In this document: positions 1-64,000 of the stretch, in pieces
Position numbering within the stretch: position 1 is the first letter of the stretch
How the letters are laid out: each line of letters begins with the position of its first letter
Assembly: GCA_009692265.1 (NCBI GenBank)
Contig: SHZM01000009.1
Coordinates: 1-64,000, forward strand
Origin: Gammaproteobacteria bacterium
GTDB taxonomy: Bacteria > Pseudomonadota > Gammaproteobacteria > Ga0077536
DNA length: 64,000 nucleotides
Direction: 5' to 3'
Translations under genes and position numbers: made by a program
The notes under the pieces: generated by a model
The model's input: the letters and a program-made list of their open reading frames with translations, nothing else
The model's database searches: none
Told to the model about the DNA's origin: nothing

Positions 1-417
1 CCGCCGTGAACTTGCTCGTCGATGTTGACATCACGCGCACCATCAGTTGACGACGCGCGCGTACAGCGCGCGACTCCTTAGCGACAGCCAGGTGAGAACC
101 CCATAGAACAGGGGAAAAGACAGTGGGTGGCCTGATTTGGCCATGCGTTGATTGCCTAACCCCTGAAAAACCCCGAAACCGGGAACGGCCGCGCATCGTT
201 CCAGCCTGCGCGCACAGGGGCCATTGGGAGGGGCACAAGTGCGGTCCGCAGTGACGACCGCACTCAACCCTCTAGGCTCGTTGATTATGGGGTGACTAAA
301 AATCAGTCATCGCAAGCCCAAGCCATAGCCAGAATTCTCGAAGAACAGTTCGAGCAGACTCTTGCTCAACATCGCGAAGAACAGAAAATCGTGACCACGC
401 GGGCGCTTCTGTGAAGC

Positions 418-852
418 CTATGGCGCTGTCGTGGGCTTCCACTCGCTTGCCCGCTTTTGCGCTTCGGCGACTTGGGTGGGAGTCATCTTCGCGGTAACGA
501 TATCGCGGTTGTGAGTTGCGTTTTCGCGCGTTTCCTTTTCTGTCGCCCGTGCTGCTGAAAGGTTGTACCACTTGTGCGCTTCGACATAGTCCTGCGGCAC
601 GCTTTGGCCGTCGCGGTACATGACGCCGAGGTTGGATTGGGCGTCGGCCGCGTTGACCGCCGGCGTCGAAGCGGAGGCTTGCGCCATGTTGTTAGTCGAC
701 TTTTTCAAGACCCGTCGCGGCGCGGCGCGCAAGTCATGAGCCTCTGCCCCAGCCAGAATGAGCTCGAAGCCAGCGGCCGCGTGCTGGGCACTACCCAACG
801 GAATGGGCCAGTCCACTGTAATTAAGAGCCAGGCCGAGGTGCTCGCGCGCAA
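418..852 (-). CDS. Sel1-repeat (TPR-like) protein, possibly N-terminally shorter than the ORF
   Basis: Translation contains DAQSNLGVMYRDGQSVPQDYVEAHKWYNLSA, a typical Sel1 repeat; the start is uncertain. Confidence 0.45.
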   Translation of the reverse strand: MRASTSAWLLITVDWPIPLGSAQHAAAGFELILAGAEAHDLRAAPRRVLKKSTNNMAQASASTPAVNAADAQSNLGVMYRDGQSVPQDYVEAHKWYNLSAARATEKETRENATHNRDIVTAKMTPTQVAEAQKRASEWKPTTAP

Positions 853-1157
853 CTTCCAAAATCTAAAAAATACCCCCCCGGGCTAGACGTTTTGAAAAGG
901 CATGGGGGCCTTTGCCAAATTCAGGATTTGACCGAGTGGATTGGTATGCAGGTGGAGTGCGGGACTCCTAAATGGAATTTGGGGGGAGGGGGTGTTGCGG
1001 AGACGCGATGCCGACTGCGTTGTGCGGGGAGAGTTGTGTGGGGTGATTGTCGAGTCGAAGCCAAGTTACTAGGGGGCGTCCAGTGATTTTAAGATGGTAA
1101 GTGGGTTGGTATGTGAAAACCATAAATCATACTAAGTCATTGTATTTATTTAATGTG

Positions 1158-1254
1158 TGGCGGAAGAGGTAGGAGTCGAACCCACCGAACCTGCAATTAG
1201 CAGGATCCACCGGATTTGAAGTCCGGGCACCCCACCGGGAGATGTCGCTCTTCC
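1158..1254 (-). tRNA. selC: tRNA-Sec (selenocysteine tRNA), anticodon UCA, 97 nt
   Basis: Reverse complement reads GGAAGAGCG...GGACTTCAAATCCGG...GGTTCGACTCCTACCTCTTCCGCCA with a long variable arm and the ACTTCAAAT anticodon loop. It is near-identical in blocks to E. coli tRNA-Sec and lies 36 bp downstream of selB on the same strand. Confidence 0.93.
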
Positions 1255-1289
1255 GGGGCGAATCGTAACCGATTAGCTGGCCAGGGGGA

Positions 1290-3272
1290 TCACGTCGATG
1301 CCCCGAAGATATCGGCGACCTTGCGCCTGAGCTTGCGGACTTGGCCTTGACGCATCGTGAGTCCGATTCGGTCGAAATACTCCAGTACTTCGATTGTCAC
1401 GTTTCGCCCGACTTTACTGCGCTCGCGAAACGCGGCGACGGTGAATGAGTCGCCTTGTTCCGCGCCGACTTGTTCGGCCACGGTCGCGAGGCGATAGAGG
1501 GCCGACGGTAAGTAGAAGCGGTACTTGCTGACCTTGATCAGAACGCCGTTATGCGCGGCACGCTCCAGGAACGGCAACAGAATTTGAATCGTAATCTTGA
1601 GCGGCTCGAGCATGTCATGCGCGGCTGGCGCTTGCAGTCCGTGGTGTTCGAGCAGGCTGCGGACGCGCGGTAGCAGGGCGGCGTCCATCGGTGACAATTG
1701 GCCGCTGTGGCCGGCGAGATGCAGTAAGCCGGCGGTCCGGCGTAAAGTGCCTTGCTGTATCAAGTGGACGATTGCCACGCGCATCAGCGACGCGCTCAAG
1801 GTGAGGCGTTGCCGCAGCGCCGCGTCGTTTAGCCCTGCCTGCGCCGGAAATTCCTGGTGATGACTTGTCACCGCAGTGAGAGTCCCGTCAATGATTTCGG
1901 TCCAGCGCGCCGGGGTGAGCGCCAACACGGCACCATTCGCCAGAGCGATTCGTTCGATCGGAATTGCGCGGGTTAAAGCTTCGATTTCATCCGTAGTGAG
2001 ATCCCACACGCGACAAAACCACCGAAAGTCGACACCGTCCGGTTGTTGTGCCAACAACGACGCCAAAGCGGTAGTGGTTTGCGTGGTCGTCAACGCCGCT
2101 AAGGATTGGGCGCGTTTGCTCCGCGAGGTGCTGCGGATTGCGGGACAGGGGTCGAGAATCGTACCGCCGCCCAAGGTGCGGGTTGCGGCTTGATCACGCA
2201 GCACGAAACGATCGCCATGAACCGCGCAGGCGGGTGCTTCGAGTACGAGCATCGCATACCCCTGTGCACCGGGCGCGAGGCCGCGATCACCCAGCAAGCT
2301 CACCCGACCAGGCAAATCGGCGGCCCCAAGATGCACATGCACTGGAGTGCGATCCTGGAGCGCCTTCGCTTCGCTCGCGAGCAAGTGGAGTTGAACACCC
2401 AGGCGGTTCGCACCGCCGCTGAGTGCGGGATCGATTAACCAATCGCCGCGATGGATTTCGACGCGGCGGAGATCGTTGCTGGCAATGTTAATCCCGCAGC
2501 GTTCGCCGGCGCCTGCGCGGGTGACCGCTTGGTTTTGCGCGTGGATCGAACGCACCCGTACTTCGATCCCCGAAGTGGCGAGGAGCAAGCGGTCATCGAC
2601 TGCCACCATGCCCGAATACGCGGTACCGGTTACCACGCGGCCGGCGCCACCGAGGATGAAACTGCGATCGATCGCAAGGCGAAAGTGTCCGCGTTCGGAG
2701 CGCGCCCGCAATTTTCGGGCCGCACTGATTAGCAAGCCGCGGAGTTCCGCCACACCAACACCCGCCGGGGTCGCAAGCGGTACCACGTTCGCCGCAGCCA
2801 ACGAGGTAGTCGCGAGCAAGGCATGGATTTCTTCTCGCACGTTAGTGAGGCGCTCAGGCGAGACGCGATCAATCTTCGTCAAGGCAACCGCGCCCTGCGT
2901 AATCCCGAGCAGTTCGAGAATCGCGAGATGCTCGCGAGTTTGTGGCATCGGACCGTCGTCGGCGGCGATCACGAGTAACGCGAAATCGATACCGGCGACT
3001 CCGGCGAGCATGTTACGCACGAAGCGCTCATGGCCGGGGACATCGATAAAGCCGATGACGTATTCTGCGTCGGCATCATTAATAGTGTGATACGCGAAGC
3101 CAAGATCAATCGTCATCCCGCGGGCTTGTTCTTCGGGCAGGCGATCGGTATCCACGCCCGTTAGCGCTTTAACCAGTAATGTCTTGCCGTGATCGACGTG
3201 TCCGGCGGTGGCAATTATCACGGCGGCAACACGCCGAGCTGGGCGATGAACTCGCGGGGATCTTCGAGGCAA
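1290..3272 (-). CDS. selB: selenocysteine-specific translation elongation factor SelB
   Basis: 660 aa with the GTPase G1 motif AGHVDHGKT near the N-terminus and a long C-terminal winged-helix extension. It sits between selA and tRNA-Sec. The true start is probably downstream of the ORF-track start, which overlaps selA by 55 nt. Confidence 0.88.
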
Positions 3273-4702
3273 CGCAGATCAAACACCAAGGCACCCTGGT
3301 GAATGCGCCCGATCACCGGCATCGGCAACCCGCGAAAGCGAGCCGCCAGTGTTTCGACCGCGCGACTTGAAACGCGCGCGGTGAGGGGGCGCAGGCGTAC
3401 GCCACAGCTCGGCAGTTGCTCCACTGGCAATGCACCGCTTCCAATTTGACTCTTACACGCGACGAGGTCGATCTCCACATTGCTGCGGAGCGCGGTTTGG
3501 AGCGGCGCGAGCACCTCGCGAGCGGTCGCTTCGATCTCGGCTATCGGTCGCGTGAGTAGGCGCAAGGCCGGGATTACTTTTACCGCGCGTGCGGGATCCG
3601 CATACAGTGGTAATACCGCCCCAAGCGACGCCAAGGTGAGTTTATCCACGCGCAAGGCACGGGTCATCGGATTTTTTTTGAGCTTTTTGATCAGATCAGC
3701 GCGGCCCGCGATGATTCCGGCCTGTGGCCCACCCAGCAATTTATCGCCACTGAACATGACGAGATCCGCGCCGTCGCGGATCGCCTCCTGCACCGTCGGT
3801 TCGCGCGGTAACCCAAAGCGTTCGAAATCAAGCAACGTACCGCTGCCGAGATCGACGACAAAGGGGATCTGCGATTTTCGCGCAAGCGCGGCAAGTTCGG
3901 ATTCCGCGACCGCCGCCGTGAACCCTTCGATACGATAATTGCTGGTGTGGATTTTCATGATGAGGCCGGTGCGAGCATCGATTGCGCCTTCGTAATCACG
4001 CAAGTGCACTCGGTTAGTGGTACCGACTTCGCGCATCAGCGAACCGGCGGCGGCCATGACATCCGGGATCCGAAACGAACCGCCGATCTCAACTAATTCC
4101 CCGCGCGAGACGATCACGCCACGCCTTCGTGCCAAGGTATTGAGCACCAGCATAACCGCGGCGGCATTGTTGTTCACGACCGTCGCGGCTTCGGCGCCGG
4201 TTAGTCGCTGCAGCCAGCTTGCCACGTGGTCATCCCGGTCGCCGCGTTTGCCGGCTTCTAGCGAGTATTCAAGATTCGTAGCCTGGGTCGCCACTGCGGC
4301 GATTGCCTTCAGCGCGGCTTCAGGCAATGGTGCACGACCAAGGTTGGTGTGGAGCACTGTCCCCGTGAGATTGAACACCGGGATCAAGCTCGGTTTAGTG
4401 AGCGATCGCAAGTGCTTGGCAGCGGCCACGGTGAGAGACTCCGAGACTGCTTCCACCGAGGATGCCGCGAGGCCGGCTAATGCCTCGCTGCGATAGCGGG
4501 CGGTCGCCGCGCGTAAGGCGGCAACTACCGGCTCGCGTCCATGCCGATGGATTAGAGCCAGCGTGTCAGCGCGCTGCAGTAACCGATCAATCGAGGGGAT
4601 CTGAAATTTAGGCTCGGTCATCGGGGCTCTGCGCACGGCAACGAAGGAACATGGTGGCGCGCCTTGTGTGGAGTTAGGCCGCATTATATTCTCCAGGCTC
4701 AA
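3218..4702 (-). CDS. selA: L-seryl-tRNA(Sec) selenium transferase SelA (start probably at about 4621)
   Basis: Translation contains FSGDKLLGGPQAGIIAG, the PLP-lysine region of selenocysteine synthase, and is about 465-494 aa long. It sits immediately upstream of selB. The MTEPKFQIPSIDRLL start at about 4621 is more plausible than the ORF-track start. Confidence 0.88.
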   Translation of the reverse strand: MSLENIMRPNSTQGAPPCSFVAVRRAPMTEPKFQIPSIDRLLQRADTLALIHRHGREPVVAALRAATARYRSEALAGLAASSVEAVSESLTVAAAKHLRSLTKPSLIPVFNLTGTVLHTNLGRAPLPEAALKAIAAVATQATNLEYSLEAGKRGDRDDHVASWLQRLTGAEAATVVNNNAAAVMLVLNTLARRRGVIVSRGELVEIGGSFRIPDVMAAAGSLMREVGTTNRVHLRDYEGAIDARTGLIMKIHTSNYRIEGFTAAVAESELAALARKSQIPFVVDLGSGTLLDFERFGLPREPTVQEAIRDGADLVMFSGDKLLGGPQAGIIAGRADLIKKLKKNPMTRALRVDKLTLASLGAVLPLYADPARAVKVIPALRLLTRPIAEIEATAREVLAPLQTALRSNVEIDLVACKSQIGSGALPVEQLPSCGVRLRPLTARVSSRAVETLAARFRGLPMPVIGRIHQGALVFDLRCLEDPREFIAQLGVLPP

Positions 4703-4721
4703 TCATTAAACGAGTACGGAG

Positions 4722-5306
4722 GTGGCAGTGTCGCGGATCCCCTTAGTCGAGCCCGATGGCGCATCGCCCGAGGTCAAGGCAGCTTACAAACAATTCGAAG
4801 AAATCGGTTTTCCGATCATGAACGTCATGAAGATGTTCGCGAACAATGGCAAGGTGCTGCAGGGCTTTGTGCAGATCGCGCAGGCGCTTTACGTTGCGCC
4901 GCGGATCTCACCACGATATCGCGAGCTAGCGTATCTGCGAGCCTCGCAGGTCAATTCCTGTCATTACTGAATTCCCACCCATGTGATGCTCGGTCTGAGT
5001 GTCGGCTTGACGAAGGCAGAAATGTCGATGATGGGCGATGCGGAGCATTGCGAGACCTTTGATGCCAAGGACCGTCTCGTTCTGCGGTATTCAGAAACGG
5101 TCACGCGCGAGAATCGTGTCGACGACGCGTTGTATGCCGAACTGGCAGTAAATTTCACGCAAGAAGAATTGGTCGATCTCGCGTTGACCGCCGCGTTCTC
5201 ATCGTTCGTGAATCGAATCCATGCGACCTTTCGCACGGATCTGGATGAATCCACGATCGCGCAAGTCGGAGACGCAGTCACCTGCGCGCTACCCCCGCGA
5301 CGTTAA
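4722..5306 (+). CDS. AhpD-core / carboxymuconolactone decarboxylase-family selenoprotein (peroxidase-related), in-frame UGA (Sec) at 4968-4970
   Basis: ORFs 4722..4970 and 4983..5306 are in the same frame and separated only by TGA. The read-through translation is ...RELAYLRASQVNSCHY-U-IPTHVMLG..., matching the AhpD core motif E-X11-C-X-(H/Y)-C-X3-H with the second Cys replaced by Sec. It is divergent from the selA-selB-selC cluster. The start is GTG at 4722 or 4728. Confidence 0.8.
4985..5003 (+). promoter_or_regulatory. candidate bacterial SECIS hairpin (stem GAUGCUC / GAGUGUC, loop GGUCU)
   Basis: A 7-bp stem with two G-U pairs starts 15 nt after the UGA. The apical loop GGUCU puts G-U at +26/+27 from the UGA, resembling the E. 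coli fdhF SECIS loop AGGUCU. Confidence 0.5.
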
Positions 5307-5409
5307 ACGTCCGCGCCTGTCGAGCCGAATAATTGCTTCGGATCGACGGCAGCTCCGCGCGCGGCCGGTCGTGTAGACTGGTGACCTTCCCAACGCCTAG
5401 GAGAAAGCG

Positions 5410-7110
5410 ATGTTTTGGTTGATCCTCACCCTTCTCGGCGTCCTCATGGCGGCACTTCCACAGGTGTTTCCGCCGCGAATCCCACCTGCCGTAACCCGCA
5501 TCGCGGGCATTGCACTCGCGGTGTTAGCCTTCAGCGCGACGTCTTTTATCGTCATTGATTCAAACTCCGTCGGCCATCTAAAGCGGGTGTATTTCGGCAA
5601 CGCAATGCCGCCGGGGCGTGTAATCGCGATGCGCGGCGAGAACGGCCCGCAAGCCGAAGTATTGCCACCAGGCATGAACCTGCGGCCCTTTCTGAATGTG
5701 TTCTACGATATCGATGAATTCCCGGTTACGGATATTCCGTCCGGCAGCTATGGCTTGTTGACGGCGCGCGATGGACGCCCACTCAGCGACGGCGAATTCC
5801 TGGCCAAGGGGTGGCGTGAGGAAGACTTCGAAAAGATGCTCGATGCGGAATATTTTCTTAAGCATAACGGTTCGCGCGGACCGCAGCTCAGTGTTCTTAA
5901 GCCAGGGAAGTACCGCATCAACTCGTATCTATTCGATGTGAAGATTCTGCCTTCGATTGAAGTTCATGCCGGTGAAGTCGCGGTGATCAAATCCAATGTG
6001 CGTGAAAGCGATGATTGTCCGTTGCCGCAGCTGCACGGAGATAGCGGCAGCGAGGGCGGGTTGGTCGTGCCAATCGTCAAGAAAGGCTGCATTGGTGTGT
6101 GGGCCGAAGCGCTGCTGCCGAATCGGTATTATCTCAATGCGCTGGCCTATTCGGCGACGATTATTCCGACTCGCGTCCAGACGTGGACCTATAAAGGCGG
6201 CTACACCCGGCGGCAAATCGATTTAGTCGTCGGTCAGGACGGTAAAATCGAACAGCGCGAAGCACAAGCCACCGAGGTACCAGTGCCGGAAGACGCGGCC
6301 GATTCGGCGGTGGGGCTTACCGTGGAAGGTTGGCGCGTGCCATTGGAATTGCGCGCGTTGGTCCAAGTGGAACCGGAAGATGCGCCACGAGTTGTCGCGT
6401 CGGTCGGCACGTTAGCCGATGTCGAAGATAAAATTATCACCCCCGCAATCCGCAGCGTGATCCGCAATGAAACTGGACGCCCCCCTGATCCCGAGCATGG
6501 TATCGAGGGGACTCGGGTGCTGGATCTCATTACAAAACGTGCCGAGCTGGAGCGCACGATCGAGCGCGCGATCATCCCCGAAGGCCGTAAGGCCGGGGTG
6601 ACAATCAAGGAAGTCCGGTTTTCCGATCCGGTAATTCCGCCCGAGTTGTTACTCGCGGGACAACGTAAGCAACTCGCCGAGCAATTGCGCAATACCTACA
6701 TCGAGGAGAAAAAGGCGCAAGAGGAGCGCATCGACACCGAAAAAGCGCGGGCCACCGCAGATCAGCAAGGAGAGCTTGTACGCGCCGAAATCGCGGTACA
6801 GGTGGCCAACCAAACGAAGGCCAAGTTGCAGCTGGAAGGCGAGGGCGAAAAGCTACGCTTGACCGAAATCGCGTTGGGGCAAAAAGCGCAGACCGAGGTA
6901 TTGGGTCAGGAACGGGTCTTGCAGCTTGCGATGTTAAAAGAAATCTTAGCCGCCGCGTCCATCAATCCAGACCTGGTCAAAGTACCCACCGTGCTCGTGC
7001 AAGGCAGTGACGCGAATAATTTGACCGGCGCGGCGGCGGTGTTGGGATCCAGCAATATTGTGCAGTTGCTGCAACAGGCGCGATCCAGTGAGGCCGCTGG
7101 TAAGCAGTAA
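5410..7110 (+). CDS. SPFH/band-7 (flotillin-like) membrane protein with C-terminal coiled coil
   Basis: N-terminal transmembrane helices, a central beta-rich domain, and a long Glu/Lys/Ala/Gln-rich coiled-coil segment (EEKKAQEERIDTEKARATADQQGEL...). AGGAGAAAG ribosome-binding site precedes the ATG. Confidence 0.4.
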   Translation: MFWLILTLLGVLMAALPQVFPPRIPPAVTRIAGIALAVLAFSATSFIVIDSNSVGHLKRVYFGNAMPPGRVIAMRGENGPQAEVLPPGMNLRPFLNVFYDIDEFPVTDIPSGSYGLLTARDGRPLSDGEFLAKGWREEDFEKMLDAEYFLKHNGSRGPQLSVLKPGKYRINSYLFDVKILPSIEVHAGEVAVIKSNVRESDDCPLPQLHGDSGSEGGLVVPIVKKGCIGVWAEALLPNRYYLNALAYSATIIPTRVQTWTYKGGYTRRQIDLVVGQDGKIEQREAQATEVPVPEDAADSAVGLTVEGWRVPLELRALVQVEPEDAPRVVASVGTLADVEDKIITPAIRSVIRNETGRPPDPEHGIEGTRVLDLITKRAELERTIERAIIPEGRKAGVTIKEVRFSDPVIPPELLLAGQRKQLAEQLRNTYIEEKKAQEERIDTEKARATADQQGELVRAEIAVQVANQTKAKLQLEGEGEKLRLTEIALGQKAQTEVLGQERVLQLAMLKEILAAASINPDLVKVPTVLVQGSDANNLTGAAAVLGSSNIVQLLQQARSSEAAGKQ

Positions 7111-7154
7111 GTCGCTACGTTGACGAGCGCGCTTGGCGTTTCCATGCGCGCTGA

Positions 7155-7856
7155 TCACGGGCGCGCCAACGCTCGCACGCAGGCGAACAAGCCGAGCAGA
7201 ATCACCGTTACAAAATAGCCAAAATCGCTGAGGTACAGCGCGCCCACCGAAAACGGGGTGAAATGCGCGATAAGCGACGCGTTCACCGCCAGGACATCGA
7301 AGGGGTCGGGCAATAAATTGCCGAGCGAATCGCCGACCCAGAGCAGCAAAAACAGGCCCATCGAGCCGATGGCGGCGACGATTTGATTGCTGGTCAATGC
7401 CGACAGCCACAGCCCGAGGGCGACTAACGCCGCCGCCAACAAGCTCAGTCCGAGGTAACCGCTGTACACGGGGCCCCAATCAGGCTCGCTGAAGTATTGC
7501 AGCACCGCGGGATAGACCAGAGTCAAGCTCAGCATGGTCAAAATCACCGCCATGCAAGCGCCGAATTTCGCGGCGACGATGGCGAATTCCGCCGCCGGCG
7601 TTGAAAGCAAAAGTTCCAAGGTGCCGTGCCGGCGTTCTTCAGCGAACGCGCGCATGGTGATCACGGGTACAAACACCAGCAACAACACCGCCGCTTGGTA
7701 CATCACACGCACCAGCGACGCCGATTGACTCACGAACAACCAGCTCGTAAAGGTGTAGCCCATTAACAAGATGAACACCGTAATCACCACTGCGGCGATC
7801 GGCGAGATAAACAAGGCTTTGGTTTCCTTGGCCAACAAGACGCGAAACGAACCCAT
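7155..7856 (-). CDS. ABC-2 type transporter permease
   Basis: 233 aa with six predicted transmembrane segments. Its start (7856) overlaps the stop of the upstream ATPase, indicating translational coupling. Confidence 0.7.
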   Translation of the reverse strand: MGSFRVLLAKETKALFISPIAAVVITVFILLMGYTFTSWLFVSQSASLVRVMYQAAVLLLVFVPVITMRAFAEERRHGTLELLLSTPAAEFAIVAAKFGACMAVILTMLSLTLVYPAVLQYFSEPDWGPVYSGYLGLSLLAAALVALGLWLSALTSNQIVAAIGSMGLFLLLWVGDSLGNLLPDPFDVLAVNASLIAHFTPFSVGALYLSDFGYFVTVILLGLFACVRALARP

Positions 7857-8788
7857 TAGCGCTCCGAGCCGGTGAGGGCGAGAAACGCGGCTTCGAGATC
7901 CAGGTGGATCTCGCGTAGTTCGAGTAGCGCATAGCCGGCGGCGAGCACCGCTGGTGCGATCCCTGGTAGAAACTCCGCCGATTGCAAGGTCAACTCGTAA
8001 TTATTCGTAAAGCCGCCTGGACTCCGCGCTTGCACGTTGGTCACGCCGGCGATCAGGGTCAGCAGGGCTTCGGCCTTCTCCAGATGCAGGCCTTGAATCC
8101 GTAAAATCACCCTAGGCGCGGTCGCGGCGACCCGCTCCGTCAACAATTTCCCATTCAATAACACCGCGACCCGGGTCGCGATGCGTTCGATTTCGCCGAG
8201 CACGTGGGAGGTAATCAATATTGTCTGATCAGGCGCGAGCCGTCGCACTAATTCGCGGACTTCGATGATTTGGTGCGGATCGAGACCGTTCGTCGGCTCA
8301 TCAAAAATCACCAGCGGCGGTCGGTTAATCAACGCCTGAGCAATCGCGACGCGCTGACGATAGCCGTGCGAGAGTTTACCGATGGCCCGGCGCGCCACTG
8401 ACCCCAGGTTCAGTTCTTCAATCACTCGCGCGAGTCCACTGCGCAGCGCCGAGCCGCGCAGACCCTTGAGTCCCCCCATGAACGACAGGAACTCGCTGAC
8501 CAGCATCTGTGGGTAAAGGTTCGCGTCTTCGGGCACATAACCGAGACAGCGCCGCGCTTCGGCACTGTCAGTCGCGTGATCAAAACCTAGGATCGTGACC
8601 GAGCCCTCGCTGGGCGCGAGGTAGCCCGCGAGAATTCGCAGGATCGTACTTTTGCCGGAGCCGTTAGGGCCTAAGAGTCCGAGTATTTCGCCCTGCATAA
8701 TGTTGAAAGAAACATTATCTACCGCGCGCTGAGCACCATAGTCTTTGGCGAGCGAGCGGACTTCGACGATTGGCGCGGCGGTTTGCAT
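7856..8788 (-). CDS. ABC transporter ATP-binding protein
   Basis: Walker A GPNGSGKST, the signature LSHGYRQR and Walker B LVIFDEPTNGLD are all present. Confidence 0.9.
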   Translation of the reverse strand: MQTAAPIVEVRSLAKDYGAQRAVDNVSFNIMQGEILGLLGPNGSGKSTILRILAGYLAPSEGSVTILGFDHATDSAEARRCLGYVPEDANLYPQMLVSEFLSFMGGLKGLRGSALRSGLARVIEELNLGSVARRAIGKLSHGYRQRVAIAQALINRPPLVIFDEPTNGLDPHQIIEVRELVRRLAPDQTILITSHVLGEIERIATRVAVLLNGKLLTERVAATAPRVILRIQGLHLEKAEALLTLIAGVTNVQARSPGGFTNNYELTLQSAEFLPGIAPAVLAAGYALLELREIHLDLEAAFLALTGSER

Positions 8789-8920
8789 TGAGGTGAACTA
8801 GGCTAAGGTCCCACGGATTCAAGCCCGCAGGAGGAGGGAGAGTTAGCGCCTAGGTGTTACGCCGAGCCGCATTAACTACCCCTCTCCCGCTGTTCGGAGA
8901 AGGGTAGTGTCACGCAACCC

Positions 8921-9802
8921 TTATTCGTAGAAATCCGGTGCCTTCTTCATCGTTTTGAACGCATCGGGATCGTGCGCTGTGAAGAAGTTCGCGTTCTCGG
9001 TCGCCATCATGTATCGGATCCATTCGTAACCGCGCATGATCCCGGCGGGATCATAGGCCAGTACGAGATTCGGCGGGATGCTGTTGAGGACATTTTCGCG
9101 GAAGTAGGCCGCGTCGCCCGTCAGGATAATCGTGCCGGTCTTTGGTAGTCGTACGACCAACATCTGGCTGCCCTTGGTGTGACCGACTGAACGCTTGACC
9201 ACCACGCTGCCATCACCGAACAGATCGTGATCGCCATCGAGCCGTAGCAGTGGCATCGCCCCCGGCGTCGTGACCCCAAGCCCGGAACGTAAGGCGTTCA
9301 CGTCCCCTGGAATAAAGGAGCCCGCGAACGGTTCGTCGGGGAAAAATGCAAAGCCGATTTCATCGTTTTGGATCACCACGGTTGAATGCGGAAATTTACC
9401 GACATTGCCACCATGGTCCAGATGCATGTGGCTGACGACGACATACTTGATGTCATCCGGTTTCAAACCGACCTTGCCAAGCTGGCCTTCAATAGAGACT
9501 TCGGGAGTCATCATCGGGTCGAGCGCTTCGGCGTGCTTACCCCAGTAGCTGCGATCGGTGATCAGCTTGTCGTTGTTACCAGTATCGAACAGCACGTTGC
9601 CCTTTGGATGTTGGATCAGGAACATGCCGACCGGCACTCGGATCTTCGGTTCCATCGGGCCGAAGTTCTGCAATATTCCCTTGCCCAGTTGCAGGCTCCC
9701 GGAATTCAGCACGTACAACTTCATTCCAGCCGGTGACTCGGCGCTGGCGACTTGCATGAATCCGGCGACCAGCGCCAGTACGGCGATGCCATTACGAAAC
9801 AT
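8921..9802 (-). CDS. secreted metallo-beta-lactamase-fold hydrolase
   Basis: N-terminal signal peptide (MFRNGIAVLALVAGFMQVASA) and the HMHLDHGGN zinc-binding motif (HxHxDH). Confidence 0.7.
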   Translation of the reverse strand: MFRNGIAVLALVAGFMQVASAESPAGMKLYVLNSGSLQLGKGILQNFGPMEPKIRVPVGMFLIQHPKGNVLFDTGNNDKLITDRSYWGKHAEALDPMMTPEVSIEGQLGKVGLKPDDIKYVVVSHMHLDHGGNVGKFPHSTVVIQNDEIGFAFFPDEPFAGSFIPGDVNALRSGLGVTTPGAMPLLRLDGDHDLFGDGSVVVKRSVGHTKGSQMLVVRLPKTGTIILTGDAAYFRENVLNSIPPNLVLAYDPAGIMRGYEWIRYMMATENANFFTAHDPDAFKTMKKAPDFYE

Positions 9803-9887
9803 TAGTACTCCCCCCGTTTAAGAAATTTGACTTTCAACCGCCCGCATTATGGTCCGAAATGACAGCGTTATGCACCCTCAGCTCAGT

Positions 9888-10052
9888 GCAAATTTGTTCT
9901 CGACATCTTCCCACTTTAAAAAAAGGGGGACCGAGGGGGATTTATCTTAATACGGCGCACCGCAAATCCCCCCTACCCCTTTTTCAAAGCGGGGAAACAA
10001 CAACGCAGCACTGTCGTTGAAGTTTCTCGGAAAATTTCCGAGAACAAATCAG
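9888..10052 (+). repeat. MITE-like repeat element, copy A (about 165 bp, with terminal inverted repeats)
   Basis: Near-identical in reverse complement to 34745..34915. Terminal inverted repeats are aaatttgttctcg and cgagaacaaat; flanking imperfect direct repeats are ccctcagctcagtgcaa and ccctcagctgcagtgcaa. It is intergenic between the metallo-beta-lactamase-fold gene start and the MFS gene stop. Confidence 0.75.
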
Positions 10053-10076
10053 CCATGACCCTCAGCTGCAGTGCAA

Positions 10077-11258
10077 TTAAGCAGCGAACCGGCGGGTTCT
10101 CGTCACCGCAAGCCCAAGGGTCGCGAACGCCGCGAAGGCAGCGCCCAGCGCGAATGTCGCGGCTGGCCCGTAATGATCCCAGGCCAGGCCCGCGAGCACA
10201 CTGGCCACTAGCACTGCTATTCCGCTCATGAGATTGAATACCCCGAACGCGGTGCCAAGTAAGTCGGGTGGCGCCGCATCGGCGACGAGCTTGCTTAACA
10301 GGCCCTGGGTCAAGCCCAGGTGGATTCCCCACAGTGCCGCGCCGAGCAAGACCATCGCCGGATTAGCCGCGATCGCCAATACCCCGTCGGCAGCGATTAG
10401 AAACAGCAGCCCGATGATTAATAAGCCGCGCGGTTTTAGGCGATCGGCCGCAACCCCGGCTGGGTAGGCCACCGCAGCATAGACTACGCTCATCACGACT
10501 AACACGCTCGGTGCCCACGCGAGATTAAGCCCGACGCTGTGCGCGCGAAGGAGCAGAAAAGCCTCGCTGAATCGCGCCAGGGTGAACACTATCCCGAGTG
10601 CGACCACCCACCAGTAGCGCCGAGTTAAGCGAGTTGCCGCGTGCCAGAGGATCGATTTTCCGGTGGAGAGTGGGCGCGCAGCGGGCTCCGCGACACCGAA
10701 ACAGAGGACCGCGACCGACAACAGCGCCGGGATCACGGCAGCCCACAGTGCGAGCTTGAGATCGTTCGCAAGCATCAGCATCAACCCGATCGCGAGCAGT
10801 GGTCCGATGAATGCGCCGACCGAATCGAGCGCCTGACGTAGTCCAAAGGCCGCGCCGCGCTGTGTAAGTGGCGTCACTTCTGCGATCAGTGCATCGCGCT
10901 GCGCGCCGCGGATCCCCTTGCCGATCCGATCGAGCAGGCGCGCGGTAAACACCCATTCCACACTCGCCGCGAGCGGAAAAATCGGTTTCGACAGCGCTGC
11001 CATGCCGTAGCCGATGACCGCAAGTAATTTACGTTTGCCGAGATAATCACTGAGCACACCGGAGAACACTTTGACCATCTGTGCAGTCGCCTCCGCGGTC
11101 CCTTCGATGACACCGATCACGGCCATGCTCGCGCCCAGGCTGTTCGCAAGGTACAGCGGCAACAAGCTGTGCACGAGTTCCGAGGAAGCGTCCATGAACA
11201 GGGACACGAAACCGAGTGCCCACACGGTGCGGGGCAGGCGGGCATGGTTCGCAGTCAC
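10077..11258 (-). CDS. MFS transporter
   Basis: 393 aa with 12 predicted transmembrane segments and typical MFS loop motifs (GKRKLL..., DRIGKG). Confidence 0.75.
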   Translation of the reverse strand: MTANHARLPRTVWALGFVSLFMDASSELVHSLLPLYLANSLGASMAVIGVIEGTAEATAQMVKVFSGVLSDYLGKRKLLAVIGYGMAALSKPIFPLAASVEWVFTARLLDRIGKGIRGAQRDALIAEVTPLTQRGAAFGLRQALDSVGAFIGPLLAIGLMLMLANDLKLALWAAVIPALLSVAVLCFGVAEPAARPLSTGKSILWHAATRLTRRYWWVVALGIVFTLARFSEAFLLLRAHSVGLNLAWAPSVLVVMSVVYAAVAYPAGVAADRLKPRGLLIIGLLFLIAADGVLAIAANPAMVLLGAALWGIHLGLTQGLLSKLVADAAPPDLLGTAFGVFNLMSGIAVLVASVLAGLAWDHYGPAATFALGAAFAAFATLGLAVTRTRRFAA

Positions 11259-11333
11259 TTCGACCGTTGCTCTAAGTTACGGTGGGCAGGCGAGCGCTTG
11301 CGCGACCAGCTCGCCGCATAGGCTGCGCCGAGG

Positions 11334-14300
11334 TTACACACGTCGAAGTTTCTTTCGTTGCAATAAAAAAAACGCAGCTGGGATTACAAATAAGGACAGC
11401 AGCGGTGCCGTCACCATACCGCCAACCATCGGTGCGGCGATACGGCGCATGATTTCAGAGCCCGTTCCAGTCCCGAGCAGGATCGGCAGGAGACCGGCCA
11501 GGATCACCGCCGCCGTCATTGCCTTCGGACGCACGCGGCTGACGGCACCTTCGCGGATCGCCGCTTTCAACTGTTCGATGTCGATGGTGATTCCGCTCGC
11601 CACCTGTCGTTCTAGTGCCTGTCGCAAGTACCACAGCATTACGATTCCAAACTCGGCGGCGACCCCGGTCAACGCGATAAACCCAACTCCCGTTGCCACT
11701 GACCTCTGATAGTCGAGGCTATATAACAACCACAGTCCACCCACCGACGCGCACGGAATCGTCAGCATGATTACCAACGCTTCGGAGACCCGCGCGAAAA
11801 CCACCAACAGCAACACAAAGATGATCGCGATCACGGCGGGTGCGACCCATTGCAGTCGCGCGGTGGCGCGCGCCAGGTATTCATATTGGCCCGAATAAGT
11901 CACTGTCACTCCGACCGGCAGCGGAACTTGCGCCGCGATCCCGGTCCGAAGATCGCGCACGACCCGTCCGAGATCTGAACTATTCACGTCGACATACACC
12001 CATCCCGAGAGTCGCGCGTTCTCGCTTCTGATCTGCGGTGGCCCGTCGTTGATTTTCACCGTTGCCACCGCGCCCAAAGTCAGGAGCTGCCCGTTGGAGG
12101 CGACAAACGGCAATTCGCGCAATCGCGTGAGCGAGTCTCGCAATTCGCGTGGGTAGCGTACGTTGATCGGAAATCGCGCGAGGCCTTCAACGGTCTGGTC
12201 GATGTTCTCACCGCCGACCGCCGCCGCGATAATGGTCTGGATCTCCGCGACAGTCAGACCGTACTGCGCGATCTGCTGGCGATCGATTTCAATATCGAGA
12301 TAGCGCCCGCCGGTGAGTCGTTCGGCCAATGCCGAACTCACCCCGGGCGTGACCTTTGCGATCTTTTCGATCGCACGCGCGGTGCGTTCGATGGTGACGG
12401 GATCAGGTCCGGATATTTTCACCCCAATCGGGCTTTTGATCCCGGTGGCGAGCATGTCGATCCGATTACGGATAGGCGGCACCCATAAGTTCGACAGACC
12501 CGGCACCTGCACGCGGCGATCCAACTCCGCGATGAGCGCGTCAAGGGTCAAGCCCGGGCGCCAGGCCTCGCGCGGTTTCAGTTTGATCGTCGTTTCGAAC
12601 ATTTCGAGTGGCGCGGGATCGGTCGCGGTCTCGGCGCGTCCGGCTTTGCCAAACACATGTTCCACTTCGGGCATTGCTTTGATCATTCGATCGGTGCGTT
12701 GCAACAACTCGCTTGCCTTGGCGGCCGAAAGACCCGGTAGCGCGGTCGGCATGTACAGAAGATCGCCCTCATCGAGCGCCGGCATGAATTCAGATCCCAG
12801 GTGACGCCAGGGATAGATCGCCGATAGCAACGCGAGCCCCGCCAGCAGCAAAGTGGTTCGCGGCCACCGCAGAACTGCATTCAGCAATGGCAGGTACAGG
12901 GCTACCAGCAATACGCTCAGCGGATTGTCTGCTTCGCGCGGAATGCGGCCACGGATCACATAGCCCATGAGCACCGGCGCAAGGGTGACCGACAAGCACG
13001 CGGCTGCCGCCATCGCATACGTTTTGGTATACGCCAGAGGTCCAAACAAGCGACCTTCCTGCGCCACGAGCGCGAATATCGGAGTAAACGAGATGGTAAT
13101 CAACAGCAGGCTAATAAATATTGCCGGCCCCACCTCGCTCGCCGCGTCGCCGATCACCCGCCAGCGGGTAGCGCTATCTAAGGTGTTCGCGGGATGCGCG
13201 TGCTGCCAGTGCTCTAAATGCTTGTGGGCGTTCTCGAGCATGACAATCACCGCGTCGACCATCGCGCCCACCGCGATCGCGATGCCACCCAGCGACATGA
13301 TATTCGCGGTGATCCCCTGATACTTCATCACGATGAAGGCCGCGAGCACGCTAAGCGGCAGGAGGATGATCGCAACCAACGCCGAGCGCAGATGAAACAG
13401 AAAAATCACGGTCACCGCCATCACAACTGCGAACTCCTCGATGAGCTTATTGGTTAGGTTCGCGACCGCGCGGTCGATCAACTCCGAGCGATCATAGACC
13501 GGCACGATCTCCACGCCTTCCGGTAGACCTGACGTGAGTTCCGCTAGTTTCTTGCGTACAGCTGCGATCGTGGCGCGCGCGTTACCCCCGGCGCGCAGCA
13601 ACACCACCGCGCCGACCGTTTCACCTTCGCCGTCGAGCTCCGCGATCCCTCGGCGCATTTCCGGCCCGCGTTGAATGATCGCGACATCGGCCAGGACAAT
13701 CGGGATCCCATTGCTGGCGGTGCCCAGGGGCACCGCGCGGAGATCAGCGATGCCGCGCAGATAAGTGCTCGCGCGAACCATGTATTCCGCTTCGGCGATT
13801 TCGATCACGCCGCCGCCAGTTTCGCGATTAGCCGCCTGAATCGCCGCAATCACGCGCGCAATCGGCATTCCATAGGACGCGAGCTTCATGGGATCGAGCA
13901 GCACCTGATACTGCTGCACCATGCCGCCGATCGTCGCGACTTCGGCGACCTCGGGCAGCCCCGACAATTCGAATTTTAAAAACCAGTCTTGCAGCGCGCG
14001 TAGCTGTCCAAGATCATGACGACCCGAGCGATCGACCAGCGCATATTGATAAATCCAGCCAACACCCGTCGCGTCCGGTCCCAGGTTCGATTTCGCCGTA
14101 GGCGGCAGTCGTGACTGGACTTGATTCAAGTACTCCAGCACGCGCGAGCGTGCCCAGTACAAGTCCGTCCCGTCTTCGAACAGCACATAGACAAACGAAT
14201 CGCCGTAGAACGAATACCCACGGACCGACTTCGCGCCAGGCACTGACAACATCGTGGTGGTCAGCGGGTAGGTCACCTGATTTTCGACAATTTGGGGCGC

Positions 14301-14468
14301 CTGTCCCGGCAAGCTCGTGCGAATGATTACCTGCACATCGGAGAGATCCGGCAGCGCGTCGATCGGCGTTGAGCGAACGGCCCAGATCCCCCAGGCCGCG
14401 AGGAAAAGGCTCAACGTGAGCACGATCGCTCGTTGCTCAATCGATGCTCGAATAAGGCGCGCGATCAT
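11334..14468 (-). CDS. cusA: Cu(I)/Ag(I) efflux RND permease CusA (HME-RND)
   Basis: 1044 aa. Long stretches are near-identical to E. coli CusA, for example [27 protein letters not shown] and [20 protein letters not shown]...[28 protein letters not shown]. Confidence 0.85.
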
Positions 14469-15703
14469 GGTGGGGTCTCCACATCAACCTGGCCGCGTAA
14501 ACTCGCTTCGGAATCGAACAGAAACTGACCGGACGCGACGATCCGATCACCGGCCTGTAGACCGGTACTCACTTCGATCTCGCTAGCGCCCTCATGACCG
14601 AGTTGAATCGAGACCGCGCGAAAGTGTCCGGCACTTTCTTCGCGCATGACCAAGGTGCGGGTGCCGGTACGAATAACCGCCTCGCTCGGCACCAGCACGG
14701 CGGGCTCAGAGTTGGTCGACGCAATCATCACGCGCGCTGACATGCCTGCCTTGAGCCGTCGCTCGCGGTTGGGCAGTTCGATCCGCACCCGCAAAGTGCG
14801 GGTAGCAGGATCGGTACTCGCAAGGATCGCCGCAATCGTGCCGTTGAGGGGTGTCGCCGGAAACGCCGCCAGTTCGGCGCGAACCACTTGTCCGACCTCC
14901 ACGGCTTCGGCGGCCGTTTCGGGCACTGCTATCTCCAGCCACATCGGATCAAGCCCAGTGATCGTGGCGAGGGTCACCCCAGCGCCCAGGCTCATGCCCG
15001 CGCGCACCTCCAGCGTGGTCAGTACCCCCGTGAGGGGTGCGCCAATAGTAAGAACAGGTTGTGTTTTCCCCGTGGCGACGACCGTGTCGATCAGTGCAGA
15101 CGGCATGCCGAGTCGCTGCAAACGACTACGCGCCGCGGCACTTAAACTTGAATCACCGAGGGCATACAGCGCGAGTAATTCTTGTTGAGCCGCCAGCCAT
15201 TCCGGCACCAGCAGATCGGCCAGTGGGGCGCCTTCGGCGATCTCATCACCCGGTGCGCGCGCGTATACCCTCTCGACGTAACCGGCAGTGCGAGTTTGCA
15301 CGATCGCCACGTCGCGGGCGTTGAACGCCAGCTGACCGGAGGCGATGATTTCGCGCGACAAGTTTCCCGTACGTACGGTCACCACGCGCACCCCAAGATT
15401 TTGCGCCACGACGGGGTCGATCCGAAGATTTCCCTTCTCGGCGCTATCCTGCTCGTCGTCTGCGTACTTCGGCACCAGCGCCATGTCCATGAACGGCGAT
15501 TTTCCTGGGCGATCAAAACGCTGGGTGGGCACCATTGGGTCGTACCAGTACAGCACTGTACGCGCGTTGTGCGGGGTCGGTGTCGCCTCGAATAATTTCG
15601 CACTCGAGTGCCACGCGCTCCAGTACCCGATACCGATCCCAAGGATGAGCGCTACGCCGATCGCAACACCAAGCCAGGAGTTACTCGTGCGCATCGTGTT
15701 CAC
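14465..15703 (-). CDS. cusB: efflux RND periplasmic adaptor (CusB/CzcB family)
   Basis: 412 aa with an N-terminal membrane anchor and a membrane-fusion-protein beta-barrel/lipoyl fold. It is translationally coupled to cusA by a 4-nt overlap. Confidence 0.75.
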
Positions 15704-16964
15704 CTCCCTCGTAGGTGTAATACAAGTCAGCGGCTGAAAGAGTCACCGCAGCGGTTGCGTCGAGCAGCTCTAAACGGGTTTCGATCAAGGTGCCGCGGGT
15801 GTCCAGTAGGGTCTCGAGATCAATACTTCCGGCAGCATAGGCGGCAGCGGCCAGTGTCGCGCGGCGCTTTGCCAACGGCAGCCGTTGGGTTTGATAACGC
15901 ACCAAGCGCTGCCGATCGCGCGCATGCCGCACCAAGCCACGTTCAAGCGCGGCCGCGTGGTCGCGCAACATTTGGGCGCGCTCGGCTTCGAGTGCGGCTA
16001 AGTCCTGGAGACGGGCAGCAATGAGCGGATCCTGGCGGTGCTCCGCAAACAATGGCAGGTCGATCGAGACTTCGGCCGAGATCATGTCCCCATACTCGGG
16101 GCCCCGATGCGCGTAGGCGACTTCGAAATCCCAATCGGGGCGCTTATCCGCCGCGGCCGCGGTCATCGCAGCTCGCGCTTCGTCGAGGCGGCTTGCGAAT
16201 TCCAGCAGCTCAGGATGCTGCTGCACATGCGCGCGCAGGTGCGCAGGCTCCACTTCGATGTGCGGCGGCGAGACGCTCAACGGGAGTTCCGCCGCGGCGC
16301 CGATCAGGCGTGCGAGTTCAACGCGCGCTTGGTCGCGTTCGGCCGCCAAGGCTTCATGCCGATCGGCTAGTTCCAAGGTGTCGATTTCTGGCGCGAGGGC
16401 AGCCACTGGATCAAGCGCTCCGGCCGCCACCTGACCCGGCACGGTATGCGAGGCCCGCGTATTCTCCTCGCTCAAGTCGCGCAACGCCGCGAGCTTGCGC
16501 TCGGCGTAGTACACCTCTAACCAGGCCAGTGCCGCATCGCGCCGCAACTTCAGCCGTGTAGTCAACGCCGTCGCGTTCGCGGTGCCGATTTTCGCTTCGG
16601 CGCCGTGTCGCCGTGCCTCCCGTTTCGCACGATTAGTCCACGCCTGCTGAATACCGACCTTCTGCATGGTCATGAAGTCGCGACTCAACGAGAAACTATC
16701 GCGACCGGTAATCGGGAGATTGTCGAGGCCAACGACGAGTTTCGGATCCGGCAGCGCGTCGGCCGGGATCGCCTGCGCGCGTAGCGCCGCGATCCGCGCG
16801 GTGTCGGCCTGTACCGCCGGGGTGTCATGCGTCGCGAGCGAAAGCGCTTGTTCAAACGATAATTGTGCATCTGCCCACGTCGGGGCGAGGGCCAGAAGGC
16901 CCGTGAAGATCCATGCCAACATGGCTGAACTCCCATTGTTCAGCGTGCGCAGCGCGCACCTCAC
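15681..16964 (-). CDS. cusC: outer-membrane efflux protein (CusC/TolC family)
   Basis: 427 aa with a signal peptide and two TolC-type repeat halves rich in coiled coil (Ala/Arg/Leu/Glu). It lies directly upstream of cusB. Confidence 0.7.
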   Translation of the reverse strand: MRCALRTLNNGSSAMLAWIFTGLLALAPTWADAQLSFEQALSLATHDTPAVQADTARIAALRAQAIPADALPDPKLVVGLDNLPITGRDSFSLSRDFMTMQKVGIQQAWTNRAKREARRHGAEAKIGTANATALTTRLKLRRDAALAWLEVYYAERKLAALRDLSEENTRASHTVPGQVAAGALDPVAALAPEIDTLELADRHEALAAERDQARVELARLIGAAAELPLSVSPPHIEVEPAHLRAHVQQHPELLEFASRLDEARAAMTAAAADKRPDWDFEVAYAHRGPEYGDMISAEVSIDLPLFAEHRQDPLIAARLQDLAALEAERAQMLRDHAAALERGLVRHARDRQRLVRYQTQRLPLAKRRATLAAAAYAAGSIDLETLLDTRGTLIETRLELLDATAAVTLSAADLYYTYEGGEHDAHE

Positions 16965-16998
16965 TCACAGCACAGCCGTGAGCCCTGCGAGCGGAGAA

Positions 16999-17334
16999 TT
17001 AACTAAAACGAGGTGGGCGCCACAACCCGGTTGGGTCGTGACCAGAGAGTAGGCTGGTGAAAGCGGAGAAGAGAGGAGTCGAGACGAATTCATGGCTGCT
17101 CGCGAGTGCCACGGGCAATGACGGTGCGCTGCAGTGATTACAGTGCTTGGCCTGCTGACAATCGGCTGGGAGCCCAGGCTCACCACAGCATTTCATCGGC
17201 GCGTGCTTAGGCACGGGGGCCTCTTGGTCGTGCATCGGGCAGCTCGGTGCCACCGGCGTGAAAGCCGCCATCCCGATCCAGGGGATCACGGCGAGGAGTA
17301 CTCCAATAACACTCAAACGGAAACGACGCATCAC
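16999..17334 (-). CDS. small secreted Cys/His-rich protein (putative periplasmic metal-binding protein, in the CusF-equivalent position)
   Basis: 111 aa with a signal peptide and then HDQEAPVPKHAPMKCCGEPGLPADCQQAKHCNHCSAPS. It is the first gene of the cus-like operon. Confidence 0.4.
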   Translation of the reverse strand: MMRRFRLSVIGVLLAVIPWIGMAAFTPVAPSCPMHDQEAPVPKHAPMKCCGEPGLPADCQQAKHCNHCSAPSLPVALASSHEFVSTPLFSAFTSLLSGHDPTGLWRPPRFS

Positions 17335-17428
17335 AGTATTCGCGGCTAGCTGTTAATGAGTATAGCGGTCCAGGTCCATCGTTTCCATATGGAGAGTTCC
17401 CGCCGGAATGAAGCGCTGGACCTATCGG

Positions 17429-19366
17429 CTATTTCGAATTATGTCGCTTCTTCCGCGGCTTCAGAGAACCTCTGCGCTGTTGCGCGCTTTCCGCGCTGAG
17501 TTCAGCCAGCCCTTTAATCTGCGGTTCGGTTAGCAAGGCCAGGTTAAAGCGATGCTTGCCTAAACGGACCTTCTTCAGATGCTGCAGGACTTCGCGCGGC
17601 ATGCCGTCCGGCAAATCAACGGTGCTGAAGTCGTCGAAAATTTCAATACGACCGATGTAGCGGCTGTCGATGCCGGCTTCGTTTGCGATTGCGCCCACGA
17701 TATGTTTAGGCGTCGCGCCCTGTTGCACACCAATATCAATACGGTAGCGCACGAGTTCGACATCGTTGGCAATAACTGGGGGTGGCGGTCGAGAGTCGGC
17801 CAGGGGCGCGGGACGGGCACCCAGCGGCGGCCGAGTCGTGCGAGCTTTCTGAGACTCATAGCCTTCTTGCCGAGGTTCGTGATGGTCACGACGGGGTTCG
17901 TACTGTGTCGGCGGTGCGGCTGGACGTTCTCGACGCGGTGGCTCACTGCGGGTGCCGCGCGGCGCGCGCTCTTCGCGGAACGGTGGGGGCGGGGCTTCGC
18001 GCTGTTTGGCCTCAAGCCGCAGCGGTCGATCGCGCTGGACCATAAAACTCAGCGCGGCCGCGATTTCTCGGGGTTCGACCCCCTGTTCGTGCGCCATTTG
18101 ATCGACAAGGCCGCCGAAAAATTCCAGATTCTCATTCGCGACTGTATCGATCACCGCTTGCTTGAATTGCACTACGCGGCGTTCAACGATCGCATCCAGG
18201 CTGGGAGTGCGCATCGCTTCGATCGGTTGCTTGGTCGCGTGCTCGATCGCACGCAACATCCGCATCTCGCGCGGTGCGACGAACAGGATCGCGACCCCAG
18301 TGCGCCCGGCGCGAGCGGTGCGACCAATCCGATGCACATAGCCTTCGATGTCGTGTGGAATGTCGTAATTGATTACATGACTGATCCGCGGCACATCAAG
18401 GCCGCGTGCCGCGACATCGGTCGCGATCACGATGTCGATATGATTATTTTTGAGCTGATCGATCGTCTTCTCGCGTTGCGCCTGATTCAGATCTCCGTTC
18501 AGCGCCGCGCACGGATAACCGCGCGCTTCGAGTTTTTCCGCGAGTTCCACGGTTGCGGTCTTGGTACGCACAAACACCAGCGCGGCATCGATCTCTTCAA
18601 TTTCGAGAATCCGGGTCAACGCATCGAGCTTATGCAGCCCGGCGACCTGCCAATACCGCTGGTGTACGGCTTCGACCGTGCTGGTCTTGCTCTTAATCTT
18701 GATCTCTTGAGGTTCGCGCAAATGGTTGCGGGCCACCACGCGGATCGGCTCAGGCATGGTGGCCGAGAACAGCCCGGTCTGGCGGGTCGGCGGGGTGTGT
18801 TCGAGGATCCAGGTGACTTCTTCCAGAAACCCCATGCGCAGCATTTCATCGGCTTCATCAAGGATGAGCGCGCGCAGCTTGCCGAGCTTGAGGCTTTCGC
18901 GCCGTAAGTGATCCATTACCCGACCCGGCGTGCCGACGATCACATGCACCGGGCGCTGGAGTGCGCGTAATTGCACGACCATGCTCTGTCCACCGTAGAT
19001 CGGCACCACGTGGAAACCAGGCAGGTGTCGCGCGTAACTCTGAAACGCCTCGGCGACTTGAATGGCGAGTTCGCGGGTCGGCGTTAGTACCAGTACCTGC
19101 GGTTCGCGCTGTTGCATGTCGAGGCGCGCGAGTAACGGCAACGCGAAGGCGGCGGTCTTGCCGGTCCCGGTCTGCGCCTGACCGATAAGGTCCTGGCCTT
19201 GCATCAATACCGGAATGGCGGCGGCCTGGATCGGACTCGGCGTCTCGTAGCCGACCGCTTCAAGCGCGGTCATCAGAAAGGGGGGCAGGCCAAAGGCGGC
19301 AAAATTTTCGGAAGTTTCGGACATCAAGGAACCTGACAAACGGAGGGGCGCGCAGTGTAATCCCAC
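17429..19366 (-). CDS. deaD: DEAD-box ATP-dependent RNA helicase (DeaD/CsdA type) with C-terminal DbpA-like RNA-binding domain
   Basis: Q-motif, AQTGTGKT, DEAD, SAT and HRIGRTGR motifs, plus an Arg/Pro/Glu-rich linker and a C-terminal DbpA-type domain. The start is probably MSETSENF at about 19324. Confidence 0.85.
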   Translation of the reverse strand: MGLHCAPLRLSGSLMSETSENFAAFGLPPFLMTALEAVGYETPSPIQAAAIPVLMQGQDLIGQAQTGTGKTAAFALPLLARLDMQQREPQVLVLTPTRELAIQVAEAFQSYARHLPGFHVVPIYGGQSMVVQLRALQRPVHVIVGTPGRVMDHLRRESLKLGKLRALILDEADEMLRMGFLEEVTWILEHTPPTRQTGLFSATMPEPIRVVARNHLREPQEIKIKSKTSTVEAVHQRYWQVAGLHKLDALTRILEIEEIDAALVFVRTKTATVELAEKLEARGYPCAALNGDLNQAQREKTIDQLKNNHIDIVIATDVAARGLDVPRISHVINYDIPHDIEGYVHRIGRTARAGRTGVAILFVAPREMRMLRAIEHATKQPIEAMRTPSLDAIVERRVVQFKQAVIDTVANENLEFFGGLVDQMAHEQGVEPREIAAALSFMVQRDRPLRLEAKQREAPPPPFREERAPRGTRSEPPRRERPAAPPTQYEPRRDHHEPRQEGYESQKARTTRPPLGARPAPLADSRPPPPVIANDVELVRYRIDIGVQQGATPKHIVGAIANEAGIDSRYIGRIEIFDDFSTVDLPDGMPREVLQHLKKVRLGKHRFNLALLTEPQIKGLAELSAESAQQRRGSLKPRKKRHNSK

Positions 19367-19522
19367 CGAGGGGGCAGCGTCTTCGGAAATCTGCCTAAAT
19401 TTCGAGCCACGGAGGTTGATTTTGTATCAGATCGGCGAAATCGAGTGGGTATCCGAACTTACGCGCCTGAGCGAAGGGTCGCAGCCGGGCTTCGAGGTAC
19501 GGGGGACGCGCCGCCCCTTAGC

Positions 19523-20560
19523 TTAGCAACAGGCCCCACCCGTAGTCACCGCGTCTTGTGCGAACGGGATGCTGCTCCCGCACCCTTCGAATAGACCGTA
19601 ATGCCGTTCAAAATTGCCGATGAATTCGAAATGCGGTTTGAAGCGCGTGTCATGCAACATCTTCCAGGTATTCCCGCAGACCGGAAATACGCGGCCGGTT
19701 TCGATGTCGTGGTGCCCATCTAACACGAAGCGATGCGGGTGCGCGGCGATGGTGCCGCGGTAGATCACGGCCTGGCCGTAATCTTCACAGGCGGTTTCGA
19801 GTCCCACCAGCTTGAATAAACGGTAGGTCGCCGAATAAAACCGCACCGTGCCAGCGCGTGCTGCGAGCTCAGGATCGGTGATCGTAAGCGGCCGATTGGC
19901 GACCAGGCGCGGATCGGCAAAGCCGTGACGGTGGGCCAAGCGCAGAAAATCATTCCAATACAGCGCGCCCCCCATGCATTCGTTATAGAGCAACGCGTCG
20001 TCGCGCACCTTTGCGGGCACTCGCCGATCGGCATACACATCCGAAAAATAGAATTCTCCACCGGGCTTGAGCAGGTTAAACACTTCGCGCAGCACCGCAT
20101 CTTTGTCCGGCGAGAGATTCACAACGCAGTTCGAGACGATGACATCGATGCTGCCGGCCGGAATGCCGAGCTCGTCCAGGCGTTCGATGAAGCCCTGCTT
20201 GAATTCAACATTGTCGAAACCGAACTGCTCACGGTGATAACTGCGATAGCGCTCGGCGAGGGCCAGTTGTTCGGTGGTCATGTCGACCCCGATGACATGC
20301 CCCCCCGCACCGACTAGTTGGGCTAACACATAGACGTCGCGCCCGGCGCCACAACCGAGGTCGAGTACGCGCATCCCTTCGAGCAGGGATGGGCAGACCA
20401 ACCCGCAGCCGTAGTAGCGGGCGAGCACTTCGGGGTGCACGCGTTTAAGCAGGGTTTTGAACCAACCTGGAACCTCCTCGGGATCGCAGCACGCGGAGGT
20501 TTTTAGATCGACCGAGCTTTGCAGGGTTTGACCGTAGTATTCTTGAATCGATTCGTGCAT
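19523..20560 (-). CDS. arsM: arsenite S-adenosylmethionine methyltransferase (ArsM-like)
   Basis: SAM-binding VLDLGCGAGRD plus the conserved ArsM cysteines: ACC and YYGCG near the N-terminus, SNCVVNL and ECMGGALYW, and a C-terminal CC. Confidence 0.7.
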   Translation of the reverse strand: MHESIQEYYGQTLQSSVDLKTSACCDPEEVPGWFKTLLKRVHPEVLARYYGCGLVCPSLLEGMRVLDLGCGAGRDVYVLAQLVGAGGHVIGVDMTTEQLALAERYRSYHREQFGFDNVEFKQGFIERLDELGIPAGSIDVIVSNCVVNLSPDKDAVLREVFNLLKPGGEFYFSDVYADRRVPAKVRDDALLYNECMGGALYWNDFLRLAHRHGFADPRLVANRPLTITDPELAARAGTVRFYSATYRLFKLVGLETACEDYGQAVIYRGTIAAHPHRFVLDGHHDIETGRVFPVCGNTWKMLHDTRFKPHFEFIGNFERHYGLFEGCGSSIPFAQDAVTTGGACC

Positions 20561-20676
20561 CCGACGCTCCCTAAGTTCTCGCCAGAGTCTTTCGCTGGTG
20601 GCGGCTTTGAATGGATGGCAGCATCATACGGGACTAGGCTCCATGGCAAAATCACTAAATACCCCGGAGGGACCGA

Positions 20677-21036
20677 ATGGGTGCGACCGCTATCCCCGTC
20701 GATAAGCAACCGCTGATTTATGCGCGCTTCACGCATCGATTGCGCGAGCACATTAAAACGCTAATCACCCCCGCGCTGATTGAAGAACATCGGCTGAAAC
20801 CGCTCGGGCAGGGCAGTGATGACTTGGAACGGGTCAAAAATTTCCTGAGCCGCCCGCCGAGTTATGGCCTCTACGCGCGAGTGCCAATGCGTGAATGGCA
20901 GCTCATTCGGTTGCCGATTAAAGCCAGCCAAGCGCCGAAGCCAATCGATTCGGTGATTTATCGCGACGAAGCCACGGCTTATCACGCGGCGTTTCTCAAA
21001 CATCTCGACGACTTAATGGCGAGGGGCGCCCGATGA
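20677..21036 (+). CDS. hypothetical small protein, possible small subunit partner of the downstream amidohydrolase-like enzyme
   Basis: 119 aa, translationally coupled to the 750-aa gene by an ATGA overlap. Confidence 0.3.
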   Translation: MGATAIPVDKQPLIYARFTHRLREHIKTLITPALIEEHRLKPLGQGSDDLERVKNFLSRPPSYGLYARVPMREWQLIRLPIKASQAPKPIDSVIYRDEATAYHAAFLKHLDDLMARGAR

Positions 21037-23285
21037 TTCATCCCTATGTCACCGGCTACGCCGAGAAACTCGCGCTAAAAGCCGGCGAGACACAACGCTT
21101 CATGATCAGCGCTGAAGGCGTGACGGCGGTCGATGTGCAAATCGTGCGGCTAATTCATGGCGATGAAAACCCAGCCGGGCCCGGGTTCATCGAACACGAA
21201 GTTGACGCGAGCTGCAACGCGCCGGTAAGTGTGGTTCACCAATTCACCCAAGCGGGGAGCTACGCCGAAGTCCCGGATCCAGCGCTGAAGATCCGCTTGG
21301 AGCACGGCTTCACCGTGTACGCGTTCATTTGGCCAACAACCCCCGACAAGGGCCCGCAAGGTGTAATCACCCAATGTTCCAGCGCGGAGATGCGTGGCTT
21401 TGGGCTGGCAATAAGTAGTCGTGGTCGGCTCGCGTTGTGGCTGGGCGACGGTGCGAATTACGCAGAAATCGAAGCCGATAAACCGCTCGTCGCGAAGCTA
21501 TGGTATTTCGTTGCGGCCAGCTTTGACCCGCTCAGCGGCACGGTATCGCTCTATCAAGCGCCGGTGATCAATGCTTACAACAGCCTGTTGTCGCCGATTG
21601 TCCCGCTCGATCACCCCACTTACGTTACCACCCGTATCACCACGCGCCCGGCGGCACTGCAGCGACCCTTGTTGTTCGCCGGCTTTCACGATCGTGGCAC
21701 GCACGGTGACTGTGTCGGTGGCCTATACAACGGCAAGATCGACCGCGCGGGCTTGCAGGCGCGCGCGCTAACTCGCACCGAACTCGACGCGCTGCGCGGC
21801 GGCAGCGAGCCACCGCCCGACGGTCGGTTGGCCCGTTGGGATACTGCGGCGGGTTACACCGACACGGGGATCGGTGACCGAATCATCGATACCGGTCCCC
21901 ATGGTCTACATGGCAGAGGGATAAACCGCCCGGTGCGCGCGATGACTGGCTACAACTGGCGTGGCCGCAACGATTGCTTCCGATTGAATTCGGCCGAGTA
22001 CGGCGGGATTTATTTTAATGACGACGCGATCATCGATTGCAGCTGGCAGCCGAGCGTTGAGTGGCAGATTCCGATCGATCTCAAAAGCGGGGTATACGCT
22101 GCACGCCTACGCGGCAGCGACGTCGAGGATTATCTGACGTTCTTTGTCCGTCCCGCGCAACCCACCGCCAAGGTTGCGATGCTGATGCCGACCGCCAGCT
22201 ATCTCGCCTACGCCAATGAGCGCTTCGTGCTTGACGCACCGGGTGTCCAAGTCCTCACCGGTCATCCGCTGGTGCTACACGACCAAGATTACTTGCTTCA
22301 CGCGCATCCCGAATGGGGCCGCTCCAGCTATGACCATCACAGCGACGGTGCCGGTGTGTGCTACAGTTCCTACCGCCGCCCGATCATGGGTCTGCGCCCG
22401 AAGGCACGGATGGCCTCGACCGGCGTGCCGTGGCAGTTCGCCGCGGATATGTCGATCGTTTACTGGTTAGAACAAACCGGGATCGCCTACGACGTAATCA
22501 CCGACGAAGATCTGCATTACGGTGGTCTCGCCGCGATCAAACCCTACCAAGTGGTGTTGAACGGCACTCACTCCGAGTACTACAGCGAAAAAATGTTGGA
22601 CGCGACCGAAACGTATCTCGCCGAAGGTGGGCGCGTGATGTATCTAGGCGCGAACGGCTACTACTGGGTGGTCGCGTTCCGCGACGAGGAACCCTGGTGC
22701 ATGGAGATCCGCAAACTCGATTCGGGCTCGCGTGCCTGGCAGGCCGCGCCTGGCGAATACTACATGGCGACTACCGGCGAGAAAGGTGGGATCTGGCGCA
22801 ATCGCGGTCGCCCGCCACAGAAGCTGATGGGGGTAGGCTTTACGTCCGAAGGCATGGACGAGAGCATGCCGTATCGCAAATTACCTGATGCGACGAATCC
22901 TACCGTTGCCTGGGTTTTCGAGGGCGTGACTAATGAGGTGTTTGGTGATACCGGCTTGGGCTTGAACGGTGCCGCGGGTATTGAACTCGATCGCTACGAT
23001 CTTGGCTGGGGCACGCCACCCAACACCTGGTTGCTTGCGACTTCTGAAGGGCATTCGGATCACTACCCGCATGTCGGTGAGGAAGTGATGTTCAATTACC
23101 CTGGCCTCGGTGGCACCCAGGATTTTCAGATCCGAGCCGACCTCACCTTATTCGGCACCACCAATGGCGGCGCCGTGTTTGCGACGGGATCGATCTCGTG
23201 GGGTCAGGCGCTGCCGATTAATGCGGATATCGCACGAATTACGGCGAATGTGTTGCAACGCTTTCTGGACGAGACGCCAATTTAG
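21033..23285 (+). CDS. N,N-dimethylformamidase large (beta) subunit-like protein (N-terminal LamG/ConA-like domain plus C-terminal glutamine-amidotransferase-like domain)
   Basis: 750 aa. The size and two-gene small+large arrangement match DmfA1/DmfA2-type enzymes. The ConA-like region is FTVYAFIWPTT...LALWLGDG...LWYFVAASFD. Confidence 0.4.
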   Translation: MIHPYVTGYAEKLALKAGETQRFMISAEGVTAVDVQIVRLIHGDENPAGPGFIEHEVDASCNAPVSVVHQFTQAGSYAEVPDPALKIRLEHGFTVYAFIWPTTPDKGPQGVITQCSSAEMRGFGLAISSRGRLALWLGDGANYAEIEADKPLVAKLWYFVAASFDPLSGTVSLYQAPVINAYNSLLSPIVPLDHPTYVTTRITTRPAALQRPLLFAGFHDRGTHGDCVGGLYNGKIDRAGLQARALTRTELDALRGGSEPPPDGRLARWDTAAGYTDTGIGDRIIDTGPHGLHGRGINRPVRAMTGYNWRGRNDCFRLNSAEYGGIYFNDDAIIDCSWQPSVEWQIPIDLKSGVYAARLRGSDVEDYLTFFVRPAQPTAKVAMLMPTASYLAYANERFVLDAPGVQVLTGHPLVLHDQDYLLHAHPEWGRSSYDHHSDGAGVCYSSYRRPIMGLRPKARMASTGVPWQFAADMSIVYWLEQTGIAYDVITDEDLHYGGLAAIKPYQVVLNGTHSEYYSEKMLDATETYLAEGGRVMYLGANGYYWVVAFRDEEPWCMEIRKLDSGSRAWQAAPGEYYMATTGEKGGIWRNRGRPPQKLMGVGFTSEGMDESMPYRKLPDATNPTVAWVFEGVTNEVFGDTGLGLNGAAGIELDRYDLGWGTPPNTWLLATSEGHSDHYPHVGEEVMFNYPGLGGTQDFQIRADLTLFGTTNGGAVFATGSISWGQALPINADIARITANVLQRFLDETPI

Positions 23286-23397
23286 CGGCGCGACTCGAAG
23301 CGGTCATTTTTTTGAGAGCAGAACGCGACCACCGTAAATCCGTACAACGCATGCTGTATTGGATGCACGATCAACCTTGGATAAGCAGGAGGAACCT

Positions 23398-24177
23398 ATG
23401 ATCCGTTTCGAATTCGCTTTACGCCGTAAACCCGGCATGACGCGCGCGGAATTTCAGCAGTACTGGCGCGTGGTACACGGCCCGCTCGTCGCCAAGCACG
23501 CGAGTACCTTGAATATTCATCGCTACGTCCAACTTCACACCCTTGACGATCCGATAAACGACGCGCTGGCCGAGGCACGCGGCGGCATGGAGCCAGCCTA
23601 CGATGGAGTGGCCGAGTTGTGGTGGAAGACGCCAGAGGAACTTGAGGCGTTTAGCAGCGCGGCCGGCGAGGCCGCGGGTCGGGAATTGTTGGAAGACGAG
23701 AAGAAGTTCATCGACCTGCCCAATTCCCCGCTGTGGTTCGCCTACGAGTATCCGCAGGTGAATCCGTCCGAGGACATCATCGCGCGCGAGCACGGACCGC
23801 TGGTCAAGCTGTTCTTCTGCTTACGCCAATTGTCGACCCAGTCGCTCGAAGCGGCCCAACTTTATTGGCGGACTAACCATGGCCCGCTAATTCGCGGCGT
23901 AGCTCCTGGCTTTCGGATGCAGCGCTACCTGCAGGTCCATTACTGCGAAGACATGCCCGTCATCAGCGCGGTTCGCGCGGCACGCGGGACTGTTACAGCG
24001 CCCTACGCCGGGCACGCAGAGGCGTGGTTCAACCGCGCCGATCTGATGACCATGGCCACTATTCCCGAAGCGAATCGCGCGATGGAAATTGCGATCGCGG
24101 ATGAACGGAAATTCATCGATTTCCGCCGCTCCGCGATGTGGATCGGCAAGGAGCATACCTTCATCGATAGACGATGA
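23398..24177 (+). CDS. tandem EthD-domain protein (dimeric alpha/beta barrel)
   Basis: Two repeats of about 125 aa each begin with the R-KPGM--EEF--YW---HGPLV signature. AGGAGG ribosome-binding site precedes the ATG at 23398. Confidence 0.6.
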   Translation: MIRFEFALRRKPGMTRAEFQQYWRVVHGPLVAKHASTLNIHRYVQLHTLDDPINDALAEARGGMEPAYDGVAELWWKTPEELEAFSSAAGEAAGRELLEDEKKFIDLPNSPLWFAYEYPQVNPSEDIIAREHGPLVKLFFCLRQLSTQSLEAAQLYWRTNHGPLIRGVAPGFRMQRYLQVHYCEDMPVISAVRAARGTVTAPYAGHAEAWFNRADLMTMATIPEANRAMEIAIADERKFIDFRRSAMWIGKEHTFIDRR

Positions 24178-24223
24178 TCGAAAACGTTGCCGAATTACCC
24201 GCGCGCCAAGAGGAGTACACAAC

Positions 24224-24565
24224 ATGATCAAGCTAATTATTAATGTCGTTCGAAAGCCGGGGATGTCGCACGAGGAGTTTGCGGACTACTGGCGGAATAA
24301 ACATGGCCCGCTCGTGAAAAGCGTCACTGAATTCACCCGCCACGTCCGAAAATACGTGCAATGCCATTTAACAAGTAGTGGCATCCCGCTGGGTACCGTC
24401 GGCGTGTTCGATGGCATAGCCGAACTTTGGTTCGATAGCGTGAAAGACATGGAGCAGGCGTTCAGCGAACCCCGGTATATGGAGATTGTGCGACCAGATG
24501 AATTGAAGTTTGTCGATCTCGCGAAATGCGTATCGCTGGTCACGGAAGAGGTTTCGATGATTTAG
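24224..24565 (+). CDS. EthD-domain protein (single domain)
   Basis: MIKLIINVVRKPGMSHEEFADYWRNKHGPLV has the same signature as the upstream tandem protein. AGGAG ribosome-binding site precedes the ATG. Confidence 0.6.
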   Translation: MIKLIINVVRKPGMSHEEFADYWRNKHGPLVKSVTEFTRHVRKYVQCHLTSSGIPLGTVGVFDGIAELWFDSVKDMEQAFSEPRYMEIVRPDELKFVDLAKCVSLVTEEVSMI

Positions 24566-24602
24566 GGGAATTCGGGCGATCAGTAACAGGCTGGCGTGGT
24601 TC

Positions 24603-25364
24603 GTGGCCTCGCTGCCGCTGGCCGTGGTCACGTTCATCGGCGGGCTCGGCGTGACGCTCTTGATCTATCGACCAGAACAAAGCCCGCGCATTTCGCGTGA
24701 GATGCTCGATGCGCAACTTGAGGCGCTGGGCAAAGCTTCGCGCGCCGAGATCGTCAACGCGCTCGTACTCGGCGCGGCGATCGTCGGTTGGCTCACGAGT
24801 CCCTACCACGGCATCGACGTGGCGTGGGTGGCCATGGGTGGGCTGACAGTCTTGCTCGCCGCCAATATGCTTGGTCGAAGGGCGTTTCGCGCCAGCATCT
24901 ACTGGGATTTTCTGTTTTACCTCGGCACGGTGCTGAGTTTGACCGGGGTGGTGCGTCATCTCGGGATCGATACCTGGTTGATCCATCTAATCGAACCGAC
25001 GATTGCGCCGCTGGTTCAGTACCCGCTGGCCTTGCTGCTGTTGCTGGCGGTGTCGATCTACGCCGCGCGGTTCGTGCTACCGAGCATTCCGCTGGTCTCG
25101 CTCCTCGTGCTCACAGTGGTGCCGATTACCTCGGCGGCCGGGATCAGCCCGATGGTCCTGCTAATAGTGCTTTCGACCGCCGTGAGTGTTTGGTTCATGC
25201 CCTACCAGAGCGCGTACTACCTCGCGCTCTACTTCGGGACCAAGGAACAGGCCTTCACCCACCGCCAAGCACGCCCGATGGCCTGGGCCTACGGCGTGAT
25301 TTACTTGGTGGCGATCGCGGACGGGATCCCATTCTGGGGGATGCTAGGCCTGTTGCCGGGCTAA
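24603..25364 (+). CDS. polytopic membrane protein resembling the C-terminal half of a DASS/ArsB-type anion permease
   Basis: 253 aa with about 7 transmembrane helices and no N-terminal half in a flanking frame. Confidence 0.35.
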   Translation: MASLPLAVVTFIGGLGVTLLIYRPEQSPRISREMLDAQLEALGKASRAEIVNALVLGAAIVGWLTSPYHGIDVAWVAMGGLTVLLAANMLGRRAFRASIYWDFLFYLGTVLSLTGVVRHLGIDTWLIHLIEPTIAPLVQYPLALLLLLAVSIYAARFVLPSIPLVSLLVLTVVPITSAAGISPMVLLIVLSTAVSVWFMPYQSAYYLALYFGTKEQAFTHRQARPMAWAYGVIYLVAIADGIPFWGMLGLLPG

Positions 25365-27056
25365 GCCCAGCGCGGGTTCTAGGTCTGTTTCTTGACTCGG
25401 TGCGGTTTCGCCGAGTTTTCGAAACTCGATGCCCTTGAAATTTTCCGCCGCGACTTGAGTGATCGTGGCGCGGAATTTCGGGGCACCGCCGTTGTAAACG
25501 AAATAACGCACTTTGCCGTGTTCGTGCCCCGCGACGTTGGAGTTGTACCCAGTGAACCACCCTTTGGCTTTGCGCATCAGCATGGTGCTGTACATCTTGG
25601 CCACGTGATTGGTCCATCGCGTTTCGGCCTCTGGCGTGGCCTCCATACGGGTGTAACCGTGTTTCCAGGTGTAATCGAACAGGCTCATCACCCAATCCAC
25701 CCCGACTTCGATCCCGCGTGGAAAGTTCGTCGAGGCCGAGCCGCTCTGCGGGCCCGCGACCGTGATGAAGTTCGGGAAGCCGTTGACCTGCATGCCGAGG
25801 AAAGTGCTCGGGCCGTCGGCCCATTTATCACGCAGCCGCTGGCCGCCCACGCCGCGAAAGTCGATCCGGTCGAAGGAGCCGGTGATGGCATCGAAACCAG
25901 TGGCGTAGACGATGATGTCGAACTCAAAGTCGCGTTGCGAGGTACGGATCCCCGTCGGAGTGATCCGCTCAATCGGAGTCTCTTGGATATCGACGAGGTG
26001 GACGTTGTCGCGGTTGTAGGCTTCGTAATACCTGGTTTCCAAGGGCACGCGCTGGATCCCGAAGCCGTGGTCCTTCGGAATCAGTTTCTCGGCGAGAACT
26101 GGGTCATTCACCCGGGCTCGGATCCTGCCGGCGATATATTCGGAGAACTCAGCATTCGCGACTTCGTCGGTGAAGATCTCCCGGAAGTTGCACAGCCAAA
26201 TCCCGAAGCCTGGTTCAGCGTACAGCCGATCCCACAGCGCCTTGCGCTCTTCGGCTGATACCTCGTAGAAACCTCGGCGATCCGGCTCATGCTCGAAGCC
26301 GCCCGGAGTGCGCAGGCAGGTTTCGAATATTTCGTCGTAACGCGCGCGGATCGCGGCCATCTCCTCGTCTAAGATCGGCCCATTGTTCAACGGTGCGCAC
26401 CAATTAGGGCGACGTTGGAAGACCGTGAGTTCGGCGACTTTGTCGGCGATTTCACCGATAACCTGTACGCCGGTCGCGCCCGTGCCAATGACCGCGACTT
26501 TCTTTCCCTTAAGGTCGAGCGGTTCATGCGGCCAGTAATAGGTGTGGAACGAGGGGCCCTTAAAACTCTCCATCCCCGCGATCCGAGGCAGGGTCGGCGC
26601 CGAGAGTAAGCCGAGCCCGGTAATTAAAAAGCGGCCGGTGAGATCGCGGCCATCCGCGAGATGCAATCGCCACAGATCGTAGGTCTCGTCGAAAGTCGCG
26701 GACTCGACCTTGGCGTTGAACTGCATGTGTCGGCGCAAATCAAACTTGGTCGCGACATGGTTCAAATAGCGCAGATTCTCGGGCTGGCCCGAGAAGCGTT
26801 CTTTCCAATGCCATTCGTTCAGCAATTCCTTCGAAAACGAAAAACCATAGGTATAGGACTCCGAATCGAAGCGACAGCCGGGATAACGATTATTAAACCA
26901 AGTTCCACCAAGGTCCGCCGCGGCTTCGACCACCGTGGCGTTAACGCCACGTTCGCGTAAGCGGTACAGCTGGTAGATCCCCGCCACTCCGGCCCCGATG
27001 ATGATCACTTCGTACTGTGGGCTCTCGATCACCCCTGCGGTTGCTTGTTTAACCAT
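25344..27056 (-). CDS. Baeyer-Villiger (type I flavin-containing) monooxygenase
   Basis: Rossmann GAGVAGIY, the BVMO fingerprint FKGPSFHTYYWP (FxGxxxHxxxW) and a second GxGxxG motif (GTGATG). Confidence 0.85.
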   Translation of the reverse strand: MVKQATAGVIESPQYEVIIIGAGVAGIYQLYRLRERGVNATVVEAAADLGGTWFNNRYPGCRFDSESYTYGFSFSKELLNEWHWKERFSGQPENLRYLNHVATKFDLRRHMQFNAKVESATFDETYDLWRLHLADGRDLTGRFLITGLGLLSAPTLPRIAGMESFKGPSFHTYYWPHEPLDLKGKKVAVIGTGATGVQVIGEIADKVAELTVFQRRPNWCAPLNNGPILDEEMAAIRARYDEIFETCLRTPGGFEHEPDRRGFYEVSAEERKALWDRLYAEPGFGIWLCNFREIFTDEVANAEFSEYIAGRIRARVNDPVLAEKLIPKDHGFGIQRVPLETRYYEAYNRDNVHLVDIQETPIERITPTGIRTSQRDFEFDIIVYATGFDAITGSFDRIDFRGVGGQRLRDKWADGPSTFLGMQVNGFPNFITVAGPQSGSASTNFPRGIEVGVDWVMSLFDYTWKHGYTRMEATPEAETRWTNHVAKMYSTMLMRKAKGWFTGYNSNVAGHEHGKVRYFVYNGGAPKFRATITQVAAENFKGIEFRKLGETAPSQETDLEPALGLARQQA

Positions 27057-27235
27057 TCAGAAATCCTCTTCGCTATTACGTGGCGCTATTACGAGGCATC
27101 CACTAAATTTGATTGTGTGGCACTGGGTCCGGGCGCGACGAAAAAAGCGCGCTTGAAACGGCAGCGGGCCGCCTACCCCGAACGCTAACATGACCCGCGT
27201 TGGGCGGTAAATAACCGGTGCGCGATCTTGCTCGC

Positions 27236-27934
27236 TTAGGTTTTACGCCAAACGCTAGCGAGCCACGGTTGTTGTGCACAGGGTAACCCAGGCGGCCGGT
27301 AATAGTGGGTCAGCTCAAAAAATCCGGCCCTCGTCAGCAGCGCACGCCAGCGCGCAAGATCGTGGTACGCACCGTAGCGATCCCCGTTCCAGCCTTCTCG
27401 ATTATCACCGCGTGGGTTGGAGCTAAACAGCACGCCGTCGGGCTTCAAGGAGGCATGCAGCGCCGTTAAGACCTGCGGCAGCGCGCTACTTGGCAGGTGA
27501 AACAACACGGCGTTCGCGAAAATCCCGTCGAAGCGCGCTGGCGGGAGCTCAAGCGCCAGAAAATTCTGATGAAAAACGTCGCAGCCACTGTAATTCCGGG
27601 CCATCTCGACGAATTGCGCGGATCCGTCCAGGCCCACGGCTTCATGGCCGAGATCGCGAAAGGTTTTGAGATCGCGCCCTGGACCGCAACCAAGGTCAAG
27701 CACTGTATACGGTGGCTCTCCGGAAATGTGAGTCAGCAGGGCCTCGATATTTTGCCGTACGTCATGGTCACGGGTGCCCGCCCAGTACTGCGCGGCCCGA
27801 ACCTCGTAATGCGCGATGGTGCGCAGGGTGATATCGGCCAACTCGGGTTCTAGTGCATGCATGCTGTTGCGGAATTTAGCAGAAGGTGAGGCCAGGTAGC
27901 TCACCTCCGATCGTGTAACCGCAGGTAAAAGCAA
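27236..27934 (-). CDS. class I SAM-dependent methyltransferase
   Basis: VLDLGCGPGRD motif I; 232 aa. Confidence 0.7.
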   Translation of the reverse strand: MLLPAVTRSEVSYLASPSAKFRNSMHALEPELADITLRTIAHYEVRAAQYWAGTRDHDVRQNIEALLTHISGEPPYTVLDLGCGPGRDLKTFRDLGHEAVGLDGSAQFVEMARNYSGCDVFHQNFLALELPPARFDGIFANAVLFHLPSSALPQVLTALHASLKPDGVLFSSNPRGDNREGWNGDRYGAYHDLARWRALLTRAGFFELTHYYRPPGLPCAQQPWLASVWRKT

Positions 27935-27971
27935 GCTCGCGGCGCACGACGAATATCGCTAAGGTGGCGGG

Positions 27972-29270
27972 ATGATACCTTCCGACGCCATGCGCACCGA
28001 CTCAGCTCCCGGCAGTGGCGTACGTCGTTACGTGCTCGGGATTCTGGTCGTGGTCTATACCTTTAATTTCATAGACCGCCAGATCCTCTCGATCCTGCTG
28101 CAGGACATTAAGGAGGATCTCGGTCTTTCCGATTCGTTGCTTGGGTTACTCAGCGGGTTTGCGTTCGCGGCGTTTTACGCCACCTTGGGGATCCCGATCG
28201 CGCGCTACGCCGATCGCGCCAATCGCCGGAATTTGATCGCTTATGCTCTCGCCTTGTGGAGCGGGATGACGGCACTTTCGGGTCTCGCTCAAAACTTCTG
28301 GCAACTCCTCGCGGCGCGGATCGGCGTTGGGATCGGCGAAGCAGGATGCACGCCGCCGGCGAACGCGATTTTGTCTGACTATTATCCGCCGGAGCAGCGC
28401 GCGACCGCGTTCGGGATCTACGCGATGGGGATCCCGATCGGCATCCTGTTTGGTTTTCTGGTCGGCGGTTGGATTAACGAATTTTTTGGCTGGCGCAAAG
28501 CCTTCTTTATTGTCGGCCTGCCGGGATTATTGCTCGCGATCCTCGTGCGCTACACCGTGCGTGAACCGGTACGTGGCCAGAGTGAGCAGCGCGTCGTGGT
28601 TGGCGAGCAACCGAGCTTGCGCGAAACCTTCGAACATCTGCGGCGCAAGCGCGCCTTTGTCCACCTTGCGCTCGGCGGTGGTCTTACCGCGTTCGTGGGT
28701 TACTCGTGGATCGTGTGGATGCCGGCGTTTCTGATGCGCTCCCACGGCATGTCCTCCGGTGAAGTCGGCACCGCACTCGGGTTGATCGTTGGAATTGCGG
28801 GGGCGATCGGGATTGCGGCCGGGGGGTATCTTGCGGACCGTGTCGCGCGCTTTGATCGTCGCTGGTCATTGTGGCTTGTCAGCGTGGCCGTTGTGATCAA
28901 TATCCCGTTCGCCGCTGGCGTTTTCTTCGCGACGAACGCGAGCGACGCGCTGTTGTGGATGATCGTGCCGTTCCTGCTCGGGAATTTCTGGCAGGGCACG
29001 TCGTTCGCGCAAACGCAGGGCTTGGTGGGGTTACGCATGCGCGCGGTCGCGGCCGCGGTGCTGCTGTTTATCGTGAATATGATCGGGCTTGGGGCAGGCC
29101 CACAATTGGTCGGGATTGTCAGCGATCTCTTGAACCCGCGCTTCGGCGCGGATTCCCTGCGCTGGGCGCTCGCGATCTGTTCGTTGATGAATCTATGGGC
29201 CGCAGTCCATTTTTATATCGCGGGACGCGCGCTTCCCGGTGAACTCGACGCCCAAGTCGGACGTGACTGA
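27972..29270 (+). CDS. MFS transporter (Spinster-like)
   Basis: 432 aa with 12 predicted transmembrane segments and the DRANRRNL loop 2-3 motif. Confidence 0.75.
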   Translation: MIPSDAMRTDSAPGSGVRRYVLGILVVVYTFNFIDRQILSILLQDIKEDLGLSDSLLGLLSGFAFAAFYATLGIPIARYADRANRRNLIAYALALWSGMTALSGLAQNFWQLLAARIGVGIGEAGCTPPANAILSDYYPPEQRATAFGIYAMGIPIGILFGFLVGGWINEFFGWRKAFFIVGLPGLLLAILVRYTVREPVRGQSEQRVVVGEQPSLRETFEHLRRKRAFVHLALGGGLTAFVGYSWIVWMPAFLMRSHGMSSGEVGTALGLIVGIAGAIGIAAGGYLADRVARFDRRWSLWLVSVAVVINIPFAAGVFFATNASDALLWMIVPFLLGNFWQGTSFAQTQGLVGLRMRAVAAAVLLFIVNMIGLGAGPQLVGIVSDLLNPRFGADSLRWALAICSLMNLWAAVHFYIAGRALPGELDAQVGRD

Positions 29271-29323
29271 CGTGGATTTCGCGCGAGCGCGTTTCCGCCG
29301 CTAGTTTCATAGAGAAATACTCA

Positions 29324-30520
29324 ATGACTCATCACCACACGCACTCCAACTTGAAGTCGCTGGGGATCGACCCGGTGCGCTTCGAACGTTTAGCTGCACG
29401 AGTTACGCAGGACCTCGACTGCGGTCGCTACAACGGTGCCGCGTTAATCGTGGCTCGGCATGGTGAGATAGCGCTTGATTTATGCGCGGGCTTTGCCGAT
29501 CGCGCCACGAATCGCGCACTCGAACGCGATTCGATCTTTCATTTGATGTCGCTCAGCAAAGCCTTGACCGCGATCGTCGCGTTACGACTTATCGAAGACG
29601 GGGTGTTTTGCTTAACGACACCGATCGCGGACGTGATCCCGGAGTTTGGCCGGGCTGGCAAGGAAGCGATTAACGTCTATCATCTTCTCACGCAAACCGG
29701 CGGCTTGCCGATCGATACTCCCGGCGCGGCCATCGATGTCATCGCCAACCTCGAACGCTATGCGGCGTGGACCTTCGATAAGGCGGCGAGCTGCAAGCCC
29801 GGTACGCAGGTTGCGTATTCGGTGCTCGTCGCGCACTCGGTGTTGGGGCTGTTCATGGAACGTGCGAGCGGGAAACCCTTTGTCGAGTTAATGGATAGCC
29901 TGCTGTTTGAGCCACTCGGCATGCGTGATACCGCTTACGGACCGCGCCCGGATTTAATGGCGCGCCGGTGTCCGCTGGCACCGGCAGCCTATTTGTCCGA
30001 GACGAAGCATCAAGCCGCGCACGATCTCGCGCTGACCCACATCGAACGCATTACCGGCTATTCGACCTACCCAGGATCAGTCGCGCCGGGCGGTGGTGGA
30101 TTTTCCACCGCGCACGACATTCATCGCTTGGCCGAGATGTTGCGTAACGGTGGTGAATTCGACGGCGCGCGGATTTTATCTCCCGCCACTTTGGATCTGG
30201 TTGCGCGCAACCATACCGGGGAGATGCCCAACCAGATCTTCAAAATTCTGTTTGCGAATCGGCATTGGGTGGAATGTCAGGCGAACCTTGCGCTTGGTTT
30301 CTGGGGTCGTGGCACCACGCCAATGCCCGGCCCGTTCGGCGATCTCAATTCCGCGCGCACCTTCGGCGGGATCGGTCGCGGGACCACCTTGTTCTGGATC
30401 GATCCCGATCTCGATATGACCCTGGTGTTGTTGACGACCGGCTTGATGGACGAAGGCGACAACTTCGTGCGCTATTCGACATTGTCGAATTTGGCGGTGA
30501 CGTCGATCGTCAATCGGTAG
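29324..30520 (+). CDS. serine hydrolase of the beta-lactamase/PBP family (class C-like)
   Basis: S-x-x-K active-site motif in HLMSLSKALTA; 398 aa. Confidence 0.75.
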   Translation: MTHHHTHSNLKSLGIDPVRFERLAARVTQDLDCGRYNGAALIVARHGEIALDLCAGFADRATNRALERDSIFHLMSLSKALTAIVALRLIEDGVFCLTTPIADVIPEFGRAGKEAINVYHLLTQTGGLPIDTPGAAIDVIANLERYAAWTFDKAASCKPGTQVAYSVLVAHSVLGLFMERASGKPFVELMDSLLFEPLGMRDTAYGPRPDLMARRCPLAPAAYLSETKHQAAHDLALTHIERITGYSTYPGSVAPGGGGFSTAHDIHRLAEMLRNGGEFDGARILSPATLDLVARNHTGEMPNQIFKILFANRHWVECQANLALGFWGRGTTPMPGPFGDLNSARTFGGIGRGTTLFWIDPDLDMTLVLLTTGLMDEGDNFVRYSTLSNLAVTSIVNR

Positions 30521-30562
30521 GTGGCCCTTCGACGATCGAATCCCCATAGCACGTAAGCAAGA

Positions 30563-33500
30563 TCACTGCTCCGCAGCCGCGCGCGGCACCCGAAACCACG
30601 CGGCATACAGCGCCGGCAGGAACAGGAGGGTCAGTACCGTGGCGGCGATCAGTCCACCCATGATCGCGACGGCCATCGGGCCGAAGAAGACGCTGCCGGA
30701 CAATGGGATCATCGCGAGCACGGCCGCGAGCGAGGTTAACACGATTGGCCTGAAGCGGCGCACGGTCGCTTCGACGACGGCGTCGAACGGTGCGCGTCCC
30801 TGCGCAAGATCCTGGCGGATCTGATCGATGAGAATGACGCTGTTGCGCATGATCATGCCGAACAGTGCAATCGTGCCAAGCATCGCGATAAAGCCGAACG
30901 GCTGGCGGAACAGTAGCAGGAAGACGGCCACGCCGATGATGCCAAGGGGGGCGGTGAGAAACACCATCGCGGTTTGCGAGAAACTCTTCAGTTGCACCAT
31001 CAGTACGGTTAACACCACCAGAATCAAAAATGGCATGCCGGCCATCACGCTCGCTTGGGCTTTGCCCGAGTCGGCGACCGTGCCGCCGAGTTCGATGCGA
31101 TAGCCGCGCGGTAACGCGGCTTCGATCCGCGCCAGCGCCGGCGCCAGCATGGCGACGACTTCCGGCGGTTGCATGCCGGAATAGATGTCCGCGCGAACGG
31201 TGATCGTCGGGACGTGGTTGCGTCGCCATAGAATGCCGTCTTCGAAGCGGTACTCGAGCTTGGCAACCTGCGCCAACGTGATATTGGTGCCGCTCGCGGT
31301 CGGGATCGCGAGACTGCCCAGCAGTTCGATTCGTTGGCGCTCGTGTGGCGGGCCACGCAGCACGATGTCGATCAGTTCATTGTCTTCGCGAAAAGTCGTC
31401 GGCATTACGCCATTGGTCGCCGCGGCCACTGCCATTGCGACCATTTGCGAGCTTACGCCAAGGCTGCGCGCGCGATCCTGATCGAGCACAATGCGCAGCA
31501 CCTTTGACTGCTCGGCGGTATCAAGGTGAATGCCGGCCGCATGGGGATTGTCACGCAGGGCCGCAGCTACCTTCTCGGCTTCGAGGCGGATGCCGTCGCG
31601 GTCTGGACCGGACACGCGGTACTGCAATACATAACCCACCGGCGGTCCGTTCTCGATCCGATTGACCCGCCAGCGCAGGTCCGGGAACGTGGTTGGAAAC
31701 AGTGCGATGAGATGCGCGCGCACCTGCTCGCGCGCGACGAAATCACGCGTGTTGATCACGAATTGCGCGAAACTCTGGGCGGGGAGTTGTTGGTCGAGCG
31801 GCAGGATGAAGCGTGGCGCGCCGCTGCCGATGTAGGCGGCATAACTGTCGACGCCTTCTAGTTTGGCCAGAATCTCTTCCAGCCGCGCGGCGGCCAGGTC
31901 GGTCTGCGCGATTGAGGCACCTTCCGGGAGCTTCAAATCGACCAGCAGTTCGAGCCTGACCGAGTCCGGAAAGAATTGCTGCGGTACTTTACTGAACAGC
32001 ACCAAGCTCGCCGCGAACACCGCTGCCGTGGTCACGATCGTCAGCCACCGATACCTTACGCAGAACTGCACGAGCGCGCGAAAGCGGTTATAGAAAGACG
32101 TGTGATAGACCGCGTGTTCATCATGCGCGACGCCGTCCGAGGACAAGCCCTTCTCAGGCAGGAGCGCATAGCCGAGCAGCGGCACGAACACCACCGCCGC
32201 GACCCAGGACAGTAGCAGGGCAATAACGGTCACTTGAAAGATCGCGACGGTGTATTCGCCGACCATGCTTTTAGCGATCACGATCGGCAGGAAACCAGCC
32301 GCGGTGATGAGGGTGCCGGACAGCATCGGAAAGGCTGTCGAGGTGTAGGCAAAACTGGCGGCTTGAAAGCGATCGAAGCCCTCTTCGAGCTTCACCGCCA
32401 TCATCTCCACGGCAATGATGGCGTCGTCGACCAACAGCCCGAGCGCAATCACGAGCGCCCCGAGTGAAGTTTTGTGCAAGCCGATATGCAAGTAATGCAT
32501 CGCCGCGAAAGTCATGGCCAGCACCAGCGGAATGGACAGCGCGACGACCAGACCGGTGCGCACACCGAGTGAAAGAAAACACACCAGCAACACGATGACC
32601 ACGGCTGCCGCCAGCGCCATCACGAACTCAGTAACCGAATCACGCACCGCGAGTGGCTGGTCGGCCAGGCGCGCCAAGCTCATGCCGAGTGGCACATCCT
32701 GATTCAGGCGTTCGAACTCGAGGTCGAGACGCTGGCCAAGCTGGATGATGTCGCCGCCCTTCTCCATCGACACCGCAATGCCGATCGCAGGTTGCCCATT
32801 GAAACGCAGACGCGGCGCCGGCGGATCCTGATAGCCGCGATAGACAGTGGCAATGTCGCCAAGCCGGAACGTGCGGCCGGCATATTCGATCGGCAGGTTT
32901 TCCACGTCCTCGACCGTGGTGAAGCTGCCCGAGACGCGCGCGTAAATCTTGTCGGTGCTGGTGTCGAAGGAGCCCGCAGTGACGATGCCGTTTTGCTCAG
33001 CGAGAACGTCCATGAGCACCTGCGCGGGGATGCCAAGCTCGGCGCGCCGCGTATTGGCGATGTCGACGAAAATTCTTTCTTCCTGCAGACCGATGAAATT
33101 GACCTTGGCGACATCGGCAATCCGGAGCAGGCGGTCGCGCACGCGCTCGGCGTATTCCTTGAGCTCGGCATAGCTGAAATCCGCGCCTTGCAGCGCGTAA
33201 ATATTGCCGAAGGTATCGGCGAACTCGTCATTGAACGAGGGGCCGATGACACCCGCGGGCAGCGTGTGCCGGATGTCAGAGACTTTTTTGCGTGCCTGGT
33301 AGTAGTTCTCCGGCATCGCGGCGGCCGGTCCATCCTCGCGAAAGATGATAAAAATCTGGGATTCGCCTGGACGCGAGTAGGAGCGCAGGTAGTCGAGCGC
33401 ATTGAGTTCCTGCAGCTTTTCCTCAATTTTTTCGGTAACCAAGCGGTCGACTTCATCGGCCGTCGCGCCTGGCCAGAGCGTGCGCACTACCATGATTCGA

Positions 33501-33634
33501 AAAGTGAAAGGCGGATCCTCGGACTGGCCGAGGTGAAAATAGGCCCACACGCCACTCAAGCCCAACAGCAACATGAAATAGCTTACAAGCGCCCGATTAG
33601 CGAGCGCCCAAGCACTCAGGTTGAAGCGTGACAT
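30563..33634 (-). CDS. multidrug efflux RND permease (AcrB/HAE1 family)
   Basis: 1023 aa with 12 predicted transmembrane segments and two large periplasmic loops; the N-terminus is AcrB-like. Confidence 0.85.
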   Translation of the reverse strand: MSRFNLSAWALANRALVSYFMLLLGLSGVWAYFHLGQSEDPPFTFRIMVVRTLWPGATADEVDRLVTEKIEEKLQELNALDYLRSYSRPGESQIFIIFREDGPAAAMPENYYQARKKVSDIRHTLPAGVIGPSFNDEFADTFGNIYALQGADFSYAELKEYAERVRDRLLRIADVAKVNFIGLQEERIFVDIANTRRAELGIPAQVLMDVLAEQNGIVTAGSFDTSTDKIYARVSGSFTTVEDVENLPIEYAGRTFRLGDIATVYRGYQDPPAPRLRFNGQPAIGIAVSMEKGGDIIQLGQRLDLEFERLNQDVPLGMSLARLADQPLAVRDSVTEFVMALAAAVVIVLLVCFLSLGVRTGLVVALSIPLVLAMTFAAMHYLHIGLHKTSLGALVIALGLLVDDAIIAVEMMAVKLEEGFDRFQAASFAYTSTAFPMLSGTLITAAGFLPIVIAKSMVGEYTVAIFQVTVIALLLSWVAAVVFVPLLGYALLPEKGLSSDGVAHDEHAVYHTSFYNRFRALVQFCVRYRWLTIVTTAAVFAASLVLFSKVPQQFFPDSVRLELLVDLKLPEGASIAQTDLAAARLEEILAKLEGVDSYAAYIGSGAPRFILPLDQQLPAQSFAQFVINTRDFVAREQVRAHLIALFPTTFPDLRWRVNRIENGPPVGYVLQYRVSGPDRDGIRLEAEKVAAALRDNPHAAGIHLDTAEQSKVLRIVLDQDRARSLGVSSQMVAMAVAAATNGVMPTTFREDNELIDIVLRGPPHERQRIELLGSLAIPTASGTNITLAQVAKLEYRFEDGILWRRNHVPTITVRADIYSGMQPPEVVAMLAPALARIEAALPRGYRIELGGTVADSGKAQASVMAGMPFLILVVLTVLMVQLKSFSQTAMVFLTAPLGIIGVAVFLLLFRQPFGFIAMLGTIALFGMIMRNSVILIDQIRQDLAQGRAPFDAVVEATVRRFRPIVLTSLAAVLAMIPLSGSVFFGPMAVAIMGGLIAATVLTLLFLPALYAAWFRVPRAAAEQ

Positions 33635-33645
33635 CGCACCAAGGT

Positions 33646-34744
33646 CTACAAAGCCACTTTGGCGGAACGTTCGATTGTCTGCACCGCCATGCCGGCGACC
33701 AGGCGGTGCACACCCGCACTGACCACGCGGTCGTCTACGCTAAGCGGACCGCTGACCAACACCGCGTCATCGAAATAGCGCAACACTTCGACCGCAACCG
33801 CTTCGACTGTTTCGCCCTCGGCCCCGCGCACAATTCGCCACACGGTGGGGCGTTCCGGACCGAGGCTGCCAACAGCGGAGGCGGGGAGTCGAAAGCTATC
33901 CCGACTCGCGGCCGCACTAACGATGACCGAGGCGGTGGCGCCGAGCTCGACGTGTTCGTCGGGCGCGAGGAGGGTAATACGTGCGCGATGCGTGCGGGTG
34001 GCGCGATCGGCTTGCGGATCGAGATCGCGGATCTTTCCTTGATAACGCTGCCCTGGGTTGCTCAAGAGTTCAACTTCAAGCCGTTCGGCCTGGCGCAGCA
34101 AGTCGAGGTGTCCTTCCGGCACGCTGACATGCACCTCGCGCTCGCCGTCAGCCGCGAAGCGCACGACCGGTTGCCCGGCGGTGACGACGTTGCCCGGCTC
34201 GGCCAGGATCTGAGTCACCACGCCTGCCGCATCGGCGGTTAGAGAAGTGTAATGCGATTGGTTGTCGGCTAGGCTGTACGCCGCCTGCGTCTGGTCGCGG
34301 CGAGCCTGTGCCAGGCGCGTCGTGTTCATCCGCAGATCGAGCGGCGATTGTCCGACGAAGCCACCTGCGCGCAATTCTCGATAGCGCTGCTCCTCAGCCC
34401 GGGCTAGACCCAAATCTGCCTCGGCGGCAGCCACCGTGGCGCGGGCCGCGGCGAGGTTCAAACGCGCGTCCTCGGGATCGAGCACCGCGAGCACGGTGCC
34501 GGGCTCGACATGCGCGCCCATGTCGACGTGGCGCGCGGCGATTTTGCCGGCTATGCGGAACGCAAGATCAACTTCAACTCGTGCGTGAATCGATCCCGGC
34601 AGGATTTGCACATCGCTAAGCCCTGATAACGCCTGTGGTGCTTCGACAACGACCGGGCGTGGGCGCGGCACTGGCGACTCCGAGTGGGTGCAGGCGGTCA
34701 GCACGAAAAGCGCGGCGAGTGCGAGGCGGTGGCGATGCCGATAG
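33646..34744 (-). CDS. efflux RND periplasmic adaptor lipoprotein (start codon unresolved)
   Basis: Lipobox LAALFVLTAC followed by a membrane-fusion-protein fold. The ORF-track N-terminal extension (to 35058) runs through the MITE-like element and is not real. No canonical start was found just upstream of the lipobox. Confidence 0.6.
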
Positions 34745-34915
34745 CACGACTGGTTTGTTCTCGGAAATTTTGCGAGAAGTTTCGACGACCGTGCTGCGTG
34801 GTTGTTTCCGCCCGTTGAAAAAGGGGGGGTGGGGATTCGCGGTGCGCCGTATAGGATAGGTCCCCCTCGGTCCCCCGTTTTCAAAGGGGCAAGATGTCGA
34901 GAATAAATTTGCCCT
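34745..34915 (-). repeat. MITE-like repeat element, copy B (inverted relative to copy A)
   Basis: Reverse complement matches 9888..10052 over nearly the full length. It is flanked by a perfect 11-bp direct repeat gatgccgatag (34734-34744 and 34916-34926), and has terminal inverted repeats tttgttctcg and cgagaataaa. Confidence 0.75.
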
Positions 34916-35017
34916 GATGCCGATAGGGCATGGCCTTCTTCAATCCGAATAGGAACGGTATGGTAATGGAATTCGGCGACGAATAGCCAAACCCGACCGC
35001 GCGCCGAGATACGTGTT

Positions 35018-35962
35018 TTACGCCGCCCTAAAATCCCGCACTGGGCCTTTCGGCACAATCCGCGACGGGTTAATACTTTCGTGACTGCGGTAGTAATGGC
35101 CCTTGATGTGCTCGAAATTCACGGTCTCGGCGACGCCGGGTACGGCATACAATTCGCGCGTATAACGGGCGAGGTTCGGATAATCGATGATCCGTTTCAG
35201 ATTGCATTTGAAATGCCCGTGATACACGGCGTCGAAGCGGACTAACGTGGGGAACAGACGCCAATCGGCTTCGGTGATGTCGGAACCGCATAAATACTTC
35301 GTTGCGCCGAGTTGCGCTTCGATCGCATCCAAGGTGGCGAATACTTCGGCGACGGCTTCGTCATATTTATCTTGCGCGCTCGCAAACCCCGCGCGATATA
35401 CGCCGTTGTTGAAGGTGTGGTAGATGCGTTCATTCCAGGTATCGATATTCGGGCGGAGGGCGAGGGGATAGAGATCGCTAATTGTTTTAGTCGAGATCGC
35501 ATCGAATTCGGTATTCAGCATGCGGATCAATTCGGAGGATTCGTTGTTGACGATGGTCCCCGTCACTTTATCCCAGAGCACCGGCACCGTGACTCGACCC
35601 GTGTAACCTGGGTTCGCATGCTGGTAAATCTCATAGAGATGTGCCGCGCCATGGATCGGATCCGCGATACAACCGGGTTCCTCCGCGAACGACCAGCCCT
35701 TAGTGCCCATGAACAAGCTGACAACCGACAGCGAGATCGCGTGCTCCAACCCCTTCAGGGCGCGATAGATGAGTACGCGATGCGCCCAGGGACAGGCTAA
35801 CGAGACATACAGGTGGTAGCGATTGGCGAGGGCTGGGAAGCCAGAACTGCCATCGGCGGTGATGCGATCCCGAAAGGCGGTTTCAGTGCGCACAAACGCC
35901 CCGCCGGCCGCCTTGGTGTCATACCATACGTCGTGCCAAACGCCGTCTACTAACATGCCCAT
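35018..35962 (-). CDS. yqjG: glutathionyl-hydroquinone reductase (Xi-class GST, YqjG/PcpF family)
   Basis: 314 aa with the active-site CPWAHR motif and a GST C-terminal domain. Confidence 0.75.
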   Translation of the reverse strand: MGMLVDGVWHDVWYDTKAAGGAFVRTETAFRDRITADGSSGFPALANRYHLYVSLACPWAHRVLIYRALKGLEHAISLSVVSLFMGTKGWSFAEEPGCIADPIHGAAHLYEIYQHANPGYTGRVTVPVLWDKVTGTIVNNESSELIRMLNTEFDAISTKTISDLYPLALRPNIDTWNERIYHTFNNGVYRAGFASAQDKYDEAVAEVFATLDAIEAQLGATKYLCGSDITEADWRLFPTLVRFDAVYHGHFKCNLKRIIDYPNLARYTRELYAVPGVAETVNFEHIKGHYYRSHESINPSRIVPKGPVRDFRAA

Positions 35963-37599
35963 TAGCGTGCTCCCGTAGCGTTGCCGCTAGCTTGAATTAG
36001 AATTCTTGCACAGTCGCTCGGCAAGGTATCTCCCCGCCACGCGATATGCTGATCGGGGCGGACCAGCAATATATCGCGCTCGAAGATTTCGCGCAGCCCG
36101 GCTTGCGCAATCCGTAAAACTTTTAAGGGGATACGCAATCTCGCCGCCGCTTCTTCGAATCCGTGCGCATCTAGATCTGCAAACATAATCAACGTGAAAT
36201 AAAGCCCCAGCTTGTCGTGAATCGAGATCCCATCGTTTAGGTACACATGCGGGAGCCGGGCACCCGGCCAAGTCGACGGGCGGTAAGTGATTGGGTCGAT
36301 TGGCGGGGGATTCGGCTCCGACGCGATAATTGGAGAAAGATCGTAGCGATAACCATGCTCGACACCCCACGATTCGTTTTCGATGTTGCCGAGTTCCGCG
36401 ATCTTGCGCCCCAGCGCTGCGCGGCGCGCGCGAGCGGATGAATCGTCTCCGTGCAAATCACCGGCTTCCGAATACGCCTGATCGATCGCGATGCGCACGC
36501 CGACATGGCGAGACGAGGCGGTGAGGTGAAACCACGCCGTCGGTTTGCGTTCCGCTTCGAAAGCCTCGATTAAACTCGGACCGCCCCAGCCTTGGAGCAA
36601 CGCCGCGAGTTTCCACGCTAGATCGGCCGCGTCGGCCATGCCGGAATTCATGCCGTAACCGCCGGTTGGGACGAATTGATGTGCCGCGTCGCCGGCCAGG
36701 ATCAAGCGTCCGCGCTGAAAGCGCTCGGCGACGACAAAATGCGCGTCCCACGGATTCGCCTGTAGGATCTCATACTCAAACTTTCGCCCAGCCCATTCTT
36801 CAAGCAATGCGCGAGGATCAATCGCGCTTAAGTCGCTTCCGGGCGGGCGGATGCATTGCAAGGTCCAAATATCGTGGTCGTTCTGTGCAATCATCGTTCC
36901 GAACGACGATTGATAGTGCCAGGTGGTACCCCAGCGCTGAAGCAAATCGCGCGCGTCAGATCGGAAATGCACCATGTAAGCAGTGGCGACACTTTCACTG
37001 CCTTCTAAATCGATTCCGAGCTGTCGCCGGACCCGACTTCCGCCGCCGTCACAACCCGCGAGATAGCCGCATCGAATCGTCTGTAGCCGATCGCTTTTGA
37101 CGTCGCGGATCTCTGCCACTACGGAGCTGGGATCCTGACTCACGATGCGTTCAAACGAGGTACCGAAGCGCACATCGATCAACGGATTCGCGTCAATCGC
37201 TGTCTTTAACACGGGCTCGATCACGATCTGACTCACCCGCATTCCCGCTTCTTGTGTAAACGATCCATCGTTGATCGCGCGGATTTGCCCCTGTCGCTCG
37301 CGGGACGAGGGATACTTGAAGCGATGCAGTTCGTGTTGCGCGAGCGAGGTAATCCACGCGATATCGAAGCAATTGTCCTCTGGTACCCCGACCGCGCGGA
37401 GACTTTCGATAAGGCCAAGGCGCCGAAATAATTCCATGCTGCGCCCATTGGTTAAATCCATCTTCGGCGCACTGGTGGTCGTGGTGTTGCGTTCGACCAG
37501 CAAGGATTTAATGCCGTAGCGGGCAAGGTTCAGGGCGAGGGTCATCCCAACGGGGCCGCCGCCAGCGATTAGGACAGGAGTGTCGCGATTATTTGCCAT
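35962..37599 (-). CDS. FAD-dependent aromatic-ring monooxygenase (PHBH/PcpB-like)
   Basis: N-terminal VLIAGGGPVGMTLALNLARYG dinucleotide-binding motif, a DG motif and the GDAAH motif (LAGDAAHQFVPTGGYGMNSG). The start overlaps the GST gene stop. Confidence 0.8.
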   Translation of the reverse strand: MANNRDTPVLIAGGGPVGMTLALNLARYGIKSLLVERNTTTTSAPKMDLTNGRSMELFRRLGLIESLRAVGVPEDNCFDIAWITSLAQHELHRFKYPSSRERQGQIRAINDGSFTQEAGMRVSQIVIEPVLKTAIDANPLIDVRFGTSFERIVSQDPSSVVAEIRDVKSDRLQTIRCGYLAGCDGGGSRVRRQLGIDLEGSESVATAYMVHFRSDARDLLQRWGTTWHYQSSFGTMIAQNDHDIWTLQCIRPPGSDLSAIDPRALLEEWAGRKFEYEILQANPWDAHFVVAERFQRGRLILAGDAAHQFVPTGGYGMNSGMADAADLAWKLAALLQGWGGPSLIEAFEAERKPTAWFHLTASSRHVGVRIAIDQAYSEAGDLHGDDSSARARRAALGRKIAELGNIENESWGVEHGYRYDLSPIIASEPNPPPIDPITYRPSTWPGARLPHVYLNDGISIHDKLGLYFTLIMFADLDAHGFEEAAARLRIPLKVLRIAQAGLREIFERDILLVRPDQHIAWRGDTLPSDCARILIQASGNATGAR

Positions 37600-37660
37600 A
37601 TCGAAAGTATTTCGTCCGTGGAGGGAGAATTTGGCGAGAACAGTACCCTAGACAACCAAC

Positions 37661-39070
37661 TCACTGCGTGAATTTAAGCGCGGTAGCGCATCCGGAATAA
37701 CCGGGCTGATCGATCAGCACTTGATTTAAGACCGTCGATCGCAAATGAAAAATCAACGCCGGGTCGTCCAGAATGGCTGCATCGCCGCGGATCTTGTCGA
37801 TTAAACTCCAACGCGAGGCATCGAGGTTGCCCACTGCTCCCACCAAAGTCTTTAGACGCGCGCTTTCTCGGCGGCGCGCTTCATCACCGAGAGTTAGCTC
37901 ACGCAGCGCGATATCGAGTGAGTTCGCGGCAATCCGCGCGAGGAAGGCCGTACGCTTTTCAGAATTCGCGACTACCTCATCGCGTAGAAAATCGCGCACG
38001 CTGCTCAGTAACTCATCGGTGCGAGGCAACGAATCATCCGCATCACTTTCGGCGCCCGCCACGACATCGGCGGGGCCCGGAATCAACAGGTTCACGCAAT
38101 CGATCTGACATTCCGAGGAACGCCGGCCGATCGCAGGCCGCTCCACCGTTTTATCCGGACCCACGCGAAAGTGCTCCGCCATTTTCAAACACCCCACCGC
38201 CCACCAGAATGACCCGAACACTTCCCAGAAGCGCACGTGTGCCGGATTGACTAAGTGACCCGAAACGCTTGTGTAGCCGGCAAAGAGATCGGCATAGAGT
38301 CCAAAGCCACCCACCGGAAGACTGCTGTGACCAAAGCGCCAGGAATTCGTGCACATCCACCCCAAATCGCGCATGGGATCTCCCAGGTGCGCGATCTCCC
38401 AGTCCAATACCGCGTGAACCCCGTCCCCATCGATCATTAAATTGCCGTTGCGAAAGTCGCCATGGGTCAGGGTGTAGCGCTCGACCGTCGGTAAATTCGC
38501 GAGTAGCCAGCGCGCGGTGTAGTCGATCATCGGCTGTGGGGAGTGAAAGGCGCGATAATTCGCCCAGGTCGATTCGACAAGATCGGAGGGAGTGACGGGT
38601 TGCAGGAACGAATAGAGATCGGTTTTCGCGAGATCCACGCCATGGATTCGTGCCAGGATTTCACCGCATTGGTAAGCCAGGCGTGGTCGCACTGCGGCAA
38701 GTTTTGGATCGCGCACGATCTTCGTACCCAAGGTCTCGCCCTCTAGCCACGGCATTACAAACCCTTCGCCGAGATCGTCCTCAGGTGCAAGGACAGCGAG
38801 AATTTCCGGCACGGGTACGCCCGCTGTGCGCACGCAATTAAAGAGCCGCGCTTCATTCGAAAGGCCGAGCTGGCCCGAAGTCCGTGCGATCGGCTGCCCG
38901 CCTGCTTCGCGGCGCAGTGCGAGGCGGCGCGCGCCGCGCGCGGTCTCGATATCGATCTGATAAGTCTCCTGGCTGGCGCCGCCGGAAAGACGTTCTAAAG
39001 CCGTAATCACGCGAAACTCCGGGCAGGCGCGAATGAGCACTGGCGCTAGCCGGTCGCGGAGATCGCTCAT
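37661..39070 (-). CDS. aminoglycoside-phosphotransferase-fold (APH-like) kinase with C-terminal extension
   Basis: HGDFRNGNLMID catalytic loop and a DWE motif; 469 aa. Confidence 0.7.
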   Translation of the reverse strand: MSDLRDRLAPVLIRACPEFRVITALERLSGGASQETYQIDIETARGARRLALRREAGGQPIARTSGQLGLSNEARLFNCVRTAGVPVPEILAVLAPEDDLGEGFVMPWLEGETLGTKIVRDPKLAAVRPRLAYQCGEILARIHGVDLAKTDLYSFLQPVTPSDLVESTWANYRAFHSPQPMIDYTARWLLANLPTVERYTLTHGDFRNGNLMIDGDGVHAVLDWEIAHLGDPMRDLGWMCTNSWRFGHSSLPVGGFGLYADLFAGYTSVSGHLVNPAHVRFWEVFGSFWWAVGCLKMAEHFRVGPDKTVERPAIGRRSSECQIDCVNLLIPGPADVVAGAESDADDSLPRTDELLSSVRDFLRDEVVANSEKRTAFLARIAANSLDIALRELTLGDEARRRESARLKTLVGAVGNLDASRWSLIDKIRGDAAILDDPALIFHLRSTVLNQVLIDQPGYSGCATALKFTQ

Positions 39071-39122
39071 TTCGTTCCTCTCACTTCAGTGCTCTCCCGC
39101 GTGGGCAGCACGGGCACGCCAC

Positions 39123-40394
39123 TTAGCTTTCGGCGACGCCTTTGGGTGCCCGCTGAGACATAAATCCAAAGAGGTAGCCAGCGACGCGGCGCATTTGAAT
39201 TTCTTCGGAGCCTTCGGTAATTCGATATCGTCGGTGATGCCGGTAAATATGTTCGAACGGTTTATGCCGCGAATAGCCTAGACCACCGTGAACTTGCATC
39301 GCGCGGTCAGCCGCTTCGCAGCACAGCCGATTCGCCCAGTAGTTACACATCGATACTTTGTCGGAGACAGAGAAGGCGCCGTAGGTATCCATCATCCAGG
39401 CAGTCTTGTGAATCAACGCACGCAGCATTTCGCACTGGGTCGCCAATTCCACCAACGGGAACTGAATGCCTTGATTACTCGCCAAGGTCTTACCGAAGGT
39501 TTTTCGCGACTTGGCATACGCTACCGCTTCATCGATGCAGAACTGGGCGGCACCGAGGCTCGACGCCGCCTGGCGAATACGATTCTCATTAAAGAAATGC
39601 TGCACGACTTGGAGTCCGCGCCCTTCTCCGCCGAAGATTGCGCTATCGGGCACTTCCACGTTAGTCAGCGAAATCCGGCCGTGATCGGTCGGCATGTTGA
39701 AGGTCCACAGCATTTCTTCGACCTTGAAGCCTGGCGCGGAAGTCGGCACCAGAAAGGCGGTTATGCCGGTGCCATCGCCCGCCTTGCCGCTGGTGCGCGC
39801 GAAGATCAAATCGTATTCAGCTGTGTGGATCCCGGTATTCCAGGTTTTCTCACCATTGATTCGCCAGCCGGCACCCTGGCGACTTGCGATGGTTTCCATG
39901 TGGGTGGCGTCTGATCCGTGCTGCGGCTCGGTGATCCCAAACGCGAAGCTCTTTTCTCCACGTGCGAGTGATTCGACCCACTCGGCTTTCTGCGCATCGG
40001 ATCCGTATTCCAACATCAGCAATAAGCTGATGTTGTTGCCAACGATCGCATGTTCGTTCTGGAGATCGCAGTGCAGGCCCAGACCTTTGCGAGTGAGGTG
40101 TTCGCGGATGACCGCCATGCCGAGATTAGTGCCGTCGCGTCCGCCGTAAGCCTTCGGAAACGGGTAGCGAAAATGGCCCGCCGCATCGGCGCGGCGTTTC
40201 GCCTCGGCGAGCAAAGCTTCCCAGTCGTGCCGTGGCAGGCCATCGCGTTCCCAATCCGTACGTGCGTGTTCGCGACGGTGATCGAAGAAGCGGCAATTGT
40301 CGTTGGTTGCTTCCAGCGGCTTGATTTCGCGCGCGATGAAGTCATCGAGTTCGGCGAGGTAGGCAATGAGTTCCGGCGGCAGATCAAAATTCAT
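39123..40394 (-). CDS. acyl-CoA dehydrogenase
   Basis: 423 aa with ACAD N-terminal, middle (ITEPQHGSD) and C-terminal domains; catalytic Glu region YRITEGSEEIQ. Confidence 0.85.
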   Translation of the reverse strand: MNFDLPPELIAYLAELDDFIAREIKPLEATNDNCRFFDHRREHARTDWERDGLPRHDWEALLAEAKRRADAAGHFRYPFPKAYGGRDGTNLGMAVIREHLTRKGLGLHCDLQNEHAIVGNNISLLLMLEYGSDAQKAEWVESLARGEKSFAFGITEPQHGSDATHMETIASRQGAGWRINGEKTWNTGIHTAEYDLIFARTSGKAGDGTGITAFLVPTSAPGFKVEEMLWTFNMPTDHGRISLTNVEVPDSAIFGGEGRGLQVVQHFFNENRIRQAASSLGAAQFCIDEAVAYAKSRKTFGKTLASNQGIQFPLVELATQCEMLRALIHKTAWMMDTYGAFSVSDKVSMCNYWANRLCCEAADRAMQVHGGLGYSRHKPFEHIYRHHRRYRITEGSEEIQMRRVAGYLFGFMSQRAPKGVAES

Positions 40395-40507
40395 CGGGTT
40401 AGGCTCTGGTCTGATCAGAGCGCCGAGCCTAACAGGTTCAAATGCTATTCCCTACCCATCGTCGAGTAATTGCGGACCGCGCGCTCAGAAGCAGCCGAAT
40501 GAAAAGA

Positions 40508-41326
40508 TTATTCCCACCCGGGTGCTGAAGGTGAACTTTCCGCGGTGGAGAGTTCACCTGGCTTCTCGCGCACGACGCGCATTTTGCCGGCCTCAATTTT
40601 CCACATTTTGAGATCGCGCGTGACGACATACAGCGATACTTTATGGAGCAAGCTCAAGTACACATGCGTTTCCAGCGGGATATCGCTCAGATTCGCCCGA
40701 ATAGCCAGGCCACTAACGCCATCGGCGGCGCGTAGTTTTTCGAGATCGGTGGTAACGCAGGAAGTCGAGAGCGCATCGGCTTTACGCATGGTCTTGCCGT
40801 CGGCGCTCATGGAAAAGCGATGATGCCCGCCGATAGGGATCTCAGCCTTGTTCTCGGGCAACGCTAGTGCGTAAATCAATAAGCCATTGCCGCTGGGATC
40901 ATGCAGCGCCGCGCTGTCGTAATTCCGCGCGCAAGGCGTCCGCAGATACGGCTGGGCGATTTCGCGGGCCGCGACCTGGGCTTGTTGAAACGGTGTCAGA
41001 CGACGGTCGGTAGGCCGTTTGAGGACCGGCAGTAGCAAGTCGTTAAACTCCGCATCGACCACGGCCTCCATCGCGACGTCCCCGCGCTTGATGAAGCGCA
41101 CAACCGTGTGTTTCGCATCGCCATCGACGACCCAGGACACGATGCCTTCGGCCTGCGGATCGTAGTGTTCATCGACCATCTCGGCCGCGATCGAAGCGCG
41201 ACGGTCCAGTTCGTAAAGGGCACGGCCGAGTGCTTCGGTCTGTGCAAGCGAAAACGCCCGGATCTCGGCGGCGAGGCATTGGCCGCTGAAAATCGCCAAC
41301 AGGGCGAGAGCACAAAGTTGCGGCAT
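40508..41326 (-). CDS. secreted hypothetical protein
   Basis: Signal peptide MPQLCALALLAIFSGQCLA; no family was recognised. Confidence 0.4.
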   Translation of the reverse strand: MPQLCALALLAIFSGQCLAAEIRAFSLAQTEALGRALYELDRRASIAAEMVDEHYDPQAEGIVSWVVDGDAKHTVVRFIKRGDVAMEAVVDAEFNDLLLPVLKRPTDRRLTPFQQAQVAAREIAQPYLRTPCARNYDSAALHDPSGNGLLIYALALPENKAEIPIGGHHRFSMSADGKTMRKADALSTSCVTTDLEKLRAADGVSGLAIRANLSDIPLETHVYLSLLHKVSLYVVTRDLKMWKIEAGKMRVVREKPGELSTAESSPSAPGWE

Positions 41327-41565
41327 CTTGGTTCTGGTCCTGTGGGTGGATAGTAGTTTCAAGTGCTTCTCGCAGCGGTGATTGACGGTCTCATTCGATA
41401 CTTCGTATGGTGCGCCCTTAGTGGAAGCGAGCGATAAAAGCATTAAAGAAGCACCCTACACTGAGACCATTAAACGAGGGAAATATTCCATGAGCAAGGT
41501 CTATCGCGAATTGCCGAGCGAATATTTTCGCAAAGTCATGCAGGGCGAGGCCTGAGCGCGCCGCG

Positions 41566-41931
41566 GTGATGCATGCGCGCCTGACCACCTGTGTGATGCT
41601 TACTGCGCTCGCAATAGCCTTGCCGGCACGAGCCGAAGTCTCCGTCGGTGAATTGCTCCGCACTTGTCGAGCCGCGCTCCACGATAGGTACGAAGGTGTG
41701 GACGCCGCGATGTGTGATTGGTGGATTCGCCCGTGCGGGGTCTGTGGCCTTGAGCCAAAGTCGGTCGAGTGGTGCATTCCACAAACGATGCAGGATGCGG
41801 AGGTAGCAGCGAGGATCGTCAAGGAGCTCGAAGCGGCACCTGCGCTTGCCCCAGTGTCCGCGCGAAAGGTCGTCGCTAAGCTTTTAGCCGCGAACTACCC
41901 TTGTGCCGACCAACGCCCGCCGAGTCGCTAG
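41566..41931 (+). CDS. secreted Cys-rich hypothetical protein
   Basis: Signal peptide ending in ALPARA; 8 Cys in about 95 mature residues. Confidence 0.4.
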   Translation: MMHARLTTCVMLTALAIALPARAEVSVGELLRTCRAALHDRYEGVDAAMCDWWIRPCGVCGLEPKSVEWCIPQTMQDAEVAARIVKELEAAPALAPVSARKVVAKLLAANYPCADQRPPSR

Positions 41932-41949
41932 TCCGGCAGGGCCTGCAGC

Positions 41950-43521
41950 ATGAACTCTCCAACGAACCTCCTGCTGCAGCGATTACTTAACCCGATACTC
42001 CTGCTAATCGCTCTTCACGGAACAGCGGTGGGCGGCTTGGCATTCTTACTCTGGATGAACACTTCCGATTACGCCGGCCACTTGGTGTTACTCGATGCGC
42101 TGAAATTACTGCGCGATGTGGCATTGCGGCTAGCCTTCGTTGAATTACCCACTCGTTTGACCCCTGGCCAAAGCCGGTGGATCTTGGGTACGAGCGTTTT
42201 GTTGTTGATAGCCTGGGTGTACGTGTTTGTCCGCATCGTCGCCATGCTTCGGGATCCACTCTGGCGCAAAGCCTTCAGCCGACGACAGTTCACGCAACAA
42301 CTGCAAAATCGGGACGGGCCGTTCCTGCTGATCTGCGGGTATGGCGAGATTGGCAGCGCGCTAGTGGCGTTGCTTCACCTACAGCGGATCGACGCGGTGG
42401 TGATCGACTGTGACCCAGCTGCTTTAAAGGCGCTTGAGCACGCCGGAGTTAAACACGGCGTACCCGCGCTTCTGGCTGACGCGAGGAAGTCGTCTGAGTT
42501 ACTGCAAGCCGGACTACGTCATCCGCTATGCACGGGGCTCGCCGCGGTTACCGACAATGACGAAAAAAATGTCGAAATCTGTATGGCCGCGGTGGCGCTT
42601 AATTCACGGCTTCAAACCGCCTGTCACGCGCGCAGCGCGACAGCAGACTTAAAATGCGCTTCCTCAGAAACCTTGAAGATAGTCGATCCGTTCGACGTCT
42701 ATTGCGCCGAGATCGTTCTCGCGATTCGCCGCCCGCAACTTTATATGCTACACCGCTTGTTGGCTGACCTTCACGGCGATTACATACCCTCAGCGCAGCT
42801 TCCGCCGGGTGGACTATGGCTCGTCTGCGCTAGCGAGCCTTTAAGACAAGCCCTCGCGCAGCAATTGAGCAGGTCGGGTATTTCGAATCGGTTCGTCGAA
42901 TCCGCGCCCAGTTCGACGGCCGCGAGTGTTATGACCACGCCAGTGGGTTCCGGGACTGCCCCAAATTCCGACTCAATTGGACTCATCGTCAGCACGGATT
43001 CCGATCCCACAAACCTGGCAATTGCACGGGCGGCGCGCGCGGCCAATCCAGCAGTGTTTATCGTGGCTCGCCAGAATAACGCGGGGAATGCCGGTTTGTT
43101 TGCAGAAGCGGGCATCGATATAACGATTTCGCCGAGCCAACTTATCGCACGCCGAATCGTCGCGGACTGGCGCGACGCGCTCCAGCGACAGTTTTTTCGC
43201 TCGCTGAACAACAGCCAGAGAACTGGGCAGAAGCCCTGCGCCTACGCTTACGCGACGCCACGGCTGGCAGCGCAAACCGTCACGGCATCACGTACGGTAC
43301 GCGTCATGGGTCCAACTGTGTCCTGCGGGAACACCAGCATTGAGACGCCATCACGGCTAACGAGCCCCGGCGTGGAACGGATCCCCACTAAATTGTTGCA
43401 CGACGCAGGTAGGCGAATCGAACCGCCGCAATCCGAGCCTAGGCCAACGGCACCGAGGTTGGCCGCGACCGCCGCGCCGGTTCCCGCGCTGGAGCCACCA
43501 GGGTCACGGGTGAGATCATAG
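41950..43521 (+). CDS. membrane protein with RCK/TrkA-N NAD-binding domains (ion-channel-like); 3' end uncertain
   Basis: Two N-terminal transmembrane helices, then LLICGYGEIGSALVALL...VVIDCD (GxGxxG Rossmann) and a second Rossmann-like module. The last roughly 90 codons are antisense to the amidase fragment and are likely non-authentic. Confidence 0.5.
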   Translation: MNSPTNLLLQRLLNPILLLIALHGTAVGGLAFLLWMNTSDYAGHLVLLDALKLLRDVALRLAFVELPTRLTPGQSRWILGTSVLLLIAWVYVFVRIVAMLRDPLWRKAFSRRQFTQQLQNRDGPFLLICGYGEIGSALVALLHLQRIDAVVIDCDPAALKALEHAGVKHGVPALLADARKSSELLQAGLRHPLCTGLAAVTDNDEKNVEICMAAVALNSRLQTACHARSATADLKCASSETLKIVDPFDVYCAEIVLAIRRPQLYMLHRLLADLHGDYIPSAQLPPGGLWLVCASEPLRQALAQQLSRSGISNRFVESAPSSTAASVMTTPVGSGTAPNSDSIGLIVSTDSDPTNLAIARAARAANPAVFIVARQNNAGNAGLFAEAGIDITISPSQLIARRIVADWRDALQRQFFRSLNNSQRTGQKPCAYAYATPRLAAQTVTASRTVRVMGPTVSCGNTSIETPSRLTSPGVERIPTKLLHDAGRRIEPPQSEPRPTAPRLAATAAPVPALEPPGSRVRS

Positions 43522-44033
43522 GGGTTGCGAGTCTCTCCGCTCATCGACGAATACGCCCACCACGAGGTCGCAAAATCCGGCAAGGTTGATTTCGCCAACA
43601 CGATCGCACCCGCTTCGCGCAGCTTGCGGATGACCATTGCGTCGGTTTTCGGCTGGTAGTTCGCAAACGCAATGCTGCCGAACGTTGTTGGCAGTTCGCT
43701 GGTCTCAATATTGTCCTTCACGATGAAGGGAATGCCGTGCAAGGGCCCTTGCAACTTCCCAGTCCTTGCGAATGCTTTATCGAGTGCGATTGCCTGTGCG
43801 GTCGCTTGAGGATTAACGCGCACTATTGAATTAAGCCTTGGCCCCTTTTGGTCGAGCGCTTTGATGCGCTGCAGGTAACACTCAACCAGTTCGCGAGCAC
43901 TAATCTTGTGTGCCCGCAAGGCGCGATGAATCCCGCTGATGGTTGTCTCGTCGAGTTCAAACGGTCGAGGGCTTCTGGAGGTGGCCATGATAACTTTCGT
44001 TAGAGTGTGCTGCTCGACCATAGGGCCGACCAA
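43248..44033 (-). pseudogene. amidase (amidase-signature family), C-terminally truncated fragment
   Basis: Amidase-signature sequence GGSSAGTGAAVAANLGAVGLGSDCGGSIRLPAS is present, but the ORF ends about 40 aa later (261 aa versus about 470 expected). No continuation was found in other frames. Confidence 0.6.
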
Positions 44034-44072
44034 GCTAAGAGTCTATCTCCAATGCAGTCCGTGTTTTAGCGT

Positions 44073-44717
44073 TCAGCCGACGAAAGCTTCATCGATGCCC
44101 TGCCGCAGCGCGAAACGAACAAGATCAGCCGTGGTCGACAACCCCAATTTTTGCAATAACCGTGTGCGGTGGGTGCTCACCGTTTTCACGCTTAAGTGGA
44201 GCTCGTTCGCAATCTGCGTGGAGCCCTTGCCGGTCACGATCATTTGAAAAATCTGATACTCACGATCGGAAAGATCCTCGAGACTCGCTTCCTCCCGCTT
44301 GCGGTTCACTGCTACTTTTAGCAACGTACCGACGCTGGGGGTGATATACGTACCGCCGCTAGCCAACGCCCGCACCGCCGCGATAATTTCGTCTGGATCC
44401 GCACCTTTATGCAGGTACCCCGCCGCGCCGGAACGCAATGTTCGAACTGCGTAGTGCTCTTCGGGAAACCGCGTGTACAGCAAAACCGGGAGCTTTTCGT
44501 GCCGCGCGACGATATCGCGCAGAACTTCAATGCCGTGCTTTCCCGGCATTGAAATATCGAGGATCGCGACATCGAACTCGGCCTTCGCCAACGCGGCTAA
44601 CGCCTCTTCGCCGTTTCTAGCAGCGCTGATGATCTTGATGTCGTCAGTGTCCGCGAAGACATGACTCAGACCGGCCTGAACCAGCGGGTGATCATCGATA
44701 ACAAGAATTCGAATCAT
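44073..44717 (-). CDS. two-component response regulator, NarL/FixJ (LuxR) family
   Basis: Receiver domain (DDHPLV...D54-like) plus a C-terminal LuxR helix-turn-helix. Confidence 0.85.
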   Translation of the reverse strand: MIRILVIDDHPLVQAGLSHVFADTDDIKIISAARNGEEALAALAKAEFDVAILDISMPGKHGIEVLRDIVARHEKLPVLLYTRFPEEHYAVRTLRSGAAGYLHKGADPDEIIAAVRALASGGTYITPSVGTLLKVAVNRKREEASLEDLSDREYQIFQMIVTGKGSTQIANELHLSVKTVSTHRTRLLQKLGLSTTADLVRFALRQGIDEAFVG

Positions 44718-44734
44718 GCGAGCCTCACGGGTAG

Positions 44735-47068
44735 TTAGAGAATTCCGGGCAGAGTCACAGCGAGCCGGGTACCGCGCGGTACGGCCGGGGTTAGGCTTAG
44801 TTTGCCGCCGAGTTGGTTGATCCGCGCTTGCAAGCCGCGGATCCCGAATGCCTTCACGGTGCTCAACGCGTCGACTGTGAAACCACGACCGTTATCGACG
44901 ACCAAGAGCGACATTCGGTCTTGTTGCAGTGAAAAGGTGACTTTAACTTCACTCGCCGCGGCGTGTTTCGCGACGTTCGTCAAACTCTCCTGGAGGCAGC
45001 GGAATAAAGTGAGCGACGAATTCTCATTCACCGGCGTGTTCTCATTCGGGAGCGTAGGTAGGCAGCGGATCCCAGTGCGTTTCTCGAATTCCGCGATATA
45101 CCACTGCATGGTAGCCACGAGCCCTAAATGGTTCAGCATCTGCGGGTGCAAGCCATTGACTATGTCATCAAGGGCTTTGCCTGCATTGGCAATCATCTCT
45201 TTGGTGCTGAGTACAATTTCGCGCGCTTGCAGCGGCGCACCGTCTAACATACTCGCGAGGCGGGAAAGACTTAAATTCGCGGCCGTGAACACTGCACCGA
45301 ATTCGTCATGCATCTCGCGAGAAATTCGGCGGCGATCCTCCTCCTGTAAGTTCTGCAAATAACGGGTGAGCTCCCCAAGCTCATCGCGCGAGGCCGCGAG
45401 TTGCGCTTCGATGTGCTTACGCTCCGTGATGTCCTGAACGGTCCCGATAATCGCGACCGCGCTACCGTCCGGCGCGTGCACGGTTTCTGCGACGCTGTGA
45501 ATAGAGAGTTCACGGCCGCCAGCTGCGATAATTTTGAAATCGATCGCATGCGGTGCCGCACCGACGAAGGTCGAATTAAACGCGCCGCTTACCGCGGCAC
45601 GGTCACTAGCATGAACAAAGGTGAGAAAGTAACGAAATGACATTGGGGTCGCGGCGTCGATCCCAAGTATTTCGTAGATCGCGCTAGACCAAGTCTCGGG
45701 CCCGGTACGCAAATCCCAGCGCCAGCTCGCGATCCGTGCAATGCGTTGCGCCTGAGTGAGATTGGTTTCACTCCGAGTTAACCGCGAATGCAGGCGTCGT
45801 TCTTCGGTGATATCTCGGCAGACGCCCGTCATCAACTGCACGTCGTCGTCCGTGAGATGAAGCTCCCCGAGCGAATGGATGATCCGCTCGGCGCCATCGA
45901 GCGGACGCACGATGCGAAAGATCATGTCGTAGGGCTGGTCCTGGGTCAAGGTTGCGTTGATCGCCTGCGCGACCGCAGCGTGATCGTCACGATGGATATA
46001 TTCGAGCAACGACGCGAGCGGTAGTGGTCCGTCCTGAACCACCCCGAAAATTCTCCGCGCTTCATCCGACCAAATCGCGCGTCCCGTATTCGGCTCCCAC
46101 TCCCAGCTGCCGACTTGTGCAATTCGTTGCGCGTGCGCGAAATTCGCCTCGCTACGACCTAGCGCTAATTCCGCTTGTTTGCGCTCGGTGATGTCATAGG
46201 ACGTCCCGGTCATCATCAGCGGGGTACCATCAGCGGCGTATTCCGACAGGAGCCCTTCAACATGGACATAGCGCTCTTCGCCGCTTGGTCGCAGGATACG
46301 AAAATCGTACTTGAGTTCCGCGCCAGTTCGGATCGCCGCGGCCAATCCGGCGCGAAACCGTTCACCGTGAACTGGATGAAACAAGTGCATCACGGCAGAG
46401 AAAGTGGGGGTGAAGCTACGTGGTTCTAAACCAAAAATGCGGTAACACTCAGCTGACCATGTCACATCGTCAGTGCTTAGGTCCCATTCCCACGATCCGA
46501 GGTGGGCCAGCGCCTGAGCCGCTGCAAAGCGGGCTTCGCTGAGCTGCAAGGCCTCCTCGGCGAGCTTGCGCGCGGTGATATCACGACCGATGCCGATAAC
46601 CCCCACGATCTGGCCCGTATCGTCGCGTACCGGGGCCTTGGTCGTATAGATCCACTTTATACGCTGATTGTCCGGCGCTTTAATTTCGTAGCTCGTGCAC
46701 TCGCCGGTATTTAAAACCAGGGCGTCCGTGGCAGTCACGACGCGGGCCGCCTCGCTCGACAACAAGTCAAAATCCGTACGACCAACGATGTCTTCGATTG
46801 GCCGCTGAAAGAAATCGGCCACGGCCGCGTTCAGCATAAGGTAACGACCCGCTCTATCCTTTACAAAAACACGGTCGTCCGTGCCTGAAAAAATTGCCGA
46901 GAGTAACTTGTAGCTTTCTTGCGCTGGGACAGAAGTCGCGGAGAATTGCGGCAGGACACGCTCGGGATTGGTGACGGTTTTCATACTGTCAGCGACAAGC
47001 AATGAAGGCTCGGTTTGGAAGGCGCGAGGCACGGCAGCAGATGTTACATCAACGCCTACTGGATCCAA
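44735..47068 (-). CDS. multi-PAS sensor histidine kinase (HisKA_3/HATPase_c, NarX-like output)
   Basis: At least four PAS/PAC repeats followed by an H-box (EMHDEFGAVF) and an ATPase domain (VVDNGRGF). It is adjacent to the LuxR-family regulator. Confidence 0.8.
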   Translation of the reverse strand: MDPVGVDVTSAAVPRAFQTEPSLLVADSMKTVTNPERVLPQFSATSVPAQESYKLLSAIFSGTDDRVFVKDRAGRYLMLNAAVADFFQRPIEDIVGRTDFDLLSSEAARVVTATDALVLNTGECTSYEIKAPDNQRIKWIYTTKAPVRDDTGQIVGVIGIGRDITARKLAEEALQLSEARFAAAQALAHLGSWEWDLSTDDVTWSAECYRIFGLEPRSFTPTFSAVMHLFHPVHGERFRAGLAAAIRTGAELKYDFRILRPSGEERYVHVEGLLSEYAADGTPLMMTGTSYDITERKQAELALGRSEANFAHAQRIAQVGSWEWEPNTGRAIWSDEARRIFGVVQDGPLPLASLLEYIHRDDHAAVAQAINATLTQDQPYDMIFRIVRPLDGAERIIHSLGELHLTDDDVQLMTGVCRDITEERRLHSRLTRSETNLTQAQRIARIASWRWDLRTGPETWSSAIYEILGIDAATPMSFRYFLTFVHASDRAAVSGAFNSTFVGAAPHAIDFKIIAAGGRELSIHSVAETVHAPDGSAVAIIGTVQDITERKHIEAQLAASRDELGELTRYLQNLQEEDRRRISREMHDEFGAVFTAANLSLSRLASMLDGAPLQAREIVLSTKEMIANAGKALDDIVNGLHPQMLNHLGLVATMQWYIAEFEKRTGIRCLPTLPNENTPVNENSSLTLFRCLQESLTNVAKHAAASEVKVTFSLQQDRMSLLVVDNGRGFTVDALSTVKAFGIRGLQARINQLGGKLSLTPAVPRGTRLAVTLPGIL

Positions 47069-47169
47069 CTGTAGGACGAATCTTAGAACTTTCCAGGAAA
47101 GGCGGGAAGCTTATTTCCCGCTTTCGCTGTCCGGATCCGGAGGAAATTCAATGAAGCCGCAAATAAGAC

Positions 47170-48063
47170 TCAAGAGACGAGTAAATAAATGGAATCGACA
47201 AATAGCCGGTCAACTTCATCCATCAGTGCGTCGTTGGTGCAGTTAATCGTAATACCGAAACGCTCCAGCAAAGATCCATCACAAGGGTCATCGCGCGAGG
47301 GCATTTCGCAGAAACTTCCGGTGCCAGAGAAATTCGCGATGATATCCGAGACTTTTAGAATTGCCGCGTCGATTGGAGCGGACCGCGCACGGTGTGGCGT
47401 ATGGTGCCAGCTGATCGCGTCGACGAGGGCCTCTGGTAGGCGCCAGTGCGCGAGCATTAATCCAGCCAAATAGGCGTGGTCGAATCCCAGTTTCGCCTGT
47501 TCAAGTCGATACAGCTCATCTTCATTACCATTTGCTTCGCGAATCACTGCTTCGGCGATTTCCGGGAAGCGCTTATTGATTACCAATGTTCCGATGTCGT
47601 GCAGAACTCCTGCGACAAACAAACGTTCCGGATGCAGAACATGGGCGTGCCGCGCTAGGGTTTGCGCGGTCAACCCGGTGTACACCGCGTGTCGCCAAAA
47701 CGCATTCATATTCGTAACCGCGCTAGACAGTTTCGAAAAACTCTGTACCGCGCACAGTGCGTTGACGATCTTCTGCAGTTCACGGATCCCTAAAATCGAG
47801 ACCGCGCGGGACACTGTATCGACCTTGCTTGGCAGGCCGTAAAACGAGCTATTGGCGAGTTTGAGTACTTTAACGGTTAGGCTTGGATCACGAATGACAA
47901 CCGCTGCGATATCCTCGGTTGACGCGCGGTCATCGGCGACAAGTTCGTTAATTTTGACGCACACGTCCGGTGGTGAGACCAGCGCGGCGGTATCTTCGAT
48001 CAACCCGCGTGCGACAAGCTCACCGGGAGTGGTTTCTGCTAAAGCTTCAGCGGGCACGCTCAC
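47170..48063 (-). CDS. HDOD domain signalling protein
   Basis: 297 aa with HDOD architecture (LHDIG, HD-like residues). Confidence 0.6.
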   Translation of the reverse strand: MSVPAEALAETTPGELVARGLIEDTAALVSPPDVCVKINELVADDRASTEDIAAVVIRDPSLTVKVLKLANSSFYGLPSKVDTVSRAVSILGIRELQKIVNALCAVQSFSKLSSAVTNMNAFWRHAVYTGLTAQTLARHAHVLHPERLFVAGVLHDIGTLVINKRFPEIAEAVIREANGNEDELYRLEQAKLGFDHAYLAGLMLAHWRLPEALVDAISWHHTPHRARSAPIDAAILKVSDIIANFSGTGSFCEMPSRDDPCDGSLLERFGITINCTNDALMDEVDRLFVDSIYLLVS

Positions 48064-48521
48064 TATCGGAGACCTTTAGTTCTGGTACTAGACGAAGTTG
48101 TCGGCAGAGGAGTTCGAAACTTAACCCCGGTTATGGCTGGCGGGACTGCGAGCGATGGCAGCCTCTGGTTAATCTTAGAAACGGCAGCTGACCGCTGTCG
48201 AGCATGGGTAAGTCCGTGAAAAAGAATAATTTTACCGTTCAAATGGGTGCCACCTTTTGGGTGAAGGCGCGATGCCGCGCGCATGGCGGCGTTGCAACTA
48301 GGAGGATGTGCTGGCTATTCCTCCTCCTCGCGCCTTGCCCTGCACATCAGGGAACACACTGCACGCGGCGTTCAACTGCCGTTTCTAGGTTAATCGGTTA
48401 GGAGTGAATCTCGGCTAGGTGATCCGACACTTCGGCGCCGGGCAAGCGGCAGCGCGGCCATGGCGGGTCTGGAAGGCTTGGAGAGGCGGTAGTTGCCGTC
48501 TCTCCGAGCCTGAGGCAGTTG

Positions 48522-48986
48522 TTACGCGGCGGCTGCTTGGTGCTTACGCGCTTCGTGCGCGGCCTGGAGCCGGCGCAGCTCCTCCCAACCGAGATAGCCG
48601 GTGAAGCCATTGTCATCGAAGAACAGCACGGGGCCGTCGCAGATGAACAAGTATTCGGTATCTTCGAGCGCGGTAGTGGCACCGTGGATCATGCCGTTCG
48701 GTTCATACACGTAATCGCCAGTGTTCAGCACACCGTCGCGCACCTGCAACTTTCCTTTCAGGATGAAGGTGTGCGACGCAGCCAAGTGCTTGTGCTGAGG
48801 CGCGACGAAGCCCTTCAACCAGCGGAAGTGCACGGCCCAGCGGCCGCTCTCGGCACCGGTGTAGAGTACCTTGATGAAGGCACGCTGTGGGTCCATCGGT
48901 TGCGGGATCCATTCGGCTTCGTTTCCACGCACCAAGGTATCCATCAGCTCGGAATTAATGGGAGAGATGTTTTGTGGCATTGCCAT
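48522..48986 (-). CDS. cupin-domain protein (ChrR-like cupin)
   Basis: Small beta-barrel cupin core. GGAGAT ribosome-binding site precedes the start at 48986; the ORF-track start further upstream overlaps the LLM monooxygenase gene and is unlikely. Confidence 0.5.
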   Translation of the reverse strand: MAMPQNISPINSELMDTLVRGNEAEWIPQPMDPQRAFIKVLYTGAESGRWAVHFRWLKGFVAPQHKHLAASHTFILKGKLQVRDGVLNTGDYVYEPNGMIHGATTALEDTEYLFICDGPVLFFDDNGFTGYLGWEELRRLQAAHEARKHQAAAA

Positions 48987-49008
48987 GGGTGATCTCCGAA
49001 GTTCGTTG

Positions 49009-50145
49009 TTAATGTGAACCGACGGCGCGTAGGAACGCCGGGGCGTGATCGTCTTCAATATCAAAGGCCGGGCGTGAACCCAGCTTTTTGACTTCCGGCA
49101 TTACTTCCTTGGCGAACAGGGTCATGTTCGCGCGCGACTGTTCAAGCGACATGCCGGCATAGCCGAATACCCCGGTGAAGCCGCAGCAATCCGTGCGGGA
49201 ATGGATGTCCTTGATTTTTTCCAGGCACTGCTCGGGAGTGCCCCAGACTTGCAGGCCCATGAAGAAATCGGCCATGCCATCGACGCCCATGGTTTCCAGG
49301 GTGTGATTGAGTTGGCTGTAGTACTCGTAACCCTTTGTGGTCGCGAAATGGTTGCTCTGCATTTCGTAATGCTTGACCACCGAACGCCAGTAACCGGCGA
49401 TGTATTTGCGCGCCATCTCCTCGGCCTTGCCAGCATCGTTATCGCACATCACCCAGCCCGCGACATAGGGGCGGGGCGCGGCGCGGCCATGCATCTGCTG
49501 GAATAGATCGTTGTAGTCCTTGAGTTCCTGCGCGTGCACTTCCCACGGTTTCTGCGGAATTACCAGGATGCCGATCCCGAGCTTGGCCATGATCTGAGAG
49601 GATTCGGCTGAAATCGCGGCGGCGTAGGTACGGTTCTTAAAGCTCTTGAACGGTTCCGGCCGAATACGGGCGCGCGGCTGTTTAATATGTTTGCCGTCGT
49701 ATTCGCAATAACCTTGTTCCAGGCCCTGCAATACCATCTCCGCGCTTTCGACGAACCGTTCGCGCGAATCTCCCATGTTGACCCGGAAACCTTCGAATTC
49801 CACGCGGGCAAGGCCGCGTCCGATACCGAAGATCACGCGGCCGTCGCTCATGGAATCGAGCATCGACATTTTCTCGGCGACCCGCATCGGGTCATTCCAC
49901 GGCAACACCACGACCATCGTCCCGAGCTTAATCTTGCGGCAGGCACCACCAATGAAGCTCAAGAAATCCACGACATCGGGCATCATCGTGTAATCGGTAA
50001 AGTGATGTTCGATTCCCCACACCGATTCAAACCCGAGACTCTCTGCCATCAGCGCGATCTTCATGTCTTTTTGGTAGACCGAATAATCACTTACGCCAGC
50101 ATCATTCTCGGGGTTCTGGAAAATTGACGACATACCTACATGCAT
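49009..50145 (-). CDS. LLM-class (luciferase-like) flavin-dependent oxidoreductase
   Basis: TIM-barrel LLM motifs (GIEHHF, VVLPWN). GGAGG ribosome-binding site precedes the start at 50145. Confidence 0.75.
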   Translation of the reverse strand: MHVGMSSIFQNPENDAGVSDYSVYQKDMKIALMAESLGFESVWGIEHHFTDYTMMPDVVDFLSFIGGACRKIKLGTMVVVLPWNDPMRVAEKMSMLDSMSDGRVIFGIGRGLARVEFEGFRVNMGDSRERFVESAEMVLQGLEQGYCEYDGKHIKQPRARIRPEPFKSFKNRTYAAAISAESSQIMAKLGIGILVIPQKPWEVHAQELKDYNDLFQQMHGRAAPRPYVAGWVMCDNDAGKAEEMARKYIAGYWRSVVKHYEMQSNHFATTKGYEYYSQLNHTLETMGVDGMADFFMGLQVWGTPEQCLEKIKDIHSRTDCCGFTGVFGYAGMSLEQSRANMTLFAKEVMPEVKKLGSRPAFDIEDDHAPAFLRAVGSH

Positions 50146-50309
50146 CTTAATACCTCCAATTTGCGGCCAGGCTGACGCCACGCAGGTCGTCGAGCCGGGT
50201 TATTTATTCACGATAATGAGCACGAAATCTTAGTCGGATAGTGTCCCAAACGGTGTTAAAACGCCATGCTTCAGCAGCACGGACACCTAACCGCGGGGGC
50301 GGATCAACG

Positions 50310-51530
50310 CTATACCGCGTCTTCGTGCAGTACGTTTGCCGTGCGCAGCGCTGCGATTTCGTCAGCGGATTGACCGAGCCATTCGCGTAGGATTTCGGCA
50401 TTGTGCTGGCCAAGGGTTGGGGCTTCTAACGGCAGATCTTCTGGGAATTCGGAGAACTTTAGCGGCATTCCAGGGATCTGAAATCGACCGGCGATGCGAT
50501 CCTCGATGGTCCGCACCGTCCCACGCGCGACCAAATGCGGGTGGGTCAGGGTTTCCTCGATGGATAGCACGGGGGCCGCAGGTACTTGATGTTGCTGCAT
50601 CATTTTCACTGCGCTGTCGCGATCGGGGAAGGTCGCGAGCCAGTCTTCGAGCAAGGTGACCACCTCAGGGCGGTTGGCGAGGCGACCGGCATCACTGCCG
50701 AACTTGGGATCGTCGACTAATTCGGGGCGATTCATTGCGGCACACAGATCTTTCCAGTGGTGCAAAAACGCCATGATCACGACCCAGCCGTTATTCGCCT
50801 TGAAGACCCCGGCCGGGCACAGATAGTTCAAGTGCGGGCCTTGCCGGCTCGGTTTCAACTTGCCATCGCTGCCACTCCCTTGATGCACCGTTACCTCGTT
50901 ACAGTGGTAGTAGACATCTAACAGGCCGATATCGAGATGTTGACCGCGGCCGGTGCGATCGCGGTGGCGCAGAGCCGCAAGCACCGCGAGTGCGCCATGC
51001 ACGCCGGTGCTGACATCACCAATCCCAACCGGCGGTATATAAGGTGTCCCGCCCGCGTCGCCGATCATCGAAGTCACCCCGGAATAACCCTGGGCGATGA
51101 AGTCGTAGCCGGGCAACGTCGCCAGAGGACCTGCCTGTCCCATCGCCGAGATCGAGCACAGGATGATGTCTTCACGCATTTCGCGCAGACGTTCGTAACC
51201 CAGCCCCATCGCGGCCAGCGTGCCGGGCTTGAAATTTTCGACCACCACGTCGACTTTTGGGACCAGCGCCGCGATCAGCGCCATGCCACGCGGATCACGC
51301 AGATCCACGCACAGACTTTTCTTGCCTAGGCTTTGTTGAACGTAATAGAGGCTGCGCTCGTTGCGGATCTTCGAGATACGGCGCGTGAGGTCGCCGTTTG
51401 GCGATGACTCGACTTTAATCACCTCGGCTCCCAGTTCGGCAAACATCCGGGTGCACGTCGGGCCGGCGAGCGCGCGCGTGAAATCGAGTACTCGTAGTCC
51501 CGTTAAGACATGTTCCATCGGTTCGGGCAT
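50310..51530 (-). CDS. family III CoA-transferase (CaiB/BaiF/Frc)
   Basis: N-terminal LRVLDFTRALAGPTCTRMFAELGAEVIKVE and the catalytic Asp region; 406 aa. Confidence 0.85.
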   Translation of the reverse strand: MPEPMEHVLTGLRVLDFTRALAGPTCTRMFAELGAEVIKVESSPNGDLTRRISKIRNERSLYYVQQSLGKKSLCVDLRDPRGMALIAALVPKVDVVVENFKPGTLAAMGLGYERLREMREDIILCSISAMGQAGPLATLPGYDFIAQGYSGVTSMIGDAGGTPYIPPVGIGDVSTGVHGALAVLAALRHRDRTGRGQHLDIGLLDVYYHCNEVTVHQGSGSDGKLKPSRQGPHLNYLCPAGVFKANNGWVVIMAFLHHWKDLCAAMNRPELVDDPKFGSDAGRLANRPEVVTLLEDWLATFPDRDSAVKMMQQHQVPAAPVLSIEETLTHPHLVARGTVRTIEDRIAGRFQIPGMPLKFSEFPEDLPLEAPTLGQHNAEILREWLGQSADEIAALRTANVLHEDAV

Positions 51531-51723
51531 TGCAGGCTCCTCTTTAAAGAAGTAAGTGAGATTGCGATGCGAACGTATTTGCTATCACCGCCTGAAGGTA
51601 TTGTCATTCTGGTGCAATCCGGAATCCAGCGGCCGAATATCTGCGAGCAACGCGTCCCCGATGGGGTTCCACTCCAACGCAACTCCCGCGATACTGGCAC
51701 CGTTCACTCAACGCAGGTGTGTG

Positions 51724-54411
51724 ATGGCAGCAGAAGGTAACGGCGCGCAGCATTCCACTCTTATCGCCCGTGTCGACGCGGATCCGTCCGAGACCCAGGA
51801 ATGGCTGGAGTCACTCGATGCCGTGCTGAGCGATGCGGGGCCGGAGCGCGCGCAATTCCTGATGCACCAACTCGAAGAGCGCATGCGCGAGGTCGCCGTG
51901 AAGGCGCCCGTGCAGCCTTATTCGGCGTATCGAAATAGCATTGCCCTCGATCTACAAGGCCCATACCCCGGCGATCTCGAACTCGAGGAACGGATCACCT
52001 CGATAATCCGTTGGAACGCGTTGGCGATGGTGGTGCGCGCGAACCAAGCCCATGGTGATTTGGGCGGACATATCGCGAGTTATGCGTCCGCCGCGGAAAT
52101 CTTTGAGATTGGTTTCAATCACTTCTTTCGCGCGGCCGATGCGACTACCGAAGGTGACCTGGTCTATTTTCAGCCGCATTCCGCGCCCGGAGTCTATGCC
52201 CGCGCGTTTCTCGAAGGGCGGTTGACCGAAACACAACTTGCAAACTACCGCCAGGAAGTGGGCGGCCTCGGGTTGTGCTCGTATCCACATCCGTGGTTGA
52301 TGCCTGACTTCTGGCAATTCCCGACCGGCTCCATGGGAATCGGTCCGCTCAACGCGATCTACCAGGCACGCTTCCTGCGCTATCTGCGCGACCGGGGCCT
52401 CGCCGAGACCGACGCAAGGCACGTGTGGGGCGTGTTTGGCGATGGTGAAATGGACGAGCCGGAATCGATCGCGGGGTTAACGCTCGCGGCGCGCGAGCAT
52501 CTTGATAACCTGACCTTCATTATCAACTGCAATCTACAGCGCCTCGATGGGCCAGTGCGTGGCAACGGGCAGATCATTCAAGAACTCGAAGCATTATTCG
52601 CGGGCGCTGGTTGGAACGTGATTAAGGTGTTGTGGGGATCGGATTGGGATGCGTTATTTCAACGCGACATTCACCACACCTTGCTACGGATTTTCGCTGA
52701 GACGCCGGACGGCGAGTACCAAACGCTCGGTGCCAAGGACGGTAGTTACAACCTCGCGAATTTCTTTCAGCAGGATCCTGAATTGGCGAAGCTGGTTGCG
52801 CACATGTCGGAAGCCGAAATCGACGCACTGCGTCGCGGTGGTCATGATTTTCGCAAGCTTTACGCCGCCTTATCAGCAGCCAAAGCCCACCGTGGACAGC
52901 CAACCGTTATTCTCGCTAAAACCAAAAAGGGTTATGGCATGGGAGGTGTGGCCGAGTCCCGTATGACAGCGCATCAGGCCAAAAAACTTGATATCGAGGA
53001 TCTGCAAGCGATCCGTGATCGTTTCCATCTACCGTTGAGCGATGCCGCGGTCGCGGCGGTTCAGTTTTACAAGCCTGCGTCCGACAGCCGCGAGCTGCGC
53101 TATTTGAATTCACGGCGCGAGGCGCTTGGCGGGTACTTGCCGCGACGACGACGCGACCCACAACCGTTGCCGATCCCGCCACTCTCGGCGTACGCCAATT
53201 TTGCGCTCGAAGCTGACGGGAAAGAGATGTCCACCACGATGGCGTTCGTGCGGCTGATCGGCAATTTGTTGCGCGATAAAGTGCTAGGGCCGCGCCTGGT
53301 ACCGATCGTGGCCGATGAGGCCCGCACCTTCGGCATGGCCAATCTGTTTCGCCAAATCGGCATTTATTCGTCGGTCGGTCAAACCTACGAGCCCGAAGAT
53401 GCAGGCTCAATGTTGTACTACCGCGAGATTAAGGACGGGCAGTTGCTCGAAGAAGGAATCACTGAAGCCGGGGCGTTGTCATCGTGGATCGCGGCGGCAA
53501 CGTCGTACAGCGTGAACGGCCTGCCGATGATGCCGTTCTACATTTACTACTCCATGTTCGGCTTTCAGCGGGTCGGCGATTTAATCTGGGCTGCGGCAGA
53601 TCAACGCGCGCGCGGATTCTTGCTTGGCGCGACCGCCGGTCGCACCACTTTGGGCGGCGAAGGTTTGCAACATCAGGACGGTTCGAGTCATCTGATCGCG
53701 AGCACCCTGCCGAATTGTCGGGCCTACGATCCGGCGTTCGCGTATGAACTCGCGATCATTCTCGATCACGGCATGCGCCGCATGCTCGAAGAGTCCTGCG
53801 ATGAGTTCTACTACGTCACGGTGATGAACGAGAACTATGCACAGCCGTCGCAGCCAGTGGCGAGCGCGCACGGCATTGTTCGCGGGATGTATCGCTTGGC
53901 GACTCATGGCGATGGGGTCCCTCGCGTTCGATTATTGGGATCCGGCGCGATCCTGCGCGAAGTCATTGCCGCGGCCGAGCTGTTGGAGCGGGACTGGCAG
54001 ATCGCAAGCGAAGTGTGGAGCGCGACGAGTTTCGCCGAACTCGCGCGTGACGCCCGCGAGACCGCGCGTTGGAATCGCCTGCACCCCACGCAAACGCAAC
54101 GGATCAGCTATGTACAGAACTGTCTCTCCGGAGCCGCGCCAATCATCGCCGCGACTGATTACGTTGCCGCCTATCCACAGTTGATCGCGCCATATCTCAC
54201 TGCGTCGTTCGCGGCACTCGGCACAGACGGCTTCGGGCGCAGCGATACGCGGAGTGCGTTGCGCACGTTCTTTGAAGTGGATCGGCATCAAATCGTGATC
54301 GCTGCGTTGCAGGCCTTGCGCGCGAATGGCGAGACTTCTTCGGAAACCGTATCTGCGGCGATTACCCGTTATGGCATTGACGCCGAACGTGGCGCACCAT
54401 GGCTAAGTTAA
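51724..54411 (+). CDS. aceE: homodimeric-type 2-oxoacid dehydrogenase E1 component (AceE-like, ThDP-dependent)
   Basis: About 895 aa from the ATG at 51724, with AceE-type N-terminal, ThDP-binding (GDGEMDE) and transketolase-like domains. No E2 or E3 gene is adjacent. Confidence 0.8.
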   Translation: MAAEGNGAQHSTLIARVDADPSETQEWLESLDAVLSDAGPERAQFLMHQLEERMREVAVKAPVQPYSAYRNSIALDLQGPYPGDLELEERITSIIRWNALAMVVRANQAHGDLGGHIASYASAAEIFEIGFNHFFRAADATTEGDLVYFQPHSAPGVYARAFLEGRLTETQLANYRQEVGGLGLCSYPHPWLMPDFWQFPTGSMGIGPLNAIYQARFLRYLRDRGLAETDARHVWGVFGDGEMDEPESIAGLTLAAREHLDNLTFIINCNLQRLDGPVRGNGQIIQELEALFAGAGWNVIKVLWGSDWDALFQRDIHHTLLRIFAETPDGEYQTLGAKDGSYNLANFFQQDPELAKLVAHMSEAEIDALRRGGHDFRKLYAALSAAKAHRGQPTVILAKTKKGYGMGGVAESRMTAHQAKKLDIEDLQAIRDRFHLPLSDAAVAAVQFYKPASDSRELRYLNSRREALGGYLPRRRRDPQPLPIPPLSAYANFALEADGKEMSTTMAFVRLIGNLLRDKVLGPRLVPIVADEARTFGMANLFRQIGIYSSVGQTYEPEDAGSMLYYREIKDGQLLEEGITEAGALSSWIAAATSYSVNGLPMMPFYIYYSMFGFQRVGDLIWAAADQRARGFLLGATAGRTTLGGEGLQHQDGSSHLIASTLPNCRAYDPAFAYELAIILDHGMRRMLEESCDEFYYVTVMNENYAQPSQPVASAHGIVRGMYRLATHGDGVPRVRLLGSGAILREVIAAAELLERDWQIASEVWSATSFAELARDARETARWNRLHPTQTQRISYVQNCLSGAAPIIAATDYVAAYPQLIAPYLTASFAALGTDGFGRSDTRSALRTFFEVDRHQIVIAALQALRANGETSSETVSAAITRYGIDAERGAPWLS

Positions 54412-54480
54412 GCAGCTCGATTTTTATCGCGCGCTCATGGTGGAAGGGGCGCGCAATGACAACATCCTACGGAGCGTAAC

Positions 54481-55680
54481 ATGATCCTCGAAGGCATTCG
54501 CGTACTCGACTTCACGCAGTATCTCGCCGGTCCGACCGTGACTCGTTTGATGGCCGAGATGGGAGCCGAAATTATCAAGATCGAGCATGCACCCAACGGC
54601 GATCCCGCGCGGACTCTGCCCTTTATCAAGGACGGCCGCAGCGGTTACTTCGTCCAGCAGAATCGCGGCAAACGCAGCGTGTGTCTGGATCTGTCCAAGC
54701 CTGAATCAAAAGAAATCTTGTTTGATCTCGTTGGCAAAGTAGATGTGATGGTCGAGAACTACGGCCCTGGGGTCATGGAACGACGTGGCTTGGACTATCC
54801 CTCGGCAAAGAAGCTGAATCCACGCTTAGTCATGGCTTCGATCTCGGCGTTCGGTCGAGTGAGCCCACTCTCCCACCGCACTGGTTACGACTGGATCGCA
54901 CAGGCTTATGCCGGCTTCATGCACGTGACGGGTCCAAAAGGCGGGAAGCCGCATCCCGTCGGCGTGGGCATGGCCGATGTCAGTTCCGGGGTGCATGCGT
55001 TCTCGGCGATCGGCTATGCATTGTTTCATCGCGAGCGCACCGGGCGTGGACAATATCTGGATATCTCGATGGTCGATGCGCTGTTTCACATGCACGAGGT
55101 CAACGTGCAGTCGATCTCACTCGGCAATGGCTGGAAGCCGGATCGTGTCGGCTCGAATCACGAGTTGGTCGCACCGATCGGCGTCTTCAAAGGCCCGGAA
55201 GGCTACATCGTGATCATGGCCCTGCAGTTGCAATGGCCGAACCTGTGCAAGGCGATGATGCGGCCAGATCTGGAACAGGACCCACGCTTCTCGCAGCCCG
55301 GTCCACGGGCAAAAAATCAAGAAGAATTGAATCCGCAAATCGAAGCGTGGCTCGCGAGTTTTGCCAGCGACAACGCAGCAATCGCGTGCCTGGAAGAACA
55401 CCGCGTGCCGTGCGCGCCGGTAATCAGTCCCGCGGACGCCCCGAAACACGAATACTTTGAGAAGCGCGGGACGTTGCGCACGGTTAAAGATCCCATTTTG
55501 GGCGATTTCGTGATCCCGGGGTTCCCGCTGCGCTTCTCGGAGCAGCCAGAATTCCCGGAACTCACCGCACCGTTACTCGGGCAACATAACGAACAAGTGC
55601 TCGGTGAACTGTTGGGGTATTCCGCTGCCCGGATCAGCGCATTGAAAAGGGACGGAGTGATGATTGAAGGGGATCGATGA
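54481..55680 (+). CDS. family III CoA-transferase (CaiB/BaiF/Frc), second copy
   Basis: MILEGIRVLDFTQYLAGPTVTRLMAEMGAEIIKIE; 399 aa. Confidence 0.85.
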   Translation: MILEGIRVLDFTQYLAGPTVTRLMAEMGAEIIKIEHAPNGDPARTLPFIKDGRSGYFVQQNRGKRSVCLDLSKPESKEILFDLVGKVDVMVENYGPGVMERRGLDYPSAKKLNPRLVMASISAFGRVSPLSHRTGYDWIAQAYAGFMHVTGPKGGKPHPVGVGMADVSSGVHAFSAIGYALFHRERTGRGQYLDISMVDALFHMHEVNVQSISLGNGWKPDRVGSNHELVAPIGVFKGPEGYIVIMALQLQWPNLCKAMMRPDLEQDPRFSQPGPRAKNQEELNPQIEAWLASFASDNAAIACLEEHRVPCAPVISPADAPKHEYFEKRGTLRTVKDPILGDFVIPGFPLRFSEQPEFPELTAPLLGQHNEQVLGELLGYSAARISALKRDGVMIEGDR

Positions 55681-55805
55681 CTGCACACAGCAACGTGGCA
55701 GGTGGGCAAGTTGGCGAGATTTTGCGTACTGCGCGCGTACGACGAAGGTTATTGCTCGTCTAGCGATACTCGCGAGATCGCTGCCCCATTTTTAGTCTCG
55801 GCAAG

Positions 55806-56204
55806 TCAACGGCGAAGCTGCTTTCGCCATCTCGACCGACCGATACCCGCTACACCAAGACTAACAAGCGCAAGTGTTGCCGGCTCCGGTATTTGTTGCG
55901 AACGCACACCTTCAATGATGTACGCCTGGGCCCCCTGACCTGAACCTTGCCAAAACCACATCGCGTCGGCCAGATTGCTACCGTTACCTTCATTAAAATT
56001 ATTGATAATGTCCAGCGTAGTTGGCGCACTCAATGCAGCGGACGATGCAGCATTTGAGTCTGCAAAGTTTAATTGCGCGGCACACCGGCCAGCGCTGACG
56101 AGTGCGCAGGTCAAGCAGCTGGACGCGGACAAACTGGGTGGTTTGTTGGTCTGCGCCGGTGTTATCGCCGCCTCACTGTGAATAATCAGTTCTACGCCGC
56201 CCAT
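55806..56204 (-). CDS. PEP-CTERM sorting-domain protein
   Basis: C-terminus IPEPATLALVSLGVAGIGRSRWRKQLRR is a PEP motif plus transmembrane helix plus basic tail. The N-terminal signal peptide is not obvious. Confidence 0.5.
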   Translation of the reverse strand: MGGVELIIHSEAAITPAQTNKPPSLSASSCLTCALVSAGRCAAQLNFADSNAASSAALSAPTTLDIINNFNEGNGSNLADAMWFWQGSGQGAQAYIIEGVRSQQIPEPATLALVSLGVAGIGRSRWRKQLRR

Positions 56205-56253
56205 GCGACTGGTTGGGCGCTAGAAACTTCGATCTAAACTTTGGAGAGATGCG

Positions 56254-56658
56254 ATGACCGCAAGCGCCCTCGAAGCAACCTTCGCGCGATGGAAGAACGC
56301 CCTCGGTGCAGCTGACCTGGCTACTTTCTACGCGCTGATGGACGATGCCATGGTGATCTTCGACGAGGACATCCCCTGGCGGTTCAGCAAAACGGACTTC
56401 GTTGATCACATCGCGTTTCACATCCCGATGTGGGAATCGTTTCAGTGGGTGCCTCGTGAATTGCGATTTCAGATCTACGGCACCACGGGGATCGTATCCG
56501 GCTATGCCACCTTCCGCGGCAAGCCGAAGGATGCAGGCTTTCGCCAGCGCTTTATGGCATTCACCCAGACCTGGGTGAATGCCAATGACAACTGGCGTCT
56601 CGTGTGCTGGCATCAAGGGCCGCTGCACGGCCAGATCGACGGTGCATCGCCGAGTTGA
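56254..56658 (+). CDS. NTF2-like (SnoaL/DUF4440) protein
   Basis: 134-aa alpha+beta cone-fold signature. Confidence 0.5.
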   Translation: MTASALEATFARWKNALGAADLATFYALMDDAMVIFDEDIPWRFSKTDFVDHIAFHIPMWESFQWVPRELRFQIYGTTGIVSGYATFRGKPKDAGFRQRFMAFTQTWVNANDNWRLVCWHQGPLHGQIDGASPS

Positions 56659-56861
56659 AAACCTTATCCGGGATCGGGCAAGGGGGGCGAGCCTGAGCGG
56701 CCTCACGCAATGGTCCATCAATTTCCACATCGAAATATGGGGCCGCGTTCCCCGCTCCAGCGCCTAGACTAGAGACCCGAGAGAGGCCGGAGGTGGTCGA
56801 TAATCGACGCCTATCGCAGCGATTGGAAATCGTTGCAAACGGTGCGCAGTTCCCTCTGTCG

Positions 56862-57365
56862 CTATTTGCGAATGTATTTCTGGGCCATTTCAAAATAACC
56901 CTTAAAGTACTCGCCGATCTTGCCCGATGTGGCCACTGCGATAGCCGCATCGGGCAGGTGAACGCGGCGAACCTCGAAGCGCCATCTTCCATCCACCCGA
57001 ACGTAATCGTCTTCGTACCAGCCGTGTAGGTTGTTGTAGATGGCTTCGTCTCGCAGCATGAATTCATTCAATTCGCATTTCCCGGTGGCGTGATCGCCAT
57101 TTAAATCGATCACGAAATTACTCATCACGTGATGAAGTCCGGGTACAGTTCGATGGAGAGCGGCGGCGAACTCTTCCAGCGCCGCATGGCCAGCGACGAC
57201 TAGGGAGATTTCAGGGATCTCGAATCTTCCGTTTGGGACGAACAGCGCCGACCATTCCTCGGGGTTTCGCGTCGCGTAATCAATGGCGAACGCATACCGT
57301 GCGAGCAGGTCCTGAATCATCACGCGGTCGGCGATCTCAAGCAGGTAGTTTTGGTCGAGTGTCAT
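56862..57365 (-). CDS. NTF2-like (SnoaL_4) protein
   Basis: MTLDQNYLLEIADRVMIQDLLARYAFAID is a typical SnoaL-like N-terminus. GGAGAAATT ribosome-binding site precedes the ATG at 57365. Confidence 0.55.
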   Translation of the reverse strand: MTLDQNYLLEIADRVMIQDLLARYAFAIDYATRNPEEWSALFVPNGRFEIPEISLVVAGHAALEEFAAALHRTVPGLHHVMSNFVIDLNGDHATGKCELNEFMLRDEAIYNNLHGWYEDDYVRVDGRWRFEVRRVHLPDAAIAVATSGKIGEYFKGYFEMAQKYIRK

Positions 57366-57866
57366 GACAATTTCTCCTGTTTCATTTGTGGCCGCAGCCG
57401 CCCGTAGGATTAAGTCAGAGAATCCGCGAACAACCAAATGACCTAACCTTTTAAGCGAAATTGAAGCTATCAAGGATGGCGTCTCGACGCCATCGGCATC
57501 CAGTTGATTCGTGCCATTTCTCCTCCGGTGGGACTACATCTCGCTTCGGTAATCTTAGGCCAGCGAAAGACGGCGGAGACATCATTGCGGATGCGTGACG
57601 TGGCCACGGGAATGCTATGCTCGAACAGCATAGCCGCCAGAAAACATGAGGAGGAAACGGCGCACGATTTCACCCGCCTCTCCCACTGCCGATCCCGTGC
57701 GCGCCCGCCAGGATTTAGACGCCTGTGGTGTCGCCCTCCTGAAGGACGTGCTGGCACCGGCCGAGACTGCCCGTATGCGGCGTTGCCTCTTCGGCACCAT
57801 CGCACCCGAACGGCGGATACTTCCCAACCTGATAGGACTACGACAGATGTAAGGTGCCCCGTCGTC

Positions 57867-58664
57867 TCAACACCCCCGATACACCGGCGACCGCTTTTCC
57901 ATGAACGCACGCGGCCCTTCGATCGCGTCTTCGGTGACGAACACAGGGCCCGAGATCTCGCGCTCGATGGCGAGCGCTTCTTGTTCTGGCTTGCCCAGGC
58001 ATGCGCGCGCCGAGCGCCGGATCGCCTTGACCGCGAGCGGTCCGTTGGCGGCGATCTTGTGTGCGATCTCAAGCGCCTTGGCGAGCGGATCTGCCACCAC
58101 GTAATTCAGAAATCCGAGTTGCAACGCTTCGTCCGCGGTGATCAGATCCCCGGTTAACAGCAATTCCATCGCCTTCGCGTAGGGTAGCTGTACCAGCAGG
58201 CGTACGCTTGATCCGCCGGCCGGGAACAACGCCCATTTAACTTCTTGTACCCCGAACTTGGCGGCTGGAACCGCGACGCGGATATCAGTGCCCTGCACGA
58301 TTTCCATGCCGCCCGCGATCGCGTGGCCGTTGATGGCGGCGATGATTGGTTTTTCGGTATCAAAGTCACGCAGCAGCGCACGGCCGATGAGGGCGCGATC
58401 TTGCATTACCCGCTCATCCCATTCGTTCTGTGGTTTGCGCGCACCGGAAATCAGCGGGATCAGTTGACCGAGATCAGCGCCCGCGCAGAAGGCGCTGCCG
58501 GTGCCTGTGAGGATCCCGACACGTACTTCTGAGGTGTCGCGAATCGCCGTCCAGGCATCGGCTAGACGCACTGCTACTTCTGGATTGACCGCGTTGCGCG
58601 CCTCGGCACGGTTTAGAGTGACGATCGCGATATGTCCATTGACTTCGTAGTTCACTAGCGCCAT
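57867..58664 (-). CDS. enoyl-CoA hydratase/isomerase (crotonase family)
   Basis: Oxyanion-hole region AFCAGADLG and MALVNYEVNGHIAIVTLNRAEARNA. Confidence 0.85.
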   Translation of the reverse strand: MALVNYEVNGHIAIVTLNRAEARNAVNPEVAVRLADAWTAIRDTSEVRVGILTGTGSAFCAGADLGQLIPLISGARKPQNEWDERVMQDRALIGRALLRDFDTEKPIIAAINGHAIAGGMEIVQGTDIRVAVPAAKFGVQEVKWALFPAGGSSVRLLVQLPYAKAMELLLTGDLITADEALQLGFLNYVVADPLAKALEIAHKIAANGPLAVKAIRRSARACLGKPEQEALAIEREISGPVFVTEDAIEGPRAFMEKRSPVYRGC

Positions 58665-58797
58665 GGCAGAACCTCCCAGTGTTTGGACGGAGCTTAGCCG
58701 GGTCACCGCGTAACCGAAAGGACTAACCGAGCCCTCTATGCGTCGTTGTGGTTCGCGCTTATCCTCCTTCACCCACCCCTCACCCAAAGGAACCACC

Positions 58798-59451
58798 ATG
58801 GACGTTTACGATGCGATGCAAACTTTGAATGCGTGCCGCTATTACAAACCAGATCCAGTGTCCGACGCCCTGGTTGCCAAAGTGCTTAACGCGGCACGCT
58901 GGGCTGCCACCGGCAGCAATAACCAACCGGTCACCTATGTTGTCGTGCGGGATGCGGCAAAGCGCCGCGCGATCCATGACTGTTATCAGCCGATCTGGGA
59001 CACGGTGATCAAGAAATATGCGAGCGGCGAAATTAAATCGGGCTTCTCGTCGAGCTTTCTCCAGAATGTTGATCACTTCGCCCGGCATTTCGCGGAGATA
59101 CCAGTACACATCGTGGTGTGTGCACGCTGGAAAGACCTCACGGCGTTGGATGCGAGCCTCGATCGCACAGTGCTAACGCCGGGCTCGTCGATCTATCCCG
59201 CAGTCCAGAATCTCATGCTCGCGGCGCGCACTGAAGGCTTGGGCACCGTGCTCACGACTCTGCTGGTCCTGGCCGAAAAGGACATCAAGAAGCTGCTGAA
59301 TATTCCCGACGAATTAGCGACCGCGGCGGTGATCACCTTGGGTTGGCCGGAGAAACCCTTCCCGGAAAAATTGAAGCGTAAGCCCTTGAGTGAGATCGCG
59401 TTTCTCGATTCGTATGGTGCGGCACTGCCAAGCGCGGGACCACCTAGTTAG
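58798..59451 (+). CDS. nitroreductase-family protein
   Basis: RYYKPD, SNNQP and GLGTV nitroreductase-fold motifs. AAAGG ribosome-binding site precedes the ATG at 58798. Confidence 0.75.
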   Translation: MDVYDAMQTLNACRYYKPDPVSDALVAKVLNAARWAATGSNNQPVTYVVVRDAAKRRAIHDCYQPIWDTVIKKYASGEIKSGFSSSFLQNVDHFARHFAEIPVHIVVCARWKDLTALDASLDRTVLTPGSSIYPAVQNLMLAARTEGLGTVLTTLLVLAEKDIKKLLNIPDELATAAVITLGWPEKPFPEKLKRKPLSEIAFLDSYGAALPSAGPPS

Positions 59452-59458
59452 AGCACAT

Positions 59459-60637
59459 TCATCCGAATTCGGCTTCCGCATCAAAGCCGTACAACCAAGT
59501 GCTGGCTAGCAACGGATTCGTGCCCGCGACGGCGGCGAGCTCGGCGTCGCGTTGACGTTGCGCCTCGCCGTCGGGCAGATGAAAGGTGTGGGCGTTTTCG
59601 CGCGCGCGGGCTTGTACCTGCGACACCCGCGGCCTGCGGATTGTCTCATACCGCACCAGGGCTTCTGGGATCGATGAGTGATGAGCGTGTTCCAAACATT
59701 TTGCCAACACGAACGCATCTTCAACGCTTTGCACCGCGCCCTGCGCCATGAATGGCAGCATCGCGTGCGCGGCGTCACCTAGTAGGCTCACGCGGCCCAG
59801 GCTCCAGTGGGCGAGGGGTTCGCGATCATAAAGTGCCCAACGCCCGGTCACCTCGACCGCACGGATGATTGACTGAATTTCCGGATGCCAATCCGCAAAC
59901 TCGGCCAGGCATTCCGCGACTGGGGCCTGCGCTGACCACGATTCGACATGCTTATGCGCGGCCGGTGCGATACCGACGAAATTCACGTAGCGAGCGGCGG
60001 CCACGTAGTACTGCATGAAGTGTCGCTGTGGCCCGAGCCACCCGTTCATATTATGGCTGGTACCGAGTTGGGGGAGACGCTCCGCTGGTACCAGACCACG
60101 GTAGGCGACGGTGCCCGAGTAGCGTGGAGACTCAGCACCGAACAGCACTTCGCGCACACTCGAATGAAGGCCATCCGCCCCGATGAGCAGATCCGCGGTT
60201 GTCGACACGCCATGCGCAAAGCGCACCTCGACCGAGTCTTCGCGCGGGAAGACATCGATAACCTGATGTCCGAGCCGCACGACATCGGCCGGCAGCGCCT
60301 CGGCAAGGAGAGCAAGCAAGTCCGGTCGATACAGGTGGTAGTAGGGCGCGCCGAAACTGGACTCGCAGAGATTGGCCAGCGTTTGGCTCGAGAGTACCGC
60401 GCCATCCTGCCAGCGGCGCATCACCATCGCACCCGGTCGCACCGCGCGGCGCGCCAGAGCGGGACCCAAGCCCACTCGTTGCAGCAGTCTGCTGCCATTC
60501 GGGCTGATTTGAATGCCCGCACCGACTTCGCGCAACGCCGAGGTTTGCTCGAACACTTGGACATCATAGCCGGCCCGGCGCAAGGTCAGCGCGGCGGTCA
60601 GTCCGCCGATACCGGCGCCGATGATGATGGCTCGCAT
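59459..60637 (-). CDS. FAD-dependent monooxygenase (salicylate/3-hydroxybenzoate hydroxylase-like)
   Basis: MRAIIIGAGIGGLTAAL dinucleotide-binding motif and the GDAAH motif (LGDAAHAMLPFMAQG). Confidence 0.8.
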   Translation of the reverse strand: MRAIIIGAGIGGLTAALTLRRAGYDVQVFEQTSALREVGAGIQISPNGSRLLQRVGLGPALARRAVRPGAMVMRRWQDGAVLSSQTLANLCESSFGAPYYHLYRPDLLALLAEALPADVVRLGHQVIDVFPREDSVEVRFAHGVSTTADLLIGADGLHSSVREVLFGAESPRYSGTVAYRGLVPAERLPQLGTSHNMNGWLGPQRHFMQYYVAAARYVNFVGIAPAAHKHVESWSAQAPVAECLAEFADWHPEIQSIIRAVEVTGRWALYDREPLAHWSLGRVSLLGDAAHAMLPFMAQGAVQSVEDAFVLAKCLEHAHHSSIPEALVRYETIRRPRVSQVQARARENAHTFHLPDGEAQRQRDAELAAVAGTNPLLASTWLYGFDAEAEFG

Positions 60638-60700
60638 GAGGATCTCCGGACGGTTTCTGGCTCGATTATCGCCGGCAAGCTCCACGAGGCGCCAGTGCTA

Positions 60701-61039
60701 CTACTCCCCGTGACAGCCGGCGCAGCGTCGCGTAGGGCCGCTTTTCAAACCGCGTGTCGCGATTTCGGTATGACAGTCACGACAAAATGTGTGGAAGTCA
60801 TGTTCGATCGTCAGCGCGAGCTCCGGTCGGATCTTGTGACAGAAGTAGCATGAATCCCGCCCCGTATCATCGAAGAAATTATGATGGCAGGTCGCGCATT
60901 TCACCGCGCCGTGGTCCTGGTGATCGAACACGATTTGCAGCAGCGGGCGGGTCACCACTAAATTCTGCCGCCAGAAATAGAGGCCGCACAGAGTCGCGCC
61001 GATTACTGCCACGGTTACAAGCAAGGATCGACGGCGCAT
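60701..61039 (-). CDS. small membrane-anchored tetraheme cytochrome c
   Basis: Four CxxCH motifs (CATCH, CYFCH, CRDCH, CAGCH) in 112 aa, with an N-terminal transmembrane helix. Confidence 0.7.
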   Translation of the reverse strand: MRRRSLLVTVAVIGATLCGLYFWRQNLVVTRPLLQIVFDHQDHGAVKCATCHHNFFDDTGRDSCYFCHKIRPELALTIEHDFHTFCRDCHTEIATRGLKSGPTRRCAGCHGE

Positions 61040-61806
61040 AGCGCGCGTTCCTCCAACGGTGACTGTGCGCTACCCAACCACGCGCTCCATAGCGCACTTG
61101 CAAGCCAGATCAGGCTAACCGCGCAGACCAGACGTCGTGCGCGCCAGGGCGGAAACGTGATTGGCGCGATCCGATGATGAGGTCGTGTTGGCCAGTGGCG
61201 AAGCAGCAAGGTCAACATGCTCGGCACGCCCAACAACCAGACCAATCCTATTGTTTGGCTCGGTACCGTGAAGTAGTACCCGGCACCGATGAGATGCCAC
61301 CCGAGTAAACCAAGCGCGGCAAGCGAGAGGAGAACATGCCAGCGGCGCCAGCCACGATAACTAAACCGTAACCACTCGCGGTACCGCGAGCTGAGGACCA
61401 AGGTTATAACCAGCACCGCCGCCACGAGGCCGGCGAGCATTTCATCTTCTGCGCCCAGCTTCAGATACTCCACTACCCGTCCTTCGAGCACGAGCAAAAT
61501 TCCTGCGTGAATTAGCACGAGCGCAAGGGCGATATAGGCAAGTTCGCGATGCGCGGTTTGGACCAAGCGCAAAAAGCCCGTGGTCGGCTGCTGCGCGGCC
61601 CACCACCGCGCGCTGATCAGGGGTAACAGCGCGAGACCGCCCGCGGCAGTCGCGCCGATTGCCATCGCGAAGTCCCACCAGAAATCAACTGCACGGGGCG
61701 GATACACCAGCACCACGGCGATCGGAGCAACCGTATACAGCAGCACCGCCGCGAACCAGCGCTGTTCGAACCCGGAATACGTTGAAGTGGATGCGTGGTG
61801 GCGCAT
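61015..61806 (-). CDS. polytopic His-rich membrane protein (probable b-type haem / ferric-reductase-like or DUF4405-like electron-transfer subunit)
   Basis: About 6 transmembrane helices with conserved His in helices (HAGILLV, WHVLLSL, WHLIGAGYY). It overlaps the cytochrome c gene by 25 nt, indicating an operon. Confidence 0.4.
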   Translation of the reverse strand: MRHHASTSTYSGFEQRWFAAVLLYTVAPIAVVLVYPPRAVDFWWDFAMAIGATAAGGLALLPLISARWWAAQQPTTGFLRLVQTAHRELAYIALALVLIHAGILLVLEGRVVEYLKLGAEDEMLAGLVAAVLVITLVLSSRYREWLRFSYRGWRRWHVLLSLAALGLLGWHLIGAGYYFTVPSQTIGLVWLLGVPSMLTLLLRHWPTRPHHRIAPITFPPWRARRLVCAVSLIWLASALWSAWLGSAQSPLEERALCAVDPCL

Positions 61807-61950
61807 GGCGTGGCCGCAGTGACGAATATCGCAAGTCTAATCTGAACCTTCGGCGAGATGTGCCTGATTAATACCCACAAGGGTGCCCGAGTTTGAGATC
61901 TTGAGTCATACTGGAGCCCGACTAATCACGAACCCCAGCCGGAGGATGCC

Positions 61951-62028
61951 ATGAGTCAAACGCAGGATCTCAACCGCCAGGCCGAACATTGGCGGCTCCT
62001 GGCGAATGGCATTTGGTCACGCTAGCAT
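61951..62028 (+). CDS. possible 25-aa leader/small ORF (MSQTQDLNRQAEHWRLLANGIWSR)
   Basis: Strong GGAGG ribosome-binding site 6 nt upstream of the ATG. Its stop lies 6 nt before the next gene's ATG. Confidence 0.25.
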
Positions 62029-62034
62029 TCGTGA

Positions 62035-62586
62035 ATGCGCGATAAGACAACGCGAAAATCGATAGAGCAACTGATGCAACTGCTAGGGCAGCGTGCGCGT
62101 GGCGCGGGCACGGTCTACTTTGCCGGTGGCGCGAGTGCGGTTTTGATGGGTTGGCGAGACATGACAATGGACGTCGATCTGAAATTAGCGCCAGAACCTC
62201 CAGGTGTTTTCGAAGCTATTCGTGATGCGAAAGAGGAGTTAGGGATCAACATCGAGCTCGCGGCCCCAGATGATTTTATTCCCGCAATACCAGGCTGGGC
62301 GGAGCGCAGCAACTTTATTCTTCAGGTCGGTTCGGTCGCGTTTCGCCATTACGATTTCTATGGGCAGGCGCTGTCGAAAATTGAGCGCGGACACCGCCAG
62401 GATTTAAAAGACGTCGATGAGATGGTCGCGCACAGCCTGGTTGCGCCGGAAAAATTATCGAGCTACTTCAACGCCATCGTGAGCCAGTTGATACGGTACC
62501 CAGCGCTCGATCCAGATGCATTTTGCACCAAACTTGAAACCGCATTACGCAGATTTGGAATTGGACCGCGACCGGATGCAACTTGA
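62035..62586 (+). CDS. nucleotidyltransferase-fold protein (minimal-NTase / AbiEii-like, DUF6036-like)
   Basis: FAGGASAVLMGWRDMTMDVDL fits the GG...(S/T)xDxD nucleotidyltransferase motif (Gly-rich loop then an aspartate pair); 183 aa. Confidence 0.45.
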   Translation: MRDKTTRKSIEQLMQLLGQRARGAGTVYFAGGASAVLMGWRDMTMDVDLKLAPEPPGVFEAIRDAKEELGINIELAAPDDFIPAIPGWAERSNFILQVGSVAFRHYDFYGQALSKIERGHRQDLKDVDEMVAHSLVAPEKLSSYFNAIVSQLIRYPALDPDAFCTKLETALRRFGIGPRPDAT

Positions 62587-62902
62587 CGACGATCTACCAG
62601 GTGCCGATCTAATCGCACAGGGCCTTGCCGATTTGCGTCTGCATCGCTACTCACGCCAGGCGCTGTTGGTCGCGATTGGGGCACCGCGCCTGCGCGAACT
62701 CAATCTAGTGATTCCTTCAGACGAGGATCTCCCTGATCAGCCAGAACATCGACTCTACGAATTACTTGCGGAATTCAGCGCGCCCACGGCGCATGCGGAT
62801 TACAACGCCTTGATTCGAAGACTCGTCAGCTACGAACATGCGCGCGAGCTGACGATTTCGCGCGCGAATCCTCGCATTTCCAGTAACACCAGTTCACAGT
62901 GA
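62576..62902 (+). CDS. hypothetical protein, possible HEPN-like partner (Rx5H near C-terminus)
   Basis: Overlaps the upstream gene by 11 nt. RRLVSYEH near the C-terminus fits the Rx4-6H motif. Confidence 0.3.
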   Translation: MQLDDDLPGADLIAQGLADLRLHRYSRQALLVAIGAPRLRELNLVIPSDEDLPDQPEHRLYELLAEFSAPTAHADYNALIRRLVSYEHARELTISRANPRISSNTSSQ

Positions 62903-63063
62903 ACATGGGACGGAGACTGAGGCATCCCCACGAAAACCGGAAGACAGTGTTAGCTTCAACTACAAGGACACGAAGGCAGTCGATAAATCTGGTACCGATT
63001 CGCCCCCGTTGAGGACGGCGGTGGCAGCCAGCATAGTGCCCCCAACACCGGAGGCTATCGCCG

Positions 63064-63585
63064 ATGATGACACTACGCTTTGGCCTCAAAACAGACATGC
63101 GCGATGGGAAAAGTGACGGTACGTATTGGGTCGAAAGTACCGGCGACACGGTGTTCGAGACAGCTGGGGCCGGTTTCGATTCGACACGTTCGGCGATCAG
63201 TTTGCGCTTGCCGAGCCACGTAGAAGTGCTGATTCTCGAAGGCAAGCTGGTACTGAACGGTACGGGCAACAGTGGCAATAACACGCTGACGGGTAACGCC
63301 GGCGTGAATAAGCTGATCAGCGCTGCCGGCGACGACGTCCTCAATGGTGATCGGGGATCCGATCGCCTGGAGGGTGGACGCGGCGACGATACCTTAATCG
63401 TCGACACATCGCGCGATGTCGTGGTCGAGCGCGCCAATGAAGGGACCGATACCGTTCGTAGCACCTTCAGTTATCGGCTCACTTCGAACCTCGAGAATCT
63501 TGAATTGCGCGGCACGAAGAATCTCACGGGAACCGGCAACGGCTTGGAGAACGTCGTGACGGGAAATGGTGGCCGCGGTAGATAA
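63064..63585 (+). CDS. RTX / haemolysin-type calcium-binding repeat protein fragment
   Basis: Repeats NGTGNSGNNTLTGNAGVNKLI and GDRGSDRLEGGRGDDTLIV (GGxGxD nonapeptides); only 173 aa, with no obvious upstream or downstream continuation. Confidence 0.5.
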   Translation: MMTLRFGLKTDMRDGKSDGTYWVESTGDTVFETAGAGFDSTRSAISLRLPSHVEVLILEGKLVLNGTGNSGNNTLTGNAGVNKLISAAGDDVLNGDRGSDRLEGGRGDDTLIVDTSRDVVVERANEGTDTVRSTFSYRLTSNLENLELRGTKNLTGTGNGLENVVTGNGGRGR

Positions 63586-64000
63586 CGGTTTCGGTCCGGT
63601 CGTGTACGCGATGGGGACGGTGTCGTCCACCGGTTCGGCGGAGGGCATTCTAGAGACGCACAACGGCGACGATTGGCGGGCCCGTGATCTCAAGCAGTTA
63701 CATTTATTGGGTAGAGCTCGAGTTCTCAGGGGGCTTCTACCAAGCCCTCGCGCTGCGGATAGTATACAAAGCCACCTGCTGACGGGTGGTGAACGCGAAC
63801 CATCTGCGGGGTTTGCACTAATTGGAATACGGTGCCAGGTTGAATTGCTCCGACGAGGTGGCAGTAGATGAACCAGGCACCGGCTTTGGTATCAGCCCTG
63901 GCGCGGCCTGCCGTGCATTGAAATGAGCTTTCGACTTACCGGTCGCGGTGCGACGAGGTTGACGCGAGGCGCGGTGGTGCTACTGGGGTCAGTGCGCTGG

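What the first reader, a model, noticed from the sequence alone, without database searches (positions are those of the whole stretch)
34734..34926. Second MITE-like copy sits inside the 5' region of the RND adaptor gene, bounded by a perfect 11-bp target-site-like duplication
Copy B is flanked by gatgccgatag on both sides, a direct repeat typical of a target-site duplication. It lies immediately upstream of the lipobox (LAALFVLTAC) of the membrane-fusion-protein gene. The ORF-track start for that gene (35058) reads through the element, and no canonical start codon remains between the element and the lipobox. The insertion may therefore have displaced or altered the promoter or start of the RND pump operon (30563-34744).
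Basis: partly seen in the sequence, partly recalled or inferred. Interest (0 to 1): 0.55.

Follow-up and report, generated by a model that had tools for sequence, protein, structure and literature searches.

The report
Small transposon splits efflux-adaptor gene start
A 172-bp non-coding mobile element has jumped into codons 2-5 of a drug-efflux adaptor gene, cutting its start codon off from the rest of the gene; this is an ordinary kind of gene disruption, and it has misled the public annotations of this gene.

Summary
GATGCCGATAG occurs at 34734-34744 and 34916-34926 and brackets a 171/172-bp element. That element is 85% identical to an inverted copy at 9884-10057, which has its own 10-bp flanking repeat. 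Both copies have imperfect 19-bp terminal inverted repeats starting with 5'-CA.

The decisive test was removal in silico. Deleting the element plus one repeat (182 bp, 3n+2) recreates a minus-strand ORF starting at ATG 34931 behind a Shine-Dalgarno-like GAAGAAGG. It encodes MPYRHRHRLALAALFVLTAC..., 367 aa. That is the length of most close orthologues, and it aligns with the 23 full-length orthologues compared without N-terminal length difference beyond 1-2 residues.

The element therefore sits inside the gene: the duplicated target is codons 2-5. Today the old ATG gives a 16-codon peptide, and the gene body has no usable start upstream of the lipobox. The adaptor, and probably the pump, is most likely null or hypomorphic. 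Both ORFs are otherwise intact, so the event looks recent.

The repeat length and CA termini fit an IS4-family-type parent, but no transposase was found. No other copy turned up in public collections. The element's core is a long hairpin module that also occurs in unrelated contigs. Verdict: a new member of a known kind, of low to moderate interest.

The parts
34745..34916 (.). MITE-like element, copy B (172 bp; 171 bp if the terminal G at 34916 is counted as duplication). It is non-coding, 55% G+C, and lies inside the adaptor gene.
   Evidence: About 85% identical to copy A. Bounded by direct repeats. Excision restores the ORF. No Rfam match.
34734..34744 (.). Gene-proximal copy of the target-site duplication GATGCCGATAG. 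On the minus strand it reads CTATCGGCATC, part of codons 2-5 (P-Y-R-H) of the ancestral gene.
   Evidence: The orthologue L061 carries CTCGTCGGCATC at the same place.
34916..34926 (.). Distal copy of the target-site duplication, still attached to the ancestral ATG.
34745..34763 (+). Left terminal inverted repeat of copy B: CACGACTGGTTTGTTCTCG.
   Evidence: 13 of 19 positions match the reverse complement of the right end. The seed TTTGTTCTCG/CGAGAATAAA was found.
34898..34916 (-). Right terminal inverted repeat of copy B; its reverse complement is CAGGGCAAATTTATTCTCG.
34811..34888 (.). Internal G5/C5 palindromic hairpin module of copy B: CCCGTTGAAAAAGGGGG ... TCCCCCTCGGTCCCCCGTTTTCAAAGGG.
   Evidence: Inverted repeat of 17 nt, 88% complementary. 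Folds at -34 and -40 kcal/mol, z = -1.4 and -1.9. Homologous modules occur in L084, L110 and L085.
34929..34931 (-). Ancestral ATG start codon of the adaptor (MFP) gene, now 182 bp further from the gene body and out of frame with it.
   Evidence: Aligns with the orthologue ATGs.
34934..34941 (-). Shine-Dalgarno-like GAAGAAGG upstream of the ancestral ATG.
   Evidence: Read from the sequence. Orthologues have GGAG at the equivalent place.
34881..34931 (-). Residual 16-codon ORF from the ancestral ATG (MPYRHQGKFILDILPL*), ending at a TGA inside the element.
34882..34884 (-). TTG in the frame of the gene body, overlapping the TGA of the leader ORF (TTGA). It is the only conceivable re-initiation site and would add about 45 residues ahead of the signal peptide.
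   Evidence: No SD lies upstream of it (read from the sequence).
33646..34733 (-). Body of the RND periplasmic adaptor (membrane fusion protein) gene after the insertion point. Lipobox LTAC is at 34701-34690, Cys codon 34692-34690.
   Evidence: TIGR01730 RND_mfp scores 205 bits against a cut-off of 94.9. 56-69% identical to the aligned 367-370-aa orthologues.
30563..33634 (-). RND permease gene, 11 nt downstream of the adaptor stop codon, fully intact.
   Evidence: Pfam ACR_tran. 82% identity with 0 gaps over 1020 aa to the orthologue in L061.
34948..34967 (-). Upstream block ATTACCATACCGTTCCTATT, conserved with orthologue loci. A putative promoter or operator that remains next to the ancestral ATG.
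   Evidence: Alignment A3. Its function is inferred only; no sigma-70 consensus match was found.
9884..10057 (.). MITE-like element, copy A (174 bp), inverted relative to copy B. It is intergenic, lying 9 nt after the stop codon of an MFS transporter gene and upstream of an AttM-like lactonase gene.
   Evidence: TIR of 20 nt, 80% complementary, 15 of 19. The module folds with z = -5.1 and -3.6.
9874..9883 (.). Target-site duplication of copy A (ACCCTCAGCT), first copy.
10058..10067 (.). Target-site duplication of copy A (ACCCTCAGCT), second copy.

Best explanation
A non-autonomous, MITE-like transposable element of 172 bp carries no gene. It has imperfect 19-bp terminal inverted repeats beginning 5'-CA and an internal long-hairpin module.

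It was inserted by a transposase supplied in trans, through staggered cuts 10-11 bp apart, into codons 2-5 of the lipoprotein adaptor gene of a two-gene RND efflux operon. Repair of the stagger duplicated the target CTATCGGCATC.

The consequences are as follows:
- The SD, the ATG and the first five codons are now 182 bp (3n+2) away from the gene body and out of frame with it.
- Ribosomes starting at the old ATG stop after 16 codons, inside the element.
- The body has no start codon that could supply a signal peptide.
- The adaptor is therefore most likely not made as an exported lipoprotein. The downstream permease, 11 nt after the adaptor stop and with only a weak GGTG SD, probably loses translational coupling as well. 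Transcripts must also pass a hairpin of -34 kcal/mol.

Shown here: the repeat structure, the second copy, the restoration of the ORF by excision, and colinearity with orthologues.

Inferred: the transposase family (IS4-type, from duplication length and termini), action in trans, loss of expression, and that the event is recent (perfect duplication, no secondary lesions).
For: Structure of the element:
- Perfect 11-bp repeat in copy B and 10-bp repeat in copy A, each exactly at the ends of the A/B homology.
- TIRs match at 13/19 and 15/19 positions; binomial P at p=0.25 per position is 8e-5 and 1e-6.
- No Rfam family matches.

Evidence that it is an insertion into the gene:
- Excision of 182 bp gives ATG-MPYRHRHRLALAALFVLTAC..., 367 aa.
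- Most of the closest homologues are 367 aa. The 23 full-length ones aligned have the same N-terminal layout, with the Cys in the same column and only 1-2-residue length differences in four of them.
- The DNA alignment of the excised site with three orthologue loci lines up the upstream block, the ATG and the target sequence.
- The adaptor belongs to TIGR01730.

Evidence that it is real and recent:
- The permease is 82% identical to an orthologue with no gaps.
- The same insertion is present, at 99.99% or 100% identity, in separate Logan assemblies of two sequencing runs, SRR8561391 and SRR8561390. An ENA assembly (ERZ1305449) carries the same 341-aa gene call and the same 347-bp gap after the GST gene.

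Evidence on the parent family:
- IS4-family subgroups make 8-13-bp duplications, and most have 5'-CA ends (PMC2266710, Table 1).
Against: - No empty-site allele of this locus is on record. The closest intact orthologue is only about 70% identical, so the pre-insertion state is reconstructed, not observed.
- Only two copies are visible, because only 64 kb of the genome is available. No transposase or full-length IS with matching ends was found.
- No further copy turned up in any search: exact-pattern scans of genome, metagenome and viral collections, BLAST against plasmids and phages, and a translated profile search of 1.84 billion proteins.
- Both genes are still perfectly intact. This is also what one would see if they were still expressed and under selection.
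- Loss of expression is not measured.
Confidence: 0.85

Rival explanations
1. The gene is still functional. After the 16-codon leader ORF terminates, ribosomes re-initiate at the overlapping in-frame TTG (TTGA, 34884-34881). This would make a 412-aa adaptor whose signal peptide is preceded by about 45 element-encoded residues. Alternatively the element acts as a regulatory leader that tunes pump expression.
For: The frame of the gene body is open through the whole element, and a TTG overlaps the leader stop codon. Both the adaptor and the permease ORFs are free of secondary lesions. The insertion allele is the assembled consensus in two sequencing runs.
Against: - No SD precedes the TTG (read from the sequence).
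- The lipobox Cys would move from residue 20 to about residue 65. That is far outside the N-terminal position it holds in every aligned orthologue.
- None of the homologues aligned carries such an extension.
- The open frame through 172 bp of a 55% G+C element may well be chance. Two of the three minus-strand frames of copy B are open.
Confidence: 0.1
2. The region is native coding sequence: the adaptor really has a 100-120-residue N-terminal extension. This is how the NCBI record reads it (MSR13654.1, 490 aa, started from ATT 35118), and it is also what the mechanical ORF 33646..35058 implies.
For: An uninterrupted reading frame runs from 35118 to 33646.
Against: - The extension has no counterpart in any aligned homologue.
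- It would start at a non-canonical ATT directly after a stop codon and would overlap the 3' end of the GST-like gene.
- 172 bp of it is a repeat found, inverted, in an intergenic region 25 kb away.
- It would bury the signal peptide.
- Excision restores a canonical gene.
Confidence: 0.02
3. The insertion is an assembly artefact: a repeat-induced mis-join in a metagenome-assembled genome.
For: The sequence comes from a MAG. Repeats are classic sites of mis-assembly.
Against: - The junctions are identical in Logan contigs assembled separately from two runs (14,891 bp at 99.987% identity and 1,502 bp at 100%). An ENA assembly carries the same truncated gene call and spacing.
- A mis-join would not create a perfect target-site duplication whose removal restores the reading frame.
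- Copy A is only 85% identical, so reads would not collapse between the two copies.
Confidence: 0.02
4. The element is not IS-derived. It belongs to a class of palindromic repeats (REP/BIME-like or similar) spread by another mechanism, and the outer 'TIRs' are merely part of a larger palindrome.
For: The core is a long hairpin (z = -5.1 in copy A). Homologous cores occur in unrelated contigs without the same arms, sometimes in tandem arrays.
Against: - Both window copies have clean 10-11-bp duplications of unrelated target sequences. That is the signature of DDE-type staggered-cut integration and is not, to my knowledge, produced by REP/RAYT elements.
- There is no GTAG-type head sequence.
- The termini are conserved between the copies, while the flanks are unrelated.
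Confidence: 0.08

Closest known systems
IS4-family-derived MITEs (for example MIC231, mobilised by IS231 in the Bacillus cereus group) and the IS4 subgroups ISH8, IS231 and IS4Sa
   Same: Short non-coding element with TIRs. The target duplication is about one helix turn (10-11 bp here; Table 1 of PMC2266710 gives 10-12 for IS231, 10 for ISH8 and 8-10 for IS4Sa). The termini begin 5'-CA: CAC/CAT at the left end and CAG at the right end.
   Different: No matching transposase or full-length IS was found, so the link rests on two terminal features only. The right end is CAG, not CAT. The host is a Nevskiales-like gammaproteobacterium. The IS231 TIR signature (CAT-------AA--TAA) is not evident. ISAs1 (from my memory of ISfinder: duplication 8-10 bp, ends CAGGG) is an equally loose fit for the right end.
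Correia elements (NEMIS) of Neisseria and ERIC/IRU elements of enterobacteria
   Same: Elements of 100-170 bp with TIRs, able to fold into a long hairpin. They are inserted in or next to genes, are co-transcribed with them, and are known (from my own knowledge) to alter expression of neighbouring genes.
   Different: Correia elements duplicate TA and have 26-bp TIRs. There is no sequence similarity here, and the duplication is 10-11 bp. This copy interrupts a coding sequence, whereas those elements typically sit in an untranslated region.
IS or MITE insertional inactivation of efflux-pump genes
   Same: A mobile element inside an efflux operon that separates the translation signals from the gene body. 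In principle it is reversible by precise excision between the duplicated target copies.
   Different: The well-known clinical cases (from my own knowledge) mostly involve full-length IS elements in repressor genes, which switch pumps on. Here a MITE hits the structural adaptor gene, in an uncultured environmental bacterium.
Unnamed G5/C5 hairpin repeats seen in L084, L110, L085, L101, L068, L069 and L083
   Same: The internal ~90 nt of the element is 72-76% identical over 79-92 nt to the L110, L085 and L084 sequences. The shared layout is CCCCCTTTGAAAAAGGGGG, then GGGGGATTT-loop-AAATCCCCC, then CCCCCTTT-loop-AAAGGGGG. Translated, these repeats give spurious ORFs of the type PPFEKGGSGG...NPPGPLCQRG (P0123, P0126).
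   Different: Those loci lack the outer arms and TIRs of the window element. One is a tandem array with a 162-bp period. I found no name or description for them: no Rfam match and no paper containing the sequences.

Membership tests
MITE (miniature inverted-repeat transposable element) | Small (under about 500 bp) and without coding capacity | tested here: met
   172 and 174 bp. The translated frames have no full-length homologue among 1.84 billion representative proteins and none in a composite word-index search.
MITE (miniature inverted-repeat transposable element) | Terminal inverted repeats | tested here: met
   Copy A has 20 nt at 80% complementarity. The ends match at 15/19 positions in A and 13/19 in B. 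The repeats are imperfect.
MITE (miniature inverted-repeat transposable element) | Target-site duplication of a length characteristic of the family, with a different sequence at each copy | tested here: met
   Copy B has GATGCCGATAG (11 bp, or 10 if the G belongs to the element). Copy A has ACCCTCAGCT (10 bp). Both are perfect and unrelated to each other.
MITE (miniature inverted-repeat transposable element) | Multiple dispersed copies in the genome | tested here: inconclusive
   Two copies in 64 kb. The rest of the genome is not available. No further copy was found in public collections.
MITE (miniature inverted-repeat transposable element) | Evidence of insertion: an empty site | tested here: inconclusive
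   No empty-site allele is on record. However, excision in silico restores a gene colinear with the orthologues at both protein and DNA level.
MITE (miniature inverted-repeat transposable element) | An autonomous partner IS with the same ends | not testable with these tools
   No transposase-bearing copy lies in the window.
IS4 family (as the source of the mobilising transposase) | Target duplication of about one helix turn (8-13 bp) | tested here: met
   10 and 10/11 bp, compared with Table 1 of PMC2266710.
IS4 family (as the source of the mobilising transposase) | 5'-CA termini (CAT in the ISH8 and IS231 subgroups) | tested here: met
   Left ends are CAC (B) and CAT (A). The right ends read CAG on the complementary strand. 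This matches CA, and matches CAT only in part.
IS4 family (as the source of the mobilising transposase) | DDE transposase with the YREK motif | not testable with these tools
   No transposase gene is associated with the element in the available sequence.
RND periplasmic adaptor (membrane fusion protein), TIGR01730 | Profile match above the curated cut-off | tested here: met
   205 bits against a cut-off of 94.9, covering residues 48-357.
RND periplasmic adaptor (membrane fusion protein), TIGR01730 | N-terminal lipoprotein signal peptide with a lipobox, as in the orthologues | tested here: met
   Met only in the excised reconstruction: MPYRHRHR-LALAALFV-LTAC, with the Cys at residue 20 in the same column as all aligned orthologues. 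In the present-day sequence no start codon provides it.
REP/BIME-type palindromic repeats (RAYT-mobilised) | Short GTAG-headed palindromes inserted without a target duplication | tested here: not met
   Clean 10-11-bp duplications at both copies. No GTAG head is present (read from the sequence). The defining features are taken from my own knowledge.
Correia (NEMIS) and Tn3-derived TIME elements | TA duplication with 26-bp TIRs (Correia); 5-bp duplication with ~38-bp Tn3-type TIRs (TIME) | tested here: not met
   The duplications are 10-11 bp and the TIRs about 19 bp with different sequence. The defining features are taken from my own knowledge.
Any Rfam RNA family | Covariance-model match | tested here: not met
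   No match at the gathering threshold in the region. At E<=1, copy B has no match and copy A only chance-level miRNA hits.

The most novel reading that the evidence does not exclude
The ~90-nt core of the element may be one instance of a widespread and apparently undescribed G5/C5 long-hairpin module. I found the module in unrelated metagenomic and viral contigs as single copies, as a 162-bp tandem array, and here inside a TIR- and duplication-bounded carrier. If so, MITE-like carriers such as this one would show how the module spreads, and the module might have a function of its own, for example as a bidirectional terminator or a protein-binding cruciform.

A second, smaller possibility: the insertion works as a reversible off-switch of the pump, through precise excision between the 11-bp repeats.
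Probability: 0.2. Interest if true: 0.5.

Novelty: new member of a known kind. Interest (0 to 1): 0.25.

Why it matters
For this genome it corrects the gene model. All three gene calls on record miss the insertion and mis-start the gene:
- the PGAP protein MSR13654.1 (490 aa) reads through the element from an ATT codon;
- the 341-aa call in the ENA and Logan assemblies lacks the signal peptide;
- the mechanical 470-aa ORF also reads through the element.

The real state is an adaptor gene interrupted at codon 5, so this RND pump should probably not be counted as functional in this organism.

More generally, it is a clean worked example of how a reading frame that stays open through a small repeat can hide a disruption from annotation pipelines. 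It also defines a MITE with an unusually long 10-11-bp duplication from a poorly sampled gammaproteobacterial lineage.

The side observation, that the core hairpin module recurs in unrelated contigs, may be worth a dedicated survey.

Tried and rejected
**Census of the element**
- The left-TIR 18-mer in genome contigs gave 34 hits. All were single chance matches in unrelated taxa, and none carried the core motif.
- The central pattern in metagenome contigs gave 0 hits.
- The right-TIR 19-mer gave 23 hits. All are chance matches of about 20-25 nt; the two longest, which I inspected, lie in low-GC sequence.
- BLAST against plasmids and phages gave no match.
- A composite six-frame query to the word-index protein search scored nothing. 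It was probably swamped by its own design, so this is a weak negative.
- A profile of one reading frame against 1.84 billion proteins found only partial hits to hairpin-repeat ORFs.

**Empty site**
- The 90% cluster of the adaptor contains only the 341-aa and 490-aa calls of the interrupted allele.
- Contigs carrying the exact GST neighbour all carry the insertion.

**Extending beyond the window**
- Look-ups of edge genes gave nothing, or only a 2-kb contig.

**Promoter and terminator scan**
- The consensus scan found nothing in or around copy B. Near copy A it found only a weak terminator-like stem over the duplication and left terminus.

**Folding**
- The whole-element fold is not better than shuffles (z = -0.08 and -0.93). 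Only the core module of copy A folds significantly well.
- I did not test covariation of the module, because its stems are invariant G/C runs and would be uninformative.

**Literature**
- Searches by sequence strings found no paper.
- The Siguier et al. FEMS review was not available, so the ISAs1 comparison rests on my memory.
Full report
**1. What is in the sequence**

The 11-mer GATGCCGATAG occurs at 34734-34744 and again at 34916-34926. Between the two copies lies a 171/172-bp sequence. It aligns at about 85% identity, in inverted orientation, with 9884-10057. These are the only two copies in the window.

Copy A has its own perfect 10-bp flanking repeat, ACCCTCAGCT, at 9874-9883 and 10058-10067. 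It is unrelated in sequence to the repeat of copy B. In both copies the A/B homology stops exactly at these repeats.

Both copies have imperfect terminal inverted repeats of about 19 bp: CAYGRCTGRTTTGTTCTCG at one end, and CAGKGCAAATTTRTTCTCG on the other strand at the other end. They match at 15 of 19 positions in A and 13 of 19 in B.

By comparison with copy A, the last G of the 11-mer probably belongs to the element terminus (...CTG). The duplication is therefore 10 or 11 bp.

A perfect 11-mer repeated at 150-250 bp is not in itself rare in this window: there are 8 such pairs against 2.45 in shuffles. The weight of the evidence lies in the coincidence with the homology boundaries and in the result of section 2.

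**2. The decisive test: excision in silico**

Removing the element plus one repeat copy (182 bp = 3n+2) yields, on the minus strand...GAAGAAGGCC ATG CCC TAT CGG CAT CGC CAC CGC CTC.... This encodes MPYRHRHRLALAALFVLTAC..., a 367-aa protein with a textbook lipoprotein signal peptide: a basic n-region, a hydrophobic core and the lipobox L-T-A-C.

A search with this reconstruction returned 489 homologues. Most of the closest 120 are exactly 367 aa long. In an alignment of the 23 full-length ones I compared:
- each starts with Met followed by about 19 residues and the Cys in the same column;
- the only N-terminal length differences are 1-2 extra residues in four of them;
- none has an N-terminal extension.

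At DNA level the excised sequence aligns with three orthologue loci through a conserved upstream block (ATTACCATACCGTTCCTATT, 34967-34948), the ATG and the first codons. In L061 the target itself is recognisable: ATGCCTCGTCGGCATCGCC against ATGCCCTATCGGCATCGCC.

I tested this and it is not met. The adaptor matches TIGR01730 at 205 bits, against a cut-off of 94.9.

**3. Where exactly the insertion sits, and what it does**

The duplicated target corresponds to codons 2-5. The element is therefore inside the coding sequence. It lies downstream of the SD-like GAAGAAGG (34941-34934), the ancestral ATG (34931-34929) and the conserved upstream block.

In the present-day sequence:
- The old ATG opens a 16-codon ORF, MPYRHQGKFILDILPL*, ending at TGA 34883-34881 inside the element.
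- This stop lies upstream of all the long G/C runs of the element. It therefore does not depend on the homopolymer lengths being called correctly.
- The frame of the gene body happens to be open through the element. This is why the mechanical ORF runs to 35058.
- In that frame the only start-type codons before the Cys codon (34692-34690) are three. TTG 34884 has no SD, overlaps the leader stop as TTGA, and would place about 45 extra residues before the signal peptide. GTG 34704 and CTG 34701 lie four and three codons before the Cys.

My inference is that no exported, lipidated adaptor is made, or very little. The permease gene starts 11 nt after the adaptor stop, with only GGTG as an SD, and has probably lost translational coupling.

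Transcripts must also cross the module hairpin, which folds at -34 kcal/mol on the sense strand. It is not a canonical terminator, and the consensus scan reports none.

The permease is 82% identical to an orthologue with no gaps over 1020 residues. The adaptor body is colinear with its orthologues, and the duplication is perfect. The event is therefore recent, or the genes are still under selection.

**4. It is not an artefact**

- The same junctions are present in a 14.9-kb Logan contig of run SRR8561391 (99.987% identity).
- They are also present in a 1.5-kb Logan contig of a second run, SRR8561390 (100% identity through the whole insertion).
- An ENA assembly (ERZ1305449) shows the same truncated gene call and the same spacing.
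- No intact (empty-site) allele is on record. The 90% cluster holds only a 341-aa call starting at GTG 34671 and the NCBI protein MSR13654.1.
- MSR13654.1 is 490 aa long. It reads through the element from an ATT codon directly after a stop codon, and it overlaps the GST-like gene. Both public gene models are wrong in different ways.

**5. What kind of element it is**

It has four hallmarks of a MITE: small size, no coding capacity, TIRs, and target duplications of consistent length at unrelated targets.

A 10-11-bp duplication is unusually long. It matches the roughly one-helix-turn duplications of the IS4 family. Table 1 of PMC2266710 gives 10 bp for ISH8, 10-12 for IS231, 8-10 for IS4Sa and 10-13 for IS4. 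It also notes that ISH8-type elements occur in proteobacteria.

The element's 5'-CA termini (CAC/CAT and CAG) fit that family's usual 5'-CA ends. ISAs1 is a looser alternative; from my memory of ISfinder it has duplications of 8-10 bp and CAGGG ends.

I could not test membership, because no transposase or full-length IS was available.

Searches for further copies all failed:
- exact-pattern scans of genome, metagenome and viral collections gave chance hits only;
- BLAST against plasmids and phages gave nothing;
- translated searches gave no full-length hit.

The family may be restricted to this poorly sampled lineage. Homologues of the adaptor are annotated as Panacagrimonas, Solimonas, Sinimarinibacterium and Nevskiaceae MAGs. 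These negatives are limited by the need for exact matches.

**6. A side finding**

The central ~90 nt of the element is a long imperfect palindrome built from G5/C5 blocks. Its layout is CCCC-TTTGAAAAA-GGGG, then GGGGGATTT-loop-AAATCCCCC, then TCGG, then CCCCC-TTTT..AAA-GGGG. It folds significantly better than shuffles in copy A (z = -5.1 and -3.6) but not in the more degenerate copy B.

Homologous modules, 72-76% identical over 79-92 nt, occur in unrelated contigs:
- L084 has four copies, three of them within a 162-bp tandem array;
- L110, L085 and L101 each have one;
- L068, L069 and L083 have half-modules.

Their outer arms differ from those of the window element. Translated, they give the spurious ORFs P0123 and P0126. 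I found no Rfam family and no paper containing the sequences. I did not pursue this further.

**7. Verdict**

The finding is ordinary in kind, a new MITE and a gene disruption. It is useful as an annotation correction and has a modestly interesting side lead in the recurrent hairpin module. Interest is 0.25. Novelty: new member of a known kind.

Noticed in passing
window 33646-35118 (minus strand): The public gene models for the adaptor are both wrong. NCBI MSR13654.1 (P0121, 490 aa) starts at ATT 35118 directly after a stop codon. It reads through the MITE and overlaps the 3' end of the GST-like gene. The ENA/Logan call (P0001, 341 aa) starts at GTG 34671, downstream of the lipobox.
   Followed up: yes
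window 34811-34888 and 9908-9996; L084 2860-3500; L110 12586-12672; L085 1625-1700; L101 ~5500-5580; L068 7811-7850; L069 5025-5056; L083 12-45: The MITE core is a G5/C5 long-hairpin module: CCCCCTTTGAAAAAGGGGG, then GGGGGATTT-loop-AAATCCCCC, then CCCCCTTT..AAAGGGGG. It recurs, 72-76% identical over 79-92 nt, in unrelated metagenomic and viral contigs with different flanks. It matches no Rfam family, and I found no paper that contains the sequences.
   Followed up: partly
L084 2957-3496: A tandem array (period 162 bp, 3.1 copies, 84% matches) of a unit containing that module. The gene caller read it as a 173-aa protein (P0123). A gene with a 23S_rRNA_IVP domain lies about 1.1 kb away on the opposite strand.
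   Followed up: no
L075 11356-11520 and L080 327-490: An 81-bp tandem repeat containing AAATCCCCCTCGG[TC]CCCCCTTAAA.ATAAGGGGGA lies inside a 151-aa lysine-rich ORF of a viral contig. So the same hairpin motif also turns up within an apparently coding repeat.
   Followed up: no
window 10068-10078 versus 9884-9894: The flank just outside copy A's duplication (AATTGCACTGC, directly after the MFS gene's TAA stop) closely resembles the element's own right end (AATTTGCACTG). This could be chance, a target preference, or the footprint of an earlier copy. Copy B shows nothing similar.
   Followed up: no
L110 12560-12700: The module in L110 is flanked by CAGCCTGATTTGTT on the left and ATTTGCCAGG on the right. 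By eye these resemble the window element's termini (CATGGCTGATTTGTT and ATTTGCCCTG). It may be a shorter relative of the same MITE family. BLAST did not detect the arms.
   Followed up: partly
window 34948-34967; L059 ~5950-5990; L061 ~3825-3865; L063 ~5950-5990: A conserved block lies upstream of the adaptor ATG in the orthologues. There it includes an inverted repeat of 5-7 bp (CCAGTTC-N12-GAACTGG in L061; CCAGT...ACTGG or CAGT...ACTG in the others), which may be an operator or a 5'-UTR hairpin. The inverted repeat is degenerate in the window. The upstream gene also differs: GST-like here, luciferase-like monooxygenase in the orthologues.
   Followed up: partly
window 30563-34931 and loci L059, L061, L063: The adaptor and permease form a two-gene unit with no outer-membrane-factor gene, both here and in three of the four distinct orthologue loci where the downstream gene was called. 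The next gene downstream in the window is a convergently oriented beta-lactamase-family gene (29324-30520, plus strand).
   Followed up: no
window 1162-1254 (minus strand): A tRNA-Sec gene (Rfam RF01852, 64 bits), with a 660-aa ORF (1290-3272, minus strand) immediately upstream of it. The ORF was not examined.
   Followed up: no
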